This document shows, piece by piece, positions 1 through 64,000 of a DNA stretch of 64,000 nucleotides; the stretch's first letter is position 1, and the number at the start of each line of letters is the position of its first letter. Source of the stretch: Bacteroidia bacterium. GTDB lineage: Bacteria; Bacteroidota; Bacteroidia; UKL13-3. The DNA is taken from the NCBI GenBank assembly GCA_019695215.1, contig JAIBAK010000007.1:1149-65148 (forward strand), in the 5' to 3' direction. The notes below the pieces were generated by a model, which worked only from the letters and a program-made list of their open reading frames with translations, made no database searches and had not been told where the DNA came from. A program made the translations under genes and the position numbers.

Positions 1-2
1 GA

Positions 3-2676
<2,674 letters not shown>

Positions 2677-2691
2677 AATAAACTATAGCAC

Positions 2692-2726
2692 AAAAAAGCC
2701 CGGTGAGATTCATCGGGCTTTTTTAA
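2692..2726. terminator. Bidirectional rho-independent terminator shared by eno (+) and the convergent minus-strand operon
   Basis: AAAAAAGCCCGGTGA-GAT-TCATCGGGCTTTTTT has a 9-bp stem with an A6 run before it and a T6 run after it. It overlaps the stop codon of the minus-strand gene ending at 2723. Confidence 0.75.
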
Positions 2727-3406
2727 TCCTTTATTGGGATTAAACGGATATTGTCTATATCAATAAGAATAAAGCTTTTCACGGTCCCTTTCATCTTCTT
2801 AAATGTAATAATATCACCGTTAGGAATACCGCCAATATATATGAAATCTTGCCGTTCGTTAAGGAAAAATGTGATTGTATCTGTAAGTGTCACCCATTTT
2901 CTTTTTGGGAAAAAAGAGCTGTCGGGCGTATAAAGTGGATGATGAGTGCCACATGAGTTTTCCTTCCCAAATTCATTTGGATTTTTTAACAATCCATAAT
3001 TCAGTAGCCGATAGTTTAATTTATTGGTAGCGTACTTTGAATCCTCAGAAGTTCGCACATCTATTTTCAAAACAAAACGCCTTGGCCCAGAATTCCCCCA
3101 ATTTGTATCCAGAGGAAGTACTATATCCCCTTTTAAGTTTGCATCAGCATGTTTGTATAAACTGTTTACATGCCATAAATAGATAACCGAATAAACTTCC
3201 CCGTCCGAAGCTGTATCAGATACTGGTTTACCTTTACTTTCTTTGACAAAACCAGCAGGCCCGTTTATATAATAAATGGGCCCATTAACAGAATACATCT
3301 CCGCATTTTCCACGTAAGTTTCAAAGCTCCCATTCTTCACAATATTCTGCGATGTTACACTAAGACTGATCATGCAACAAAGAAAAACTGCTAAGGTTTT
3401 TACCAT
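2723..3406 (-). CDS. Hypothetical secreted protein with an N-terminal signal peptide. It is the last gene of cassette 1 and a candidate immunity protein for the upstream effector-like gene.
   Basis: MVKTLAVFLCCMISLSVTSQ is a signal peptide. Its start overlaps the end of the upstream gene by 7 nt. No recognisable catalytic motif. Confidence 0.55.
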   Translation of the reverse strand: MVKTLAVFLCCMISLSVTSQNIVKNGSFETYVENAEMYSVNGPIYYINGPAGFVKESKGKPVSDTASDGEVYSVIYLWHVNSLYKHADANLKGDIVLPLDTNWGNSGPRRFVLKIDVRTSEDSKYATNKLNYRLLNYGLLKNPNEFGKENSCGTHHPLYTPDSSFFPKRKWVTLTDTITFFLNERQDFIYIGGIPNGDIITFKKMKGTVKSFILIDIDNIRLIPIKD

Positions 3407-3969
3407 CTTGTATTAGTAATTATTCTACCAATTTGTTTAAATCTAGTGTTAGAAGTGCCACTACAAAAAATCTGAATCTCCACCTTTGATACATTATCAA
3501 CAATAAACTCATTACTCTGTTCAACCTCAGATTGTGTAATATTAGTAATTGTAAAGCCCCCTGCCCATCCGCTTCTTGGTTTCTGTGTTATTATACCACG
3601 AGAAAACTGTGATCTAACATTATCAGCCCGATTCTGTGATAAATTAACTCGCCTTAATAAATCTGCTAGCCCTTCCGGTGTTTCATAATCAATAGTTGCA
3701 GAAAGAACCATTTTACTCGTTATATAAACAGCATCTTCACTAAGGATAAGGGAATTGAGCGTGTTCAGACCTGCCAGTTGAGTCTCATTAAGAATAGCAC
3801 TCCAATTTGGAAAATTTATAGACGCTATTGGCAAGGGGTCAAGGGGTCTTGTCAAAAAATTTCCATCCCTATTTTCTGGTGCTATCCCAAAATCAGCCTT
3901 AAAGCTAGAGAGCCAATCTTCTGATAACCTTCCCCCTTTTGCCCACGGATTTTTAAATTCGAATGCCAT
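3400..3969 (-). CDS. Effector-like protein E1. It has the conserved N-terminus MAFEFKNPWAKGG shared with E2 and E3, followed by a unique C-terminal region of unknown function.
   Basis: Its N-terminal 12 aa and the junction with the upstream gene (stop, 2 nt, ATG) are conserved with the genes at 8268-8831 and 9797-10324. No signal peptide. Confidence 0.6.
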   Translation of the reverse strand: MAFEFKNPWAKGGRLSEDWLSSFKADFGIAPENRDGNFLTRPLDPLPIASINFPNWSAILNETQLAGLNTLNSLILSEDAVYITSKMVLSATIDYETPEGLADLLRRVNLSQNRADNVRSQFSRGIITQKPRSGWAGGFTITNITQSEVEQSNEFIVDNVSKVEIQIFCSGTSNTRFKQIGRIITNTRW

Positions 3970-3971
3970 AA

Positions 3972-5654
3972 CTATGCGGGATTTGAGGTTGGATTACAAT
4001 TACACCCGCTTTGAGGCACATCGCAACAATCAGTGAATACCTTTTTGTATAAGGTGGCCTTTTCAGTTGCATCGGTAAGCCCTTCTATTATATCAATAGC
4101 TTGTTGTTTAGCTACGTTTTCAAGATTAGCCTGCACAACAGCTGCATCCTGTAACTTGAGGTTGAAGCAATCCAAAGCCTCGCCCTGTCCCAGCAAAGCA
4201 TCAACAATTACTGAGTCAGTAGGTAACACGCGGCTTTCTACACTTTTTATTATACCATTAACTGTAATCCCCTCAGCCGTCATAGAAAGTCCTGTGTTTT
4301 TACGGAAGTAATCTTCAGTAAATTTCACACTACCTGTAGCGGAATCGTAAACATTCTCCGTTCTTTTTTCATAAAAGGTTTGCCTGGTTCCGGTGTAATC
4401 ATATACACTGTAATATTGGTCAACTATATCCTTAAAAACGTTGTCGGCATCTGTGGTGTTATTGAAAATACTTTTAAGTAAGGCTAATAATCCATCAACT
4501 TTAACTACTTGTTTAGTTTCTTCATACCCATTGGTATAAACAAATGAAACATCATCCAGATAAGTTATTGTAATGAGTTCCTGATTGAGTTGACGAAAAA
4601 CAAAATTGAGTACCCGACTTTTGTTTATATTTTCCAATATCCTAACAATACTGGTTTCGGTAGAGGTGGTTTCTGAGGTAGAGGTCTCTGTATTGATATC
4701 AAGTTTTCGGGATACCACTGATTTCTGAACCTGCTTTGATATTGCATTTGCCAATAATTTAATGTTCTCAGCTCGCAGCCCATTCATTGTAACTCCATTG
4801 GAGGAGCTACTCGAAAAGGAAGCTGCTCCTTTGCCACCGAACAATGGTATATTTAAGCCTGAACCGCTCTGTGAAGCCATATTATATCCCCCTGACTCTG
4901 TATGACTTTGAAGGCTGTCAATCTGAAGCATCTTTTCAAGCTCCTGGGTACTATCATTTGTTAAAGAATCAATAACATTCTGATAGTCTTTTTTGCTTTG
5001 GGTTGTTTGCTTATAACTCTTAATACTGATGGTGGTTTTCTCGCCCGGCAGCAATGTAAAAGTCTTAACAGTTTCTCCCGCACCGTAATCTCCAAGGTAA
5101 GTATTTACTCGATAATGCTCTATTACTGTAAGTCTTGGAACTGCACTAGCTGGTTGTTGCCTGAATTCAATTTTTTGATTGCCCATAATATCCACAACTG
5201 TTACAGGCATTCCATAAAGAGATTGAACTGCAATGCTACTTACAGCTTGTCCGGCAATAGTATAATCAGCAACCGGACTTGAAGTAGGGGCTGATTCAAA
5301 ACCCACCAAACTTGCAAGTGAATACTGTGGCGCAGCACTTACTGTTGGAGTTTCCTCTTCTGAATTTACATTTACAATATTGGGTGTGCCTACAGCTATA
5401 AAGTTATTTGCCATACGCGCGGTAATAGTTGAAGCATCCAGTCCGGCAACTATATCATAGTAGTTACCGCTAGGGGGCGAATCAAAACCTGCACCAGTTT
5501 TAAAATAGCTGCTGTTCACATCTAAGGGAATGTAAGCATTGGCAACAAACCCATTTGTTTGCGGAATGTTGTAATCAAGTTTGGGTGTTGAACCTGTTCC
5601 CCAATCGGTCATTGGATCTTTGTTGATGCAGCTTGATGGTGTTGTTTCTGGCAT
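3972..5654 (-). CDS. Hypothetical 560-aa protein. No signal peptide, Ser/Thr-rich, with a Cys-rich C-terminus ...LYKKVFTDCCDVPQSGCNCNPTSNPA.
   Basis: Long ORF with coding-like composition. Its last ~33 codons are duplicated in the 51-aa fusion ORFs at 8834-8989 and 10327-10482. Confidence 0.6.
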   Translation of the reverse strand: MPETTPSSCINKDPMTDWGTGSTPKLDYNIPQTNGFVANAYIPLDVNSSYFKTGAGFDSPPSGNYYDIVAGLDASTITARMANNFIAVGTPNIVNVNSEEETPTVSAAPQYSLASLVGFESAPTSSPVADYTIAGQAVSSIAVQSLYGMPVTVVDIMGNQKIEFRQQPASAVPRLTVIEHYRVNTYLGDYGAGETVKTFTLLPGEKTTISIKSYKQTTQSKKDYQNVIDSLTNDSTQELEKMLQIDSLQSHTESGGYNMASQSGSGLNIPLFGGKGAASFSSSSSNGVTMNGLRAENIKLLANAISKQVQKSVVSRKLDINTETSTSETTSTETSIVRILENINKSRVLNFVFRQLNQELITITYLDDVSFVYTNGYEETKQVVKVDGLLALLKSIFNNTTDADNVFKDIVDQYYSVYDYTGTRQTFYEKRTENVYDSATGSVKFTEDYFRKNTGLSMTAEGITVNGIIKSVESRVLPTDSVIVDALLGQGEALDCFNLKLQDAAVVQANLENVAKQQAIDIIEGLTDATEKATLYKKVFTDCCDVPQSGCNCNPTSNPA

Positions 5655-5692
5655 GATAAGTTGGTTTTAAATTAGTAATTAAGAATAGATAA

Positions 5693-6682
5693 TTATGAAC
5701 TATAGTTATGAATAACTTTATGATTAAACACATAGCCGTTGCGAGTGGTAACGGTTACGTAATACAATCCGGAGCTTGAAATAAAAGGGAGTGCCAGCAT
5801 ATTTCTATTATCAATATGGGAAGATTGAACAACCCGTCCCATTAAATCTGTGATAACTATTTCAGTAATTGCATCCTGTTCACACAAATATTTTATTTCA
5901 AGATTCTCCATTACCGGGTTAATAATTTCAGGTATGACAGAACTTATTGGTGAAGAAACTCCTGTCGGGTTAGCTTTACCTGCCAAAATATTTATCTCCG
6001 CCTGTGTTAATATCCTGCTATAAAATCTGGCTTCGTCAAGTTTACCGTCATACCAATGCCCCATATTTGTATTAGTTAAACTCTGTGGTGTCGCATCGGG
6101 CACTTTCCCCGCGAACGAAACAGTCTTCACTTTTGCAGCGTCTATATACAAATCAATTACGGAAGTACTTCTGTTCACGTTTATTGATAGATGATGCCAC
6201 TGATTATCTAAAAGGGCTGTATTGGTATAGAGCAATTCCGCCTGGTCCGACAGAAAACTTGCTCTAATAATAAAATCAAATTGCCCCTTTACAAACTCAT
6301 TTGCAATTAAACTGACTCCCCTGTCATAAGGAGCATCAGTAGCATATAAAAAATCAATTTCATTTTGGTCATTTGTCATAAACCAGAATGAAATATTAAA
6401 ACTTGTAGAAGTACCAAAGGAGAGTGCTCCGTTAGAAACATTCATTTTTATTGCTGCATCTGATGAAAACAGCAATGCCTGATTTAGGTTGCTTTTTCTA
6501 TCGTAGGTGAAGTTAACTGTCCCCCCGCTGGCTAAAAATTTTGTAACCGTTGCCCCATTACCGGAAGCATCAGAAAGACTATTTGTAAACGGCAAATACA
6601 TAACGAGGCCCTGAGTGAGATCCTGACAGAAAGCATATCCTGAAATTGTCATTAAGATGATGACCAAATAAACTCTTTTCAT
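5693..6682 (-). CDS. Secreted LamG / concanavalin-A-like lectin domain protein with a C-terminal sorting domain for type IX secretion (T9SS)
   Basis: Signal peptide MKRVYLVIILMTISGYAFCQ. The LamG-like core includes DNQWHHLSINVNRSTSVIDLYIDAAKVKTV and GKLDEARFYSRILTQAEI. The C-terminal ~70 aa (...GLYYVTVTTRNGYVFNHKVIHN) match the T9SS CTD pattern. Confidence 0.7.
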   Translation of the reverse strand: MKRVYLVIILMTISGYAFCQDLTQGLVMYLPFTNSLSDASGNGATVTKFLASGGTVNFTYDRKSNLNQALLFSSDAAIKMNVSNGALSFGTSTSFNISFWFMTNDQNEIDFLYATDAPYDRGVSLIANEFVKGQFDFIIRASFLSDQAELLYTNTALLDNQWHHLSINVNRSTSVIDLYIDAAKVKTVSFAGKVPDATPQSLTNTNMGHWYDGKLDEARFYSRILTQAEINILAGKANPTGVSSPISSVIPEIINPVMENLEIKYLCEQDAITEIVITDLMGRVVQSSHIDNRNMLALPFISSSGLYYVTVTTRNGYVFNHKVIHNYSS

Positions 6683-6783
6683 AAGTACAAACAGTTAATA
6701 TTTTACCCAAAGTTGAAAATAATATTTCACATATGCAACTTTTTTCTCAAAAATTGTTAACTAAGATATACGGCCATTACGAT
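6626..6783 (-). promoter_or_regulatory. Conserved upstream block, copy 1. It covers the putative promoter/operator, the 5'UTR and the first ~19 codons. The 18-nt core AAAATYGTYAACTAAGAT lies at 6749-6767 (plus strand).
   Basis: Near-identical to 8933-9090 and 10426-10563. The core motif recurs at 11148-11165. Each copy sits 62-85 nt upstream of a minus-strand ATG. Confidence 0.55.
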
Positions 6784-6848
6784 AAATCCATCCTGCACAT
6801 GGTGGGGCTATGAGTTTAGGTCAATAACAAAACGGCCAGGCTTTACTA

Positions 6849-7520
6849 CTACTCCTTCCATGCTTGCTGAACTTCCTTCAACGCTAATTCCATTAACAAA
6901 AAAATTCGGTTAACAGTCCCCCTTAATTTTTGCAGTTCATCAGGCAGCTCTTTTACGGGATGTGGTCCATCAAAATAAAAATACCAAAAACTTTTTATCT
7001 CCTTATCACTACGCTTAGCTAATAATTCCAGGAAAACACTAGTATCAGATTTTAATTTCTCCTGCATTGCGTGCTGAAAATAACCCACACCATCAGCATA
7101 CCACCTGCCATTGATACTTATATCAATCATTCGGTTGTAATATTGATTTTTGGGTATTACAGTTAATTTAAAAAATGCTTCTACATATAAATAAGCTTTG
7201 TTATATAAGGGGCTGTTGAAATCAGAAACCGGCTCTCCTAAAGGGTCTTTGTCTGAGTATCCAAATAAATGGTTGAACAAGTTAAACGTATTTGGAAAAG
7301 CAGCAAAATATTCTTGTTGATACTTAATTGTATATGGTGAGGAAGATACTTTTTGATATGCCCTTTTTAATTGCTCCGCTTTTTTTATTCCGTTTAACTG
7401 AGTATCCGCAACATTTGCATTTGCAATATTTCGGCAAGTTATATTCGCTGTACAACTTGAAAACAATTGACTAAACAATACTATAATAAATAATTTCATA
7501 TCATCGAATGGGTAGGTCAA
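6849..7520 (-). CDS. Hypothetical lipoprotein or secreted protein and candidate immunity protein. The real start is probably the internal Met at 7499 (MKLFIIVLFSQLFSSCTA).
   Basis: Signal peptide with a lipobox-like SSC. It lies between effector-like gene E2 and the upstream block of cassette 1. Confidence 0.5.
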   Translation of the reverse strand: MTYPFDDMKLFIIVLFSQLFSSCTANITCRNIANANVADTQLNGIKKAEQLKRAYQKVSSSPYTIKYQQEYFAAFPNTFNLFNHLFGYSDKDPLGEPVSDFNSPLYNKAYLYVEAFFKLTVIPKNQYYNRMIDISINGRWYADGVGYFQHAMQEKLKSDTSVFLELLAKRSDKEIKSFWYFYFDGPHPVKELPDELQKLRGTVNRIFLLMELALKEVQQAWKE

Positions 7521-7557
7521 AAATGGTCATCGTTGGAACGAGTTAAGATATTTCTAC

Positions 7558-8256
7558 CTATTGAGGTTCTACTTTGAACCACCATTTAGATTTAGGATGC
7601 CCGCTTGTAATCTTAAAAACTAATTTGCTTACTCCCTTCAAAGGTATAGTTACAGTTTGTATACTGTTAGTATTAGTCATTTCTGTTTTATAAAGTTGTA
7701 ACCCATTTTTATCTTCTACTATCAGCTGGTCTGATTCATTGTAAAAATGATAACTCAACCTTATCGCTGTTACTTTGCCAGTGAGTTGCAGTTCTTTTAC
7801 GCTGTTTCCTTCGCCAAGATAGGAATCCTCTTTATTAGCATCTGGAATTCTTTCATACTTTTCAACGATACACTCTCCATAATTAAAACAGATTTTTAGT
7901 AATTTACCTGTACCTCCTTTTATATACAGGGTAAGTTCCGCACTGGAATCGTGAAAGGTGACGTTCGTAGTAAACTTCCTGTTCTTTAAGGTTATTTTTT
8001 TATCCTTGGGATCATATATCCAATTCCCTTGCTCTATTGTTGGAATTTGGGTAGTAACACTGTAACAATCATTAAGAATTTGGTAATTGCCATCAGGATT
8101 AAATACTAACATATCAGGACACTCAACTGCTTGCTTTTTACTATTCTCAACACCCTTATATTGCCATCTACCGATTATTTTATGAGAAGCATTTTGAGCA
8201 TAGGCAATACCGCTTATCAACAATGCAATCAGAATAAAATTTACACCTGTTTTCAT
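7558..8256 (-). CDS. Hypothetical secreted protein with a signal peptide. It lies immediately downstream of the M23 effector and is a candidate immunity protein.
   Basis: MKTGVNFILIALLISGIAYAQ is a signal peptide. It is co-oriented with E2 at an 11-nt spacing. Confidence 0.55.
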   Translation of the reverse strand: MKTGVNFILIALLISGIAYAQNASHKIIGRWQYKGVENSKKQAVECPDMLVFNPDGNYQILNDCYSVTTQIPTIEQGNWIYDPKDKKITLKNRKFTTNVTFHDSSAELTLYIKGGTGKLLKICFNYGECIVEKYERIPDANKEDSYLGEGNSVKELQLTGKVTAIRLSYHFYNESDQLIVEDKNGLQLYKTEMTNTNSIQTVTIPLKGVSKLVFKITSGHPKSKWWFKVEPQ

Positions 8257-8267
8257 ACTTATATCGA

Positions 8268-8831
8268 TTAGGGTCCAAAGAAATATGGTGTTGGGTCAAC
8301 CCATTTGCCTCCTATCATTACCTGAACATGAATATGTGGTGTTATATCCTTGGGATAACCCAAATCTCCTAAATTAGCGGCCGTTCCTATTAATGTTTTT
8401 CCCCCAATTACAGTGTATGGACTCCATGCATTGATTTCACTAGGAATATTTACATATAAAATTCTCACTTTCTCAATCTCAATTGCAGAATCTGAAGGTG
8501 TAATATCTATCATTGGTTTTCCAGATGATGAGCCAATATAATTTACCGCTTTCCCAGTTACTGGAGATACTAAATCTTGCCCAACTATGGTTAAAATATC
8601 TATACCCATATGTTTACGGGCACCTCCGCTACGAGGAGCACCAAAGTGACCATTCCCATATGCATCCTGCCCCCTCAAAGCACCTCCACTTGGGTTGAAT
8701 AATAAGCTTACATCCGTGATATTCCTTTTAATAGGTATAACTGCCCCCTCTAGTGCCGTACCATTTATTCCAAACCATTTATCAAACTCTCTGTTACCTT
8801 TTCCCCAAGGGTTTTTAAATTTCAATGCCAT
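8268..8831 (-). CDS. Effector-like protein E2. Conserved N-terminus MALKFKNPWGKGNREFDKWFGINGTALEG... fused to a C-terminal M23 (LytM/lysostaphin-type) metallopeptidase domain.
   Basis: H-x-x-x-D motif (RKHMGIDIL) and an HxH motif in TPHIHVQV, aligned with the M23 consensus GPHLHFEV, at the spacing typical of peptidase M23. N-terminal 36 aa almost identical to E3. No signal peptide. Confidence 0.7.
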   Translation of the reverse strand: MALKFKNPWGKGNREFDKWFGINGTALEGAVIPIKRNITDVSLLFNPSGGALRGQDAYGNGHFGAPRSGGARKHMGIDILTIVGQDLVSPVTGKAVNYIGSSSGKPMIDITPSDSAIEIEKVRILYVNIPSEINAWSPYTVIGGKTLIGTAANLGDLGYPKDITPHIHVQVMIGGKWVDPTPYFFGP

Positions 8832-8833
8832 AT

Positions 8834-8989
8834 TTATTCGGGATTTGAGGTTGGATTACAATTACACCAGCTTTGAGGAACATCGCAACAATAAGTAAAC
8901 CCCTTTTTGTATAAGGTGGTGGCATGATTAGTACAGAAAAGAGAACCCGAAATTGTAATTAAAAGCATGACCAAATAAATTCTTTTCAT
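8834..8989 (-). CDS. Unannotated 51-aa fusion ORF: MKRIYLVMLLITISGSLFCTNHATTLYKKGFTYCCDVPQSWCNCNPTSNPE. It joins the signal peptide of the LamG gene to the Cys-rich tail of the 560-aa gene.
   Basis: Read on the minus strand. ATG at 8989, TAA at 8834-8836, then AT, then the E2 ATG. Residues 1-19 match the LamG N-terminus and residues 24-51 match the 560-aa C-terminus. Its first 81 nt are identical to the ORF at 10327-10482. Confidence 0.6.
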   Translation of the reverse strand: MKRIYLVMLLITISGSLFCTNHATTLYKKGFTYCCDVPQSWCNCNPTSNPE

Positions 8990-9090
8990 AAGCACAAACA
9001 GTTAATATTCTATCCAAAGTTGAAAATAATATTTCACATAAGCAACTTTTTTATCAAAAATTGTCAACTAAGGTATACGGCCATTACGAT
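8933..9090 (-). promoter_or_regulatory. Conserved upstream block, copy 2, with the core motif at 9056-9074
   Basis: Aligned with copies 1 and 3. It sits upstream of the fusion ORF and E2. Confidence 0.55.
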
Positions 9091-9168
9091 CGAGAACTCC
9101 CCCGGCAATATATGTGGATGATATTTGTTTACATGCATTAATCTCGGATTATTCAAGCTTTGCTGCTA

Positions 9169-9768
9169 TTACCAAGTGTAATTTTTTATATCAAACCTTT
9201 CAAGAAAGGTTATTTTCCATCTTCCTTTTTCCTTTTTCGCTTTAACAAGGTAATCAAAATCGCCTCCCCATGTCCAATAATAGGTTGCAAAGTCATTATC
9301 CAATTTAATATTCTTAATCATTAATCTACTCCATATATCCGAAGGGTAATCCTGACAGTTACACCATTCGTCAGCATCATTTCCGTAAGGAGGTAATTCT
9401 CCTTTATAGTATTTAACCTGGTTATCATTTAGTTCTTTGTCTAGGTACAACGCAATTTTCATGTAGTTATCTATAAATTCCTGAGTAAAGAAATTTGTTT
9501 GGGATAATTCTTCCATTCTGGATTTCTGAACAAGCCAATCAATCCGCTCATAAATGCTGTCATTATCACTTGTAAGAGGGAAATCTCTATTGGTGTCAAC
9601 CTCATGCCACTTCAACAAATTCTTTGTTAAAGCCAAAAGTTCTAAACTATCAGTAGATAACTGTATATAGGCATGGCTATTTGTACCTGTGTCTTTCTGA
9701 GTATGTACACAACTAAAACTAATTACAAGTATTGAAACTGCTGATACCAGGCCATTAAATAATTTCAT
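9169..9768 (-). CDS. Hypothetical lipoprotein and candidate immunity protein for E3
   Basis: MKLFNGLVSAVSILVISFSCVHTQ is a signal peptide with a lipobox Cys. It lies directly downstream of E3. Confidence 0.55.
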   Translation of the reverse strand: MKLFNGLVSAVSILVISFSCVHTQKDTGTNSHAYIQLSTDSLELLALTKNLLKWHEVDTNRDFPLTSDNDSIYERIDWLVQKSRMEELSQTNFFTQEFIDNYMKIALYLDKELNDNQVKYYKGELPPYGNDADEWCNCQDYPSDIWSRLMIKNIKLDNDFATYYWTWGGDFDYLVKAKKEKGRWKITFLERFDIKNYTW

Positions 9769-9796
9769 ATTCTATTCCTCCTTAAAGGGTAAGTGT

Positions 9797-10324
9797 TCAT
9801 GAGTTATTGTCAGTCCAACGGAATATTGCGTACATAGAATTTCTATACCCACTTCCGGGAAATTCGTTTTTCTCCTTAAAATCACTTAACCATTGATTAC
9901 CGTTGTACATATCAATATGACCATACTGGCTACCCCCGGGATATGGTTGAAACACCCTTATATCTCCTTTAATAGGTGAATAATTTGTACTACTTAAAGT
10001 ATTGAATCCCCAGCCCTGCAAAAAAGGTCCATAATCTTTTGCGGATACTGGATGAGGGTTTGTATTTATACCGCCCGCTTCTAAAGCTAATCTGACATAT
10101 TTAGCACATGCGTGCTGAGAAACTACTTTAGCATTATTGTCTAACCAGTTTACAGCTTTGTCAATATTGAAACTCGATTGGAATCCACCCACATTAACAT
10201 TACCACCATCCGAAATATCTCTTTTAATAGGTATAACTGACCCCTCCAATGCCGTACCATTTATTCCAAACCATTTATCAAACTCTCTATTACCTTTTCC
10301 CCAAGGATTTTTAAAGGAAGCCAT
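9797..10324 (-). CDS. Effector-like protein E3. Conserved N-terminus MASFKNPWGKGNREFDKWFGINGTALEG... with a C-terminal putative CHAP/NlpC-P60-like Cys-His hydrolase domain.
   Basis: A candidate catalytic Cys (SQHACAKYV) and a candidate His (GDIRVFQ...GHIDMY) sit at the spacing seen in CHAP amidases. The domain call is tentative. Confidence 0.55.
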   Translation of the reverse strand: MASFKNPWGKGNREFDKWFGINGTALEGSVIPIKRDISDGGNVNVGGFQSSFNIDKAVNWLDNNAKVVSQHACAKYVRLALEAGGINTNPHPVSAKDYGPFLQGWGFNTLSSTNYSPIKGDIRVFQPYPGGSQYGHIDMYNGNQWLSDFKEKNEFPGSGYRNSMYAIFRWTDNNS

Positions 10325-10326
10325 AA

Positions 10327-10482
10327 CTACAGAGAATTTGAGCTGGGATTACAATTACACCCACTTTGCGGCACATCGCAACAATCAGTAAACACCTTTT
10401 TGTATAAGGTGGTGGCATGATTAGTACAGAAAAGAGAACCCGAAATTGTAATTAAAAGCATGACCAAATAAATTCTTTTCAT
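10327..10482 (-). CDS. Unannotated 51-aa fusion ORF, copy 2: MKRIYLVMLLITISGSLFCTNHATTLYKKVFTDCCDVPQSGCNCNPSSNSL
   Basis: Same architecture as 8834-8989. The stop TAG at 10327-10329 is followed by 2 nt and then the E3 ATG. Confidence 0.6.
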   Translation of the reverse strand: MKRIYLVMLLITISGSLFCTNHATTLYKKVFTDCCDVPQSGCNCNPSSNSL

Positions 10483-10563
10483 ATGCTAAACTTTAAGATT
10501 ACAGTCAAAGTTGAGAATAATATTTCACATTCGCAACTCTTTTTAAAATCGTCAACTAAGATG
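10426..10563 (-). promoter_or_regulatory. Conserved upstream block, copy 3, with the core motif at 10545-10562
   Basis: Aligned with copies 1 and 2. Confidence 0.5.
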
Positions 10564-10612
10564 CATATATTGTTACAAGCGTTATTTTGACCAATACCTC
10601 AAAAATGTATGC

Positions 10613-11086
10613 TTATTTATTAGGTGGTAGAATAAAATAATTAGTTAAAAAGATTCTGAAGCATTCAATTTGAGCACCCACTGCTCCAATATCCGCATCA
10701 GTATTATAAAAAGAAGGATTTTGCACCACACTACAAAACGACTCATAAAGCGACCTGTGAGAATTGGTATTATATTGTTGTTCAACTTGAGCAAAAACAG
10801 AGTCAAGTGTATTTTTTTTAATCAACCTGACTAACGGGGTGCCCTTGTTATAAAGAGAAAGATATAAGTCAAAGTACTCCTCATGAATAGTATCTCCATT
10901 AGTTGAACTTTTGTGATAAACTTTGAACAAATCTTTAAATACATTGAACGACTTAGTATCCCTTTCTAATTTTATTGCAACTCTGGGAAGTAGCGTATCA
11001 TTCAAGCAAACGAGTCTTTCCTGCGGATAGCAGATAGCTATATGGTGCAAACTGCCAAAAAGGAAGATGAAAAATAAATGCTTCAT
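10613..11086 (-). CDS. Hypothetical secreted protein with a signal peptide, preceded by a fourth copy of the AAAATCGTCAACTAAGAT motif. Possibly an orphan immunity-like gene.
   Basis: MKHLFFIFLFGSLHHIAICYPQ is a signal peptide. The motif at 11148-11165 lies 62 nt upstream of the ATG. Confidence 0.5.
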   Translation of the reverse strand: MKHLFFIFLFGSLHHIAICYPQERLVCLNDTLLPRVAIKLERDTKSFNVFKDLFKVYHKSSTNGDTIHEEYFDLYLSLYNKGTPLVRLIKKNTLDSVFAQVEQQYNTNSHRSLYESFCSVVQNPSFYNTDADIGAVGAQIECFRIFLTNYFILPPNK

Positions 11087-11222
11087 TTTAATCCCATAAA
11101 GTGAATAATACTAATGCAAGCTACTAAAAGAGCAGCGCATTTCATATAAAATCGTCAACTAAGATAGACGCCCTGTTTATAACCCAATGCCTGAGTTAAA
11201 GCAATAACCTTAATTTTGCAAA

Positions 11223-11522
11223 GTGCAGGTAAGGGAAAAAATACAGCAGCATAAGTTCAAAATCATCACTCTGGTGTTTTTGGTATGGATGACTTTTTTT
11301 GATAAAAACAATTTTATCGACCAGTACCACCTGCGTGCGCAGTACCAAAGTATTGTTGACGAACGCGATTATTACGTTACCCAGATTGAGCAGGCCAAAA
11401 AAGAACGCGAACAGCTTTTTACCAATAGCGAGGCTCTTGAAAAATTTGCCCGCGAAAAATACCATATGAAAAAGGATGATGAAGAAGTCTTCATCATGGT
11501 GCAGCCTGAAAAGAAAAAATAA
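11223..11522 (+). CDS. ftsB: Septum formation initiator family protein (FtsB/DivIC-like)
   Basis: A single TM helix (IITLVFLVWMTFFDKNNF), then a coiled coil, then the conserved LEKFAREKYHMKKDDEEVF tail. Confidence 0.7.
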   Translation: MQVREKIQQHKFKIITLVFLVWMTFFDKNNFIDQYHLRAQYQSIVDERDYYVTQIEQAKKEREQLFTNSEALEKFAREKYHMKKDDEEVFIMVQPEKKK

Positions 11523-11609
11523 TTCCACTTTTTACCGGTTTTAGTTTTGGTTGTTTATCCGGCAAAATGAAACGACATTTGTTTTGTTTCTTTTTTAACA
11601 CAACTCATC

Positions 11610-12674
11610 ATGAAAAAAGCACTTCTTTTTATCATCGGTTTATATGCAGGCTGCCTGTGTGCGCTTGCCCAATTACCCAAAATTAAGTTACCGGCAGGCT
11701 CAGGTGCCATGGCTGCTGCTGCTGTACCCGGACCGGGCTCATACCATGCAGCACGTCCGGTAAATCCTAAAATCAACAATATTTTGCCCCGCTATTACAC
11801 AGCAACCGATGGAATGAATTACACCGCTGCCGAGGCTCCATCGGGCGAGTTGCAACTGAATAACTTTGATAAAATTCTTTTCGGTAAAGCACGTATAGAT
11901 AAAAATGGGTCGGCTGCCCAGCTTAGCACCACATTTAATGCAGGCGAAAGTATTTACGGACGTGCGTTTATGCGCACCTGCATGATGAACTACAAAACGT
12001 ACGGTACCCAAATGAATACCGACCCGCACAAATGTTTCGATGGCCGGTTTGAAGTAAACTATTCCATTGACGGAAAAGACATGGGTGTATTTATGACCAA
12101 CAGCCTTGACGGGGAACTGGAAAACAAAACAACCTTTACCATTATTGTGGTGGGCACCGGTGACGATGCACAGGCCAATAATGAAGCGTTTATTCAGGTA
12201 CTAAACAACCTTACCGATGGCAGCCACACCATACGCATGGTGGTGTGGGCCACACAAGGTCAATTCATTTCGGTTGACCCTGTAGCCATGGGAGAATTTA
12301 TCTATGTAAAAGGTGCCGGTTCAGGCAAAGTGGGTTTAGGGCGAAACTTCAGTTCGGTAAAAGATGAAATGCCCGACAATGCCGCGCTCAAAGCAAAATG
12401 TTTGAAAAAACTAAACGACCATGCCAAAGCCAACGGATGGAAAGAAACTTTTACCGAAGTAAAAATTACCGATGAAGACTGGAGCACGTTGCGCAATGAA
12501 GTGACCTCAGTAATTACCGGCCGCATCATAAATATTGCCGCCAAAGCTACCTGGCCCGATGGACATTGCACCTACCAGACTTTTAGCATGTTTTCGGATT
12601 ATGACGGAGCGGCTTATTCAAATGTGGTTTCGGTGCGCGGCATTGGCGAACAAACGAAAATAGATTGCAACTAG
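11610..12674 (+). CDS. Hypothetical secreted protein
   Basis: MKKALLFIIGLYAGCLCALAQ is a signal peptide. A long ORF with no recognisable motif. Confidence 0.5.
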   Translation: MKKALLFIIGLYAGCLCALAQLPKIKLPAGSGAMAAAAVPGPGSYHAARPVNPKINNILPRYYTATDGMNYTAAEAPSGELQLNNFDKILFGKARIDKNGSAAQLSTTFNAGESIYGRAFMRTCMMNYKTYGTQMNTDPHKCFDGRFEVNYSIDGKDMGVFMTNSLDGELENKTTFTIIVVGTGDDAQANNEAFIQVLNNLTDGSHTIRMVVWATQGQFISVDPVAMGEFIYVKGAGSGKVGLGRNFSSVKDEMPDNAALKAKCLKKLNDHAKANGWKETFTEVKITDEDWSTLRNEVTSVITGRIINIAAKATWPDGHCTYQTFSMFSDYDGAAYSNVVSVRGIGEQTKIDCN

Positions 12675-12675
12675 C

Positions 12676-13413
12676 TTGATTATTCTCCCTTCTGTTTTTG
12701 ATACCTCATACGGCATAGTAGCTGCACAAAGCACCCGTTTGGGTGGGGTGAGCCTCGCCCCTTTTTTCTCTCTTAATCTGGGCCTGTCGGTAAACGATAA
12801 GGAAGAACACGTAAAGCAAAACAAGGAGTTGTTTTTCGGTAAACTGGGAATTGCTTCTTCACGTATTTGCACCCAGCATCAGGTACACGGATGTGAAGTA
12901 CACATAACCAATGAGCCGGGACATCACAAAGGATTTGATGCACAGATTACCAATAAACGAAATTTGTTTTTGGCAGTATCTGTTGCCGATTGTACTCCCA
13001 TTCTTATTTATGATACCAAAAACCATGCGGTAGCCGCCATTCATGCCGGATGGAGAGGAACCGTTGCGCAAATTGTAACCCGCACCCTGCATAAAATGCA
13101 GAAAGAATACGGCACCGAAGGGAAAAACTGCTTTGCTTTTATTGGGGCTTGCATTTCGCAAAAGCACTTTGAAGTAGGTGAAGAAGTAGCCGCGCAGTTT
13201 GATGAGCCGCTCAAATATTTTGATGCAGCCAAACACAGATGGAAAGTGGATTTAAAAGCAGCCAACCGACAACAATTGCTTGCATTCGGACTAAAGGAAA
13301 GTCATATAGAAGTGAGCCACTATTGCACGGTTGAACACAATGAACTATTTTTTTCGCACCGAAAAGAAAACGGCACCACGGGCCGAATGATGGCGGTGAT
13401 AGGAATGAAATGA
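12676..13413 (+). CDS. pgeF: Peptidoglycan editing factor PgeF (YfiH/DUF152, purine nucleoside phosphorylase / laccase-domain protein)
   Basis: The RLGGVS, QVHG, ADCTPIL, AIHAGWRG and FSHRKENG-TGR motifs are diagnostic of the YfiH family. Confidence 0.85.
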   Translation: MIILPSVFDTSYGIVAAQSTRLGGVSLAPFFSLNLGLSVNDKEEHVKQNKELFFGKLGIASSRICTQHQVHGCEVHITNEPGHHKGFDAQITNKRNLFLAVSVADCTPILIYDTKNHAVAAIHAGWRGTVAQIVTRTLHKMQKEYGTEGKNCFAFIGACISQKHFEVGEEVAAQFDEPLKYFDAAKHRWKVDLKAANRQQLLAFGLKESHIEVSHYCTVEHNELFFSHRKENGTTGRMMAVIGMK

Positions 13414-14118
13414 TTACAGCACTTTAAACCGGTAACCTAATCTGAATTCAGGAATAAAACTTTTTAAACTTCCGTAAAACTCCAAATTTCCAAGATTTAT
13501 TCCGGGAAAATAAAGCCCAAAGCTTGCGGTTACATTCTTTCGCAGAATTCCTGTTCGCAAATTCATGGCATTGGAAGAAAAAAAATAACCAATAATTCGA
13601 ATATCTCTGTTTACCGAGTCGGGGGCAAAATCCCATTGACCTGCAACCTTAGTTCCACGAAAAAACTCATTAGTACCAAGCGAAAAATACAAGAGGTTTT
13701 CATTCTTAAGCTTTATGTATTTGGTAATCTCTATATGAATATCCATTACAGGCGCCCACTTGTTGTAATCAAACCTTGAAGATATCAATTTACCTGTGCT
13801 GTCTCGCTTTTCCTCAATTCGAAAAGCATCATAAAGTTTAGCTACCCTTCCGGTTGCTCCAATAGTAAATGCCAATTGCCACGGATTGTATTTTAATTCA
13901 ACACCTCCGTTTATTCCAAAACCTGTATTTCTTTCTCTATAAAAGGAAACTATACTTGGAGTATGCATATTGACTCCTGATGGTTCAGGGCCAAAAGTAG
14001 TAGGCCGGTTTATTACCTGTAACGAAGCATAAACCAAGAACTTAGGTGATTTGGAAGTTTGTTGCCCTGAAGCCGATATCGAAACCAAACATATTAGGTA
14101 AAGGTAATTTTTCATCAT
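13414..14118 (-). CDS. Hypothetical protein with a signal peptide, possibly an outer-membrane beta-barrel
   Basis: MMKNYLYLICLVSISASGQQ. Alternating hydrophobic pattern with a C-terminal aromatic residue. Confidence 0.45.
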   Translation of the reverse strand: MMKNYLYLICLVSISASGQQTSKSPKFLVYASLQVINRPTTFGPEPSGVNMHTPSIVSFYRERNTGFGINGGVELKYNPWQLAFTIGATGRVAKLYDAFRIEEKRDSTGKLISSRFDYNKWAPVMDIHIEITKYIKLKNENLLYFSLGTNEFFRGTKVAGQWDFAPDSVNRDIRIIGYFFSSNAMNLRTGILRKNVTASFGLYFPGINLGNLEFYGSLKSFIPEFRLGYRFKVL

Positions 14119-14166
14119 GGATATTTATTCCATGACGCGCAACCGAGAAATAAGTTGCAAGTGATT

Positions 14167-14820
14167 TTACTTCTGTTTAAATCCTCCGGCTTTCCAGGTT
14201 TTAAAGAAGCTCGACCAGGCCAGCGGGTCGAGCACGCGAATAGGTGGCGCCTGCCCCAGGTAATAATACTTGGCGGCTTCGTAATTCATCATGGTGCGCT
14301 GGCTTTCACGTCCGTCAATGGGCATAGTACGCTGCAGTTTGGCTAACTTTTCTTTATCGGTATTGGCTAATGCCTGTGAGTATTCATCAATTTGTCCGGT
14401 GGCTAAAAAACGGTCTATTTCTTCCTTACTTGGCCATGGCCTGATAACGGTTTCGTTCAGGTAAATGGTGTCTTCGCGCATCAGTTGTATCCACGAGTAT
14501 TTAGGTGTGCTCAAATCTTTTGGTATTACGGTGTACATGGTTTTGTACCCAATAGCACGGAACATAATGGAATCACCGGCACGCGCTACAAAATTAAAAA
14601 ACCCATCCCCGTCAGCCATGCTGCCTTTGGTGGTTCCTACAATGGTGATTGAAGCATATGAAACGGCTTTGAGGCTATCGTGCGATAATACAATCCCTGA
14701 AAACTGAATATACTTTGGAGAAGTGCCTGCAGGTTTTGTTTCACCATTATTTCCATTTTGGGCAAATGCTGCTGCCATTCCTCCTACCAATAACCAATAT
14801 GCTAAAATGAGCCTGCTCAT
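14167..14820 (-). CDS. Carboxypeptidase-regulatory-like domain protein
   Basis: Signal peptide, then SGIVLSHDSLKAVSYASITIVGTTKGSMADGDGFFNF, a pattern typical of CarbopepD_reg_2. Confidence 0.55.
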   Translation of the reverse strand: MSRLILAYWLLVGGMAAAFAQNGNNGETKPAGTSPKYIQFSGIVLSHDSLKAVSYASITIVGTTKGSMADGDGFFNFVARAGDSIMFRAIGYKTMYTVIPKDLSTPKYSWIQLMREDTIYLNETVIRPWPSKEEIDRFLATGQIDEYSQALANTDKEKLAKLQRTMPIDGRESQRTMMNYEAAKYYYLGQAPPIRVLDPLAWSSFFKTWKAGGFKQK

Positions 14821-14876
14821 AGAATTAATTTTCGACAGTCAAAGTTAGCCATTTTAGTGCCAGTAAACTAACGGCA

Positions 14877-16094
14877 TTAAAAAATAAAACCGCACAAAAT
14901 AGTAATGGCCACCACAATGGGCGGAGACAATCGGAAAAAATACAATACGGCCGAGGTAAGTGCCACAATAATCAGGTTAAGGGAACTAAATCCAAGTGGT
15001 TCAAAAAGCAAATAAGCGGATGCCACAACCAGTCCGGCCGATGAGGCATTGATGCCCGAAATAGCCTTTTGAATGCGCGGATGCCCCTTGAACTGATCCC
15101 AGATAGGATAAAGAAAAAAGATGAGTAAAATGCCCGGCAAAAAAATACCAATGCTCCCTACTACCGAGCCCAGTAAAATACCCGATGTTCCCCAGTGGCT
15201 CATGCTCATACCGCAGGCAAAAGACGAAAAGCTAAACACCGGCCCCGGAATAGATTGCAATAATCCAAGTCCGGTAATAAAGTCCTGTGCACTCATGTAC
15301 TCCCTAAAGTTTACAAACTGTTCGTAAATCATTGGAATAAGCACATTGCCTCCGCCAAATACAATGCTGCCGTAGCGATACGTGTTTTCAAATAACAGAA
15401 ACGGCCTTGCAGCTATTTGTCCGTAGTTTGATTTAACGTATGCTGCCACTGCTGCCGATATCAGAAAAATAGAAACAAAGAGAATAAAATTATCCCAACG
15501 CACATTGGTAATCCGGTAATAACCTTCTAATTTTTTCTTATCGGTAAAATTGGAAACAATGCCGCCAAAAATTAAAATGATTGGGAAAACCAGCGGAGTG
15601 CGCATAAAAATAGCAGCCTGTGCGGCAATTATAAGCAACAGCAACTCGGTAATGGTTTTGGCAAACAGCTGACCGATGCTTACAGCGGCATACACCATAA
15701 ACCCGATGGCCATGGGCTGAATATACTTGAGGAAACTTAAATTGATTGACGAATGCCCGTAGGAGCTTAATAAAACGGCAAGTAAAAACATGATAACGCA
15801 GGCCGGCAAAATCCAAACACCCAGAGTAAGAAAAGCCAGCATTGGACCTCCTAATTTAAATCCGATAGCCGTAACAGTTTGGGTAGATGTGGGACCGGGC
15901 AACATCTGGCAAAAGGAGTTGAGTTCTTTCAAATCCTCCTCGGTGATATAATGTTTTTTGGTTACTAACCGTTTTAAAAACTGCACAAAATGTACCTGAG
16001 GCCCGCCAAAGGCAGTGAGCGATAAAACAAATACGTCCTTCAGAAAAACAAGCTGCTTCAGCTTTCTGATGCGTATATTTGTATGCCGGGTCAA
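14877..16094 (-). CDS. chrA: Chromate transporter (ChrA family)
   Basis: LKDVFVLSLTAFGGPQVHF ... LPGPTSTQ and the second repeat FGGGNVLIP ... LLQSIPGPVFSF give the duplicated ChrA signature. Multi-TM. Confidence 0.85.
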   Translation of the reverse strand: MTRHTNIRIRKLKQLVFLKDVFVLSLTAFGGPQVHFVQFLKRLVTKKHYITEEDLKELNSFCQMLPGPTSTQTVTAIGFKLGGPMLAFLTLGVWILPACVIMFLLAVLLSSYGHSSINLSFLKYIQPMAIGFMVYAAVSIGQLFAKTITELLLLIIAAQAAIFMRTPLVFPIILIFGGIVSNFTDKKKLEGYYRITNVRWDNFILFVSIFLISAAVAAYVKSNYGQIAARPFLLFENTYRYGSIVFGGGNVLIPMIYEQFVNFREYMSAQDFITGLGLLQSIPGPVFSFSSFACGMSMSHWGTSGILLGSVVGSIGIFLPGILLIFFLYPIWDQFKGHPRIQKAISGINASSAGLVVASAYLLFEPLGFSSLNLIIVALTSAVLYFFRLSPPIVVAITILCGFIF

Positions 16095-16101
16095 CTGAAA
16101 A

Positions 16102-16734
16102 ATGAATTTAAAATTCCGTTACGAAGGTACATTACCACCGATAAAATTATTAATAAAAGGCAAAATGCCAAAAAATATCATTTTGTTAGCCCTGTTACTT
16201 AGTGCCGGGTGGATGAGTTGCAAAAGTCCTGCGCAAAAATTTGCCACCGAAACCACTCAATTAGACAGCATTCGCAAGCAATTAAACACCATGAAAGTGT
16301 GGTTTATGGTAGATGAACGAAAAGTGAGTAAACGGTTTGACCACCTGCAGCAACAGGACAGCCTTATTCAATTAACCAACCTGGCCCAAAGGCTGCCAGA
16401 AGATTTAGGACTGGCAATTGAAGAATTCAGAGCCATCCCTGAAATCTATAAAAACTACCTGAACCTTTTTAAACAGCAGCAACAGCAACTCGATTCGCTT
16501 GTGCAAAGCACGGATAGCTTACAAAACCTGTTGTACAGCGAAACCATTGGACGAAGAAAATTCAGGGAATTGTTTGGGGCGCATCAGTTAGCTGTAAACC
16601 TCCTGCAACAGCAAGTTGAAGCCACCGTAAAAAAAACCATAGAGGTAGAACCCACGTATAAGCGCATTCAGCCTCATATCGACTCGCTGGAGCGCTTTTC
16701 GGTTACGCCTGGGCAGTTGGCCCCCCGAAAGTAA
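16102..16734 (+). CDS. Hypothetical lipoprotein or secreted coiled-coil protein, Gln-rich
   Basis: Signal peptide with a Cys (LLSAGWMSC), then Q-rich heptad-like sequence. Confidence 0.45.
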   Translation: MNLKFRYEGTLPPIKLLIKGKMPKNIILLALLLSAGWMSCKSPAQKFATETTQLDSIRKQLNTMKVWFMVDERKVSKRFDHLQQQDSLIQLTNLAQRLPEDLGLAIEEFRAIPEIYKNYLNLFKQQQQQLDSLVQSTDSLQNLLYSETIGRRKFRELFGAHQLAVNLLQQQVEATVKKTIEVEPTYKRIQPHIDSLERFSVTPGQLAPRK

Positions 16735-17017
16735 GCGGAAGCGGAATATCCTCCTGCACCTTAATGGTACCAAAATTCTCCTCAAACTTGATGATATTAT
16801 CACTTAGGGCCATTAACAGGCGCTTGGCATGCATGGGGGTTAATAAAACCCTTGATTTAACTTTTGCCTTCGGAACTCCCGGCATAATGCGCACAAAGTC
16901 TATTACGAACTCGCTGTTTGAGTGAGTAATTATAGCCAGGTTAGAATAAGTTCCCTCGGCTATCTCTTCCGATAACTCAATATTGAGCTGATTCTGATTT
17001 TCGTTGTTGTTATCCAT
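16703..17017 (-). CDS. DUF3467-like small protein
   Basis: AEGTYSNLAIITHSNSEFVIDFVRIMPG and KSRVLLTPMHAKRLLMALSDNI is a conserved small-protein pattern. Confidence 0.5.
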   Translation of the reverse strand: MDNNNENQNQLNIELSEEIAEGTYSNLAIITHSNSEFVIDFVRIMPGVPKAKVKSRVLLTPMHAKRLLMALSDNIIKFEENFGTIKVQEDIPLPLTFGGPTAQA

Positions 17018-17100
17018 AATACAAAAGTAGCCTTTTTTTAGTTTGGTTACATATTCATGATAACGCGAGCATCATTGTTCGGAATAAGTATTAAACTGGC

Positions 17101-17157
17101 ATCTTGCCTGCATTGGTAAGCAGGATGCTTACGAATAGTAAACACGAGGTCGGGGCC
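17101..17157 (+). repeat. Left copy of a ~57-nt direct repeat flanking the ATPase/partner module. It contains a perfect 7-bp hairpin, GTAAGCA-GGA-TGCTTAC.
   Basis: ATCTTGCCTGCATTGGTAAGCAGGATGCTTACGAATAGTAAACACGAGGTCGGGGCC shares about 80% identity with 18882-18937. Confidence 0.8.
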
Positions 17158-17223
17158 CCGTGTTATCATATTTCCTTACTTGCGAAGGATCCAAATACAT
17201 ACAGTGATGAGTATTTGATAGGT

Positions 17224-17715
17224 TTATGGAAATTCTTTGATGAGTTGATCTATGATTTGCTTCAATTCCTTTATTTCCGAATCAATTTGCAAAAGTGAAT
17301 TTAGATATGCTTTAAGATGAAAATTTACTGAGGCATCTTGGCGTTTGCAAACATCTTTGTATGCAGAATAATCGTTAGGCAAACCAAATTCTCCAGTACT
17401 AATGTTATGAATGAGCCCTTCATCGTATGTCCATTTTTCAAAAATTGGATGAATAATTACAAACCGTTTTGATTGACCCATTCTTCGAATTTCAAGTGAC
17501 CCAATTCGCTTGTAGAACTGGTAATCCTCTTTTAATCTGTTTGGAGCTTGTTTATCTTTATCAATTAGAGCTATCCCAATTGAGTTATTATATCCAGGTG
17601 AATCAAGCGCTTTCAAAATATTTCCTACCCCTTCCTTGTGGTTTGCCTTTCTAAACCCTAGGACAGTAGTCAATGCAGTATTAGCATAACATTCTGGTAA
17701 TATCCTTAATTCCAT
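17224..17715 (-). CDS. Small partner protein of the ATPase, possibly a minimal TOPRIM-like fold
   Basis: Its start overlaps the ATPase stop (ATGA). An early Glu (LRILPECYA) is followed later by a hydrophobic strand and DxD (IGIALIDKDK), the order seen in TOPRIM/OLD-C/RloB-like partners. Confidence 0.5.
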   Translation of the reverse strand: MELRILPECYANTALTTVLGFRKANHKEGVGNILKALDSPGYNNSIGIALIDKDKQAPNRLKEDYQFYKRIGSLEIRRMGQSKRFVIIHPIFEKWTYDEGLIHNISTGEFGLPNDYSAYKDVCKRQDASVNFHLKAYLNSLLQIDSEIKELKQIIDQLIKEFP

Positions 17716-18791
17716 TAGTCAACAAATGCTTCATAGTTAATAAAAACGTCAGTCCCATAATTAAGCATTTCACCAATTTGCTTTTTAGTTAATTCCTTTA
17801 CTTCAGTTTGATAGTCTTTATACTTAGCAACAAATACTGCGCAATCTTTATAATCACAATGTTCAACCAAAGTACTTAATAGATAAGGACTATGCGTTGC
17901 AATAAAAAACTGATTAGATTCTGAATCAATCATTTCTCTAGCAATCCTATTAATATAAGGCGGGAAGCTATGGGCTTCCGGTTCCTCAAAAAGTAAAACA
18001 GAATCCTTATTAGATTTTATTGCGGACAGATAAAAAATTATTCTTCGCAAAGTATCAGCAATAAATTTGTATTCATATTTGTAAGATATTCCATCAACTC
18101 TTTTCTGTATTTCAAAAATATTTTCCTTTTGATCAATAAGGAATTCAAGCCCATACTCATCGAAAAACGAAGCAATCTCAGATCTTAGCTTTTTACTCTT
18201 AGTAAGTATCGTTAACAAATTATCTCCATCTGGTGTATTTAAAAAACTCGAGAAACTGTTCTCAAATGATTTTAGACGCTCATTAAATACATACTTTTTT
18301 ATTACCGTTTTTATTGTATGCGTATCCCTTGTTAAATTCAGGCTTCCATCAAAGGCAAGTTGTGAACCAGTAAATGGATAATTAACTATATCTAATCCAT
18401 TCTTACTTTCATTATATTGAGATAAAAATTTATCCCCTGATTTCTTGATATAGTTTTCATATAACAGCTCCATAAAATCAATATCCCCGGTGTACCAATC
18501 ATAACTATTAGAATTTGCCCTTTGACCAATAAAAGTTGCAATCAAATTTGTAAATATCTTTAGTGGTTTTGAGTCGTCATTATCATAGAACAATTGAAAA
18601 GGCTTATCAAACCTAATTATATCCTTTATTTGCCCATGACGTGAAAGTAAAGAAAGCGCTTCCAAGATATTACTTTTACCAACATTTGGCTTCCCAACAA
18701 ATACGTTTATTCGCTTGCATTTAATATCGATCTGCTTGACCGATTTGAAGTTTTCGATCTTAAGATAATGAATGTGCTTTTGAGCTACCAT
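17715..18791 (-). CDS. AAA_21/ABC-type ATPase (OLD/PARIS AriA/Septu PtuA-like N-terminal ATPase family)
   Basis: Walker A GKPNVGKSNILEAL, Walker B/D-loop LLFEEPEAHSFP, H-loop IATHSPYLL. Confidence 0.75.
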   Translation of the reverse strand: MVAQKHIHYLKIENFKSVKQIDIKCKRINVFVGKPNVGKSNILEALSLLSRHGQIKDIIRFDKPFQLFYDNDDSKPLKIFTNLIATFIGQRANSNSYDWYTGDIDFMELLYENYIKKSGDKFLSQYNESKNGLDIVNYPFTGSQLAFDGSLNLTRDTHTIKTVIKKYVFNERLKSFENSFSSFLNTPDGDNLLTILTKSKKLRSEIASFFDEYGLEFLIDQKENIFEIQKRVDGISYKYEYKFIADTLRRIIFYLSAIKSNKDSVLLFEEPEAHSFPPYINRIAREMIDSESNQFFIATHSPYLLSTLVEHCDYKDCAVFVAKYKDYQTEVKELTKKQIGEMLNYGTDVFINYEAFVD

Positions 18792-18881
18792 ACATCAAAA
18801 GTACAAAGAAATATTAATATTCAATAGGACTCTTTACCCGCATAACGTGAGCCTAATTGACTGTGATAAGCATAAACAGGC

Positions 18882-18937
18882 ATCTTTCCTGTGCAGGTAA
18901 GCAAGATGCTTACGAAAATAATTACGAGGCCGGTGCC
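18882..18937 (+). repeat. Right copy of the ~57-nt direct repeat flanking the ATPase/partner module
   Basis: ATCTTTCCTGTGCAGGTAAGCAAGATGCTTACGAAAATAATTACGAGGCCGGTGCC, with the same internal hairpin as the left copy. Confidence 0.8.
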
Positions 18938-18956
18938 ATTGGTAAGTTGCGTGTGG

Positions 18957-19009
18957 ACATCCCCCCTGCCCCCTTCTCCTATGCTGCAAGCCTGCGCTGC
19001 AAGGGGGAC
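18957..19009. repeat. Third, diverged copy of the GC-rich hairpin repeat (CATCCCCCCTGCCCCCTTCTCC...GCTGCAAGGGGGAC)
   Basis: Shares both arms with the tandem copies at 1229-1362. Confidence 0.65.
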
Positions 19010-19010
19010 T

Positions 19011-19050
19011 TTAAAACAAAACAGCCCGACAACTTGCATTGTCGGGCTGT
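19011..19050 (-). terminator. Rho-independent terminator downstream of rpoC
   Basis: CAGCCCGACAA-TGCAAG-TTGTCGGGCTG hairpin followed on the minus strand by TTTTGTTTTAA. Confidence 0.75.
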
Positions 19051-19072
19051 TTCAGGTATAGCTCAAGCTTTA

Positions 19073-22000
19073 TTAGTTGGCTTTGGCTGTTTCCATGGCT
19101 TCCTGTTTAGAGGCCATGAGTGATTCGTACTCTTCGCGCGAACCTACCACTAATTTATCGTAGGCGCGGTTACCGGTACCGGCAGGAATGAGGTGACCAA
19201 CGATCACATTTTCCTTCAGACCTAATAACTCATCTACTTTACCATTGATGGCGGCTTCGTTAAGCACCTTGGTAGTTTCCTGGAACGAGGCAGCACTCAT
19301 AAAGCTGTGTGTACCCAACGATGCACGGGTAATACCCTGTATCATGGCACCGGCTGTGGCAGGAACCGCATCGCGCACTTCAACCAGTTTCTGGTCTTTG
19401 CGTTTCAGCATCGAGTTCTCGTCACGCAGTTTGCGCACACTCACTATTTGTCCTGCTTTCAGGTTTTGTGAATCCCCTGCATCCGTCACTACTTTCTTAT
19501 CGTAAATCCAGTCGTTTTCTTCGATAAAGTCGAATTTATCGGCTGCTTCACCTTCAAGGAAACGGGTATCTCCCGGATCTTCGATTTCTACCTTCTGCAT
19601 CATTTGGCGCACAATCACCTCAATATGTTTATCGCTGATTTTTACACCCTGCAAACGGTAAACTTCCTGAATTCCGTTGGTAATATACCGCTGTACAGAA
19701 AGCGGACCTTCAATACGCAAAATATCCTGAGGACTGATAGCACCATCAGATAATGGAGTACCTGCTTTTACGAAATCGTTTTCCTGAACAAGAATGTGTT
19801 TTGAAAGCGAAACAAGGTATTTTTTCACCTGACCATCGCGTGATTCAATAATGATTTCACGATTACCACGCTTGATACCACCGAATGAAACTACCCCGTC
19901 AATCTCGGTAACCACAGCAGGGTTAGACGGATTACGTGCTTCGAACAATTCGGTAACGCGGGGTAAACCACCGGTAATGTCTCGTGTTTTTCCAATTGTT
20001 CTCGGAATCTTCACCAGAATTTGTCCGGCAACCACGGCCTCTTTATCCTCGGCAGCAAGGTGAGCTCCTACAGGAAGGTTGTACTCTTTAAGCACCTCCC
20101 CTTTTTTATCAACGATTTGGATAGAAGCGATGCGTGTTTTATCACGACTCTCAATAATTACTTTTTCCTTGTGGCCGGTTTGTTCGTCACTCTCCTCGCG
20201 GAAGGTGATGCTCTCAATAATATTGGAGAACTGAACTTTACCTGCAAATTCAGAAAGAATCACCGCATTGTACGGATCCCATGAACAAAGCACATCGCCT
20301 TTGGTCACTTTTTGTCCGTCTTTCACCATCAGGTGTGCTCCGTATGGAATATTCACGGTGATGATGACTGCACGTGTTTTCTCGTCAAGAATTTTCACTT
20401 CACCCTGACGTCCCAATACAATTTGTATTTCACCGTCCTCCGATTTATAGGCAACACTTCGCACTTCTTCAAACTCCAGAATACCGCCAAACTTAGCAGT
20501 GAGTTGCGACTCGGCAGCAATATTGGATGCAGTACCACCCACGTGGAAGGTACGGAGTGTAAGCTGTGTACCCGGCTCACCAATTGACTGCGCTGCTATT
20601 ACACCCACGGCTTCTCCATCCTGCACCATGCGGCCGGTAGAGAGGTTTCGTCCGTAACATTTAGCGCAGATACCAAATTTGGTTTCGCAGGTTAATGCCG
20701 AACGAATTTCCATTGATTCAATAGCTGAATTTTCAATTTTATCAGCAATGTCTTCGGTAATTTCTTCGCCCGATTTAACAAGTAATTCTCCGGTTATCGG
20801 ATCGTACGTATCGTGCAGCGAAACTCTTCCTAATACACGCTCATATAAACTTTCAACTACTTCTTCATTATCTTTCAGGGCGGAGATTGGAATACCGCGA
20901 AGGGTTCCGCAATCTACTTCCGAAACAACAACGTCCTGAGCCACGTCATGCAACCTACGGGTAAGGTAACCCGCATCTGCCGTTTTCAAAGCTGTATCCG
21001 CAAGACCCTTACGGGCACCGTGCGTAGAGATAAAATACTCGAGTACCGAAAGCCCTTCTTTAAAGTTGGAAAGAATCGGATTCTCGATAATCTCACCGGT
21101 ACCACCGCTCAGGTTTTTCTGAGGCTTGGCCATCAATCCCCTCATACCTCCCAGCTGACGAATCTGTTCTTTAGAACCACGCGCCCCTGAGTCAAGCATC
21201 ATGTAAATAGGATTGAACCCTTGTCTGTCGGAAGATATTTGCTTTAACAGTGTATCTGAAATACGCGAGTTAACACGGGTCCAGATATCAATTACCTGAT
21301 TGTAGCGTTCGTTGTTGGTGATGAAACCATTGTTGTAGTTACTCCATATTTCTTCTACTTCCTGTTGTGCTTCGCCAATGAATTTTAATTTTTCATCAGG
21401 CACACGCACATCTGAAAGGTTGAATGAAAGACCTCCTTTAAAGGCATAGTGGTAACCTAATTCTTTAATATCATCAAGGAACCTGGCTGTAACAGCCGTA
21501 CCAAACCGTTTCACGATTCCGCCAATAATATCGCGCAGGTTTTTCTTGGTTAACGTTTCGTTAATGAAACCATGTCCTTTTGGAACAACCTGATTAAATA
21601 TTACGCGGCCTACAGTGGTTTCGAAAAGTTTGTTTTCAATTTCACCTTTCTCATTCAGCACATCAACTTTTACTTTGATGAATGCATGTAAAGCAGCTCT
21701 GCGCTCGTTGAAAGCAATAATTACTTCCTCGGGCGAATAGAAACGCAACCCTTCACCTAAAACTTTTTCTGTTTCGGTGCTCTTACGTCCTTTGGTTATG
21801 TAATACAAACCAAGCACCATGTCCTGCGAAGGAACAGTGATAGGAGTACCATTAGCCGGGTTGAGTACGTTGTGCGGTGCCAGCATCAGCATTTGAGCTT
21901 CAAGAATAGCCGCGTTACCCAGCGGTACGTGAACCGCCATCTGGTCACCGTCAAAGTCAGCGTTAAAACCTGTACACACCAAAGGGTGCAACTGAATGGC

Positions 22001-23377
22001 TTTTCCTTCAATCAGCTTAGGCTGGAAGGCCTGAATACCCAACCTGTGGAGTGTAGGAGCACGGTTAAGCAATACAGGGTGACCTTTCAGAATATTTTCG
22101 AGGATATCCCATATTACGGCTTCTTTACGGTCAACTAATTTCTTAGCCGACTTCACCGTTTTTACAATACCTCTTTCGAGTAGTTTACGAATGATAAATG
22201 GTTTGAACAACTCGGCAGCCATTCCTTTAGGAATACCGCACTCGTGTAATTTAAGGGTTGGCCCCACTACAATTACCGAACGACCTGAATAGTCAACCCG
22301 TTTACCCAATAAGTTTTGACGGAAACGTCCTTGTTTACCTTTAAGCATATCGCTCAAAGATTTTAACGGGCGGTTACCTTCGGTTTTCACCGCACTCACT
22401 CTTCTGGTATTATCCAAAAGCGAGTCAACGGCTTCCTGAAGCATCCGTTTTTCGTTACGTAAAATTACCTCAGGTGCTTTAATCTCAATCAAACGCTTTA
22501 AACGGTTGTTACGGATAATCACCCTGCGGTAAAGATCGTTCAAATCGGACGTGGCAAAACGGCCACCTTCCAATGGAACTAACGGACGTAACTCAGGCGG
22601 AATAACCGGAAGAATTTTGATTACCATCCACTCGGGGCGGTTTTCAGCTTTCTCGTTAGCCGAACGGAAACTTTCAATTACCTTAAGGCGTTTTAACGCT
22701 TCGGTTTTACGCTGCTGCGAAGTTTCGTTGGCAGCCTGGTGACGCAAACTGAAAGAAAGGTCGTCAAGTTTTGTTCGCGATAATAAATCCCACAATGCAT
22801 CGCCACCCATTTTGGCAACGAATTTATTTGGGTCTGTATCTTCGAGGTACTGATTTTCTTTTGGTAATGAATCGAGAATATCCAAATACTCTTCTTCGGT
22901 TAATAAGTCGAGGTAATTGGTTCCGTCCTGTGCTTTAATGCCCGGCTGAATTACGATATAGCGTTCGTAGTAAATCACCATATCCAGCTTTTTGGTAGGA
23001 ACACCCAGCAGGTAACCTATTTTATTGGGCAATGAACGGAAGTACCAGATATGCGCAACAGGAACTACCAGATTGATATGTCCCATACGCTCTCTGCGCA
23101 CTTTTTTCTCAGTAACCTCTACCCCGCAACGATCGCACACAATGCCTTTGTAACGGATGCGTTTGTATTTACCGCAATGGCATTCAAAATCCTTTACAGG
23201 ACCAAAAATGCGCTCGCAGAACAAACCACCCATTTCAGGTTTATATGAACGGTAGTTGATGGTTTCGGATTTGGTAACCTCACCATACGATCTTTGCAGA
23301 ATCGTTTCAGGAGAAGCAAGACTAATCTTAATCTTGGTGAAGTTGCTTTTTAATTTTATATCTTTTTTAAATGACAT
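19073..23377 (-). CDS. rpoC: DNA-directed RNA polymerase subunit beta prime
   Basis: 1434 aa; [12 protein letters not shown] catalytic motif; Zn-finger Cys cluster near the N-terminus. Confidence 0.98.
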
Positions 23378-23394
23378 GTAATACTCCTCCTTAA

Positions 23395-26300
23395 TTAATC
23401 AATGGTAATTTCAAGACCTAATCCTCTTAACTCGTGAACCAATACGTTGAACGATTCAGGAATACCAGGGGTAGGTAAATTATCACCTTTCACAATGGCT
23501 TCATACGTTTTGGCGCGGCCCACAATATCATCCGACTTAACGGTAAGAATTTCCTGAAGAATGTTTGATGCTCCGAATGCCTCAAGTGCCCAAACCTCCA
23601 TCTCACCAAAACGCTGACCACCAAACTGAGCTTTACCGCCCAATGGCTGCTGAGTAATGAGAGAGTATGGTCCGATAGAACGTGCGTGCATTTTATCATC
23701 AACCATGTGACCAAGTTTCAACATGTAAATAATACCTACAGTTGTTTTCTGGTGGAAACGCTCTCCGGTCAATCCATCGTGCAGGTAAACGGCACCATCA
23801 ACAGGAAGTTTGGCTTCGTTCATGTATTTCTCAATATCTTCAATTGAAGCTCCGTCAAAAATAGGTGTAGCGAATTTCACTCCCAGTTCTTTGCCGGCCC
23901 ATCCTAATACAGTCTCGTAAATCTGCCCCAGGTTCATACGCGAAGGCACACCCAGCGGATTCAATACAATATCTACCGGAGTTCCGTCTTCCAGGAAAGG
24001 CATGTCTTCTTCACGCACAATACGTGCAACAATACCCTTGTTACCGTGACGACCCGCCATCTTATCACCCACTTTAAGTTTACGCTTGTCGGCAATATAA
24101 ACTTTGGCCAGTTTAAGAATACCTGCAGGCAATTCATCGCCAACCTGAATAGCAAACAACTTACGTTTGTAATCAGCGATTACATCGTTGGCAGCTACTT
24201 TGTAGTTAGAAAGAATTTCTTTAATGAGGTCATTCTTTTCTTTATCTGTTGTCCAGTTGTTGGCATTGATATTTGTGTAATCAATATCCATCAATTGTTT
24301 TTGAGTAAACTTGGTTCCTTTCGGAATCAGCTCTTCGTTGTACACATTGGTAACACCCTGCGATGTTTTACCGTTTACCACAGTAAATAATTTATCAACC
24401 AACACACCCTTCAATGCTGCCATTGCCTTGTTGTGTTCGTCTTCAATTTTGCTCACCTTGGTTTTCTCTTCACCTTTGGTAGCTTTATCTTTTTTGGTGC
24501 GGGCAAATAATTTTTTATCAATGATAATACCCGAGGTTGACGGTGGTGCTTTCATAGAAGCATCTTTTACGTCACCGGCTTTATCACCAAAAATAGCACG
24601 AAGCAATTTTTCTTCAGGTGAAGGTTCTGTTTCGCCCTTAGGAGTGATTTTTCCGATAAGAATATCTCCTTCGTGAACTTCGGCACCTACACGAATCAAT
24701 CCGTTTTCGTCAAGATTACGCGTTGCTTCTTCACTTACGTTAGGAATATCATTGGTTAATTCCTCTTCGCCACGTTTTGTGTCGCGAACTTCCAGTTCGT
24801 ATTCGGTGATGTGAATAGAGGTAAACCAATCTTCTTTGGCTACCCGTTCAGAAATTACAATAGCGTCCTCAAAATTGTATCCCTGCCATGGCATAAAAGC
24901 CACTTTAAGGTTACGGCCCAATGCCAGTTCACCCTGATCGGTAGCATGACCTTCACACAATACATCGCCTTTTTTCACCAACTGCCCTTTACTTACTACA
25001 GGGCGTTGATTGAGGCAGGTATTCTGGTTGGTTCTTCTGAACTTAGTAAGCGGATATGACTTAACACTTCCGCTGAAATTAACGAGTAAATCCTTTTCGG
25101 TCTGCTCATATTTCACACGGATTTCATTAGCATCTACAAACTCAACCACACCGGTTCCTTCAGCTACAATGAGTGCACGCGAGTCGCGGGCTACTTTTCC
25201 TTCCAGTCCGGTTCCTACAATAGGAGCCTGCGGGCGAATAAGCGGCACAGCCTGACGCTGCATGTTTGAACCCATCAATGCACGGTTTGCGTCATCATGC
25301 TCCAAAAACGGAATCATAGATGCAGCAATGGATACAATCTGGTTAGGAGCTACGTCCATATAATCCAGTTTCTCCGGATCCACCATCGGGAAGTCACCTT
25401 CGAAACGGGCTTTTACTTTTTGATCAACAAAATTTCCGTCCTTAGCTACCTGCGCATTTGCCTGGGCAATCACTTTTCCATCCTCGTCTTCGGCACTCAG
25501 GTAAACCACCGGTTTATCAACAACCACTTTACCATCTACCACTGCACGGTAAGGAGTTTCAATGAATCCCATTCCGTTAATACGGGCATGCACACACAAA
25601 GAAGAAATCAAACCGATATTCGGCCCTTCGGGAGTTTCGATGGTACACAAACGTCCGTAGTGTGTATAGTGAACGTCACGAACCTCAAAACCGGCTCGAT
25701 CACGACTTAAACCACCGGGACCGAGTGCCGACATTCTCCGCTTGTGAGTAATCTCGGCAAGCGGATTGGTTTGATCCATGAATTGTGAAAGCTGATTGGT
25801 ACCAAAGAAAGAATTAATTACCGAACTTAACGTACGGGCATTAATCAAATCGGCAGGAGTAAATACTTCGTTGTCGCGAATATTCATACGCTCGCGAATG
25901 GTACGTGCCATACGGGCCAAACCTACTCCAAACTGTGAATACAGTTGTTCTCCAACGGTACGCACACGTCTGTTCGACAAGTGATCAATATCGTCCACAT
26001 CGGCCCGTGAGTTAAATAACTCAATGAGGTATTTAATGATGGCGATAATATCGTCCTTGGTAAGAATGCGCACACTCATATCGGTACCGCGGTTTAACTT
26101 GCGGTTGATACGGTAACGGCCTACTTCACCCAGGTCATAACGCTTATCGGAGAAGAACAATTTTTCAAGAATACCTCTTGCCGTTTCTTCATCCGGTGGA
26201 TCGGCATTACGCAACTGACGGTAGATATGCTCTAAAGCTTCTTTACCGGAGTTGGATGTATCTTTCTGAAGTGTGTTCAGAATAATGGCGAAATCATTGT

Positions 26301-27207
26301 GATTGGCTTCTTCTTTATGAAGAATTACGGTTTTAACACCGGCATCCACAATCATGTCGATATGATCGTCTTCAAGTGTAGTATCGCGCTCAATGATTAC
26401 TTCATTACGCTCAATGGAAACCACCTCTCCTGTATCTTCATCCACAAAATCTTCAACCCAGGTTCTCAGAACACGGGCAGCTAATTTGCGGCCAAGCACT
26501 TTTTTCAACCCAGCTTTACTTACCTTAATTTCTTCAGCAAGGTCAAACAGATTTAAAATGTCCTTATCGGTTTCATATCCGATAGCGCGCAACAAGGTGG
26601 TAACAGGGAATTTTTTCTTACGGTCAATATACGCATACATTACGTTATTGATATCCGTTGCAAATTCAATCCATGAACCTTTAAAAGGAATTACACGGGC
26701 TGAATACAGTTTGGTTCCGTTGGTATGGTAAGTTTGTCCGAAGAATACTCCGGGTGAACGGTGAAGCTGAGAAACAATAATACGTTCGGCACCATTGATA
26801 ATAAAAGTACCTTTTGGCGACATGTAAGGGATGGTTCCCAGATACACATCCTGCACAATGGTTTCAAAGTCTTCGTGCTCCGGATCGTTACATGACAAAC
26901 GCAATTTAGCCTTAAGCGGAACGCTGTAGGTTAAACCTCTGTCAATACATTCTTCAATGGTGTAACGGGGCGGGTCAACAAAATAATCAAGAAACTCAAG
27001 AACGAAAATATTTCTTGAGTCGCTGATTGGGAAGTTTTCGGCAAATACGTTAAAAAGCCCTTCGTTCTTTCTGTTTTCAGAAGAGGTTTCGAGTTGAAAA
27101 AACTCGCGAAACGACTCAACCTGTACATCAAGAAAATCCGGGTAATCGATTACCTTGTCAACTGAGGCGAAACTTATTCTTTCAGTGACGTTATTCTTAT
27201 TAGCCAA
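23395..27207 (-). CDS. rpoB: DNA-directed RNA polymerase subunit beta
   Basis: 1270 aa with canonical beta-subunit conserved blocks, including [12 protein letters not shown]. Confidence 0.98.
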
Positions 27208-27267
27208 GCGATTTATTTATTTAAAATGTGAAGGAACAAAAGAAAAAGGAACGGGTACAAATACATA

Positions 27268-27296
27268 GTTGACCCACGGCAAAAGCCGGGGTCAAC
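27268..27296 (-). promoter_or_regulatory. Stable hairpin in the rplL-rpoB spacer, a candidate attenuator or RNA-processing site
   Basis: GTTGACCC-ACGGCAAAAGCCG-GGGTCAAC, an 8-bp stem with an internal mini-stem. It sits where the partial terminator lies in other bacteria. Confidence 0.4.
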
Positions 27297-27320
27297 TCAC
27301 AATAACTTTGGGTAGTATGA

Positions 27321-27698
27321 CTACTTGAGTTCAACTTCTGCTCCTGCTTCTTCAAGCTTAGCCTTCAAGGTGTTTGCTTCGTCTTTAGAAACATTTTCCT
27401 TTACAGCTTTCGGAGCTCCGTCAACTAATTCTTTAGCCTCTTTCAAGCCAAGACCGGTAAGGTCTTTAACGAGTTTTACTACGTTGAGTTTTCCAGCACC
27501 TGCATTCTTAAGAATTACGGTGAACTCAGTTTGCTCAGCAGGAGCTGCAGCAGCAGCGCCACCAGCAGCCGGAGCAGCAGCAACAGCTGCAGCAGCAGGC
27601 TCAATGCCGTACTCTTCTTTAAGAATCTGAGCCAACTCGTTTACTTCTTTTACTGATAAGTTTACCAACTGTTCAGCAAATGATTTTAAATCTGCCAT
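27321..27698 (-). CDS. rplL: 50S ribosomal protein L7/L12
   Basis: Ala-rich hinge, then the conserved C-terminal domain. Confidence 0.95.
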
Positions 27699-27737
27699 TT
27701 TTGTAAAGTATTATATAGTTAACAATTAAATTTCTTT

Positions 27738-28259
27738 TTACTCGGGTTTTTCAGAAAGTGTTTTTACGATACCTGCCAGTTTTCCTCCGGAAGATTTAAG
27801 TGCAGAAATAACATTCTTGGCAGGCGACTGCAACAAGGCAATGATATCTCCCACTAATTCGTCTTTCGTTTTCAGTGCAAGCAAAGTGTCGAGCTGGTTG
27901 TCTCCAATGAATACTTCATTTTCTACATAAGCTGCTTTCAGTGCCGGCTTGTCGCCTGCTTTTCTGAATTCTTTAATAATTTTTGCAGGAGCTTTGAAGT
28001 CTTCGGAGAACAGAATAGATGATGACCCTTTAAGTGAACCATACATTTGACCGTAATCAACTCCGGTACTTTCCAGAGCCTTGCGGATGAGTGTATTTTT
28101 TGCAACGGTCATCTTCACTCCGCCTTTAAACATAACTCTTCTGAGTTCATTTGTTTTTCCAGCGGAAAGTTGTGATGTATCAGTAATGTAGAAGCATTTG
28201 CTTTTATTCAAATGAGCAGTAAGCTCAGCAACTACATCGTATTTTTCTTGCTTTTTCAT
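27738..28259 (-). CDS. rplJ: 50S ribosomal protein L10
   Basis: Position between rplA and rplL; L10-like sequence. Confidence 0.9.
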   Translation of the reverse strand: MKKQEKYDVVAELTAHLNKSKCFYITDTSQLSAGKTNELRRVMFKGGVKMTVAKNTLIRKALESTGVDYGQMYGSLKGSSSILFSEDFKAPAKIIKEFRKAGDKPALKAAYVENEVFIGDNQLDTLLALKTKDELVGDIIALLQSPAKNVISALKSSGGKLAGIVKTLSEKPE

Positions 28260-28264
28260 ATTGA

Positions 28265-28963
28265 TTAGATTCCTGGTATTGTCTTCGTGTCAACATTTAC
28301 ACTCGGGCTCATGGTACTTGACATGTAAACGCTTTTGAAATAAGTTCCTTTGGCTGACGAAGGTTTTAATTTCGCAACGGCCTGAATTAATTCAACTGCG
28401 TTTTCGTAGATTTTCTCCGGAGAGAAGGAAGCTTTGCCAATGGCAGCGTGGATAATTCCGGTTTTATCAACTTTAAAGTCAATTTTACCCGCTTTTACCT
28501 CTTTTACAACTTTGCCTATGTCGGTGGTAACAGTTCCGGTTTTAGGATTTGGCATCAGGTTGCGAGGTCCAAGAATCTTTCCAAGTTTACCCAATTTAGC
28601 CATAATAGCAGGCATGGTAACGATTACATCTACATCGGTCCATCCGCCTTCTATTTTCTTAATGTACTCATCCAGCCCAACAAAATCAGCACCTGCCTCT
28701 TTGGCTTCGGCCTCTTTTTCGGGTGTACATAATACGAGTACTTTTTTAGTTTTGCCCGTTCCGTGAGGAAGAGCCACCACACCGCGTACCATTTGGTTTG
28801 ATTTGCGGGGATCAACACCCAAACGGATGTCAACATCTACCGATGCATCAAACTTGGTAGTGGTGAGTTCCTTTACGAGTTTTGCCGACTCGTTCAGGCT
28901 GTACTGCTTTGTACGATCGTACTTAGTCAGCACCACTTTTCTTTTTTTACTGATTGTTGCCAT
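28265..28963 (-). CDS. rplA: 50S ribosomal protein L1
   Basis: 232-aa L1 signature. Confidence 0.95.
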
Positions 28964-28982
28964 GATAACGTCTTAAAAATTT

Positions 28983-29429
28983 TTAGTTTTTAGACCAGGG
29001 AGCATCTCCGGTCACTGCGATACCCATGCTGCGAGCTGTACCTGCCACCATTTTCATTGCTGACTCAACGGTGAAACAGTTCAAATCGGGCATTTTATCT
29101 TCAGCGATAGTACGCACCTGATCCCAGGTCACCTGACCTGCTTTTTTACGATTAGACTCTGGCGAGCCCTTTTGGATTTTGCACACCTCGAGAAGTTGCG
29201 CAGCCACCGGTGGGGTTTTTATTACAAAGTCAAATGATTTGTCATTATAAACGGTAATTACAACCGGGAGTATTTTGCCTGTTTTATCTTGTGTTCGGGC
29301 ATTGAACTGCTTACAGAAGTCCATAATATTAACACCCTTTGAACCCAATGCAGGTCCGATTGGAGGAGCCGGATTAGCTGCTCCGCCTTTAACTTGTAGT
29401 TTTACAAATCCGGTTACTTCTTTTGCCAT
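28983..29429 (-). CDS. rplK: 50S ribosomal protein L11
   Basis: PPVGPALG-like motif ([24 protein letters not shown]). Confidence 0.95.
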
Positions 29430-29433
29430 AAAG

Positions 29434-29982
29434 CTATTCTTTTTCTACTTGTATAAAGTTCAATTCTAAAGGTGTTCTGCGGCCAAAAATTTTCACCATC
29501 ACCTTTAGTTTCTTTTTGTCTTCGTGTACTTCTTCAATTACTCCGCTAAAGCCGCTGAAAGGTCCGTCAGTAACTTTTACTGTTTCGCCAACAATAAAAG
29601 GCTCCGAAATGCTTTCGCCATGCTCGGCAATTTCATCTACTTTACCCAAAATGCGGTTTACCTCCGACATTCTGAGCGGGGAGGGAACACCTTTGCCTCC
29701 TAAAAACCCAACTACTCCATTTACCGAATCAATGGTGTGAGCCACCTCTCCTACCAATTCGGCCTGAATTAAAATGTACCCTGGAAAATAACTACGCTCC
29801 TTTGAAGTTTTTTTACCGTTTTTAATTTGGTAAACTTTCTCCATCGGAATCAAAATCTGAGGTACAAAATGGCTAAGCCCGGCCCGCACAAGTTCAGCCT
29901 CAATATGTGCCTTCACTTTTTTTTCCTGACCGCTAATGGCTCTCACCACGTACCATTTAAAATCTTGTGTAGTCCCGCTCAT
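29434..29982 (-). CDS. nusG: Transcription termination/antitermination factor NusG
   Basis: [17 protein letters not shown] domain plus a KOW motif; located between secE and rplK. Confidence 0.93.
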
Positions 29983-29997
29983 GTTGATTTTTCAGTC

Positions 29998-30195
29998 TTA
30001 ATTTTCAAAAAATTTATAAAAAATCTCCATGGCAAAATTGCTGGTAAAGTCTATAATGAAAACCACACCCGCAAAAATAATCGAGGCCACCATCACAATG
30101 ATAGTACTGCTTTGCAACTCTTCCCAGGTAGGCCACGACACTTTTGTCATCAACTCCTCCGAGGTACTTTTAAGGTAAGCTATTACTTTTTCCAT
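29998..30195 (-). CDS. secE: Preprotein translocase subunit SecE
   Basis: A 65-aa single-TM protein between tRNA-Trp and nusG. Confidence 0.85.
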   Translation of the reverse strand: MEKVIAYLKSTSEELMTKVSWPTWEELQSSTIIVMVASIIFAGVVFIIDFTSNFAMEIFYKFFEN

Positions 30196-30209
30196 TTTCT
30201 GTTGCTAAG

Positions 30210-30280
30210 CACGGGTGCCTGGGCTCGAACCAAGATCAACGGTTTTGGAGACCGCTATTCTACCATTGAACTACACCCGT
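30210..30280 (-). tRNA. tRNA-Trp (anticodon CCA)
   Basis: The minus-strand sequence ACGGGTGTAGTTCAATGGTAGAATAGCGGTCTCCAAAACCG...CACCCGTG folds as a cloverleaf with CUCCAAA in the anticodon loop. Confidence 0.85.
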
Positions 30281-30344
30281 GGGTTATAGACACCAAATGG
30301 AACCGGTGTGCTCGGTTCCATTCGGGGTCTGTTTAATTTATTAA

Positions 30345-31532
30345 TTATTTTAAAATCTCTGTTACCTGACCTGCACCAATGGTACGACCTCCTTCACGAA
30401 TCGCGAAACGAAGACCTTTTTCCATAGCGATGGGTTGGATCAGTTTCACGGTGATGGTGGTGTTATCACCAGGCATAATCATTTCTACTCCTTCAGGCAG
30501 TACAGTTTCACCTGTAACGTCTGTTGTACGGAAATAGAACTGAGGACGGTATTTGTTAAAGAACGGAGTGTGACGTCCGCCTTCTTCTTTGCTCAATACG
30601 TAAACCTCAGCTTTAAATTCGGTGTGCGGAGTTACTGAACCCGGCTTACAGATAACCATACCTCTGCGGATATCATTTTTCTCGATACCACGAAGTAATA
30701 AACCTGCATTATCACCGGCTTCACCACGATCAAGTAACTTACGGAACATTTCTACACCAGTGATGGTTGAAGTCATTTTCTCGGCACCTAAACCGATAAT
30801 TTCAACCGGGTCACCCACGTTAATTACACCGCGCTCAATACGACCTGTAGCAACTGTACCACGACCTGTGATTGAGAATACGTCTTCTACCGGCATAAGG
30901 AAAGGAAGATCAACGGCACGTGGAGGAATTGGAATATAAGTATCTACCGCTTCCATCAGTTCCATGATTTTCTCAACCCATTTAGCGTCTCCGTTCAATC
31001 CACCTAAGGCAGAACCTTTGATGATTGGAATTTCGTCACCAGGGAAATCATATTTATTTAAAAGTTCGCGAATTTCCATTTCAACGATCTCAAGCAATTC
31101 AGGATCGTCAACCATGTCAACTTTGTTCATGAAAACAACGATACGCGGAACACCTACCTGACGGGCTAAAAGAATATGCTCGCGGGTTTGTGGCATTGGT
31201 CCGTCTGTTGCGGCAACTACCAGAATTGCACCGTCCATCTGAGCCGCTCCCGTTACCATGTTTTTAACATAGTCAGCGTGACCCGGACAGTCAACGTGCG
31301 CATAGTGACGATTCTGAGTTTGGTATTCAACGTGAGCTGTGTTGATGGTGATACCGCGCTCTCTCTCTTCAGGAGCCGAATCGATTGAATCAAAAGAACG
31401 TGCTTCTGAAAGCCCTTTTTCTGCCAATACTTTAGTGATGGCAGCGGTCAAAGTGGTTTTACCGTGGTCAACGTGACCGATTGTACCAATGTTTACGTGT
31501 GGTTTCGAGCGGTCGAAATTTTCTTTAGCCAT
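30345..31532 (-). CDS. tuf: Elongation factor Tu
   Basis: [18 protein letters not shown] and NKVD G-domain motifs; 395 aa. Confidence 0.98.
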
Positions 31533-31640
31533 AGTTAACTATTGTTTGAGTTGTTTATATTATTTTCTTTAACTTTTATTTTACACCAATAGCGGGACTA
31601 ACCCGCTGTTTTTTTCCGGGATTTCACCGGATATTTTTTC

Positions 31641-31715
<75 letters not shown>

Positions 31716-31784
31716 ATACTCAGTTGTTTGGGTCGCGTATTTTCTATTATTATAGAAAATTTTCAACGTCAAACTCCCTTTTTG

Positions 31785-31857
31785 AGCGGGAGACCGGGCT
31801 CGAACCGGCCACCTATAGCTTGGAAGGCTATCGCTCTACCAAATGAGCTACTCCCGC
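31785..31857 (-). tRNA. tRNA-Gly (anticodon TCC)
   Basis: GCGGGAGTAGCTCATTTGGTAGAGC...CTTCCAA loop...GGTTCGAGCCCGGTCTCCCGC. Confidence 0.85.
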
Positions 31858-31898
31858 TTTTTTGTCTTTTTTGCCTAATTCCGACAAAAATGACCAAG

Positions 31899-31979
31899 TG
31901 GGGAGAGAAGGATTCGAACCTTCGAAGATTTCTCAACGGATTTACAGTCCGTCCCATTTGGCCACTCTGGTATCTCCCC
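31899..31979 (-). tRNA. tRNA-Tyr (anticodon GTA), with a long variable arm
   Basis: GGGGAGATACCAGAGTGGCCAAATGGGACGGACTGTAAATCCGTTGAGAAATCTTCGAAGGTTCGAATCCTTCTCTCCCC. Confidence 0.85.
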
Positions 31980-31989
31980 AAAACCACAG

Positions 31990-32062
31990 AGCCACTTGCC
32001 GGAGTCGAACCAGCGACCTACTGATTACAAATCAGTTGCTCTACCAGCTGAGCTAAAGTGGC
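31990..32062 (-). tRNA. tRNA-Thr (anticodon TGT)
   Basis: GCCACTTTAGCTCAGCTGGTAGAGC...TTTGTAA loop...GGTTCGACTCCGGCAAGTGGC. Confidence 0.85.
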
Positions 32063-32181
32063 ATCAGGATTTTATCCTAATAAAATATGTTGAGAACAAC
32101 CTTTTGAAAACGACTATTTTTTCAAAAGGACTGCAAATGTAGAGAAAAAAACGTTATATGGAAATTTTAGCTGATTTTTTT

Positions 32182-32481
32182 TTACTTGGCTCTCAGCTTC
32201 TCATTATAGCGTTTTACCTGCGTTTTTAACTGATCAACGGCTAAATCAGTGGCTGCTTCAAACGATACAGAGGTGTGTTCGGCAAAAAGTGGCTTTTGAT
32301 TAACGTTTATCTTGATTTCCACTTGTTTATTTTCTTTTTCAGCTGCTTTCTGCACCTTTAAATAAACCTCTGCCCCTTTTATACTATCGTGGAATGTTCC
32401 GAGTTTACTTACCTTACGCTCAATGTAATCAATCAATTTGTGATCGGCATCAAAATGAATGGATTGAATTTCAATTTTCAT
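32182..32481 (-). CDS. hpf: Ribosome hibernation promoting factor / RaiA
   Basis: A 99-aa YfiA/HPF fold: MKIEIQSIHFDADHKLIDYIERKVSKLGTF... Confidence 0.85.
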   Translation of the reverse strand: MKIEIQSIHFDADHKLIDYIERKVSKLGTFHDSIKGAEVYLKVQKAAEKENKQVEIKINVNQKPLFAEHTSVSFEAATDLAVDQLKTQVKRYNEKLRAK

Positions 32482-32571
32482 AAATCACTTTAATTTGTAA
32501 AAGCTCTGGGTTGCTCCCGTTTCAACCCCGGGCTTTTGGTTTTACATTATATTTTATCGGGAACGCTTTCA

Positions 32572-33459
32572 TTATGACTTAGGGTGGGCTTGTTTGTGAA
32601 CATTCTTCAGCCGTTCTATGCTGTTATGAGTATAAACCTGCGTAGCCGAAAGATTCGCATGGCCCAGCAATTCTTTTATAGCATTTAAATCAGCTCCTTT
32701 ATTTAATAGGTGTGTTGCAAAAGTATGCCTGAGTACGTGAGGGCTTTTTTTATCAATTGTCGTAACCATACTTAAAAAACGATTTACAACCAGATAGGCA
32801 AATTTAGGATATAATTTAACTCCTTTATCACTGCACAATAATTCGGGATTTGAAAAACCGCACTGATTTTTGAGACCGAGGTAATTATTGATGCTTTTCT
32901 CTAACTCTTTTACCATTGGTATAATACGTTCTTTGTTCCGTTTACCCAGCACTTTCAGTGTCTTTCTCGAAAAATCCAAATCAGATTCAAGTAAGCCCAG
33001 TAGCTCTGATAATCGAATGCCCGTACAATATAGCAATTCTATAATTAATTTATTTCTGACTCCGGCAAAATCATTTGTAAAAAGCTCTTGCTCAAGCAAT
33101 ATTTCCATCCCTTTTTCTTCTACAAAGGCCGGAAGTTTTTTGGACGTTTTGGGGGCCTGCACCTTTAATAAGGGATTCTTTTGTATGATGCCTTCTTTGA
33201 GCAGGTATTTATAGAAGGTTTTTAGGGCTGAAAGCTTTCGGTTTACCGATCGGGGGTCGTTCCCGGTATTAAGCAATTCAACCATCCAGCTTCGTATCAC
33301 TGAATGGTTGACCTGATGTATAGAATCTATTTGATATTGTTGCTGCACATAAGACGAAAACTGATTCAAATCGTTTTCGTACGAGGTGGCTGTGTGTCCA
33401 GAATATTTTTTCTGGAAGGTTAGATATTCAAGGAAACCTGTAATTAGTTCAGGTTCCAT
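32572..33459 (-). CDS. xerC: Tyrosine recombinase XerC/XerD family
   Basis: C-terminal catalytic HxxR...Y region (VLRHTFATHLL...LLGHANLSATQVYTH). It sits in the housekeeping rpsU-xerC-hpf context. Confidence 0.8.
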   Translation of the reverse strand: MEPELITGFLEYLTFQKKYSGHTATSYENDLNQFSSYVQQQYQIDSIHQVNHSVIRSWMVELLNTGNDPRSVNRKLSALKTFYKYLLKEGIIQKNPLLKVQAPKTSKKLPAFVEEKGMEILLEQELFTNDFAGVRNKLIIELLYCTGIRLSELLGLLESDLDFSRKTLKVLGKRNKERIIPMVKELEKSINNYLGLKNQCGFSNPELLCSDKGVKLYPKFAYLVVNRFLSMVTTIDKKSPHVLRHTFATHLLNKGADLNAIKELLGHANLSATQVYTHNSIERLKNVHKQAHPKS

Positions 33460-33465
33460 AAATAA

Positions 33466-33660
33466 TTACGCGATACTTTCTGCTTGTATAAATTGCTTGT
33501 AGGCAGCGCGAATAACCTGTTGTCTGCGTTTAATGCAGGGCTTGGTAAATGATTGTCTTTCTCTGAGTTCTTTTACAACACCTGTTTTTTCAAATTTCTT
33601 TTTGAACTTTTTCAGCGCTTTGTCAAGTGACTCGTTTTCTTTTACGTTTACAATGATCAT
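33466..33660 (-). CDS. rpsU: 30S ribosomal protein S21
   Basis: A 64-aa basic protein, MIIVNVKENESLDKALKKFKKKFEKTGV... Confidence 0.9.
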   Translation of the reverse strand: MIIVNVKENESLDKALKKFKKKFEKTGVVKELRERQSFTKPCIKRRQQVIRAAYKQFIQAESIA

Positions 33661-33725
33661 ACAACTATTTTGAAAAATTGGACTGCAAATATAGAAGGTA
33701 CCTGTTAATTTTCAAAGTTTTAAAT

Positions 33726-34925
33726 TTAATCCTTTAAAACACTTCTCGAAATCACAAGTTTCTGAATTTCAGACGTTCCCTCTCCAATGGTGCAAAGTTT
33801 TGAATCGCGATAGAACTTTTCAACGGGAAAGTCTTTGGTATAACCATACCCGCCAAAAATCTGAACAGCCTCAGTTGATGCCCATACAGCTGTTTCTGAA
33901 GTATAGTATTTGGCCATGGCCGATTGTTTGGTAACCGGAAGTCCTTTGTTTTTTAAATCGGCTGCCTGCAAAGTCAGAAGTTCGGCTGCTTCAATGCGGG
34001 TAGCCATATCGGCCAGTTTAAAAGAAATAGCCTGAAAATTTGAAATAGGCTGCCCGAACTGATGACGCTCTTTGGAATATTTTACAGCCGCTTCGTAAGC
34101 TCCTTTGGCAATACCCAATCCAAGGGAAGCAATGGAGATTCTTCCTCCGTCAAGTACTTTCATGGCCTGAACAAAACCGTCTCCCACGTTTCCCAAAATA
34201 TTATCCTTATGGATCCGGCAGTCTTCAAAAATAAGCTCGGCCGTTTCGCTGGCACGCATACCCAGCTTGTTTTCCTTTTTCCCGCCTTTAAATCCGGGCG
34301 TTCCCCGTTCAACTACAAAAGCAGTAATACCACGGGAATCCAATAATTCTCCGGTTCGTACTAACACAACAGCCACATTACCCGATATGCCATGGGTAAT
34401 CCAGTTTTTGGTTCCGTTTATTACCCAATAATCTCCATCTTGTTTGGCCACGCATTGCATTCGCATAGCATCTGATCCGGTATTTGCTTCGGTTAAACCC
34501 CAGGCTCCAATCCATTCTCCCGAGGCAAGCTTAGGTAACCACTTCTTTTTTTGTTCTTCATTCCCAAATTGCAAAATATGACCTGTGCATAATGAATTAT
34601 GCGCAGCCATCGACAATCCAACCGAACCGCAAACTTTAGCCAGCTCAACTATAGCGGTTACATATTCTAAATAACCAAAACCAGCTCCGCCATATTGCTC
34701 GGGCACCAACACACCAAGCAACCCAAGTTTCCCCATTTCGGCAAACATTTCGCGGGGAAAAATCTGTTGCTCGTCCCACTCCATAATATTTGGACGAATA
34801 TGCTTTTCGGCAAAATCCCGAACCATTCCGGCTACCATTTTTTGATTTTCGGTTTGGCTGAAATGCATTTGCGAAGTGGATTCTGAACTGCTCATAGACT
34901 TAACGTTACTAAAATTAAACGGCAA
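33726..34925 (-). CDS. Acyl-CoA dehydrogenase
   Basis: Middle and C-terminal domains of the acyl-CoA dehydrogenase family, including GGYGY. Confidence 0.85.
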
Positions 34926-34976
34926 AAGTAAGAAATGCCCTTGTAAAGTTCGCTATTCAAAGGCAATATATTGTAT

Positions 34977-35921
34977 TTACTCGAAGTCTATATATGGTTG
35001 AATTTGAGAAATAGTGCTGTCCGAAACCAAAACCACTTTTCTTAAATCGTCAACCGAACGATAAGGACCGTGCTGGTCCCGGTAGTTAATGATTGCCCTG
35101 GCAATATTAAACCGCCATATATAAGGATGATTCTTTAACTGCTCAACAGTTGCTGCATTAATTTTTATTTTTTGAATGGCTTCAGCCTTTACGGATACCT
35201 GTGAATTTACCAGTTGGAATAATGAATCGGTAAATCCCCATACTTCCATCAACTGTTCAGGCTTTATAAATCCGCCAAGCTGATTCCTGTATTTTAAAAT
35301 TCGTCTGGCAAATGAAGGCCCTATACCTTTAAGCGAAACCAACTGAGCCGAATCTGCAGAATTCAGGTCGAGTGCCGCTTTTGATTTTGGTTCAAAAACT
35401 GCCCGGGGTTGAAAGTTCTTTTTGTTTTCACTTGCAGCAGGTGAAACTGAATCGGGCAAAAGAATATATGCCTCAATTTTGTCAAATAAAGCTTCATCTA
35501 TACTGTATAATTTCAGCAAATCCGTTTTTTTCTTAAAATGCCCTCCGGCCCGCAAATAGTGCTGAATGTTTTGAATTTGCCGTTTAGTGAATCCCAGCTT
35601 CTGTCCGTCTGCTTCGCTCAGTCTATTTGGATCAAAAGGAAATAATCCGGTAAGGTCAGAGGACTGGTGTGCATCGTTGTTTCCTGCAACAATGGCCTGA
35701 GACCTGTTTTCTGCTGTTAAAGTATCCTTGTGGTTTTGCATTTGAAGCATTGCCGCATCGGCCAGTTGCAGCAATTCCTTTTGGGGCGACACCCACAATG
35801 GCATAGTTACATAGACAATTAAAGTTATTGCCAGCAACACCAGCAGCAATAACACTCCGCGCCTTTCACTAACAGAAAATGCGAATAGCAGACGCAACTG
35901 GCGTTTTAACTCCTTCCACAT
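34977..35921 (-). CDS. ComEA-like helix-hairpin-helix DNA-binding protein
   Basis: N-terminal TM helix, then two HhH motifs (LNSADSAQLVSLKGIGPSFARRIL... and INAATVEQLKNHPYI...). Confidence 0.65.
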   Translation of the reverse strand: MWKELKRQLRLLFAFSVSERRGVLLLLVLLAITLIVYVTMPLWVSPQKELLQLADAAMLQMQNHKDTLTAENRSQAIVAGNNDAHQSSDLTGLFPFDPNRLSEADGQKLGFTKRQIQNIQHYLRAGGHFKKKTDLLKLYSIDEALFDKIEAYILLPDSVSPAASENKKNFQPRAVFEPKSKAALDLNSADSAQLVSLKGIGPSFARRILKYRNQLGGFIKPEQLMEVWGFTDSLFQLVNSQVSVKAEAIQKIKINAATVEQLKNHPYIWRFNIARAIINYRDQHGPYRSVDDLRKVVLVSDSTISQIQPYIDFE

Positions 35922-36033
35922 AAATGACGGTTTAACAGGGGTACAAAGTCAGTAAATATGGGCAATTTTTGACTGACCTTCAGTCGGTTTAAATGAGAAT
36001 ACAAATAATTCATAGCAGACATAGTATTTAGAT

Positions 36034-36951
36034 TTAGTGATTACTTAGTGTAAGCTGATTATTTAAAATCTGAAGCCCCTCCTCAAAGCTTTTAGGGGTA
36101 TATCCGAGATTTACTTTCGCCTTATACAGAATAAAACCTGTGATGGGGGGGCGTTGTGCCGGTTGTTTTATATCTGTACTTTTTGCCCGCCTGATAAGTG
36201 ATTTATCTAACTTCCAAAAATCGGCCACCCGCAAGGCAAGGTCATACACACTCATAAAATCTTTACCTGAAATATGGAAAACCCCTGTAGCTCCCTTTTC
36301 GGCAATAAGAATACAGCCCGCTGCTAAATCTTCGGCAAGAGTTGGGGTTCTGAACTGGTCGTCAACCACCGGAATACTTTTGCCTTTTTCAAGCGCATCT
36401 TTTGCCCACAACACTATATTGCTACGGCTCATTCCATCCACCACTCCGTAAACTAACACGGTGCGAACAATAGCCCATTTGCACTTTGATTGCTGAACAA
36501 GCTTTTCGCCCTGCAATTTTGAATGTCCGTAAAAACTCAGCGGGTCAGGTTTTTCCTCTTCGCTTAGCGGGCCATGGGTTCCGTTAAAAATAAAATCAGT
36601 TGACAAATGAATTAAATGCGCCTGATGCTTTTCCGATGCTTCCACCAGATAACTCACCGCATCCACATTCATCCTCAAACAACCGCTGTGATCCTGTTCA
36701 CAAGCATCTACATTTGTCATGGCCGCAGTGTGGATTACAATATCGGGCCTCACATTTTGAAATACTTCTTCTACTTTGTTTTTATTTGTAATATCAAGTG
36801 AATGGTAGGTATATCCCGCGGTGAGTAAGCAGCGGTTTTCTCCTTTTGAAGTAGCTATTAGTTCAAAAGTATTACTCCCTGCCAGTGCGTGTATGAGCTT
36901 TTGCCCAAGCAATCCATTGCTTCCTGTAACTAATATTTTCTTCTTTAACAT
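36034..36951 (-). CDS. rfbD: SDR-family NAD(P)-dependent reductase, probably dTDP-4-dehydrorhamnose reductase
   Basis: N-terminal ILVTGSNGLLG Rossmann motif and YGHSKLQGE (YxxxK). About 300 aa, the usual RmlD size. Confidence 0.6.
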   Translation of the reverse strand: MLKKKILVTGSNGLLGQKLIHALAGSNTFELIATSKGENRCLLTAGYTYHSLDITNKNKVEEVFQNVRPDIVIHTAAMTNVDACEQDHSGCLRMNVDAVSYLVEASEKHQAHLIHLSTDFIFNGTHGPLSEEEKPDPLSFYGHSKLQGEKLVQQSKCKWAIVRTVLVYGVVDGMSRSNIVLWAKDALEKGKSIPVVDDQFRTPTLAEDLAAGCILIAEKGATGVFHISGKDFMSVYDLALRVADFWKLDKSLIRRAKSTDIKQPAQRPPITGFILYKAKVNLGYTPKSFEEGLQILNNQLTLSNH

Positions 36952-36973
36952 TTAGGTAATCAGATTAAGCTAC

Positions 36974-38092
36974 TTAAAGTGTTTTAATGTAGCACCGTTT
37001 GCGTTTATGCTGAATGTGCTCGTAGTTTTTCCAAACCTGAATGGCTTTTTCGTTTGTTTCAAACATTCCGGTTGTTTCAGTGTAATAAATTCCCATATCC
37101 AGCATTGACTTTTGAAGCTCGGTAATTAATATGGCCGGAACTCCCTGTGCCTGCATTTTGGGATGAACACCCGTTAATATTAAATCCATTACTTTGGGTT
37201 TTTGCAATGCCTTTTTTAAATGCCACCACCCAAATGGCCAAAGTTTTCCATTTGCTTTTTGCATGGCTTCGGACAGAGATGGCATCCCGATAATAAAACC
37301 AACCATTTGCCCTTCCTTGTCAAGCACTACTTTTACCAGTTTAGGATTAAGAAAAGTCATGTATTTATTTACGTAATAATCCCGCATGTGATCGTTGAGC
37401 GGCACCACGCTGAATAATTCGGCAAATGCTTCATTCAATAAATGGAAAATACCATGGGCATATTTTTTTAACTCATCATATGAAGTAAAAGATATTACCT
37501 TGAGTCCGAACCGCTCTTTAATCAGTTCATTTAACCGTAAAGCCTTTTCAGGAATTTCACGGGTAGTAAGGCGAAACTCCACCCAATCTACTTCTTTGGT
37601 ATAACCAAGCTGCTCTACGTGCTTATGGTAATAAGGCATATGGTATACCGATGCCACAGAGGGTAAATGATCAAAACCTTCAACCAACATCCCCTGATGG
37701 TCGAGGTTGGTAAAACCCAATGGACCCTGAATTTTGTTCATTCCTTTACTGCGGGCCCAATTTTCGGCTGTATTCAAAAGTGCCCGTGAAACTTCAATAT
37801 CATCAATTACCTCAAAACGGGTAAACCGAGCTGTTTTTTCATTTTTCTTTTCGTTCCATAAAGTATTGATAATGCCTCCCAGCCTTCCTACCACCTCCCC
37901 GTCTTTATAGGCCAGCCACCATTTAACATCGCAAAATTCAAATGCCGGATTACGAGTAGGTACAAGCGCGTTATACTCCTGACTTATGAGATGAGGAACC
38001 CAATACCGATTGTTCCGGTAAATATTAAACGGTAGCTTTACAAAAGCTTTTAATTCCTTTTCTGAAAGTGCCTCTTTGATTGTTATTGACAT
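36974..38092 (-). CDS. Hypothetical protein, GNAT-like acyltransferase fold suspected
   Basis: Long ORF with coding-like composition; weak acyl-CoA N-acyltransferase-like features. Confidence 0.4.
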   Translation of the reverse strand: MSITIKEALSEKELKAFVKLPFNIYRNNRYWVPHLISQEYNALVPTRNPAFEFCDVKWWLAYKDGEVVGRLGGIINTLWNEKKNEKTARFTRFEVIDDIEVSRALLNTAENWARSKGMNKIQGPLGFTNLDHQGMLVEGFDHLPSVASVYHMPYYHKHVEQLGYTKEVDWVEFRLTTREIPEKALRLNELIKERFGLKVISFTSYDELKKYAHGIFHLLNEAFAELFSVVPLNDHMRDYYVNKYMTFLNPKLVKVVLDKEGQMVGFIIGMPSLSEAMQKANGKLWPFGWWHLKKALQKPKVMDLILTGVHPKMQAQGVPAILITELQKSMLDMGIYYTETTGMFETNEKAIQVWKNYEHIQHKRKRCYIKTL

Positions 38093-38248
38093 GAGCTAAC
38101 CAACTTCTTATTCGCCAAATATATCTGATAAAAACCGTTGAGCAAAGTATAATTCTCTTATCTTTTTCAAAAACAGGTAAATGAATTTAATTTCTTCTGC
38201 CAATTTGTCACCAAAAATCCTACCTTTGCACCACTGTTATCCACAAAA

Positions 38249-39625
38249 ATGAGAGGATTAGTTGGAGATATCCCCGTTGCCACAGGCAGCAAGAATTTGT
38301 ACATTGAAACGTATGGCTGTGCTATGAATTTAGCAGATAGTGAAGTGGTGGCAAGCATTCTTTCAGAAAACGGCTACAAAACCACAAGCGATGTTAAAGA
38401 AGCAGATGTGGTATTTATTAATACCTGTGCCATCAGAGACAATGCCGAGTCGCGGGTATGGGGACGCCTGCGCGAACTGCGCACCGTAAAGAAGGGAAAG
38501 CCTGACTTGATAGTTGGAGTATTAGGCTGCATGGCCGAACGATTGAAATCTCAACTTCTGGAAAAAGAAAAACTGGTAGATGTAGTGGTAGGACCGGATG
38601 CCTACCGTGATTTACCAAAATTGTTAGAAACAGCCGAAGATGGAGAGAAAGCCGTAAATGTGCTCCTTTCTCGAGAGGAAACCTATGCTGAGATAAGTCC
38701 GGTTCGTTTAAACAGCAATGGAATAAATGCCTTCATATCTATAATGAGAGGCTGCAATAATATGTGCTCCTTCTGTGTAGTTCCGTTTACCCGGGGAAGA
38801 GAACGCAGCCGCGACCCGCATTCAATAATAAATGAAGCACAGGATTTATACGAAAAAGGCTACCGCGAAGTTACTCTGCTGGGGCAAAACGTAGATTCAT
38901 ATCACTGGAAGAATGAAGAAACCGGAGAAGAATGCAATTTTGCCCGGCTTATCGAAAAGGTTGCTGAAATAAATCCTCTGTTACGTATTCGCTTTTCAAG
39001 CTCGCACCCGAAGGATATTACAGATGAGGTACTTTATACAATGAAAAAGTACGAAAACATTTGCAATTATATTCACTTCCCGCTGCAGTCGGGTAACTCC
39101 CGCATCTTAAATCTGATGAACCGCACCTACGACAGAGAATGGTTTATACAGCGTTTAACTAAAATCAGGGAAATACTTCCCGATTGCGGCATATCAACCG
39201 ATGTGATTGCAGGCTTTTGTACCGAGACTGAGGAAGAACACAAAGATACCGTTGAATTATTTGCCTGGGCACAGTTTGATTTCGCATACATGTATCAATA
39301 CAGTGAACGACCCGGAACCCTTGCCGCTCGACAATTTAAAGATGATGTGCCTGAAGATGTAAAAAACCGAAGGCTATCCGAAATTATTAATTTGCAACAC
39401 AGCATTAGTGCTGCAAAAAACAAATTGCATATAGGTAAAACATATAAAGTATTAATTGAAGGACACTCAAAAAAATCGACAGACGATTTAGTTGGAAGAA
39501 ATGAACAAAATATAAAAGTAATATTCCCGAAGGAAAATCATTCACCGGGCGAGTATGTGCACGTGCTTATTGAGAGGAGCACCACTACAAGCCTTATTGG
39601 AAAAGTAATAATCCCTAAACCATAA
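38249..39625 (+). CDS. miaB: tRNA-2-methylthio-N6-dimethylallyladenosine synthase (radical SAM methylthiotransferase)
   Basis: UPF0004 N-terminal domain ([10 protein letters not shown]), radical-SAM CxxxCxxC (CNNMCSFC), TRAM C-terminus. Confidence 0.9.
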
Positions 39626-39631
39626 AATGTT

Positions 39632-39991
39632 ATGAAAAAAGTTCAAGTATTCGCGTTTCTTGGCATTCTGATGATGGCAGCTGCCGGTTTAATGGCGTTT
39701 AATGTAAACTCCGAAACTACCACTCATGCCGGAACACCAAATGCCTATTTAAGTATTATTGCCGTTTCGGCTGAGGATTCCCTGTCGCTGGTATTAAGTG
39801 CGAAAGGGAAAACTTTTAAAACACTTAATTACCCAAACCGGGAAACGGCTTTTGACCTGACCCCCGCCCTTAACTGGGTACTGGAACTGGAAAAACAAGG
39901 CTATGATTTAATGAGCCAGTCAACAGCTTTTGACAGTAAACACGGCCACATGGTTTACACATTTTTAATGCGGAAAAAAGGACTTAAATGA
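39632..39991 (+). CDS. Hypothetical small secreted protein
   Basis: Signal peptide MKKVQVFAFLGILMMAAAGLMA. Its end overlaps the next gene by 4 nt. Confidence 0.45.
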   Translation: MKKVQVFAFLGILMMAAAGLMAFNVNSETTTHAGTPNAYLSIIAVSAEDSLSLVLSAKGKTFKTLNYPNRETAFDLTPALNWVLELEKQGYDLMSQSTAFDSKHGHMVYTFLMRKKGLK

Positions 39992-41253
39992 GTTCATTAC
40001 AGGAAGTAAAAAACCGTTTTGAAATAATAGGCAACTCACCGCTTCTAAACATTGCACTTGAAACTGCCATAAAGGTAGCTCCAACTGATATTTCGGTGCT
40101 TATAACTGGTGAAAGCGGGGTTGGGAAGGAAGCTTTTTCCAAAATTATTCATGCCCTTAGCAAAAGAAAACACGGGCCTTTCATTGCCGTGAATTGCGGA
40201 GCCATACCTGGCGGAACAATTGATTCAGAACTTTTCGGGCACGAAAAAGGTTCATTTACCGGAGCACATGAAACCCGAAAGGGATATTTTGAAACCGTAA
40301 ACGGAGGAACCATTTTTTTAGATGAGGTAGGCGAACTTCCGCTCGAAACGCAATCGCGACTGTTACGTATTCTTGAAAGCGGAGAATTTTTCAAAGTAGG
40401 ATCATCCAAAGTTCAAAAAACAGATGTGCGGGTAATTGCAGCTACCAACAGGGATTTACTTGAACTGGCTTCGCAGGGAAGATTTCGGGAAGATTTGTAT
40501 TACCGCCTTTGCACAGTTCCAATTAAGGTTCCCCCATTGAGAGAAAGAAAAGAAGATATTCCCACCATCTTCAGAAAATTTGCTATTGATTTAGCCGATG
40601 CTTACCATATGCAACCGGTAACACTCGATGCCGAAGCGCTTCGGTTGTTAACTAATTTCAGGTGGCCCGGCAATATCAGGCAGCTTAAAAACATTACCGA
40701 ACAACTATCGGTACTTGAGGAAAGCCGGATTGTAAATGCTGAAAATATTTTAAGATACCTGCCACAGGAAAGTTCATTACCGGCAATAAGTCATGCAAAC
40801 GGAAAAGACAATGGATTTTCGGAGCGTGATATTTTTTACAAGGTACTGTATGATATGCGCAAAGACGTATCAGATTTAAAAAAGTTGGTAGTAGGCCTTA
40901 TTCAGCACAGTACAAACAAAGAAGAATTTATTGAGGATAATCAGGAATTGATTGGAACACTTTTTAACAATGAAGCTATCGGAAACCAGGCTACTAAAAT
41001 AGAACCGGCCCCGGTGGTTAACCGGTCAAATTTTGTGGTTACCGCCTACCCAAAAGAACAATTTATTGAAGCGAAAGAAACACATGCCGATACCATTACC
41101 GAATCGTTATCGCTGGAGGATAAAGAAATTGAAATGATACGAAAAGCGCTCGACAAGCATAAAGGCAGACGCAAAAAAGCTGCCGATGAACTGGGAATTT
41201 CAGAGCGCACCCTTTACCGTAAAATTAAACAATACAATATAGAAAGCGAATGA
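39988..41253 (+). CDS. Sigma-54-dependent transcriptional activator with an AAA+ sigma-54 interaction domain and a C-terminal Fis-type HTH, but no receiver domain
   Basis: GESGVGKE Walker A, GAFTGA-like motif (GSFTGA), ESGEF, C-terminal ...ELGISERTLYRKIKQY. Confidence 0.85.
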   Translation: MSSLQEVKNRFEIIGNSPLLNIALETAIKVAPTDISVLITGESGVGKEAFSKIIHALSKRKHGPFIAVNCGAIPGGTIDSELFGHEKGSFTGAHETRKGYFETVNGGTIFLDEVGELPLETQSRLLRILESGEFFKVGSSKVQKTDVRVIAATNRDLLELASQGRFREDLYYRLCTVPIKVPPLRERKEDIPTIFRKFAIDLADAYHMQPVTLDAEALRLLTNFRWPGNIRQLKNITEQLSVLEESRIVNAENILRYLPQESSLPAISHANGKDNGFSERDIFYKVLYDMRKDVSDLKKLVVGLIQHSTNKEEFIEDNQELIGTLFNNEAIGNQATKIEPAPVVNRSNFVVTAYPKEQFIEAKETHADTITESLSLEDKEIEMIRKALDKHKGRRKKAADELGISERTLYRKIKQYNIESE

Positions 41254-41765
41254 AGCGCTTACGCTGTTTAGTTCGAACCGGATTTGTTCCGCTGTTGTTT
41301 ATTCTGCTTTTTAACGGATGCAGCGTTTCTTTTAATGGTGTATCTATAGATCCCAATGCCAAAACAGTTTCCATTGCCTATATACAAAATGTGGCGCCTA
41401 TCATTTCTCCAAGGCTTAGCCAAACATTTACAGAAAAATTCAGGAATAAATTTGTAGTTGAAACAAAACTTCAGGTGGTTCCTAATGACGGAGACTTACA
41501 ATTCAGCGGAAAAATTACCGGGTTTACCAATGCCCCAGTTTCTATCAGCAGCAACCAAACAACTTCTCAAAACCGGCTAACTATTACTGCTACCATTAAA
41601 TTTGTAAATAAGCTTGATGAGAAGAAAAACTTCGAAAGCACATTTACTAACTTTGAGGATTACCCCAGTACCAAAAACTTCTCAAGTATAGAGAATGACC
41701 TTATTGATGCAGTAACAACAAAAATGATTCAGGACATTTTTAACAAAGCTGTTATTAACTGGTGA
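41250..41765 (+). CDS. LptE-like lipoprotein
   Basis: Lipoprotein signal (LLFNGCSV). Its size and the miaB/sigma-54-activator neighbourhood fit Bacteroidota LptE. Confidence 0.5.
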   Translation: MKRLRCLVRTGFVPLLFILLFNGCSVSFNGVSIDPNAKTVSIAYIQNVAPIISPRLSQTFTEKFRNKFVVETKLQVVPNDGDLQFSGKITGFTNAPVSISSNQTTSQNRLTITATIKFVNKLDEKKNFESTFTNFEDYPSTKNFSSIENDLIDAVTTKMIQDIFNKAVINW

Positions 41766-42766
41766 ACCGCGCGTTTTTTATACAATTATTGCAACAACCC
41801 CGGCTCAGCAACAAGGAGCAGGAAAATGATTTGCGCGAAATTGTGAACGCTTATCCGTACTTTCAGTCGGCACAGGTTTTACTTGCTAAAAATCTGCATA
41901 ACCAAAACAGTTACCTTTACGAAAAGCAGTTAAAAACGGCTGCTCTTTATGCAGGAAGCCGAAAGTTACTTTACCATTTCATTCAGCAACCTGAACATGA
42001 AACCCCGGAATTTGTAACCGAAACAGTTGTTGAAACTCATCCCCCCGCTACTGAACTCATTGTTGCAAACCTTCCGGCAGAAGAGCCAATACAACAGCCG
42101 CAGGAATCAATTCTTGAGCATACTGTTATTGAAGATAAATTGACTCCTGTTGCCGTTCCGCAAAAAGAAATTACTCCCGAACCCGCTATTGAACTCACTG
42201 CCGAATTAACAGAAACAACTCATCCGCCTGAGGAAATTACCACTATACAGGAGAACATTGCGATTGAAACTACCCGCGTTGACCAACCGGTAATTATACA
42301 CGCAAATGAGCCCCATAGTTTTGATGAGTGGCTGAATTTGATAAGTGGCAAATACCAAATTGATACGATTGACCCATCTAATGCGGATGAAGAACTGGCA
42401 GCAGACACACGGCTGATTAAGGAGGAAAAGTCAATTGAAGACGAAATAATTAAACCGGCTGCCGAAACTCCGGTAAATAAAAATAAAGCATTTGACACCG
42501 ATTCAATTATTGAGAAGTTTATTAAAGAAAGTCCAAGCATAAGCAGACCTAAGGCTGAGTTCTTTAATCCGGTGAATATGGCCAAAATAAGCATTGAAGA
42601 GGATGATGATTTAGCCACCGAAACACTGGCTAAAATTTATACCAAACAGGGTAACTATAAGAAGGCCATACGGATTTACGAAAAATTGTGTTTGAAATTT
42701 CCGGATAAAATGCCGTATTTCGTTGCCCTTATTCAAAAAATTAAATCGGATAATAAAATAGATTAA
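41762..42766 (+). CDS. Hypothetical protein with an acidic Pro/Glu/Thr-rich middle region and a C-terminal TPR-like helix
   Basis: Low-complexity ETPEFVTETVVETHPP... and a C-terminal ...AKIYTKQGNYKKAIRIYEKLCLKFPD. Confidence 0.45.
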   Translation: MNRAFFIQLLQQPRLSNKEQENDLREIVNAYPYFQSAQVLLAKNLHNQNSYLYEKQLKTAALYAGSRKLLYHFIQQPEHETPEFVTETVVETHPPATELIVANLPAEEPIQQPQESILEHTVIEDKLTPVAVPQKEITPEPAIELTAELTETTHPPEEITTIQENIAIETTRVDQPVIIHANEPHSFDEWLNLISGKYQIDTIDPSNADEELAADTRLIKEEKSIEDEIIKPAAETPVNKNKAFDTDSIIEKFIKESPSISRPKAEFFNPVNMAKISIEEDDDLATETLAKIYTKQGNYKKAIRIYEKLCLKFPDKMPYFVALIQKIKSDNKID

Positions 42767-42771
42767 AACAT

Positions 42772-43131
42772 ATGTACCTTTTACTCACTATATTAATCAT
42801 TATTGTATGCGTTTTACTCGCATTGGTTGTATTGATTCAAAACCCAAAAGGTGGAGGAATTGCCTCCAATTTTGCTTCGTCAAACCAGATTATGGGGGTT
42901 AAACGTACATCTGAAACCGTTGAAAAAGCTACCTGGATTTTAGCCATATCTTTAATTGTACTTACCCTGCTCACCAATTTTGCCCGGCCTACTGAAGGCG
43001 GAACAGCCACCGAATCGAAATCAATGATTGAAGATGAAGTATCAACTGCCCCGGCCCCACAGCAGCAACAAGCACCGCAGCAGCAACAGCCTCAGCAGGC
43101 ACCTGCGCCTGAAACTCCGGCTGCGCAGTAA
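42772..43131 (+). CDS. secG: Preprotein translocase subunit SecG, with a Gln/Pro-rich C-terminal tail
   Basis: Two TM helices with the LIQNPKGGG loop typical of SecG. Confidence 0.8.
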   Translation: MYLLLTILIIIVCVLLALVVLIQNPKGGGIASNFASSNQIMGVKRTSETVEKATWILAISLIVLTLLTNFARPTEGGTATESKSMIEDEVSTAPAPQQQQAPQQQQPQQAPAPETPAAQ

Positions 43132-43134
43132 TTA

Positions 43135-43854
43135 TTATATCCTCTTTTCCTGTTCTATATAACGTATCAATAACCTTTGGGTTATTGGCTCTATTGTTTC
43201 GCGAAGGGGAAATTGCATTTCCGAAATCATGGCATAGGTTGCCGGATTGGGAAGTTTGTTATTTGCCTTAATCAAATCGCGCTTTATCCACTCAAATGTA
43301 CTGGTAACAGAATGCCTGTAAGTAGTAATAAAACGGGTATGCACCCCACGGTATTTTGATAATTGCTCTTCAAAAAGAGTAATCTTATATTCATAAACAC
43401 GAGTATCGTTTCCTGCTTCTTTTACCAGCAAATATCCTTCGTTTTTATACAGAGGTAAGATACCAACAGGCGTAACAGATATATGCTCTTCTATAAATTC
43501 ATAAATTTCTTTGCCTTCGTCTAATGCCACCTTAAACTGAGGCAGGGCAAATTGAACAATTGTTTCAATTTCTTTCATCAGTTCATCATCCTGTACCACT
43601 TTTTCATAAGCCAGCCTGAAATTTTCCAAATCAACATTTGAAATTCGCTCAGGAAAACTATCAAACAACAATTGCTTACCGCTGACAAAATCTTTTAAAT
43701 TTCGGTAATGCATGACCAAGTCGGCCAGATGGGGATATAATTTTTGCTGAACAAAATTCTGTTTTACATGCTGTAGGTATCCCAGCAAAACATATTTTTT
43801 GTGTTCAAAATCAACCAGATTTTCTATGAACCAGTTTTTATCAAGTTTCTGCAT
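43135..43854 (-). CDS. Hypothetical protein
   Basis: Long ORF downstream of the sigma/anti-sigma pair; no recognisable motif. Confidence 0.4.
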   Translation of the reverse strand: MQKLDKNWFIENLVDFEHKKYVLLGYLQHVKQNFVQQKLYPHLADLVMHYRNLKDFVSGKQLLFDSFPERISNVDLENFRLAYEKVVQDDELMKEIETIVQFALPQFKVALDEGKEIYEFIEEHISVTPVGILPLYKNEGYLLVKEAGNDTRVYEYKITLFEEQLSKYRGVHTRFITTYRHSVTSTFEWIKRDLIKANNKLPNPATYAMISEMQFPLRETIEPITQRLLIRYIEQEKRI

Positions 43855-43931
43855 AAATCCGTATCCTTTTTTACTATAACGAATATACTCAAAACGCTAT
43901 ATTAAAAAGCAAACAAAATTTGTACAGCCGG

Positions 43932-45308
43932 CTAAAAGGCGTGGTAGCGCAATGTGGCATTAAGCCCGAAAAAAGCAGGTGATTGCCGGGTAAAAGAATT
44001 GTCTTTAATTATTGAATTTAACCCGTACCGCAAATACGGGGAAGCCTCTACCGAGAATTTTCCATTGAGCCTGTACGACATGCCCATTCCTAAATTGAGG
44101 TTAGTTACCATTTTATAACCGGGGTACTCCGTTAAACTTTGTACCACAACAAACCCTACCCTGTCAATATCAAGATAGGCCGCTGATGCGTAAGTTACTT
44201 TCATAAAACTTACCCCCGCATCCAGTACCACATTCCAGCGTTTGTTCATTGGAACATAGTAAGAAAATGTTATCGGCACCTCGCTGCAATAAAATTTATT
44301 TATAAATGAATAAGTACTTCCGGGCATTATGGAATCCCCTCCGTGTTTGTAGTTAAATGCCAGTAAAGTTGGGTCGGTTCCCTTATAAGGGTCTGAAACC
44401 GCCTTTTTAATATCGTAGGTATATTTATCAGAATAAATGGTTCTTCTGAACCCGGCTGACAACATCAACCTGTCGGTAATTCGCAATCCGGCTGAAAGAC
44501 CGAATGAAGGCGCCACCCTGCCATTGCTAATTTGATTTGTTAGTTTGGCATTGTCTAAACGGGCTGCATTTGCATTACTTCCGGGGCTATATCGGGTAAT
44601 TCCGTAGCTAACATTATTTACAATAGCAATGGAAAATGCGGAAACAGGAGTAAAACAGCGTTCTCTTTCAACCGGAGGTGGCAGCAATTTGGTATTACCA
44701 TGCAATGGAAAATCGGGAAACTTTATTTCTTTGAAACTAATTACAATAGGGTCCCCGATGGTTAATTGTGGCTTGGAAATATTTTCAGTTAATTGAGCAG
44801 GGGTAAGTTCTTTTGTTTCTTTTGTTGTAATCACTTCACTGGGCTCCTCAGGTTGTCCGGGCACTAAAGTAGTTTCCGGTTGGGCAGGCATCACCTTATT
44901 CTTTTCAGCAATCTTTTTCTCTGAATATTTTCTATTCTTTTTTATCTCCTTATGAGCCTTTCCTGCTACAAGTATTTTGGTCTTTTCAGGTGAAGTTTGC
45001 AATAGCTCCGGGGTAAGTTTGGGAACCTCATTTTCTGCTTTTGGTGGTGCAGCTGTTATTTGAACTTTAGCGGGCACTGCGTCTTTTTCGTCAATAAAAT
45101 GAATGGCTGCCCATAACCCGGCTGTCATACCTGCTATAATAGCAGCTATCCAGTACCAGCCAACTCTCCTTTTTCGCTCAGGAGCAGCCAGCGCATTCAA
45201 TCGTGCATCTAATTTCTCCCACAAAGCGTCCGATGGGGTTTCGCTGTGGTTGTAAACCTTATCACGCAGTTTGCCTGTTACCTTATCCTGATTTTGCCAA
45301 TCGCTCAT
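43932..45308 (-). CDS. Anti-sigma-factor-like membrane protein with a C-terminal outer-membrane beta-barrel-like domain
   Basis: Overlaps the ECF sigma gene by 26 nt. Cytoplasmic N-terminus, one TM helix (WYWIAAIIAGMTAGLWAAI), Pro/Glu/Lys-rich linker, C-terminal beta-strand pattern ending in an aromatic residue. Confidence 0.45.
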   Translation of the reverse strand: MSDWQNQDKVTGKLRDKVYNHSETPSDALWEKLDARLNALAAPERKRRVGWYWIAAIIAGMTAGLWAAIHFIDEKDAVPAKVQITAAPPKAENEVPKLTPELLQTSPEKTKILVAGKAHKEIKKNRKYSEKKIAEKNKVMPAQPETTLVPGQPEEPSEVITTKETKELTPAQLTENISKPQLTIGDPIVISFKEIKFPDFPLHGNTKLLPPPVERERCFTPVSAFSIAIVNNVSYGITRYSPGSNANAARLDNAKLTNQISNGRVAPSFGLSAGLRITDRLMLSAGFRRTIYSDKYTYDIKKAVSDPYKGTDPTLLAFNYKHGGDSIMPGSTYSFINKFYCSEVPITFSYYVPMNKRWNVVLDAGVSFMKVTYASAAYLDIDRVGFVVVQSLTEYPGYKMVTNLNLGMGMSYRLNGKFSVEASPYLRYGLNSIIKDNSFTRQSPAFFGLNATLRYHAF

Positions 45309-45846
45309 ACAAACTTTTATTATGTTTTAACAACAACTGCTGAATATACATGCGGGCACGGGCCACCTGAGATTTGGACGTACCAACGGCAATGTCCAAA
45401 TGCTCTGCAATTTCTTTATGCGAATACCCTTCAATGGCAAAAAGATTAAATATTACCCGATACCCATCGGGGAGCAACTGTATTAAATTCACTATTTCTT
45501 TAGCCGACATCTTATCAATCACATCTTCGTTTACCACATCATCATGATGCTCGTGCATGGGTTCATCCTTATACTTGCGCAACCGGCTTTTATAAATATT
45601 AATTGCGGTAAACACGATAACTCTTCGAACCCACCCCTCAAACGAACCGAGTTTTTGATAGGTAACAATGCTTTGAAAAACCCTGATAAAGCCTTCCTGC
45701 AACATATCTTCGGCTTCCTCGCGGCTTTCGGCATACCGCATGCACACACCCAGCATTTTGGATGCGTACTTATCATAAAGAGCCTTTTGAAACACCCGTT
45801 CTCCGCGGATACAGCCCTCTATCATTTCATCTTCGGTATATTTCAC
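45283..45846 (-). CDS. RNA polymerase ECF-type sigma-70 factor
   Basis: Region 2 (FQKALYDKYASKMLGVCMRYAESREEAEDMLQEGFIRVF) and a region-4 HTH (GYSHKEIAEHLDIAVGTSKSQVARAR). Confidence 0.85.
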   Translation of the reverse strand: MKYTEDEMIEGCIRGERVFQKALYDKYASKMLGVCMRYAESREEAEDMLQEGFIRVFQSIVTYQKLGSFEGWVRRVIVFTAINIYKSRLRKYKDEPMHEHHDDVVNEDVIDKMSAKEIVNLIQLLPDGYRVIFNLFAIEGYSHKEIAEHLDIAVGTSKSQVARARMYIQQLLLKHNKSLYERLAKSG

Positions 45847-46158
45847 GATGTGTAACGTAAGCCCGGGGTTTAAAATTTCCGGGCCGGGATTGGTACTAAA
45901 TTACTAAAAGTAAAACGTTTTACAATTCCAGCCCGGATTCACCATTGTTTACTAACCTAACTTCTTACTAAATCAATTTTACCCCAATAATGGTTGCCTG
46001 ACAGAGGAATTTTTTTCAGCAAGTCGATTTTATTGTCAGCTATTCGGATAAAAATGTCAGTGAAATCAGCAAAAAATGTCACCTTTGACCCTTTGGCACT
46101 TTTGCTGATAATGCAGGGGCACAAAACCATTTAAACTTTAAAAATTATTTAAAAAAAT

Positions 46159-46434
46159 ATGGCAGTAAGTCTTAAACCATTGGCAGACAGAGTTCTGGTT
46201 GAACCTGCTCCTGCAGAAGAGAAAACATCAGGAGGAATTATCATTCCTGACACAGCAAAAGAAAAACCGCAAAGAGGTAAAGTAGTGGCAGCCGGTGAAG
46301 GCAAAAAAGATGAGCCTATGACAGTGAAGGCGGGCGATACCGTTCTTTATGGAAAATATGCCGGTACGGAAATCACCGTTGATGGTAAAGATTACCTCAT
46401 TATGCGCGAATCCGACATCTTCGCAATTATTTAA
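46159..46434 (+). CDS. groES: Co-chaperonin GroES
   Basis: [11 protein letters not shown]...[14 protein letters not shown]. Confidence 0.97.
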
Positions 46435-46459
46435 TTCAATATTCGTAATTAAAAATTAA

Positions 46460-48109
<1,650 letters not shown>

Positions 48110-48131
48110 GATTTTTAAAAATCCATTGCAT

Positions 48132-48167
48132 AAAAAAACCCGAATCAATTATGGTTCGGGTTTTTTG
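48132..48167 (+). terminator. Rho-independent terminator after groEL
   Basis: AAAAAAACCCGAA-TCAATTATGG-TTCGGGTTTTTTGTTTT. Confidence 0.8.
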
Positions 48168-48169
48168 TT

Positions 48170-49141
48170 TTATGAAAAATACTGCTCGTCCTCCCTAAAA
48201 TCTATAAACGGATAAGTAGTTTTCAATTCGTTTATTTTTTGATGCATAATACCTGTAAACCGCTCCCATTCTTCGGGTACTTTATGCAAAGGGCGGTGTG
48301 CCCTGGCCGTGAGCACCGCTTCATAACTTTTAATAAATGCCTTAGTCTCGCTATCCGTAAAACTCTCCGTAAATTTCATCCATACATAATCAATTGCCTG
48401 TTTATTGGGATGCACCATATCGGCTTCAAAAAAACGGTAATCGCGCAATACATCCATAACCATTTCGTAAGCCGGGAAATAAAAACAATCCTTGTATTGT
48501 TGTGTTATGCGGTGAACACTTTGCAGCAAAACAGATTTGCTCAGGTTATTTTCAACCAAGCCATCACGCAGATATCTTACAGGACTCACCGTAAATATAA
48601 ATTTGGCTGAGTTGTTCAGTTGTTTCACTTTTGCATAAACGTCATCAAAAAGCATTTCTATTTCACCGGGCTGCAACAAGCGTTTTTGAAATAAATCAGC
48701 CGATAATTTGTGGCAATTTGCCACTATGGTTTTGGAGGTGGTTAATTCATACACCCAAGCCGAACCAAATGTAAGAATAATCCAATCGGTTGTTTTCAAA
48801 AAAGTATGGCTGGCTTCCATTCTCTCGTTTATGTTTTGCAGCAAACCGGTTTTAGAAGTACTGCCAAAAACCCCGTGATGGTGGATGGAATGCCACAGTT
48901 TATCCTGTTGCACGCAATCGGAAAAGGTATATTCTTTACACAGTACGTCATGATAAAGTCCATGGAGTAAACTTACCGGATTAAACAAAATACCATTGGG
49001 ATTACTATGCGAAATAAAGCGGTTACGCAAAAAATATTCCGACATATTCGCAGCAAAACACGAACCCGATAACCATACCGGTTTTCGGATACTGATCGGA
49101 ACCGCCAATGAGGGCGGATTAAATTCGAGTTGAAATTTCAT
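48170..49141 (-). CDS. GSCFA family protein
   Basis: Contains the family-defining GSCFA motif (LSGSCFAANMSEYF). Confidence 0.7.
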   Translation of the reverse strand: MKFQLEFNPPSLAVPISIRKPVWLSGSCFAANMSEYFLRNRFISHSNPNGILFNPVSLLHGLYHDVLCKEYTFSDCVQQDKLWHSIHHHGVFGSTSKTGLLQNINERMEASHTFLKTTDWIILTFGSAWVYELTTSKTIVANCHKLSADLFQKRLLQPGEIEMLFDDVYAKVKQLNNSAKFIFTVSPVRYLRDGLVENNLSKSVLLQSVHRITQQYKDCFYFPAYEMVMDVLRDYRFFEADMVHPNKQAIDYVWMKFTESFTDSETKAFIKSYEAVLTARAHRPLHKVPEEWERFTGIMHQKINELKTTYPFIDFREDEQYFS

Positions 49142-49274
49142 AAGTAAATTTGTGAATGCAAGTTACTACATTTTTTTGGCAGCAGATTCCCTGTCATTCC
49201 TGAAGGGTGGTAAAAACAAAACCCCGCAGTAATGCTACCGCAGGGCATTTGTCTAACCTTAATCTATGATGAAA

Positions 49275-50084
49275 CTATTTAATCTTTATTCCATTGTATT
49301 TGATGGCAACAGTATTAAAATAGCCCAATGCTCCGCCTTTAATATTGCTGGGTAAATTAGCCGGAGGGGCATCAAAAAAACCATTGGGATTCATTTGAAA
49401 CAGCAGTGCCAGATAATAATCGTAAGCCGGCTTGGTAAACGACTGACTTTCTAAAACCACACTATCGCCCAATGCCACCGGAAACGGGGTAGTAAATGTG
49501 ATGTAATTGCCATCTACAAAATCATCGTTCACTACAATAAAACGGTCGGCACGATTGGAGAAAAATCCGTTCACAATAAACTTAAACCGGTAGTTGTTTC
49601 CTTTGCCGGCAGGTTCCTGTGCATACATAGTTACGTAATATCCGTTCTCGGGGTACAGAATACTTTCTTCGTGATATTTATACGAGAGCGAATCTACATT
49701 TGAAATGGGAAGAATTTCTCCGCTGGCAGTGTACACCTTATTTTGATAATTGACATATAACTCATAAGTGCGCCCTATTTCCCCTTTAGGAAATGAAGCT
49801 GTGGTTTTGTATTCTCCCGGCAATTGCTCGGCAAGTGTATCTGTATTTCCGGTATTGTCGCGTATTATAACCATTGCACCCGTTGCTCTGTTGGTAGGAG
49901 CATTTTTAAGGTATGGTCCCGTAAGCGATAATTTAACGGTATAAGGACCGGGCTGGTCAGTTACCATTCCATCAATTACTAACTGTTTAGTTGACTCATC
50001 CAGATCATAACTGATTACTTCCTGACAGGAGGAAAATACCGCAGCCATTACTATCAGAAAAATGTATAAGCTATTTTTTTTCAT
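49275..50084 (-). CDS. DUF4249-type lipoprotein. This family is usually paired with a TonB-dependent receptor.
   Basis: Lipoprotein signal (AVFSSCQE). Lies immediately downstream of the TonB-dependent receptor gene. Confidence 0.55.
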   Translation of the reverse strand: MKKNSLYIFLIVMAAVFSSCQEVISYDLDESTKQLVIDGMVTDQPGPYTVKLSLTGPYLKNAPTNRATGAMVIIRDNTGNTDTLAEQLPGEYKTTASFPKGEIGRTYELYVNYQNKVYTASGEILPISNVDSLSYKYHEESILYPENGYYVTMYAQEPAGKGNNYRFKFIVNGFFSNRADRFIVVNDDFVDGNYITFTTPFPVALGDSVVLESQSFTKPAYDYYLALLFQMNPNGFFDAPPANLPSNIKGGALGYFNTVAIKYNGIKIK

Positions 50085-50094
50085 AATGCAGTGA

Positions 50095-52440
50095 TCAGAA
50101 TTTAAAGTTCCAGGTTACCGAAGGTATAAATGTAAAAAGATATGTTTTCACTGCCTGATACGTATCGGGGTAACCTTCGCGTTGCCTGAAAACAATTGAA
50201 TAGGCGTTTTTGCGGCCGTAGGCATTGAAGAGAGAGAAGGTCCAGTTGGCTTTGAATTTTTTACCTTCATATTTTTTAGGATATAAAGTGGCGGCCATAT
50301 CCAAGCGATGGTAATCGGGCATGCGGTAATTATTGCGCGATGACACAAAGGGCACCACATACCCGTCAAATTCATAACGGGCATTGGGTGCAGTAAATGC
50401 ACCTCCGGTTACATAAATAAAATTGGCCGAGAATGTCCATTTCCTGCTGTGCTCATAGGTAAACACCCACGATAAATTGTGGCGGTGATCATATCGGGTC
50501 GGGTAAGCTTTATTGTTATTAATTCCATCAATTTTTCTATCTGCTTTTGATAAGGTATAACTCATCCACGCATCCACTTTCCCTGTTTTCTTTTTTATCA
50601 TCAGTTCCAATCCGTATGATGTACCTGTACCCGCCAGCAATTGCGACTCGAGGTATTTATTCAAAAACAGGTTGGCATTGTCTACATAATCCACCTGATT
50701 GTACATTTGTTTATAATACACCTCGGCCGATGCCTGTAAGGTATTATTATTAAAATTCCGGAAATAACCGGCTGCCACCTGATCGGCATATTGCGGTTTA
50801 ATATTAGGGCTGCTGTTAATATAAATATCGGTGGGTGAAGCAGAATTTGTATTGGAAACCAAATGCAGGTATTGATAAGTTCGGTTGTACGATGCCTTTA
50901 CCGAACTGTTTTCGTTTATGGAGTACTTCATGGAAACCCGCGGTTCCCACCCGGTATAAGTATGGTAAATAACTCCACTGCCATAGTCAACCGAATCTTT
51001 TGTATCCGGGTTATTCCCGTAACGATTGGCCCCATATGTGAACACGGTTGCCGAACCTACGTTATGAAATACCGAGAACCGAATTCCATAATCAACCGTA
51101 AGACGTGAACTTACTTTTTGCTCATCATCGATATAATAATAATGTTCGAGCGAATTGCTTACGGGTAGTTTTTGTTCATTAATTACCGACTTCGGATTAT
51201 TTGGCCCCGCCTTACCCGGAAACAAGGCATGCCAGGTAATTCCTGCTCCGAAACGAATGGTGTTTTTGGGACTGACATAATAGGTAAAATCTCCTTTCAC
51301 GGTTTGGTCCGACATATCCGATTTCCATAAGAAACCCTGCGACTCTTCGGTTTCTGCTTCAAGTTTATAATTATAGCTGCTTGTAATAAGCGTTACATTC
51401 GAAAACAGTTTTTTATTAAACACATGGTTCCATCGCAGTGTTCCGGTAGCATTGCCCCAGCCCTGTGTAAACGTTTTATCAAACCCCAGAATATCGCGCC
51501 CGAAATAACCCGAAATAAAAATACGGTTATTATCATTGATGGTGTAGTTGACCTTTGCATTCAGGTCATAAAAATACAGTTTGCTTTTTTGTACTTCCTT
51601 GTCAGGGGATAATTTCAAAAACATATCTGCATAGGTTCTGCGTGCCGATATGATGAAGGAGCTTTTCTCCTTCACAATAGGTCCCTCAAGTGTGATGCGG
51701 CTTGAGATGGTTCCAATTCCACCCGATGCTGAGAAATGTTTTGAGTTTCCATCTTTCATTTTCACATCAAGCACTGATGATAACCTGCCCCCAAACTGAG
51801 CGGGAATTGCTCCTTTGTACAATTCCGCATCCTTAATGGCATCGGCATTAAACACCGAGAAAAACCCGAAAAGATGAGAAGGATTATACACAATCGCCTC
51901 ATCCAGTAAAATTAAATTCTGGTCAACATTTCCACCGCGCACATAAAATCCGGTACTACCTTCTCCGCCCGTTTGCACACCGGGCATAAATTGTAAGGCT
52001 CGCAAAATATCAACTTCCCCGAGCAAAGCAGGCATTTTTTTGAGCGACTGAATATCCACACTCATCACACTCATCCTGGTTGATTCAATATTATCATTGC
52101 CTTTTGTTGCCTGAACTTTTACTTCTTTCAGCTCATTTTTATCATCACTCATCTCAGGCCGCAGTACTACATCGGCTTTTAAATCTATATCAACAGCAAG
52201 AGATTTATACCCAATGTAGGAAAACAGAATTTTGTATTTGCCTTCGGGAAGTGTGAGCGAAAAAAAACCGTACGAGTTAGTTACTGTCCCAATGCTTTGC
52301 CCGTCAACTTTAACCATCACACCTATCAGTTCTTCCCCTGTTTTCTGGTCCTTTACTCTTCCGCTCACCGTGTGTTTATGCTGGGCCTTTACAGATAGCA
52401 CAACTGCAAACATGAATATACTTATAAGAAATTGCTTCAT
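50095..52440 (-). CDS. TonB-dependent outer-membrane receptor with an N-terminal carboxypeptidase-regulatory-like domain
   Basis: Signal peptide, CarbopepD_reg-like (VSGRVKDQKTGEELIGVMVKV), plug region, C-terminal beta-barrel ending ...WNFKF. Confidence 0.85.
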   Translation of the reverse strand: MKQFLISIFMFAVVLSVKAQHKHTVSGRVKDQKTGEELIGVMVKVDGQSIGTVTNSYGFFSLTLPEGKYKILFSYIGYKSLAVDIDLKADVVLRPEMSDDKNELKEVKVQATKGNDNIESTRMSVMSVDIQSLKKMPALLGEVDILRALQFMPGVQTGGEGSTGFYVRGGNVDQNLILLDEAIVYNPSHLFGFFSVFNADAIKDAELYKGAIPAQFGGRLSSVLDVKMKDGNSKHFSASGGIGTISSRITLEGPIVKEKSSFIISARRTYADMFLKLSPDKEVQKSKLYFYDLNAKVNYTINDNNRIFISGYFGRDILGFDKTFTQGWGNATGTLRWNHVFNKKLFSNVTLITSSYNYKLEAETEESQGFLWKSDMSDQTVKGDFTYYVSPKNTIRFGAGITWHALFPGKAGPNNPKSVINEQKLPVSNSLEHYYYIDDEQKVSSRLTVDYGIRFSVFHNVGSATVFTYGANRYGNNPDTKDSVDYGSGVIYHTYTGWEPRVSMKYSINENSSVKASYNRTYQYLHLVSNTNSASPTDIYINSSPNIKPQYADQVAAGYFRNFNNNTLQASAEVYYKQMYNQVDYVDNANLFLNKYLESQLLAGTGTSYGLELMIKKKTGKVDAWMSYTLSKADRKIDGINNNKAYPTRYDHRHNLSWVFTYEHSRKWTFSANFIYVTGGAFTAPNARYEFDGYVVPFVSSRNNYRMPDYHRLDMAATLYPKKYEGKKFKANWTFSLFNAYGRKNAYSIVFRQREGYPDTYQAVKTYLFTFIPSVTWNFKF

Positions 52441-52549
52441 AGAAACCGTTTTACAAATGAGGGCACGAAATTATTAATGATACCCCGCTTGAAAGAAAGA
52501 AAAAGGACAAACTGCAGATAATTGCCGATAAAATGCTGAAAGCTGTGCT

Positions 52550-54250
52550 TTAAACCGGCTGATTCAGTTTGCTGTGGCGATATCCGTAAAGAAAATATAC
52601 AATTAAGCCGAGAAGTAACCAAATAATAAAAGCTGCCCAATTGGTAAAATTCAATTGAGTCATGAGGTAAAAATTGCTCACCATACCCAAAACCGGAATA
52701 ACTGAATAGCGATACTTGTAACTTAATACGCTAAGGCTAATAAACATGATCCAAAAAATTCCTGTCGGCCAGTTTTCGCGCTCGTTTAAATGAAAAAAAA
52801 CATCGCTGGTGTCGAAAACAATAAATACAAAAAGAGAAATTAAACACAGGAGGGGAATAAATAGACGACCGTTGTAATAAGGCACCCTGAATCCAACGTG
52901 ATTTTCGTTGCGGTGTGTTTCCATTTGAATAACCCCTGCATTCACCAGCACAAAGGCGAATAAAGTTCCGATACTCGACAGGTCGGTTACTTCCTGCAAA
53001 TTCATAAATAAAGCCGGAATGGCCACCATTGCACCGGTAACTAAAGTAGAAAATGAAGGCGATTTAAACTTAGGATGAATTTTGCTGAATCGTTTAGGTA
53101 AAAGTCCATCGCGACTCATGCTCATCCAAATACGCGGCTGACCGTTTTGAAACACAAGCAGCACACTTGCCATGGCAATTACTGCACTTACAGCCACCAG
53201 TCCGCTCATCCAGTCTACATGAATTAAACTAAATGCATGAGCCAGCGGATCGCCTACACCAAGTTCTTTATAACTTACCAGACCGGTAAGGGTAAGTGCG
53301 ATGAGGATGTATAAAACCGTGCAGATAATTAAAGAGGCAATCATGGCTTTGGGTAAATCTCTTTTAGGATTTTTACACTCTTCGGCTGTTGTAGCCAGTG
53401 CATCAAAACCGATATACGCAAAAAACACTGATGCCACACCTTTAAGTACGCCCGGCAATCCGTTTGGCGCAAACGGGCTCCAATGCTCCGGATTTACATA
53501 AAACGCCCCGACAATAATTACCAGAATGATTACAATAAGTTTGAGCCCTACAAAATAATTTCCAACCGTTTTGGTTTCGTGAACACCCCGGTAAATTAAT
53601 GCGGTAATGGCAAACACAATGGCTAATGCAGGCAAATCGCAAATAACTTTCAACCCAAAAAATTCCGGTGCATTCACCCAGGCGGTATGTTTTGCGGTAA
53701 TATGTGCATTGCTAAAATGCTCCCACAATTCTTTTGTCTTCTCCGGAGTTGCTGCCAAAGCTTTTTCTACCTCAGCGTATCCGCTTTTGGCCGAAAAATA
53801 ATCCATCGTAAAATACTCGGGAATATGCCATCCCATTCCATCCATTAGTCCGGTAAAATAATCGCTCCAGCTAATGGCCACTACAATATTTCCGATTGCA
53901 TACTCTACAATAAGTGCCCACCCGATAATCCACGCTATAAGTTCGCCAAAAGAGGCATAGGCATACGTATAGGCACTTCCTGAAATTGGAATACTCGATG
54001 CAAACTCAGCATAACTCATTGCCGAGAAGGAACAGGCTACGGCAATAAACGCAAAAAGCAAAATGACAGCCGGCCCGCCCGAAGCACTTGCATTTCCAAT
54101 GGTACTGAAAATACCGGCTCCTATAATGGCTGCAATTCCCAGAGAAGTTAAATCGCGCAGGGAAAGATTACGCTGAAGCGAATGCTCCCCCGTATCCGAG
54201 CCCTCGGCCAAAATGCGGTTAATATTTTTCCGTCTGAATAAACGACTCAA
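52550..54250 (-). CDS. Amino acid permease (APC superfamily)
   Basis: 12+ TM helices; N-terminal GAGIFS motif region typical of the APC family. Confidence 0.85.
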   Translation of the reverse strand: MSRLFRRKNINRILAEGSDTGEHSLQRNLSLRDLTSLGIAAIIGAGIFSTIGNASASGGPAVILLFAFIAVACSFSAMSYAEFASSIPISGSAYTYAYASFGELIAWIIGWALIVEYAIGNIVVAISWSDYFTGLMDGMGWHIPEYFTMDYFSAKSGYAEVEKALAATPEKTKELWEHFSNAHITAKHTAWVNAPEFFGLKVICDLPALAIVFAITALIYRGVHETKTVGNYFVGLKLIVIILVIIVGAFYVNPEHWSPFAPNGLPGVLKGVASVFFAYIGFDALATTAEECKNPKRDLPKAMIASLIICTVLYILIALTLTGLVSYKELGVGDPLAHAFSLIHVDWMSGLVAVSAVIAMASVLLVFQNGQPRIWMSMSRDGLLPKRFSKIHPKFKSPSFSTLVTGAMVAIPALFMNLQEVTDLSSIGTLFAFVLVNAGVIQMETHRNENHVGFRVPYYNGRLFIPLLCLISLFVFIVFDTSDVFFHLNERENWPTGIFWIMFISLSVLSYKYRYSVIPVLGMVSNFYLMTQLNFTNWAAFIIWLLLGLIVYFLYGYRHSKLNQPV

Positions 54251-54264
54251 AGGATATAATCAGA

Positions 54265-55047
54265 TTAAATTGAAGTAGTGTATCTTCTTCTAACTAACTG
54301 CTCCAGTTCCTTGGCCAAATCCAAATCCGCCTTCCAGTTGTATCTGGTTCTAAGCATATGCAGGGTGTTTAAGGCATCCTGTAAATTATCGGCAGTATTT
54401 AACTGGTCAAGTGCTTTATTGTAATCCTCACTCTCCTGATTGAAGAGCCCGATAATGTAGGCTACTTTTTTATTGAGGGTAATATGTGATTTAATATTGT
54501 CAATGGGAGTAATCTGCATTTTATCAGCAAGCGTTTTCTGCTCCTGTGTTATGCGGTCAATCAGTTTTTCCTCATCGGCCTTTTCACTTGTCAGCAATTC
54601 AATTACACTTTGGGGCATTGTGGTTTTTGTTGCCTCTTCAGCAGATAAAATCTCCGGTTCTTCAGCGACCTCCACCAAAGGTATGCTTTCAGAAATTTCA
54701 ATTTTTTCGGTTACTGAACCGGCCGAAGAAAAAAGATTCAATGCTTCAATTACTTCTTCTTCCATTTCAGGCTCATTGGGTAAGGAAGATTCACTACTCT
54801 CATCACGGATGTCATTTATTACCGGTACAATCAACTCCTGCTTCACAATTACATCGGCTACGGGTTCATCCTGCTTTTGAGGGGCCGGAACCGGATTACT
54901 TGCCGGAGCAATCTGATTTACCAGTGCATCGTACATTTGTAATAAATAACTCCGCAAAAGATCCTGTTCAAGCGCTGTAAGAGCAGGCTGTGCGGTAAGG
55001 TTGGCTATCTTTTGAGCAAGCTCCCTGAGTTGAATACTAGTTTCCAT
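54265..55047 (-). CDS. Hypothetical acidic protein. The start is re-called at the internal Met (METSIQLRELAQ...) so that it does not overlap tdk.
   Basis: The longest ORF (to 55284) would overlap tdk by 134 nt on the opposite strand. The ATG at 55045-55047 removes that overlap. Confidence 0.45.
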   Translation of the reverse strand: METSIQLRELAQKIANLTAQPALTALEQDLLRSYLLQMYDALVNQIAPASNPVPAPQKQDEPVADVIVKQELIVPVINDIRDESSESSLPNEPEMEEEVIEALNLFSSAGSVTEKIEISESIPLVEVAEEPEILSAEEATKTTMPQSVIELLTSEKADEEKLIDRITQEQKTLADKMQITPIDNIKSHITLNKKVAYIIGLFNQESEDYNKALDQLNTADNLQDALNTLHMLRTRYNWKADLDLAKELEQLVRRRYTTSI

Positions 55048-55150
55048 AAACCAATTTATCTGAACAAAAATACCATTTATGCCTCTGCAACAACAGGTAA
55101 CTTTTACACATTTCAATAGGGCTGTATAATTTTGACCGATAAATCCTAAT

Positions 55151-55750
55151 TTGCAGCATATGTTTATTGAGCCGTCATACCATATAACCCATAAAAAGGG
55201 ATGGATTGAAGTCATTTGCGGGAGTATGTTTTCGGGAAAAACCGAGGAACTGATTCGCAGATTAAAACGTGCCCGTATTGCCAATTTACGAGTGGAAATT
55301 TTTAAACCGGCTACAGATACCCGTTATCATGAAGAAAATATTGTATCCCATAACGCCAATTCCATCAAATCAACCCCGGTTGATTCCTCCCTTAAAATTT
55401 TATTAATGGCCAACGAAGTGGATGTAATCGGGATTGATGAGGCCCAGTTTTTTGATGCTGAAATTGTGTATGTGTGCGAAACACTGGCCTCGCAGGGCAT
55501 TCGGGTTATTGTTGCCGGACTGGACATGGATTTTTTAGCCAAACCGTTTGGACCGATGCCCGATTTAATGTCAATAGCCGAATTTGTTACCAAAGTTCAT
55601 GCTATTTGTGTGGTATGTGGTGACCATGCCAATCATTCATATCGCACCATTGCTGATGAAAGCAAAATTTTACTTGGGGAAAAGGATAGTTATGAACCCC
55701 GATGCCGCAAGTGCTTTTCAGAAGGGATGAAAAAACGAAATCAGGTTTAA
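55151..55750 (+). CDS. tdk: Thymidine kinase
   Basis: P-loop [14 protein letters not shown], and the C-terminal Zn-ribbon Cys pairs (CVVCG...CRKCF). Confidence 0.93.
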
Positions 55751-58700
55751 AAATCGGTACTCAGCGATACGTAGTACACCGGATCTTTGCTCAACTGCAT
55801 ATCTTCTATTCCCCAAGCCATGTCGCCACGCACGTAATAGCCAAACAGTTTAAGATGCAGCCCGGCTCCCACACCACCTACCAGAGGTTGGCGTATATTA
55901 ATAATGGTTGCAGTAATAGGATAACGGCTCACCACCCGTTTATTGAAGGTATTATCATCGGCATTTGGCGACTTTCCAGACCAGGCTGTTCCCAAATCAA
56001 AAAAGGGAACAATCATAAAATTTTTCAGAAAATCACTTTTCATCGGGCGATTGGTGATGTACGCAAACAAAGGAAGACGGAGTTCATTATTCATCACTAC
56101 AAATGAACTTCCGTTGCGTATATTTTGAGTAAATCCCCGCAGGTTTGTGGCCAAAGACTGATATACATAATTTTTAGTTGCATCTACCAAAATGTCTTTG
56201 TTGTATCGCGGACTAATCCAGTTATCTACCCCTCCCAAAAAGTAAACCACCCGTGCACTTCCAAATGAAGTATTAGCGCTAAAACGGGTAGCTAAAACCA
56301 ATTGCCTGTGAATTTTTAAATAATTTCGAATATCAATTCCGGCTGTGGCTAAGGTGGTATTTTCTCTCTTTACGTCCTTGTATGTCTCAACAAAAACTTT
56401 ATACCGAAGCCCGTTTAACAGGTTTAATCCTTTATTTACCGTGTTATCGTAAATATATTCAAGTTTCCCCCCGGCCCAGTTTCGCTCTATAGAAGGTCGG
56501 CCTGCATTGAAAATATCTGACGACAGAATATTTGTAACGTCCTGACGCCCGAAAACGTGAAACCTCAGGCAGCTCCGTTCGGTGAATACATACTTTTGAA
56601 TAAACCGTACCTCATTCACTAAGGTCCGCTGGTAATCAAAATCAGACTGCACAAACCGGGAAGAACGGAAATACTGAACCCTCTTATCAACGCGTTTTTT
56701 GTTGTTTTCGTAAGCTAAGAAAACATCGGTGCCTCTCAGGTCAACCGACAACCTGAAACCTCCAATAATCCGTTTATCGTTAAACATATCATTAATCCCC
56801 AGTTTAAACATTCCGTTGAAGCCCGGATTAAAAAATTGAATTGATCCCGGTGTGTACGGCTGGTAATAGGTATTGATTACGGTATTATCGAGCTGTGTTA
56901 CGAAATAATCAGGTAAAAAAACCGACCGGTAGGTACGTGGTGGCGCAAGGCGCAGTTGTTTCTCTTTGCTTATATTTTTTATTACCGGTTGCTCTGCCAG
57001 TATCTGATCAATGTTAAAGTTTTCCCTATTAGTAAACTCATTCAGAAAACGATACTTCATACTATCGGCAGACTGCTTTTGCAGGGAATCCTGCCCATGT
57101 ATTTTAGGTAGCTGCAAAGGCTCATTCTCTACGCTTGTTTGCGTAAGTGTATCTCTTATCCAAAGTGAAGGTACCGGAAATGCTGCTCCCCGTTTGAACG
57201 GCTTTATCTGAAATGATTTTTTATTCCTCCAGTTGGTGTAGTACGTGGCAATATCCTTTGTTTGTTCAGGAATATCGGTAAAGTTCGGGGTTTTGTAAAC
57301 ACGAAGTGAATTTTCGTTGTAAACCAACTCTACCGAAAATGCTGCCGGCACGCAGGCATCATGCGCCAAAACACTCCGGTAATAATTGGTAAGCGGATAG
57401 GTATATGTTTTATTCCGATAGTGAATGATCGTATCCACCCGCTCGGTGAGCGAATCAATGGAATAAACCTTACCTCTCACAGAAAATGACGAGTTTCCCT
57501 GCTGTAACTGAATAAGTGTATCTAAAAAAAGCGTGTCGTTTTTCCTTAACGAGGTATCTTTAGCTATGATTCTTAGCTCGGCAAAATCAAACAAGGGTTC
57601 AACTTTTACCGCATAACGATTTACTACTCCGTTGTAATCGGTAAGGTAACTATAGTAATCGGCATTATAAGGCATGGGAGCCGACTCGTTTACATAAGGT
57701 GTATTGGTAACCCGGTGCAGCAAATCGTCTTCATGTTCCAGATCATAAATGAAAATATCGTAATTATTTTCTTTGGTCAGCACTCCGTCCGAAGGGGCAC
57801 TAAGTGTATCGGATACCCGGTTGGATGCAAAAATAATGCGTTTGCCTTCATCAATATAATGCGCATCTTTATCATCGTAAAAATCATTCGACAGTTGTCG
57901 TTCCCGCTGCGATTTTATATCTAATAAATAAATATCCGATTGTCCTTTACGGGTTCCGGTAAGTAATACCATGTTTCCGCTTGGGTTAAATTCAAATCCT
58001 GTTACTTTATCTAATTTTTGCAACCTGAACCTTTCCTTTTTCCCTGTCTCCAGGTTAATTGTGAGAAAATAACTTGCTCCTTTACGTTCGTAAAAGCATC
58101 CAATTGACTTCCCGTTAGGATGCCACCCTATCAACGGGAAGGATTTATCCTGAATCATATTCCGGTATTTAAATCCACCCCGGTATATTTTTTCTCTTTG
58201 TTTATTGTACAGGTCAATAGTGTAAATTTTATACACTCCGTGATCGTTTGTGGTAAGAAGCAATTTATTCCCCATAGGGCTTAAACTAACCTGAGGAAGC
58301 ATGGTTCTCCTCATTTCTTTACTTAGTTTAATTTCTTCGGTTGGAAGTGTTTTCCCCTGATCGTCCTTTTCATAAATGTGGTTATAAAAAATTTCCCAGT
58401 TATCGGTAAGCTCATGCATGCGCATACCCAGCACATAATAGAAAGAAGACTCAATGTTTCGGGTTACGCGGGTTATGTAAAGTAAATTGGAAACTATGCG
58501 TTCATCATTGCTTTCAATTAAAAATTTCCAGATGGATTTACCTGCAAAAACAGCTTCGTCTTCTGTGAGAGTACTAAACTTTTTGAACCTTCGGGTTTTT
58601 AAAGCGTCCTTCATCCTGCTGTCATCGGCCACGGTCCATCCCTCGGCCAGGTAATTAATAAGTCCGTTGATATACCAATCGGGCAAAGTAAGCAGGGCGG

Positions 58701-59262
58701 CATTTTGAAGTCGGTCGGTAAGGGTTCCGCCATAGAGCATTTCGTTGGCAATTATTTCGGCCAACCCTGCCCGTATTTGCTGGGTAAAATGCTCGTGGTC
58801 TCCGTCAAAAGTTAAAATAACTTTGGTATCGTACACCCGGGTTACTCCGCCTGTATTTATCTGTACCTCGGTCATCCCTATATTACTCTGTCTGAAATCG
58901 GACTGGGTGGTGTAAATAACAAATTCAATGCGTCCGGAAATGCGGTAATCCATTACCTTTTCCATGGCTTTTAAATGTTTTTCGGCCACCTTCATGGCAT
59001 ACACAGCCAGTTCTTTTCCGCCAGTATAAAAGTATGCATCAAAATTTTCGTTGCGGTAAAACTGCCAGTCAAATTTTTCAAACTGCACCCTGTTCTGACC
59101 AAAGTCGGTATACATTCCCTGGGCGGCTGCCTGTTGATGAAAAGAAAACAGCAGTAGCAGGGAACAGAGAATTTTCCTTAAAAACGGGAATATGTTATTG
59201 TTTAAAAAAAGCACGTTCTTCGCAAAGTTATTCTTTAGCTTATTAATTTTCAGAAAAAACAT
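55747..59262 (-). CDS. Large outer-membrane protein with N-terminal PD40/WD40-like beta-propeller repeats and a C-terminal Omp85-like beta-barrel. The start is uncertain.
   Basis: Repeated motifs of the ...[17 protein letters not shown]... type; a C-terminal amphipathic beta-strand region ending in Phe; a signal-peptide-like stretch ([19 protein letters not shown]) about 30 codons after the first ATG. Confidence 0.45.
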
Positions 59263-59899
59263 GATAAGAGTTAGTACTTTTACATTTAATGACTTTGCTG
59301 AGAATACCTACGTACTGCATGACGAAACCGGAGAATGTGTAATTATTGACCCAGGCTGCCAGAAATCGACTGAACAAAAGGAACTCACCTCCTTCATTGA
59401 CAGCAGAAAGCTGAAGCCGGTTGCATTAATCAATACCCATTGCCATATTGACCATATACTGGGAAACGGATTTGTAGCCGATAAATATAAGTTGCCTCTT
59501 CACCTGCATGAAGACGAATTAATTACCATGCGCGAGGCAGCAAGTTGGGCCAGTCTTTTTGAAATGAGCATAAATGAAGGTCCCGAGCGCAAAATATTTA
59601 TTACAGAAGGAGATATTATTCAGTTTGGTAATTCGCTGTTGGAAACTTTCCTAACTCCCGGTCATTCGCGGGCCAGTCTTAGTTTTTACAGTAAAGCCGA
59701 TAAACTCATCGTTTCGGGAGATGTGCTTTTTAACGGCAGTATAGGCCGAACTGATTTGCCGGGCGGAGATTATGACACGCTTATTTTTTCCATCAAAAAC
59801 AAACTATTCAGCCTTAGTGATGATTATGTAGTTTACCCCGGACACGGACCAAATACAACCATTGGGTATGAAAAATTAAGTAACCCGTTTTTAGCCTGA
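59261..59899 (+). CDS. MBL-fold metallo-hydrolase (glyoxalase II-like)
   Basis: HCHIDH metal-binding motif. Start taken at the ATG at 59261 ([19 protein letters not shown]...). Confidence 0.8.
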   Translation: MIRVSTFTFNDFAENTYVLHDETGECVIIDPGCQKSTEQKELTSFIDSRKLKPVALINTHCHIDHILGNGFVADKYKLPLHLHEDELITMREAASWASLFEMSINEGPERKIFITEGDIIQFGNSLLETFLTPGHSRASLSFYSKADKLIVSGDVLFNGSIGRTDLPGGDYDTLIFSIKNKLFSLSDDYVVYPGHGPNTTIGYEKLSNPFLA

Positions 59900-60040
59900 T
59901 GGAACAAACCGGCATACAAAACTTCCTGATTCTGGTTTTGGTGGCAACCGCTTTTGCCTTTTTGCTCTGGCAATTGGTACGTCCGTGGAAGAAAAAGAAT
60001 CCGGAAAAGGATAAGGACTGTGATAAATGCGAATAAGCAA

Positions 60041-60517
60041 TTACCTGTAGAGGAGCACTGAAGCATAAGCCGCCAATCCCTCTTCCCTGCCAATATAACC
60101 CAATTTCTCATTGGTAGTGGCTTTAATGGAAACTGCATCTTCCGCTATTTCACAAATTGCAGCAAGCACCTTTACCATTGCCGGTATATGTGGATTTACT
60201 TTAGGCTGCTCCAGGCAAATGGTAGAATCAATATTGCTGATTTTATAACCTGCAGTGCTGATTTTAGCAATCACCTCTTTCAACAATAATTTGCTGTCAA
60301 TTCCCTTGTATTTCGGGTCGGTATTCGGAAAATGAAAACCAATATCCCGCATAGCAGCGGCACCAAGTATGGCATCACAAATAGCATGAATCAAAACATC
60401 GGCATCCGAATGCCCTACTGCACCTTTTTCAGTATCCAGTTTTACCCCTCCTAAAAAAAGAGGATATCCTTGCGACAACTGGTGAACGTCAAACCCGAAA
60501 CCTATTCGGATATTCAT
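60041..60517 (-). CDS. ispF: 2-C-methyl-D-erythritol 2,4-cyclodiphosphate synthase
   Basis: IGFGFDVHQL...GHSDADVLIHAICDAILGA. Confidence 0.93.
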   Translation of the reverse strand: MNIRIGFGFDVHQLSQGYPLFLGGVKLDTEKGAVGHSDADVLIHAICDAILGAAAMRDIGFHFPNTDPKYKGIDSKLLLKEVIAKISTAGYKISNIDSTICLEQPKVNPHIPAMVKVLAAICEIAEDAVSIKATTNEKLGYIGREEGLAAYASVLLYR

Positions 60518-61755
60518 TATTTTACTTCAGGAGCCGGTTGTTGCGATTTGAACGCATCAATATCAAATATCATGGTGAATCGCAGGGTATTTTCCAGCGG
60601 GTTGCGTTGCTGAAAAGGAACCAGATAGGCTACATCTAATCCAAATACTTTATAACGCAATCCCGCCCCGAAAGTCATATATTTACGATTGCCTTTGTAA
60701 GGAGATTCGTGAAAATAACCTGCCCGCAGCGCAAATTGTTTATCATACCAGTATTCCATTCCGGCCGAATAATGTACTTCCCTCAACTCTTCCTTTAAGC
60801 CACCGGGTGCATCGTAAAACGATTGCATCATCCCTTTCATAATTGGCTGGTCGGGTGCTTTTCCTTTATCAATTACGGGCACTCCGTTTACCAAACTATC
60901 TCCGTTACCGGCTGCATTTTTTAAATAGTACGGATTTGTGGGAACAAGTAATTTATTTAAGTCAATTCCGAATGAGATGGTATTGTATTCATCAATTTCA
61001 TATGTGCCAAAAGTTCCCAATCGTAAATTAATTGGAATGAAATCTCTGTTTTCGGCAGTGGTATAAGTAATTTTAGAACCAATATTAGTGATAGCTGCGC
61101 CAATCGCATAGTTTACTTTTTTACCCTCAACTTTAAATTTGTTTCGGTAGTACATGGTAATATCACCGGCTCCGGCTATCCCTGCTTTAGCCTGAATTCC
61201 ACTGGAGAGAACTGCATTGGGTGCAAGATTCGAATAGATAAAACGAAAGGCAACACCCATGGAAAGTTTATCGGAAAGCTGGGTTGCATATGCCCCGTCT
61301 AAAGCCCACTCATTGGGTGTGGCACTTCCCGTATTGTTTCCGTAATTATCTGTAAACTGAATATTTCCCAATGAAAAATACCTTAGGGAGCCTGCAAAAG
61401 CCGACCTCTTACCAATTTTAGAATAAGCTGAAATATAGGAAAGCGAAACATCGGGTACCAATTGACGTAACCAGGGAGTATAAGAAAGCGAAACCCCTGC
61501 TTTGCGCTCAATAAATGCCAGCTTAGCCGAATTCCAGTGAATGGAATTCACATCAGGAGATGTGGCAACACCAATATCTCCCATTCCGGCATGACGCGCA
61601 TCGGGTGTAATGGTGAGAAAAGGAACCGCAGTGGTTATCACATTTTGCTGACCCGACAACTGGGCTGTCCTCAGATTCTGCTGACCTTGAGATTTTGTTG
61701 CGAGCAACTCAAACAAAACAATAAATAAAACAAATAACAAACGCTTGATATACAT
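60517..61755 (-). CDS. porV: Type IX secretion system outer-membrane protein PorV (LptO)
   Basis: Signal peptide, then VPFLTITPDARHAGMGDIGVATSPDVNSIHWNSAKLAF, the conserved PorV N-terminal block. About 410 aa, the size of a beta-barrel. Directly downstream of porU. Confidence 0.75.
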   Translation of the reverse strand: MYIKRLLFVLFIVLFELLATKSQGQQNLRTAQLSGQQNVITTAVPFLTITPDARHAGMGDIGVATSPDVNSIHWNSAKLAFIERKAGVSLSYTPWLRQLVPDVSLSYISAYSKIGKRSAFAGSLRYFSLGNIQFTDNYGNNTGSATPNEWALDGAYATQLSDKLSMGVAFRFIYSNLAPNAVLSSGIQAKAGIAGAGDITMYYRNKFKVEGKKVNYAIGAAITNIGSKITYTTAENRDFIPINLRLGTFGTYEIDEYNTISFGIDLNKLLVPTNPYYLKNAAGNGDSLVNGVPVIDKGKAPDQPIMKGMMQSFYDAPGGLKEELREVHYSAGMEYWYDKQFALRAGYFHESPYKGNRKYMTFGAGLRYKVFGLDVAYLVPFQQRNPLENTLRFTMIFDIDAFKSQQPAPEVK

Positions 61756-61795
61756 TATACAAAATTTAAAAGTTCACGAATTTACAACTTATTAC

Positions 61796-64000
61796 CTAGT
61801 TTAAAAGTACCAATTTTTCAAACCTCTCGACTTTCTCTCCGTCAGACGATTTGACCCGTACTTTGTACACATACACCCCTTTAGCCAGTTTATCCCCGTA
61901 TTCATCCCGCCCGTCCCAGGGCACACTGGTAAAATGGCTTTCTGCGGCCATCACATCCTGATTGATGGTTTTAATCAGCTTGCCCGAAACGGAATAAATC
62001 TGAATTTGCACCTGCAAAAATTGTCCGTACTTGTTATGGTCAAATTGAAAAGTGGTGGATGTGGTAAACGGATTGGGATAATTTAACACATGATTTAAAG
62101 CTAATCCTGCCTCTGACGCTACAATAAACTCAAGTGAGGCTTCGGATGAATTATTAAAAACATCCCACGCTTTAAGTTTTATATTATGCACTCCGGGTGT
62201 TAACGAACTGAAATTATATTTTACCTGTCCATTCGTAAAACTGTTAAGATTAGCCTGATAATAATCATTCATGATAATGGATGACTGTACATTTCCGTCA
62301 ATAGTGGCGGTTATTTCCCGTCCAATGCCGTTGCCAGCTGTATTAATTCCGTTTTCGTCAAAAAGTGTAGCCAGAAAAAGCGGAGCTGTATTGGTAGTTC
62401 CTCCGCTTACAAAAGCAAAATCGTTCATATAAAGTTTTATTTGCGGACCTTTATTATCACTGCCCGCAGAATCGGATGTTCCGCCAATAATTAAGTTTGA
62501 ATAGTTACCAGCTGCATCTGTCACTCCATTTTCGGCATAGTAACTTATTTTACCAAAGCCATTCACATACGAAATATCTTTAGGAACAATGAACGAATAA
62601 GTAAATGCTCCGTTGCTCACCGATGCCCTCCCCCTGTAAATAACATTTCGCCTCATCTTATACGTAGTGGGGAAACTCGCCACATCATTTGCCAGTGTAG
62701 TATAAGTTTCTTCCTTATCATAAACAGATACGTAAAGTGTACCGTTAAACCCGTTAAGGTTTTGCCCGTTTATATCCTGAATATTGCCGCTGATGGTAAC
62801 TTTACTCAGCGCTTTAATAGTGTCGGGGATTGAGTTAACTGGCTTCCCGTTAACCGCGGTGGTGACTACTTTATTTTTGGGATATGCCAGCACCATTGCC
62901 GGGTCGCCCAGCAGGGTAAAATTACGGCTGTTAAAATCGGGGGCAATGTTTTTTGCCTTGGCCAATACATCACCCAGTGTCGGGAATTTATTTCCGGGGT
63001 CAGAAAATAAATTATTCTGCAATACATTAATATTTAACAGATAATTCGGAAAGGCAAACACCAGCCTTACTGTTGTAAATAAGCCTATCCCTCCGCCATT
63101 TGGATTAATTAACACTAACTCCCCTGCCGAAGTTCGTTCCGGATCATCGAATTTACTGAACTCGCAGGTGGCAGTGATAAAAAGCGGAAGTGCATTTTTA
63201 TTTGTCCATGCATTTATATCGGATAAAGTTAAAACCTGCTCATGTGCCCATTGTGTTTCACCTCCATGTCCGGTATAATTAATTATTAAACACCCTTTGT
63301 TTACCTGATTGTTTATAGCGGTACGTACATCAGGATAACGGCCTCCCTCGGGGGTGGAAATCTGCTTATAAGAATCAAAAAATATTTTATTGATATTATA
63401 GTTTACATAATCAGTATCAATAATGGCACTTAAATTATTTGACTGGCTCAGGTGAATATTAAAATCTTCATCATCCGCCACAAATGCCACATCATTTCTC
63501 CAGTTGCGCATCGAACTGCTGCTGTAATATGAAATTATTTTATTCACAGCCTGCGCTGCTTCAGTTGTTGATTTTACAGGCAAACGTCCAACCCCTAAGT
63601 CCAAGCCCTCCTCTTTACCAAATTGCTCATCCCAGTATCCTTCTTCCGGATCAAGAAATCCAAAAAAATCGTCAGAGCAATAAGAAGCTGTGGGTGCATA
63701 TGAATTCCGGCTCTCGTAGGTTGGAACAAAATTCCCTTTCCATTTTTTTATATCCCGGTAATCAAAAGATGCATCGCCAAACATGAGCAGATATTTTGGC
63801 TGTTCATTGGTCATTCGTCCTCTTTCATAAAACATTCGCATAAAGTTCCTGACAGAACTTACATCAGGTGTCCCCGAGGAAAACTCATTGTAAATTTGCT
63901 CGGGCGTTACAACAACCACATTCATTCCCGACTGCTGCGTGTGAAAATCGGCTAATCGTTTTGCATCATAAACAAAATCGGGGTACGCCACAATAACCAT
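61796..64000 (-). CDS. porU: Type IX secretion system sortase PorU (C25 gingipain-like peptidase). It is truncated at the window edge, with the N-terminus beyond 64000.
   Basis: Large secreted protein with a C-terminal T9SS CTD (...GVYVYKVRVKSSDGEKVERFEKLVLLN). Sits upstream of porV as in the porU-porV operon. Confidence 0.7.
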   Translation of the reverse strand: MVIVAYPDFVYDAKRLADFHTQQSGMNVVVVTPEQIYNEFSSGTPDVSSVRNFMRMFYERGRMTNEQPKYLLMFGDASFDYRDIKKWKGNFVPTYESRNSYAPTASYCSDDFFGFLDPEEGYWDEQFGKEEGLDLGVGRLPVKSTTEAAQAVNKIISYYSSSSMRNWRNDVAFVADDEDFNIHLSQSNNLSAIIDTDYVNYNINKIFFDSYKQISTPEGGRYPDVRTAINNQVNKGCLIINYTGHGGETQWAHEQVLTLSDINAWTNKNALPLFITATCEFSKFDDPERTSAGELVLINPNGGGIGLFTTVRLVFAFPNYLLNINVLQNNLFSDPGNKFPTLGDVLAKAKNIAPDFNSRNFTLLGDPAMVLAYPKNKVVTTAVNGKPVNSIPDTIKALSKVTISGNIQDINGQNLNGFNGTLYVSVYDKEETYTTLANDVASFPTTYKMRRNVIYRGRASVSNGAFTYSFIVPKDISYVNGFGKISYYAENGVTDAAGNYSNLIIGGTSDSAGSDNKGPQIKLYMNDFAFVSGGTTNTAPLFLATLFDENGINTAGNGIGREITATIDGNVQSSIIMNDYYQANLNSFTNGQVKYNFSSLTPGVHNIKLKAWDVFNNSSEASLEFIVASEAGLALNHVLNYPNPFTTSTTFQFDHNKYGQFLQVQIQIYSVSGKLIKTINQDVMAAESHFTSVPWDGRDEYGDKLAKGVYVYKVRVKSSDGEKVERFEKLVLLN

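Follow-up and report, generated by a model that had tools for sequence, protein, structure and literature searches.

The window analysed here, a 64,000-nucleotide stretch of DNA from a Bacteroidia metagenome-assembled genome (MAG), carries two closely related 51-codon open reading frames (ORFs) on its minus strand. The question they raise is whether each encodes a functional small peptide or is the leftover of a larger arrangement. Copy 2 (10327-10482, minus strand) translates as MKRIYLVMLLITISGSLFCTNHATTLYKKVFTDCCDVPQSGCNCNPSSNSL, the putative product including the stretch TNHATTLYKKVFTDCCDVPQSGCNCNPSSNSL, and copy 1 is its paralogue at 8834-8989 (minus strand). Both ORFs are unannotated in the source MAG, gene callers left the ORF uncalled in every contig carrying one, and the exact 51-aa sequences are absent from a 15-billion-protein collection.

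The two copies show no differences in their first 88 nt (0/88) and 14 differences in the remaining 68 nt, all of them at ORF positions 89-156 (Fisher P = 4e-6). An earlier reading of this DNA made from the letters alone, hereafter the sequence-only reading, had described the 5' part as identical over 81 nt; the identity holds, but the measured length is 88 nt. The tail substitutions that it listed were reproduced, i.e., six non-synonymous codons (copy 1/copy 2: G/V, Y/D, W/G, T/S, P/S, and E/L) and four synonymous ones (GTT/GTG, CCT/CCG, AGC/AGT, and CCA/CCC), together with different stop codons (TAA/TAG). Both ORFs translate as written, and alignment confirmed that the frame and the four cysteines are kept in both copies. 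The similarity is not a chance one: a repeat search recovered a 167-nt family, with 90% identity between copy 1 and copy 2 and 63% identity to the end of a 560-aa gene, as well as a 158-nt repeat (89%) that joins the promoter and leader of copy 1 to a 329-aa gene. These repeat alignments bear out the proposal that the ORF is a fusion, with its leader derived from the 329-aa gene and its tail from the 560-aa gene.

The duplication of this ORF is real. Because the window comes from a MAG, a type of assembly in which repeats are prone to error, the second copy could in principle have arisen during assembly or binning from a repeat that was collapsed or chimeric. However, two ENA assemblies (ERZ27268179 and ERZ27268162) each contain both copies on one contig and match the window base for base, two further contigs (Logan SRR14610229 and ENA ERZ27268129) carry an identical copy 2, and different, intact toxin and immunity genes lie behind each copy. 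We therefore treat an assembly artefact as ruled out by independent assemblies, with a negligible residual probability.

Alignment and repeat-family analysis resolved the anatomy of the chimera. Before copy 2 lies a promoter/5'UTR-like upstream block (10483..10560, minus strand), recognized by the motif CTTAGTTGACGATTTT and the block GTTGC..ATGTGAAATATTATTCTCAACTTTG. Codons 1-19 (10426..10482, minus strand) encode the signal-peptide leader MKRIYLVMLLITISGSLFC and come from the 329-aa LamG/T9SS gene; this leader is 82.5% identical to the main leader, 100% identical to that of copy 1, and 95% identical to that of a cassette in a sister strain (L090). Codons 20-22 (ACT AAT CAT, encoding TNH; 10417..10425, minus strand) form a 9-nt filler that has no recognizable source and is the same in copy 1 and in the sister-strain cassette (L090/L091). 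Codons 23-51 plus the stop (10327..10416, minus strand) encode the tail ATTLYKKVFTDCCDVPQSGCNCNPSSNSL* and reproduce the 3' end of the 560-aa gene, hereafter the carrier gene, with 7 differences from the window's main tail over the 75 nt compared. Copy 1 has its leader at 8933-8989, its filler at 8924-8932, and its tail with stop at 8834-8923. The copied carrier portion comprises the last 28-29 codons, and the homology runs on through the stop and a 2-nt spacer into the beginning of the next gene, with a toxin ATG lying 2 nt after the stop of each 51-codon ORF; at the other end, each cassette begins with an 82-94% identical copy of the operon upstream block and the ATG with its leader. The leader/TNH/tail junction is identical in all three cassettes, which points to a single ancestral fusion event.

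The copied upstream block presumably acts as a promoter, and a putative near-consensus Bacteroidota-type -7 element (CAACTTTG) can be read in it by eye. A sigma-70 promoter and terminator scan, which is not applicable to Bacteroidota promoters, gave no enrichment over shuffles, and the only Rfam matches to structured RNA were tRNAs at 30.2-32.1 kb. The motif CTTAGTT(G/A)AC(A/G)ATTTT is found at four minus-strand sites (approximately 6770-6785, 9077-9092, 10553-10568, and 11150-11165), once before a 157-aa gene and otherwise where each repeated upstream block has its 5' edge; it could mark the boundary of a duplicated unit or a regulator site.

The locus that contains these ORFs reads, in minus-strand order, as the 157-aa gene, cassette 2, cassette 1, a 223-aa gene, and the main operon, and all of the following features lie on this strand. 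The main operon begins with the 329-aa gene, which encodes a LamG domain and a T9SS C-terminal sorting domain and together with its upstream region (5693..6790) is the source of the promoter and leader. It continues with the 560-aa carrier gene (3972..5654), whose last 28 codons are the source of the chimeric ORF tails, and a 189-aa main-position toxin (3400..3969) that begins MAFEFKNPWAKGG and starts 2 nt after the carrier stop. The operon ends with a putative immunity protein of 227 aa (2723..3406) that has a signal peptide and is 53% identical to its counterpart in a close relative (L002). Cassette 2 encodes a 175-aa toxin (9797..10324) that combines the N-terminal module FKNPWGKGNREFDKWFGINGTALEG with a peptidoglycan amidase-like C-terminal domain; residues 57-166 match PDB 4hz9_A (E = 5.9e-21), which we take to be the T6SS amidase effector Tae3 of Ralstonia pickettii, and the protein also matches a PHROG endolysin (E = 1.9e-14) and, weakly, Tae4. 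Directly after it lies a putative immunity protein of 199 aa (9169..9768) with a lipoprotein-like signal peptide. Cassette 1 encodes a 187-aa toxin (8268..8831) in which that N-terminal module is joined to an M23/LECT2-like metallopeptidase motif (weak matches to Pfam M23, a PHROG metallo-endopeptidase, and LECT2 chains at E = 0.008), followed by a putative 232-aa immunity protein with a signal peptide (7558..8256) that is 92% identical to its L090/L091 orthologue. The 175-aa and 187-aa toxins share about 35 N-terminal residues (MA.FKNPWGKGNREFDKWFGINGTALEG) and are unrelated beyond them, and the main 189-aa toxin shares only its first ~12 residues with the cassette toxins. A small exported protein follows every toxin in the window, its immunity role being putative and predicted from its position and signal sequence.

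Two further exported proteins accompany these units. An exported 223-aa protein between cassette 1 and the main operon (6849..7520, minus strand) is absent from L090/L091 and has no homologue in the carrier loci that were fetched; it is possibly another orphan immunity gene. The 157-aa gene (10613..11086, minus strand) lies upstream of cassette 2, is preceded by CTTAGTTGACGATTTT, the motif that opens each cassette, and has no cognate toxin in the window. Homologues of its product (27-40% identity) occur in about ten other carrier loci, and in the four of these loci in which the position was checked they either follow a Tae4-family toxin directly (L087-L089) or overlap the gene after a Tae4 toxin (L097). 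The 157-aa protein thus looks like an orphan immunity protein, since its homologues lie near Tae4 toxins and the window lacks such a toxin. The arrangement as a whole reads as a polymorphic toxin system, in which a conserved carrier is followed by a variable, N-terminally tagged cell-wall toxin and an exported immunity protein, and the two cassettes as its predicted auxiliary toxin-immunity cassettes. No T6SS structural or adaptor genes were detected in the toxin locus (2.7-11.1 kb) with Pfam and NCBIfam models. A programmed -1 frameshift that would fuse the carrier or the mini-ORF to the toxin was considered and rejected, since in 16 loci only 2-10 codons ahead of the ATG are open in the toxin frame.

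The 560-aa carrier belongs to a large family with more than 1000 homologues (1797 clusters at 50% identity) in Bacteroidota, Acidobacteriota, Alphaproteobacteria, and Gammaproteobacteria. It has no match in Pfam, NCBIfam, PADLOC, or PHROG, and 63 family members likewise lack a Pfam match; a sequence profile search of the PDB returned only spurious geminin matches, a BFVD search returned one uncharacterised giant-virus protein, and our literature search found no paper describing the carrier family or the FxNPW tag. The C-terminal tail (...A.LYKKVFxxCCDVPQSGCxC) is the most conserved segment of the carrier, even among members that are ~36% identical overall. Across 114 family tails, the CC pair is present in all 114 and V, I, or M occupies the last-but-one position of the KKVF motif. 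The family also has a nearly invariant cysteine at residue 8-9 (..SSC..PFIKL) and the invariant blocks GEALDC(Y/F)N and NKSRVLNFVFRQL. The 560-aa carrier lacks a signal peptide, and its AlphaFold model (pLDDT 71, or 73 for residues 168-545) is rich in very long beta-strands. No significant Foldseek match was obtained (best E 0.15 for the full model and 0.075-0.11 for residues 168-545, TM <= 0.15); the sub-threshold matches of the model are mostly aerolysin-family pore formers.

Genomic context links this family to toxins. In about 35 of 51 loci with a called downstream gene, that gene encodes an FxNPW-type N-terminus followed by a variable body, and it often starts 2 nt after the carrier stop; in Bacteroidota loci, a variable FxNPW toxin is what usually follows the carrier. 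Recognizable toxin domains in carrier loci include Tae4, peptidase M15, glucosaminidase, and DUF6402. No conserved neighbour other than the toxin itself was found across 79 loci. About 10 loci encode, upstream of the carrier, a 356-aa protein of one cluster that Pfam does not recognize; in the two that were checked, both alphaproteobacterial (L035 and L068), it immediately precedes the carrier. Five alpha- and gammaproteobacterial loci (L035, L037, L046, L068, and L078) have acidic-ended carrier tails of the form ...YKKVFGxCCEGEE... that are not followed by an FxNPW protein, and this acidic-tail proteobacterial sub-family may work differently. Three carriers of 731-754 aa (P0141, P0149, and P0152) have an extra domain that extends 130-180 residues past the CC motif, which means that the cysteine-rich segment is not always the carrier C-terminus; by eye, the extra domain of P0152 resembles a YegP/DUF1508-type repeat.

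Orphan arrays occur elsewhere in the family. In several of them (L057, L064/L104, L097/L106, L105, L110, and L111), carrier-tail fragments without a signal peptide precede toxins, and some orphan carrier tails in other lineages have no start codon. One such array (L097, 1-8725), long and degenerate, ends in an integrase fragment and contains a Tae4 toxin, pieces of MANKFxNPW toxins truncated to 30-109 aa, a 47-aa orphan carrier tail, and repeated genes for 68-80-aa cysteine-rich lipoprotein-like products between tail and toxin.

We then compared the window with its relatives. Three loci from close relatives (L001/L004 and L002) have the order DivIC-LamG-carrier-toxin-immunity-enolase, with nothing between DivIC and LamG and no cassette. 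The toxin at the same position is 266 aa in L001/L004, 189 aa in L002, and 188 aa in L090/L091, which have one cassette in addition; the window has two cassettes and extra immunity-like genes at that position. Between carA and enolase, at 1228-1363, the window contains two tandem 64-nt units that are 95% identical (TTTCATCCCCCT.CCCCCTTCTCTCATTCGCAAACC.ATCG.TGCAAGGGGGACAAAAAAGAGA), and one such unit is present at the same place in L090.

The most informative comparison is with the sister strain, which was assembled twice (L090, JGI; L091, Logan) and has ~87% background nucleotide identity to the window. Its single cassette is orthologous to cassette 1 and has an identical leader/TNH/tail junction, which indicates that the fusion arose once, before this strain split from that of the window. 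In both assemblies, which are independent of each other, the leader is interrupted by a TAA at codon 10. The cassette toxin and immunity genes are nonetheless intact behind the broken ORF, and comparison of the window with L090 shows purifying selection on both (pN/pS 0.011/0.072 for the 187-aa toxin and 0.032/0.123 for the 232-aa immunity protein).

Identity between window cassette 1 and the L090 cassette is mosaic, amounting to 75% in the upstream region, 96% in the leader, 76% in the tail, 96-98% in the toxin, and 95% in the immunity gene (tail against the rest, Fisher P = 2e-7). The upstream region of copy 1 is 88% identical to the window's own main promoter, compared to 66% for its L090 orthologue, and the cassette tail shares strain-specific synonymous states with the full-length tail of the same genome (ACT/TGC in the window, ACC/TGT in L090). 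Such patterns are what intragenomic gene conversion between repeats would produce, with the leader and toxin reflecting the younger age of the cassette and the promoter and tail having been overwritten. These findings support the suggestion of the sequence-only reading that gene conversion or recombination takes place at the repeated arms.

That reading had also proposed that identical 5' arms with diverged 3' arms may indicate constraint on the peptide, and had called for a codon-level comparison of the tails. We performed this with Nei-Gojobori counts over a 23-codon tail core. For the main tails of the window and L090, pN was 0.018 and pS 0.525. Copy 2 against the main tail gave nearly the same picture (pN 0.018, pS 0.375), whereas copy 1 gave a pN of 0.071 and pS of 0.234 against the main tail and 0.143 and 0.385, respectively, against the L090 cassette. 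The outcome split by copy: neutrality can account for the changes that separate copy 1 from the main tail (P = 0.14), while the copy 2 core differs from the main tail by five synonymous changes and one non-synonymous change, the latter at the junction codon (P about 0.001 under neutrality). Three replacements in copy 1 (V->G, D->Y, and G->W) introduce residues never seen at those positions in the 114 family tails, where V/I/M, D/E/N/S/T/P, and G/C/Q/V plus a few others occur, respectively. About half of the private changes in the copy 1 tail (8834-8923) relative to the main tail, a small sample, are G->T type transversions (GAT->TAT, GTG->GTT, GGG->TGG, and, on the other strand, GCA->GAA).

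All four cysteine codons survive even in the broken L090 cassette and the fusion is in frame in all versions, two points that count against the ORF being a mere leftover; the CC pair is universal in the 114 family tails. Constraint on the 51-aa product itself is not borne out. The ORF is interrupted in L090/L091, purifying selection is not seen in every copy, and no comparable mini-ORFs were found elsewhere. In a search of 5.8 billion protein clusters for the signal-peptide/tail fusion, only two tail-only short ORFs were returned; a metagenome locus search recovered carrier tails only, and an exact scan of metagenome contigs for the junction pattern gave 0 matches, although that collection also missed the JGI contig of L090, whose junction fits the pattern, which makes this absence weak evidence. 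Since constraint is demonstrably a property of the 560-aa family, that seen in copy 2 is most simply inherited from a full-length carrier. Most probably, then, the clean tail of copy 2 was shaped by selection while it still belonged to a full-length carrier gene, prior to capture. Selection on the tail in situ would be the alternative to such an import, with no donor full-length allele having been found for the copy 2 tail and the window's main tail being the closest one sampled.

On this basis, we consider it likely, with a probability of roughly 70%, that the ORF at 10327-10482 is a chimeric 5' remnant that heads an auxiliary toxin-immunity cassette in a polymorphic toxin locus, and is probably not a peptide gene. 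The ancestral operon would have had the order promoter, LamG/T9SS gene, 560-aa carrier, toxin, and immunity gene. One ancestral copy would then have been stripped of all sequence after codon 19 of the first gene up to the final 28-29 carrier codons, leaving the promoter, start codon, signal-peptide leader, 9-nt filler, carrier tail, stop, 2-nt spacer, and toxin ATG. This remnant unit was presumably duplicated and reloaded, copy 2 with a Tae3-like amidase and its 199-aa lipoprotein and copy 1 with an M23-like peptidase and its 232-aa protein. The repeated promoter, leader, carrier tail, and toxin N-terminal module would serve as homology arms, and exchange among these arms and with the main operon would yield the mosaic pattern. 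For copy 2 specifically, the first 88 nt, being identical to copy 1, would come from the cassette lineage; from codon 30 onward (break at nt 88/89), the tail, the 175-aa toxin, and its immunity gene may have been captured together from another full-length carrier allele, and the synonymous-rich differences would follow from a tail that accumulated its changes under selection on the 560-aa protein.

In functional terms, the cassette would be a cut-down operon that keeps the upstream block, the start codon, the tail with its stop-2 nt-ATG junction, and the toxin tag. The promoter copy would drive cassette expression, and translation of the short ORF would deliver ribosomes to the toxin start, as translation of the carrier gene may do in the main operon. 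The auxiliary toxins may load in trans on the single 560-aa carrier via their FxNPW N-termini, protection of the periplasm would fall to the immunity proteins, and the 51-aa peptide would be a by-product of this organization.

Other functions for the ORF need to be weighed against this remnant reading. One is that the ORF has been selected as a translated upstream ORF, which recruits ribosomes and terminates 2 nt before the toxin ATG to permit re-initiation. Expression of the cassette toxin would thereby no longer need the 560-aa gene. Such a role accords with the same stop-2 nt-ATG spacing in the main operon and many other loci, the copy of the operon upstream region and start codon retained by each cassette, and the in-frame fusion in every version. 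In the sister strain, however, translation would stop at codon 10, ~125 nt before the ATG of a toxin that is nevertheless intact and under purifying selection. Orphan tails elsewhere often lack a start codon at a comparable position, and an in-frame fusion has a 1-in-3 prior chance. We regard selection for this role as unlikely.

Less probable again is that the ORF encodes a Sec-exported, ~32-aa, four-cysteine mimic of the carrier tail that acts in the periplasm as a decoy or adaptor, binding the FxNPW N-terminus of incoming or resident toxins. The leader is a plausible signal peptide (MKR, a hydrophobic core, and LFC|T), the family consensus YKKVFTDCCDVPQSGCNC is complete in copy 2, whose changes are only synonymous, and the four cysteines are retained in all versions. 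Against such a peptide stand the nonsense codon in the leader of the sister strain, the three family-unseen replacements in copy 1 (one of them at a near-invariant position), the failure of protein and metagenome searches to find a homologous fusion, and the fact that gene callers never called the ORF on contigs carrying it. A bolder extension, more doubtful still, is that the 560-aa family constitutes the delivery (B) component of a widespread and so far undescribed binary antibacterial weapon that is independent of secretion systems, and docks FxNPW-tagged peptidoglycan hydrolases via its invariant YKKVF-CC-DVPQSGC tail; the mini-protein would then be an exported tail mimic that captures toxins in the periplasm, as a new broad-spectrum immunity or loading factor.

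Among known systems, the orphan cdiA-CT/cdiI and Rhs modules come closest to these auxiliary cassettes. In contact-dependent inhibition (CDI), the piece retained by orphans lies within the toxin polypeptide, and the orphans, located downstream, mostly have no signals for initiating translation (Poole et al., 2011; PMC3150448). [quoted passage not shown] The features of orphan cassettes that are present comprise a variable toxin behind a conserved segment, a retained carrier fragment, and strain-variable content at the same position. The locus differs in that its cassettes keep the end of a separate gene located upstream of the toxin, precede the main operon, and carry a copy of the upstream region, a start codon, and a signal-peptide leader, and in that its carrier family is uncharacterised; the absence of a promoter and translation start that typifies CDI orphans therefore does not apply to these cassettes.

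Orphan Rhs toxin modules are reported to be activated by recombination (Koskiniemi et al., 2014; PMC3967940). The two systems are alike in that homology between the main and orphan modules permits recombination that changes the deployed toxin, and in that their loci are mosaic; in contrast, the window locus lacks Rhs/YD repeats. Trans-loading and gene conversion are more plausible here than displacement, because simple recombination between these direct repeats would delete the carrier rather than fuse it to a spare toxin.

The T6SS amidase effectors, for which the Tae3-Tai3 structure has been described (PMC6099711), are similar at the level of the enzymes. The catalytic domain of the 175-aa toxin matches 4hz9, other loci have Tae4-family toxins behind their carriers, the immunity-like proteins are exported, and the 157-aa gene represents an orphan immunity homologue. 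On the other hand, the carrier of the window has no T6SS structural gene beside it, the 79 loci show none as a conserved neighbour, and the FxNPW toxins lie behind an uncharacterised 560-aa protein instead of VgrG, Hcp, PAAR, or a known adaptor. By analogy, the combination of a large beta-rich protein with small enzymes that have a short docking-like N-terminal module is also reminiscent of binary AB-type toxins with aerolysin- or PA-like B components. The carrier departs from aerolysin-type and AB toxins in lacking a signal peptide and any significant structural match (E >= 0.07, TM <= 0.15), and the pore-former likeness of its predicted model is best taken as a lead and not a classification.

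Overall, the 51-codon ORF is most likely a by-product, yet it offers a clean, compact view of the assembly and reshuffling of toxin-immunity cassettes, with the promoter, start codon, carrier tail, and toxin tag travelling together as homology arms. It also exposes a large carrier family that no curated domain library describes. The features of this carrier that bear on delivery are its lack of a signal peptide and of linked secretion genes, its invariant cysteine-rich tail, and its conserved N-terminal cysteine. Bacteroidota carriers sit immediately upstream of polymorphic cell-wall-degrading toxins, and the mode by which these proteins are exported and delivered could reveal a new interbacterial delivery route.

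Follow-up and report, generated by a model that had tools for sequence, protein, structure and literature searches.

A putative defence operon of an ABC ATPase and a minimal OLD-type Toprim protein in a repeat-bounded slot beside rpoC in a Bacteroidia bacterium

The analysed DNA, called the window here, is a stretch of 64,000 nucleotides from a Bacteroidia bacterium (contig JAIBAK010000007.1). It carries a pair of overlapping genes between rpoC and a DUF3467 gene, and one copy of a repeat, named element E, lies on either side of the pair. The features of the locus are as follows:

16703..17017, minus strand: DUF3467 gene (Pfam PF11950 at 1e-32), the downstream border of the slot
17059..17168, minus strand: R1, the downstream copy of element E (nhmmer 2.8e-26), with a hairpin at 17116-17132 and terminal inverted ends GATAACACG...CGCGTTATC
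17224..17715, minus strand: partner gene, 163 aa, encoding a minimal Toprim domain of the OLD type and then a short helical tail
17715..18791, minus strand: ATPase gene, 358 aa, ABC-type, SMC/Rad50/OLD clade
18796..18803, minus strand: candidate promoter box TACTTTTG, 4 nt upstream of the ATPase ATG, fitting the -7 box TAnnTTTG
18841..18937, minus strand: R2, the upstream copy of element E (nhmmer with the E profile, 1.7e-24), with a hairpin at 18897-18913
19019..19052, minus strand: rpoC intrinsic terminator, whose hairpin arms are 14 nt long and perfectly complementary (16 pairs in the RNA fold), and then a U tract

Both reading frames named in a preliminary description of this DNA were confirmed with the lengths given there, and the motifs quoted in it were all found (GKPNVGKSNILEAL, LLFEEPEAHSFP, IATHSPYLL, LRILPECYA and IGIALIDKDK). 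The overlap of the two genes was also real, but the junction is TAATG, with 1 nt in common, and not ATGA. The GC content of the cassette is 30–34%, compared with 43–49% in the flanks, which is a foreign composition. The module contains no mobility gene. The pair stands alone, and methylase or restriction-modification genes were not found alongside it. Because the rpoC terminator precedes the pair, its transcription requires a separate promoter. TAnnTTTG is the published -7 box consensus of Bacteroidetes, and from this consensus TACTTTTG is proposed as a candidate promoter for the pair. Read from the sequence, the same box stands at the same spacing before the DUF3467 gene, at 17022-17029. A sigma-70 promoter scan performed no better than on shuffled sequences.

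The ATPase matched the Pfam families AAA_15 (8.9e-17) and AAA_21 (5.6e-14). Its Walker A (G33-S40), Walker B with the catalytic pair E269-E270, and H-loop (H300) are intact, as expected of the AAA_15/AAA_21 ATPase of an OLD-like system. The domain matches and the intact invariant motifs confirmed the earlier assignment to the OLD/AriA/PtuA type of ABC ATPase.

The partner had been described as TOPRIM-like, and this reading held. Its top structural matches are OLD nucleases, with RecR absent from the best 60, so that the Toprim fold of the associated nuclease in OLD-like systems is present. Its relatives came from a full phmmer search, as a k-mer-based search returned the partner alone. The candidate catalytic residues are E8, N12, D52, D54, E93 and K124. 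Among 134 relatives, E8 was conserved in 133, D or E at position 12 in 128, D52 in 133, D54 in 131, E or D at position 93 in all 134, and K or R at position 124 in 116. The conserved residues follow the order of the catalytic set of Burkholderia pseudomallei (Bp) OLD, and their placement relative to secondary structure fits an OLD-type set. By sequence they would represent the Toprim glutamate after β1, the DxD, the second-metal glutamate and the lysine of the OLD-like class.

The window partner itself matched no PADLOC, Pfam or NCBIfam profile, including AbiLii, DUF4276, RloB and Pfam Toprim_OLD. The partner-family profile had no relevant match among PDB sequences, and Foldseek of the partner against the PDB returned nothing below an E-value of 0.1. 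Weak profile matches of the relatives fell mostly on partners of ATPase systems, namely AbiLii, mad4, HEC-01B, PDC-M38B, PDC-M03B, DUF4276 and RloB. AbiLii was matched by only 2 of the 134 relatives (at 0.0094), DUF4276 by three (best 0.0077), RloB by two (0.034) and mad4 by two (0.012). For DUF4276 and RloB, these sequence matches indicate distant kinship only. The partner family comprises at least 184 clusters at 50% identity, mostly from Bacteroidota and also from an archaeal pleolipovirus.

The order of an ABC ATPase gene first and a small separate Toprim gene second is shared with AbiL (Lactococcus AbiLi and AbiLii) and with the PADLOC candidates HEC-01, PDC-M38 and PDC-M03. However, ATPase scores of 1e-15 to 1e-17 correspond to a distant superfamily relationship, and the partner matches none of their profiles and has its own family signature (P-E-C-Y-x-D-T ... 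H26 ... I-D-x-D-K ... H-P-x-x-E-x-W). The AbiLi profile aligned with the ATPase end to end (residues 7-339 against 2-329 of 340; 7.5e-17), but the score was low, and with no AbiLii match in the partner the pair falls outside AbiL. PARIS (AriA/AriB; class 4 OLD-like) also consists of a separate ABC ATPase and a Toprim effector. Its ATPase scaffold keeps the nuclease sequestered in the absence of a phage trigger (PMC11464382), and by analogy PARIS may be the best mechanistic template for the pair. Identity with PARIS was rejected. The PARIS effector is a DUF4435 protein (PF14491) of about 35 kDa, whereas the partner has 163 aa and no Pfam DUF4435 match, and DUF4435 was outside the 25 most-matched Pfam families of the 134 relatives. 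No strong AriA profile match of the ATPase was found. The OLD/PARIS-like defence cassette of the preliminary description is therefore kept as an OLD-like ATPase/Toprim pair with a presumed defence role, and the PARIS assignment is dropped.

In OLD classes 1 and 2 (P2 Old, Thermus scotoductus OLD, Bp OLD, GajA) the ATPase and Toprim domains are fused, whereas here they are encoded by two genes. The C-terminal region of Bp OLD is about 40 residues longer than the Toprim and helical region of the partner. DUF4276/Mad4 (MADS3-4) and RloB (RloAB) are small Toprim partners of AAA_21 ATPases with a similar size class and partnership, but all matches here were far under the curated cutoffs. MAD3 (NF047739), the best NCBIfam match of the ATPase, reached 43 bits against a cutoff of 420, and no methylase adjoins the pair. 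For the DUF4276 and RloB families of Pfam, the window partner had no match and its relatives matched at E-values of 0.0077–0.034. The pair is an ATPase/mini-Toprim module that was acquired by horizontal transfer. It represents a variant within the OLD/AbiL/PARIS/HEC-01 group and probably a so far unlisted relative of the anti-phage systems of the AbiL/PARIS type.

The pair was also found in six other Bacteroidota loci (L011, L012, L014, L180, L181 and L182), strictly conserved and overlapping. A further copy is present as gp15/gp16 in Geoglobus ahangari pleomorphic virus 1, an archaeal pleolipovirus (hhalign probability 99.8%). In the virus a RelE/ParE toxin gene follows about 2.5 kb downstream of the pair. 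The GC content of the pair is 3–18 points under that of each flank in the six loci and the window. No flanking direct repeats or element E were found around the six other chromosomal copies, none of the six contexts is a recognisable defence island, and core genes adjoin the syntenic pair in three genomes. A tblastn search of plasmid and phage collections with the partner gave no homologue, and in IMG/VR the ATPase alignment found a single weak match.

The direct repeats that had been reported around the pair are real, with 78.9% identity (45/57) over the segments first quoted. Their extent had been understated. The full repeats are about 100 nt long (17059-17157 and 18841-18937) and 77% identical over 97 columns, and weaker similarity continues as far as a TACTTTTG box, which precedes the ATG of each downstream gene by 4 nt. 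Exactly two occurrences of the 21-nt core GGTAAGCANGATGCTTACGAA were found in the 64 kb, a number reached in 0 of 100 shuffles. The 7-bp hairpin ascribed to each repeat was present in both copies. Predicted folds and a five-copy alignment describe E as four short hairpins, and the short inverted ends of R1 were read directly from the sequence. In the related locus L016, E is an imperfect palindrome overall (self-reverse-complement z 3.8–4.6, matched by 0 of 300 shuffles), whereas the window copies are not palindromic overall. No further copy was found by nhmmer in the window or in the scanned loci, a set to which L187-L189 do not belong. An Rfam scan of 16600-19300 with E-values up to 10 returned no family for the repeat.

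Integron cassettes and CALINs likewise consist of short cargo between direct repeats of about 100 nt that form hairpins, and their empty site keeps one copy. However, attC sites have R'/R'' cores and one long bulged or imperfect stem, and integron arrays differ from the single cassette per locus seen here. The five E copies carry neither core (GTTRRRY or RYYYAAC) and form four small hairpins, and no integrase was noticed.

The DUF3467 gene is syntenic with rpoC in most of 160 related loci. None of the 80+ related loci has the pair at this site. An empty site with one repeat copy was sought in relatives and was found in L017, where 283 nt separate rpoC from DUF3467. In L016, two E copies enclose a gene of 308 aa on the opposite strand, which is low in GC and unrelated to the pair. 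We rejected the possibility that E moves together with the L016 cargo, as the 59% homologue of that cargo, P0273 in L183, lacks E. Unrelated genes also fill the rpoC-DUF3467 gap in several Bacteroidota lineages (L059, L049 and L100), and no flanking repeats were found in the other occupied gaps. The pair thus sits in a lineage-specific variable slot. The repeats had been taken as a signature of the module. L016 has the same flanks around a different cargo and the six other chromosomal copies of the pair lack E, so the repeats do not travel with the pair; they belong to the site. Two Logan contigs (L185 and L186; 1182 nt with 29-nt terminal overlaps) were considered as a circular excision product and rejected as uninformative, because the overlap is the very stretch in which the two E copies are identical.

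The window locus has a chimeric appearance: its left part is like L017 and its right part like L016. The 5′ flank of R2 is homologous to the single-copy locus L017; R2 resembles the L017 copy at both ends, and R1 has an L016-type 5′ end. Within genomes, the E copies are 77% and 83% identical, while the orthologous copies are 72% (R2 and the upstream copy of L016) and 76.5% (R1 and the downstream copy of L016) identical. As the E copies in the window are only 77% identical, the insertion is old or the copies have different origins.

We consider it fairly likely that the region is a horizontally acquired operon of an ATPase and an OLD-type Toprim nuclease, with an abortive defence role like that of AbiL, PARIS and OLD, in an E-bounded variable slot. 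In this model, a compact ABC ATPase would be translationally coupled to a minimal Toprim nuclease of 163 aa. By analogy with AbiL, PARIS and OLD, ATPase dimers or oligomers may hold or gate the nuclease. A phage-derived cue would change the state of the ATPase and release or activate the nuclease, which would then cut nucleic acid by two-metal catalysis and abort the infection. The slot, between the rpoC terminator and DUF3467, would be bounded in the genus by a hairpin-rich E of about 100 nt that may originally have been palindromic, and cargo entering at or beside E would leave one copy on either side. Several observations count against this model: position 12 of the window partner is N, in contrast to D or E in 128 of 134 relatives; HEC-01, the nearest catalogued analogue, gave no protection in tests (bioRxiv 10.1101/2024.01.29.577857); the six other chromosomal copies have no defence-island context, and three of them are syntenic beside core genes; the E copies in the window have only 77% identity, and no recombinase was identified; and the partner lacks a plasmid or phage homologue by tblastn, with the single weak IMG/VR match for the ATPase.

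For the repeats, another explanation with an appreciable but smaller chance requires no dedicated machinery. E would be an old tandem duplication or a low-copy MITE-like sequence that serves as portable homology, and RecA-dependent exchange would use pairs of E copies or the conserved rpoC and DUF3467 flanks, much like horizontal transfer hotspots flanked by core genes. This explanation agrees with the unrelated genes in the gap of the three other lineages and with the chimeric appearance of the locus. A MITE-like origin agrees with the short inverted ends of E, and the between-species divergence of E (67–76% identity) looks compatible with neutral drift at 80–92% coding identity. On the other hand, a single ancient duplication of E is disfavoured, unless gene conversion occurred, because the orthologous copies are no closer than those within a genome. 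Plain allelic replacement also leaves the bracketing of both cargos by E unexplained.

It is unlikely that E is the recognition site of a site- or structure-specific recombinase acting in trans, with cargo plus one E inserted or excised as a cassette at a resident E, integron-like but without a classical attC. Two unrelated cargos at one site, each between two directly oriented E copies, and the single copy at the empty site speak for it, as do the hairpins, the palindrome of L016, the mixed ends of R1 and R2, and the absence of flanking repeats from the gap genes of other lineages. Against it, no recombinase was identified at the locus, the attC cores are absent, the copies within a genome are only 77–83% identical, and homologues of either cargo occur elsewhere without E. 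In addition, the window copies are not palindromic overall and only three genomes are informative. The preliminary proposal of a mobile, site-specifically inserted cassette went too far in this respect, as neither a recombinase nor recent mobility was demonstrated. A bolder idea, to which we give little credence, is that E is both the target and the recombination site of a new cassette-capture mechanism in this Bacteroidia lineage. An integrase in trans or a palindrome-directed process would duplicate the hairpin array of about 100 nt around captured foreign AT-rich genes directly downstream of the rpoBC operon, among them a minimal ATPase/Toprim immune module that an archaeal virus also carries.

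The pair could also be a selfish toxin-antitoxin-like addiction module, with the Toprim protein as toxin and the ATPase as neutraliser, kept by post-segregational killing and not for phage protection, but we regard this as improbable. PARIS, formally a type II toxin-antitoxin system with a toxic AriB and a neutralising AriA (PMC13064643), provides the precedent. The small size, tight coupling, AT-richness and patchy distribution of the module also speak for it, as do the single insertions between housekeeping genes outside defence islands and the position of the viral copy near a RelE/ParE toxin gene. However, defence and toxin-antitoxin behaviour are not exclusive, and AbiL, PARIS and OLD, the closest characterised analogues, are all anti-phage. 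Long-term synteny in L011, L012 and L014 at 38–56% identity also suggests selection beyond addiction. A housekeeping repair or recombination pair like RecF (ABC ATPase) and RecR (Toprim) is very improbable, since the RecF match covers only 57 N-terminal residues (34 bits against a cutoff of 172), RecR is outside the top 60 structural matches of the partner (OLD nucleases being best), and conservation extends to all acidic residues of the two-metal set and to the lysine. In addition, the two closest relatives lack the pair at this site, its AT content exceeds that of the flanks, its sequence changes much faster than that of DnaA, and a virus carries it as well.

If the pair is immune in function, as the defence operon model proposes, it would add a compact family to the ABC-ATPase/Toprim class. 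Current defence finders miss the pair because the partner matches none of their profiles. At 163 aa, the partner is near the smallest OLD-type nuclease core and would be a convenient model for the gating of a Toprim nuclease by an ABC ATPase. The E-bounded slot beside rpoC, with one allele that is empty and two that carry different cargo, may serve as a small natural system in which to study how gene capture is promoted by short palindromic intergenic elements.

The preliminary description of a gene pair between rpoC and the DUF3467 gene recorded a real observation, and all the peptide motifs quoted in it were found in the two ORFs. The pair is an uncatalogued form of the ABC ATPase plus Toprim systems. 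The rpoC–DUF3467 gap (the slot) showed the following layout:

23377..19073, minus strand, rpoC, the upstream border of the slot
19052-19019, minus strand, strong intrinsic terminator downstream of rpoC
18791..17715, minus strand, ATPase ORF (358 aa)
17715..17224, minus strand, partner ORF (163 aa)
17017..16703, minus strand, DUF3467 gene, downstream of the pair

The ATPase and partner ORFs have one base in common (GAC TAA TGG), and the junction is thus a 1-nt TAATG overlap, not the ATGA first described. The GC content of the cassette was 30–34%, against 43–49% on either side. The box TACTTTTG lies on the minus strand at 18796-18803 and 17022-17029, exactly 4 nt ahead of the ATG start codons of the ATPase and DUF3467 genes, respectively, and it fits the Bacteroidetes -7 box TAnnTTTG. 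In the loci of two related species, L016 (GCA_964535575.1) and L017, TACCTTTG-N4-ATG was found ahead of DUF3467. The spacing of the window boxes suggests that transcripts starting there may be leaderless or near-leaderless.

The ATPase carries the Pfam domains AAA_15 and AAA_21. Its PADLOC scores (1e-15 to 1e-17) were at superfamily level only, with the ATPase-Toprim, HEC-01A, AbiLi, Old, GajA, AriA and NsnB models, and every NCBIfam match was far under its cutoff. Walker A residues G33, P35, N36, G38, K39 and S40, as well as E269-E270-P271-E272 and T299-H300, were invariant in 40 ATPase homologues. Based on these domains, scores and motifs, the ATPase is by sequence a compact protein of the ABC clade that is common in defence systems, not specially close to any one of them.

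The partner had no Pfam, PADLOC or NCBIfam match and no meaningful PHROG match, and a word-indexed homologue search returned only the partner itself. An exhaustive phmmer search (E up to 0.001) recovered 184 representative clusters, nearly all of 150–190 aa, and 134 of these were aligned.

Conserved partner residues (clusters of 134 in the alignment)
E8, 133
C9, 128
D/E12, 128 (N in the window protein)
H26, 120
D52, 133
D54, 131
P90, 120
E/D93, 134
K/R124, 116

The AF2 model of the partner was confident (pLDDT 95.8, pTM 0.90). In this model E8 ends strand 1, D52-x-D54 ends the strand at 47-52, E93 starts the helix that follows the final core strand, and the helical tail contains K124. The conserved residues follow the same order as the two-metal site and catalytic lysine of Bp OLD, E400/E404/D455/D457/E508/K562 (PMC6755086), in a shorter chain. 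Weak profile matches of family members were concentrated on proteins that act as partners in ATPase systems, namely AbiLii (2 members), mad4 (2), DUF4276 (3), RloB (2), HEC-01B (2 models), PDC-M38B and PDC-M03B (4.5e-5); DUF4276 and RloB have lately been recognised as Toprim domains (PMC12065111). A Foldseek search gave no PDB match below E 0.1, so the relationship to known Toprim proteins is distant. We conclude that the partner is a predicted minimal OLD-type Toprim nuclease; the Toprim-like partner proposed earlier was borne out by the residue order, the model and the weak profile matches. The Cys right after the candidate catalytic Glu (position 9, 128/134) and His26 (120/134) were nearly invariant in the family alignment. 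We know of no counterpart of these residues in OLD, DUF4276 or RloB, and they may serve as an additional metal ligand or work together in catalysis.

Six further chromosomal pair loci were sampled through ATPase homologues (42–59% identity). In 6/6, a partner-family member of 160–172 aa was located immediately downstream of the ATPase, overlapping its gene by 1–8 nt or starting within 10 nt after it. These pairs were solitary, with housekeeping genes on either side, in four contexts: methylmalonyl-CoA mutase or MeaB before and 5'-nucleotidase after the pair (with an extra 133-aa ORF after the pair in locus L011); alcohol dehydrogenase and a CBM protein; a dehydrogenase E1 component and a MORN protein; and trmB and mutS. 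The GC content of the pair was below each flank by 3–18 points in every further locus. The closest homologous pairs, in L011, L012 and L014 (5001-6600), are syntenic at one conserved position, the one between methylmalonyl-CoA mutase/MeaB and the 5'-nucleotidase, with dnaA about 2.4 kb downstream. Their ATPases were 51–56% and their partners 38–51% identical, against 90–96% for DnaA, which suggests either that the pairs have long resided there and evolve fast, or that their alleles have been replaced repeatedly.

Geoglobus ahangari pleomorphic virus 1, an archaeal pleolipovirus (BK065157.1), also carries the module (3962-5403), whose range thus reaches from Bacteria to an archaeal virus. Its gp15 was 39.6% identical to the window ATPase over 97% of its length (3e-65), gp16 matched the partner family profile (hhalign probability 99.8%, E 2.6e-29), and the two genes overlap by 1 nt, as in the window. 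The viral pair is flanked by two wHTH regulator genes, with a RelE/ParE toxin gene about 2.5 kb downstream. No partner relatives were detectable by tblastn in plasmid and phage collections, and the IMG/VR search gave a single weak ATPase match. The tblastn negatives, the chromosomal pairs and the viral copy together show that the module is found mainly on chromosomes and occasionally in viruses, and that it is accessory and evolves fast. On Parabacteroides distasonis plasmid NZ_OY725749.1, a 158-aa "AAA family ATPase" gene (4049-4525) without a partner gene matched the C-terminal half of the ATPase family (39% identity) and is probably a remnant.

[quoted passage not shown] Judged from membership in this class, an anti-phage role of the pair is most likely: the ATPase would sense a phage cue and gate the two-metal Toprim nuclease, which would abort infection. 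This reading is favoured by the intact catalytic residues of both proteins, the tight translational coupling, the fast evolution, the AT-rich foreign composition, the patchy distribution and the presence in a virus. Against it, no defence-island context surrounds the pairs, and HEC-01 was negative in a defence test (bioRxiv 10.1101/2024.01.29.577857), which we count against a defence role. The pair may also have a toxin–antitoxin-like selfish role, which would overlap with defence. A repair role resembling that of RecF/RecR is unlikely.

The direct repeats reported around the pair are real, and the quoted segments were 78.9% identical. The 21-nt core of the repeats has exactly two occurrences in 64 kb, a count reached in 0/100 shuffles. 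Alignment and profile search extended the repeat to an element, E, of about 100 nt (17059-17157, downstream copy R1, and 18841-18937, upstream copy R2; 77% identical over 97 columns), beyond which weaker similarity runs on as far as the TACTTTTG box. A profile search placed E at the slot alone: the window and L016 have two copies each, and L017 has one. No copy was found in the rest of the window, in 21 kb from the L016 genome or in the other loci scanned. Four short hairpins make up E, and they show a few compensatory changes (for instance, GTAAGCA/TGCTTAC in the window against GAAAGCA/TGCTTTC in L016). The whole L016 element is an imperfect palindrome (z 3.8–4.6 against shuffles), a symmetry lost in the window copies. 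E had no match in Rfam and contained no attC core sites.

DUF3467 protein scans covered 80 loci from species-representative genomes and 80 from metagenomes, and 0/160 encoded the ATPase or the partner. Two of them were the close relatives L016 and L017, whose rpoC 3' ends were 92% and 86% identical to the window in nucleotides and 99.7% and 98% in protein. The predicted empty site with one repeat copy was found in L017: its spacer is 283 nt with a single E, the left flank aligning upstream of R2 and the right flank downstream of R1. In L016, a sister species, the 1.39-kb gap holds an unrelated 308-aa gene on the opposite strand (33–35% GC), with no Pfam match and, by eye, an apparent signal-peptide-like N-terminus. 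This cargo is bracketed by two direct E copies (2675-2782 and 3828-3936, 83% identical), an arrangement also present in L184; its sole homologue found (59% identical, L183) is without E. In L100, whose DUF3467 was 98% identical to that of the window, the upstream sequence is different (1-640, an unknown ORF) and has no E copy. In other Bacteroidota the gap encodes a GT2 glycosyltransferase and an HTH_3 protein in L059 (2265-3899) and an Smr/DUF2027 protein in L049 (2992-3939). No flanking repeats were found in L059, L049 or L100, or around the six other chromosomal copies of the pair. Since E brackets the L016 cargo, and those six pairs and the cargo homologue lack it, the repeats belong to the site in this genus, and the earlier view of them as a mark of the module's own mobility is not supported.

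These alleles show that foreign DNA was inserted at the slot and that E was duplicated around two independent cargos, with one allele having a single E. The E-bounded slot is an unexplained, modestly documented curiosity. Identity between E copies was 77% (window) and 83% (L016) within genomes and 67–76.5% between genomes; positional orthologues were not favoured. Every between-genome pair was thus slightly less alike than either within-genome pair, which is more readily explained by independent duplications or by gene conversion than by one ancient tandem duplication. R2 is like the L017 element at both ends, and R1 has an L016-type 5' end, which would fit the insertion of "cargo plus an incoming E" beside the resident E, or else divergent alleles that recombined. 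Plain homology-driven exchange through E and the core genes on either side seems to us slightly likelier than insertion of cargo by a putative dedicated E-specific recombinase. The cassette was present in all recovered contigs of the window species (about fifteen sequencing runs or assemblies) and thus gives no sign of current mobility. In two 1182-nt Logan contigs (L185, L186), the L016 cargo has at its ends a direct overlap of 29 nt, equal to the stretch identical in both E copies. Assembly breaking within this stretch accounts for such contigs, and a circular form would look alike; we therefore do not take them as evidence of excision.

Between the rpoC terminator and R2 (18938-19018, minus strand) lies a G/C-run hairpin (CCCCCUUGCAGC ... 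GGGGG) that includes a 13-nt tandem repeat (18978-19003); this segment is present in L017 and missing from L016. At the other border, a 210-aa coiled-coil-like ORF (16102-16734, plus strand) converges with the DUF3467 gene (16703-17017, minus strand), their 3' ends overlapping by 32 nt, and L016 keeps this arrangement.
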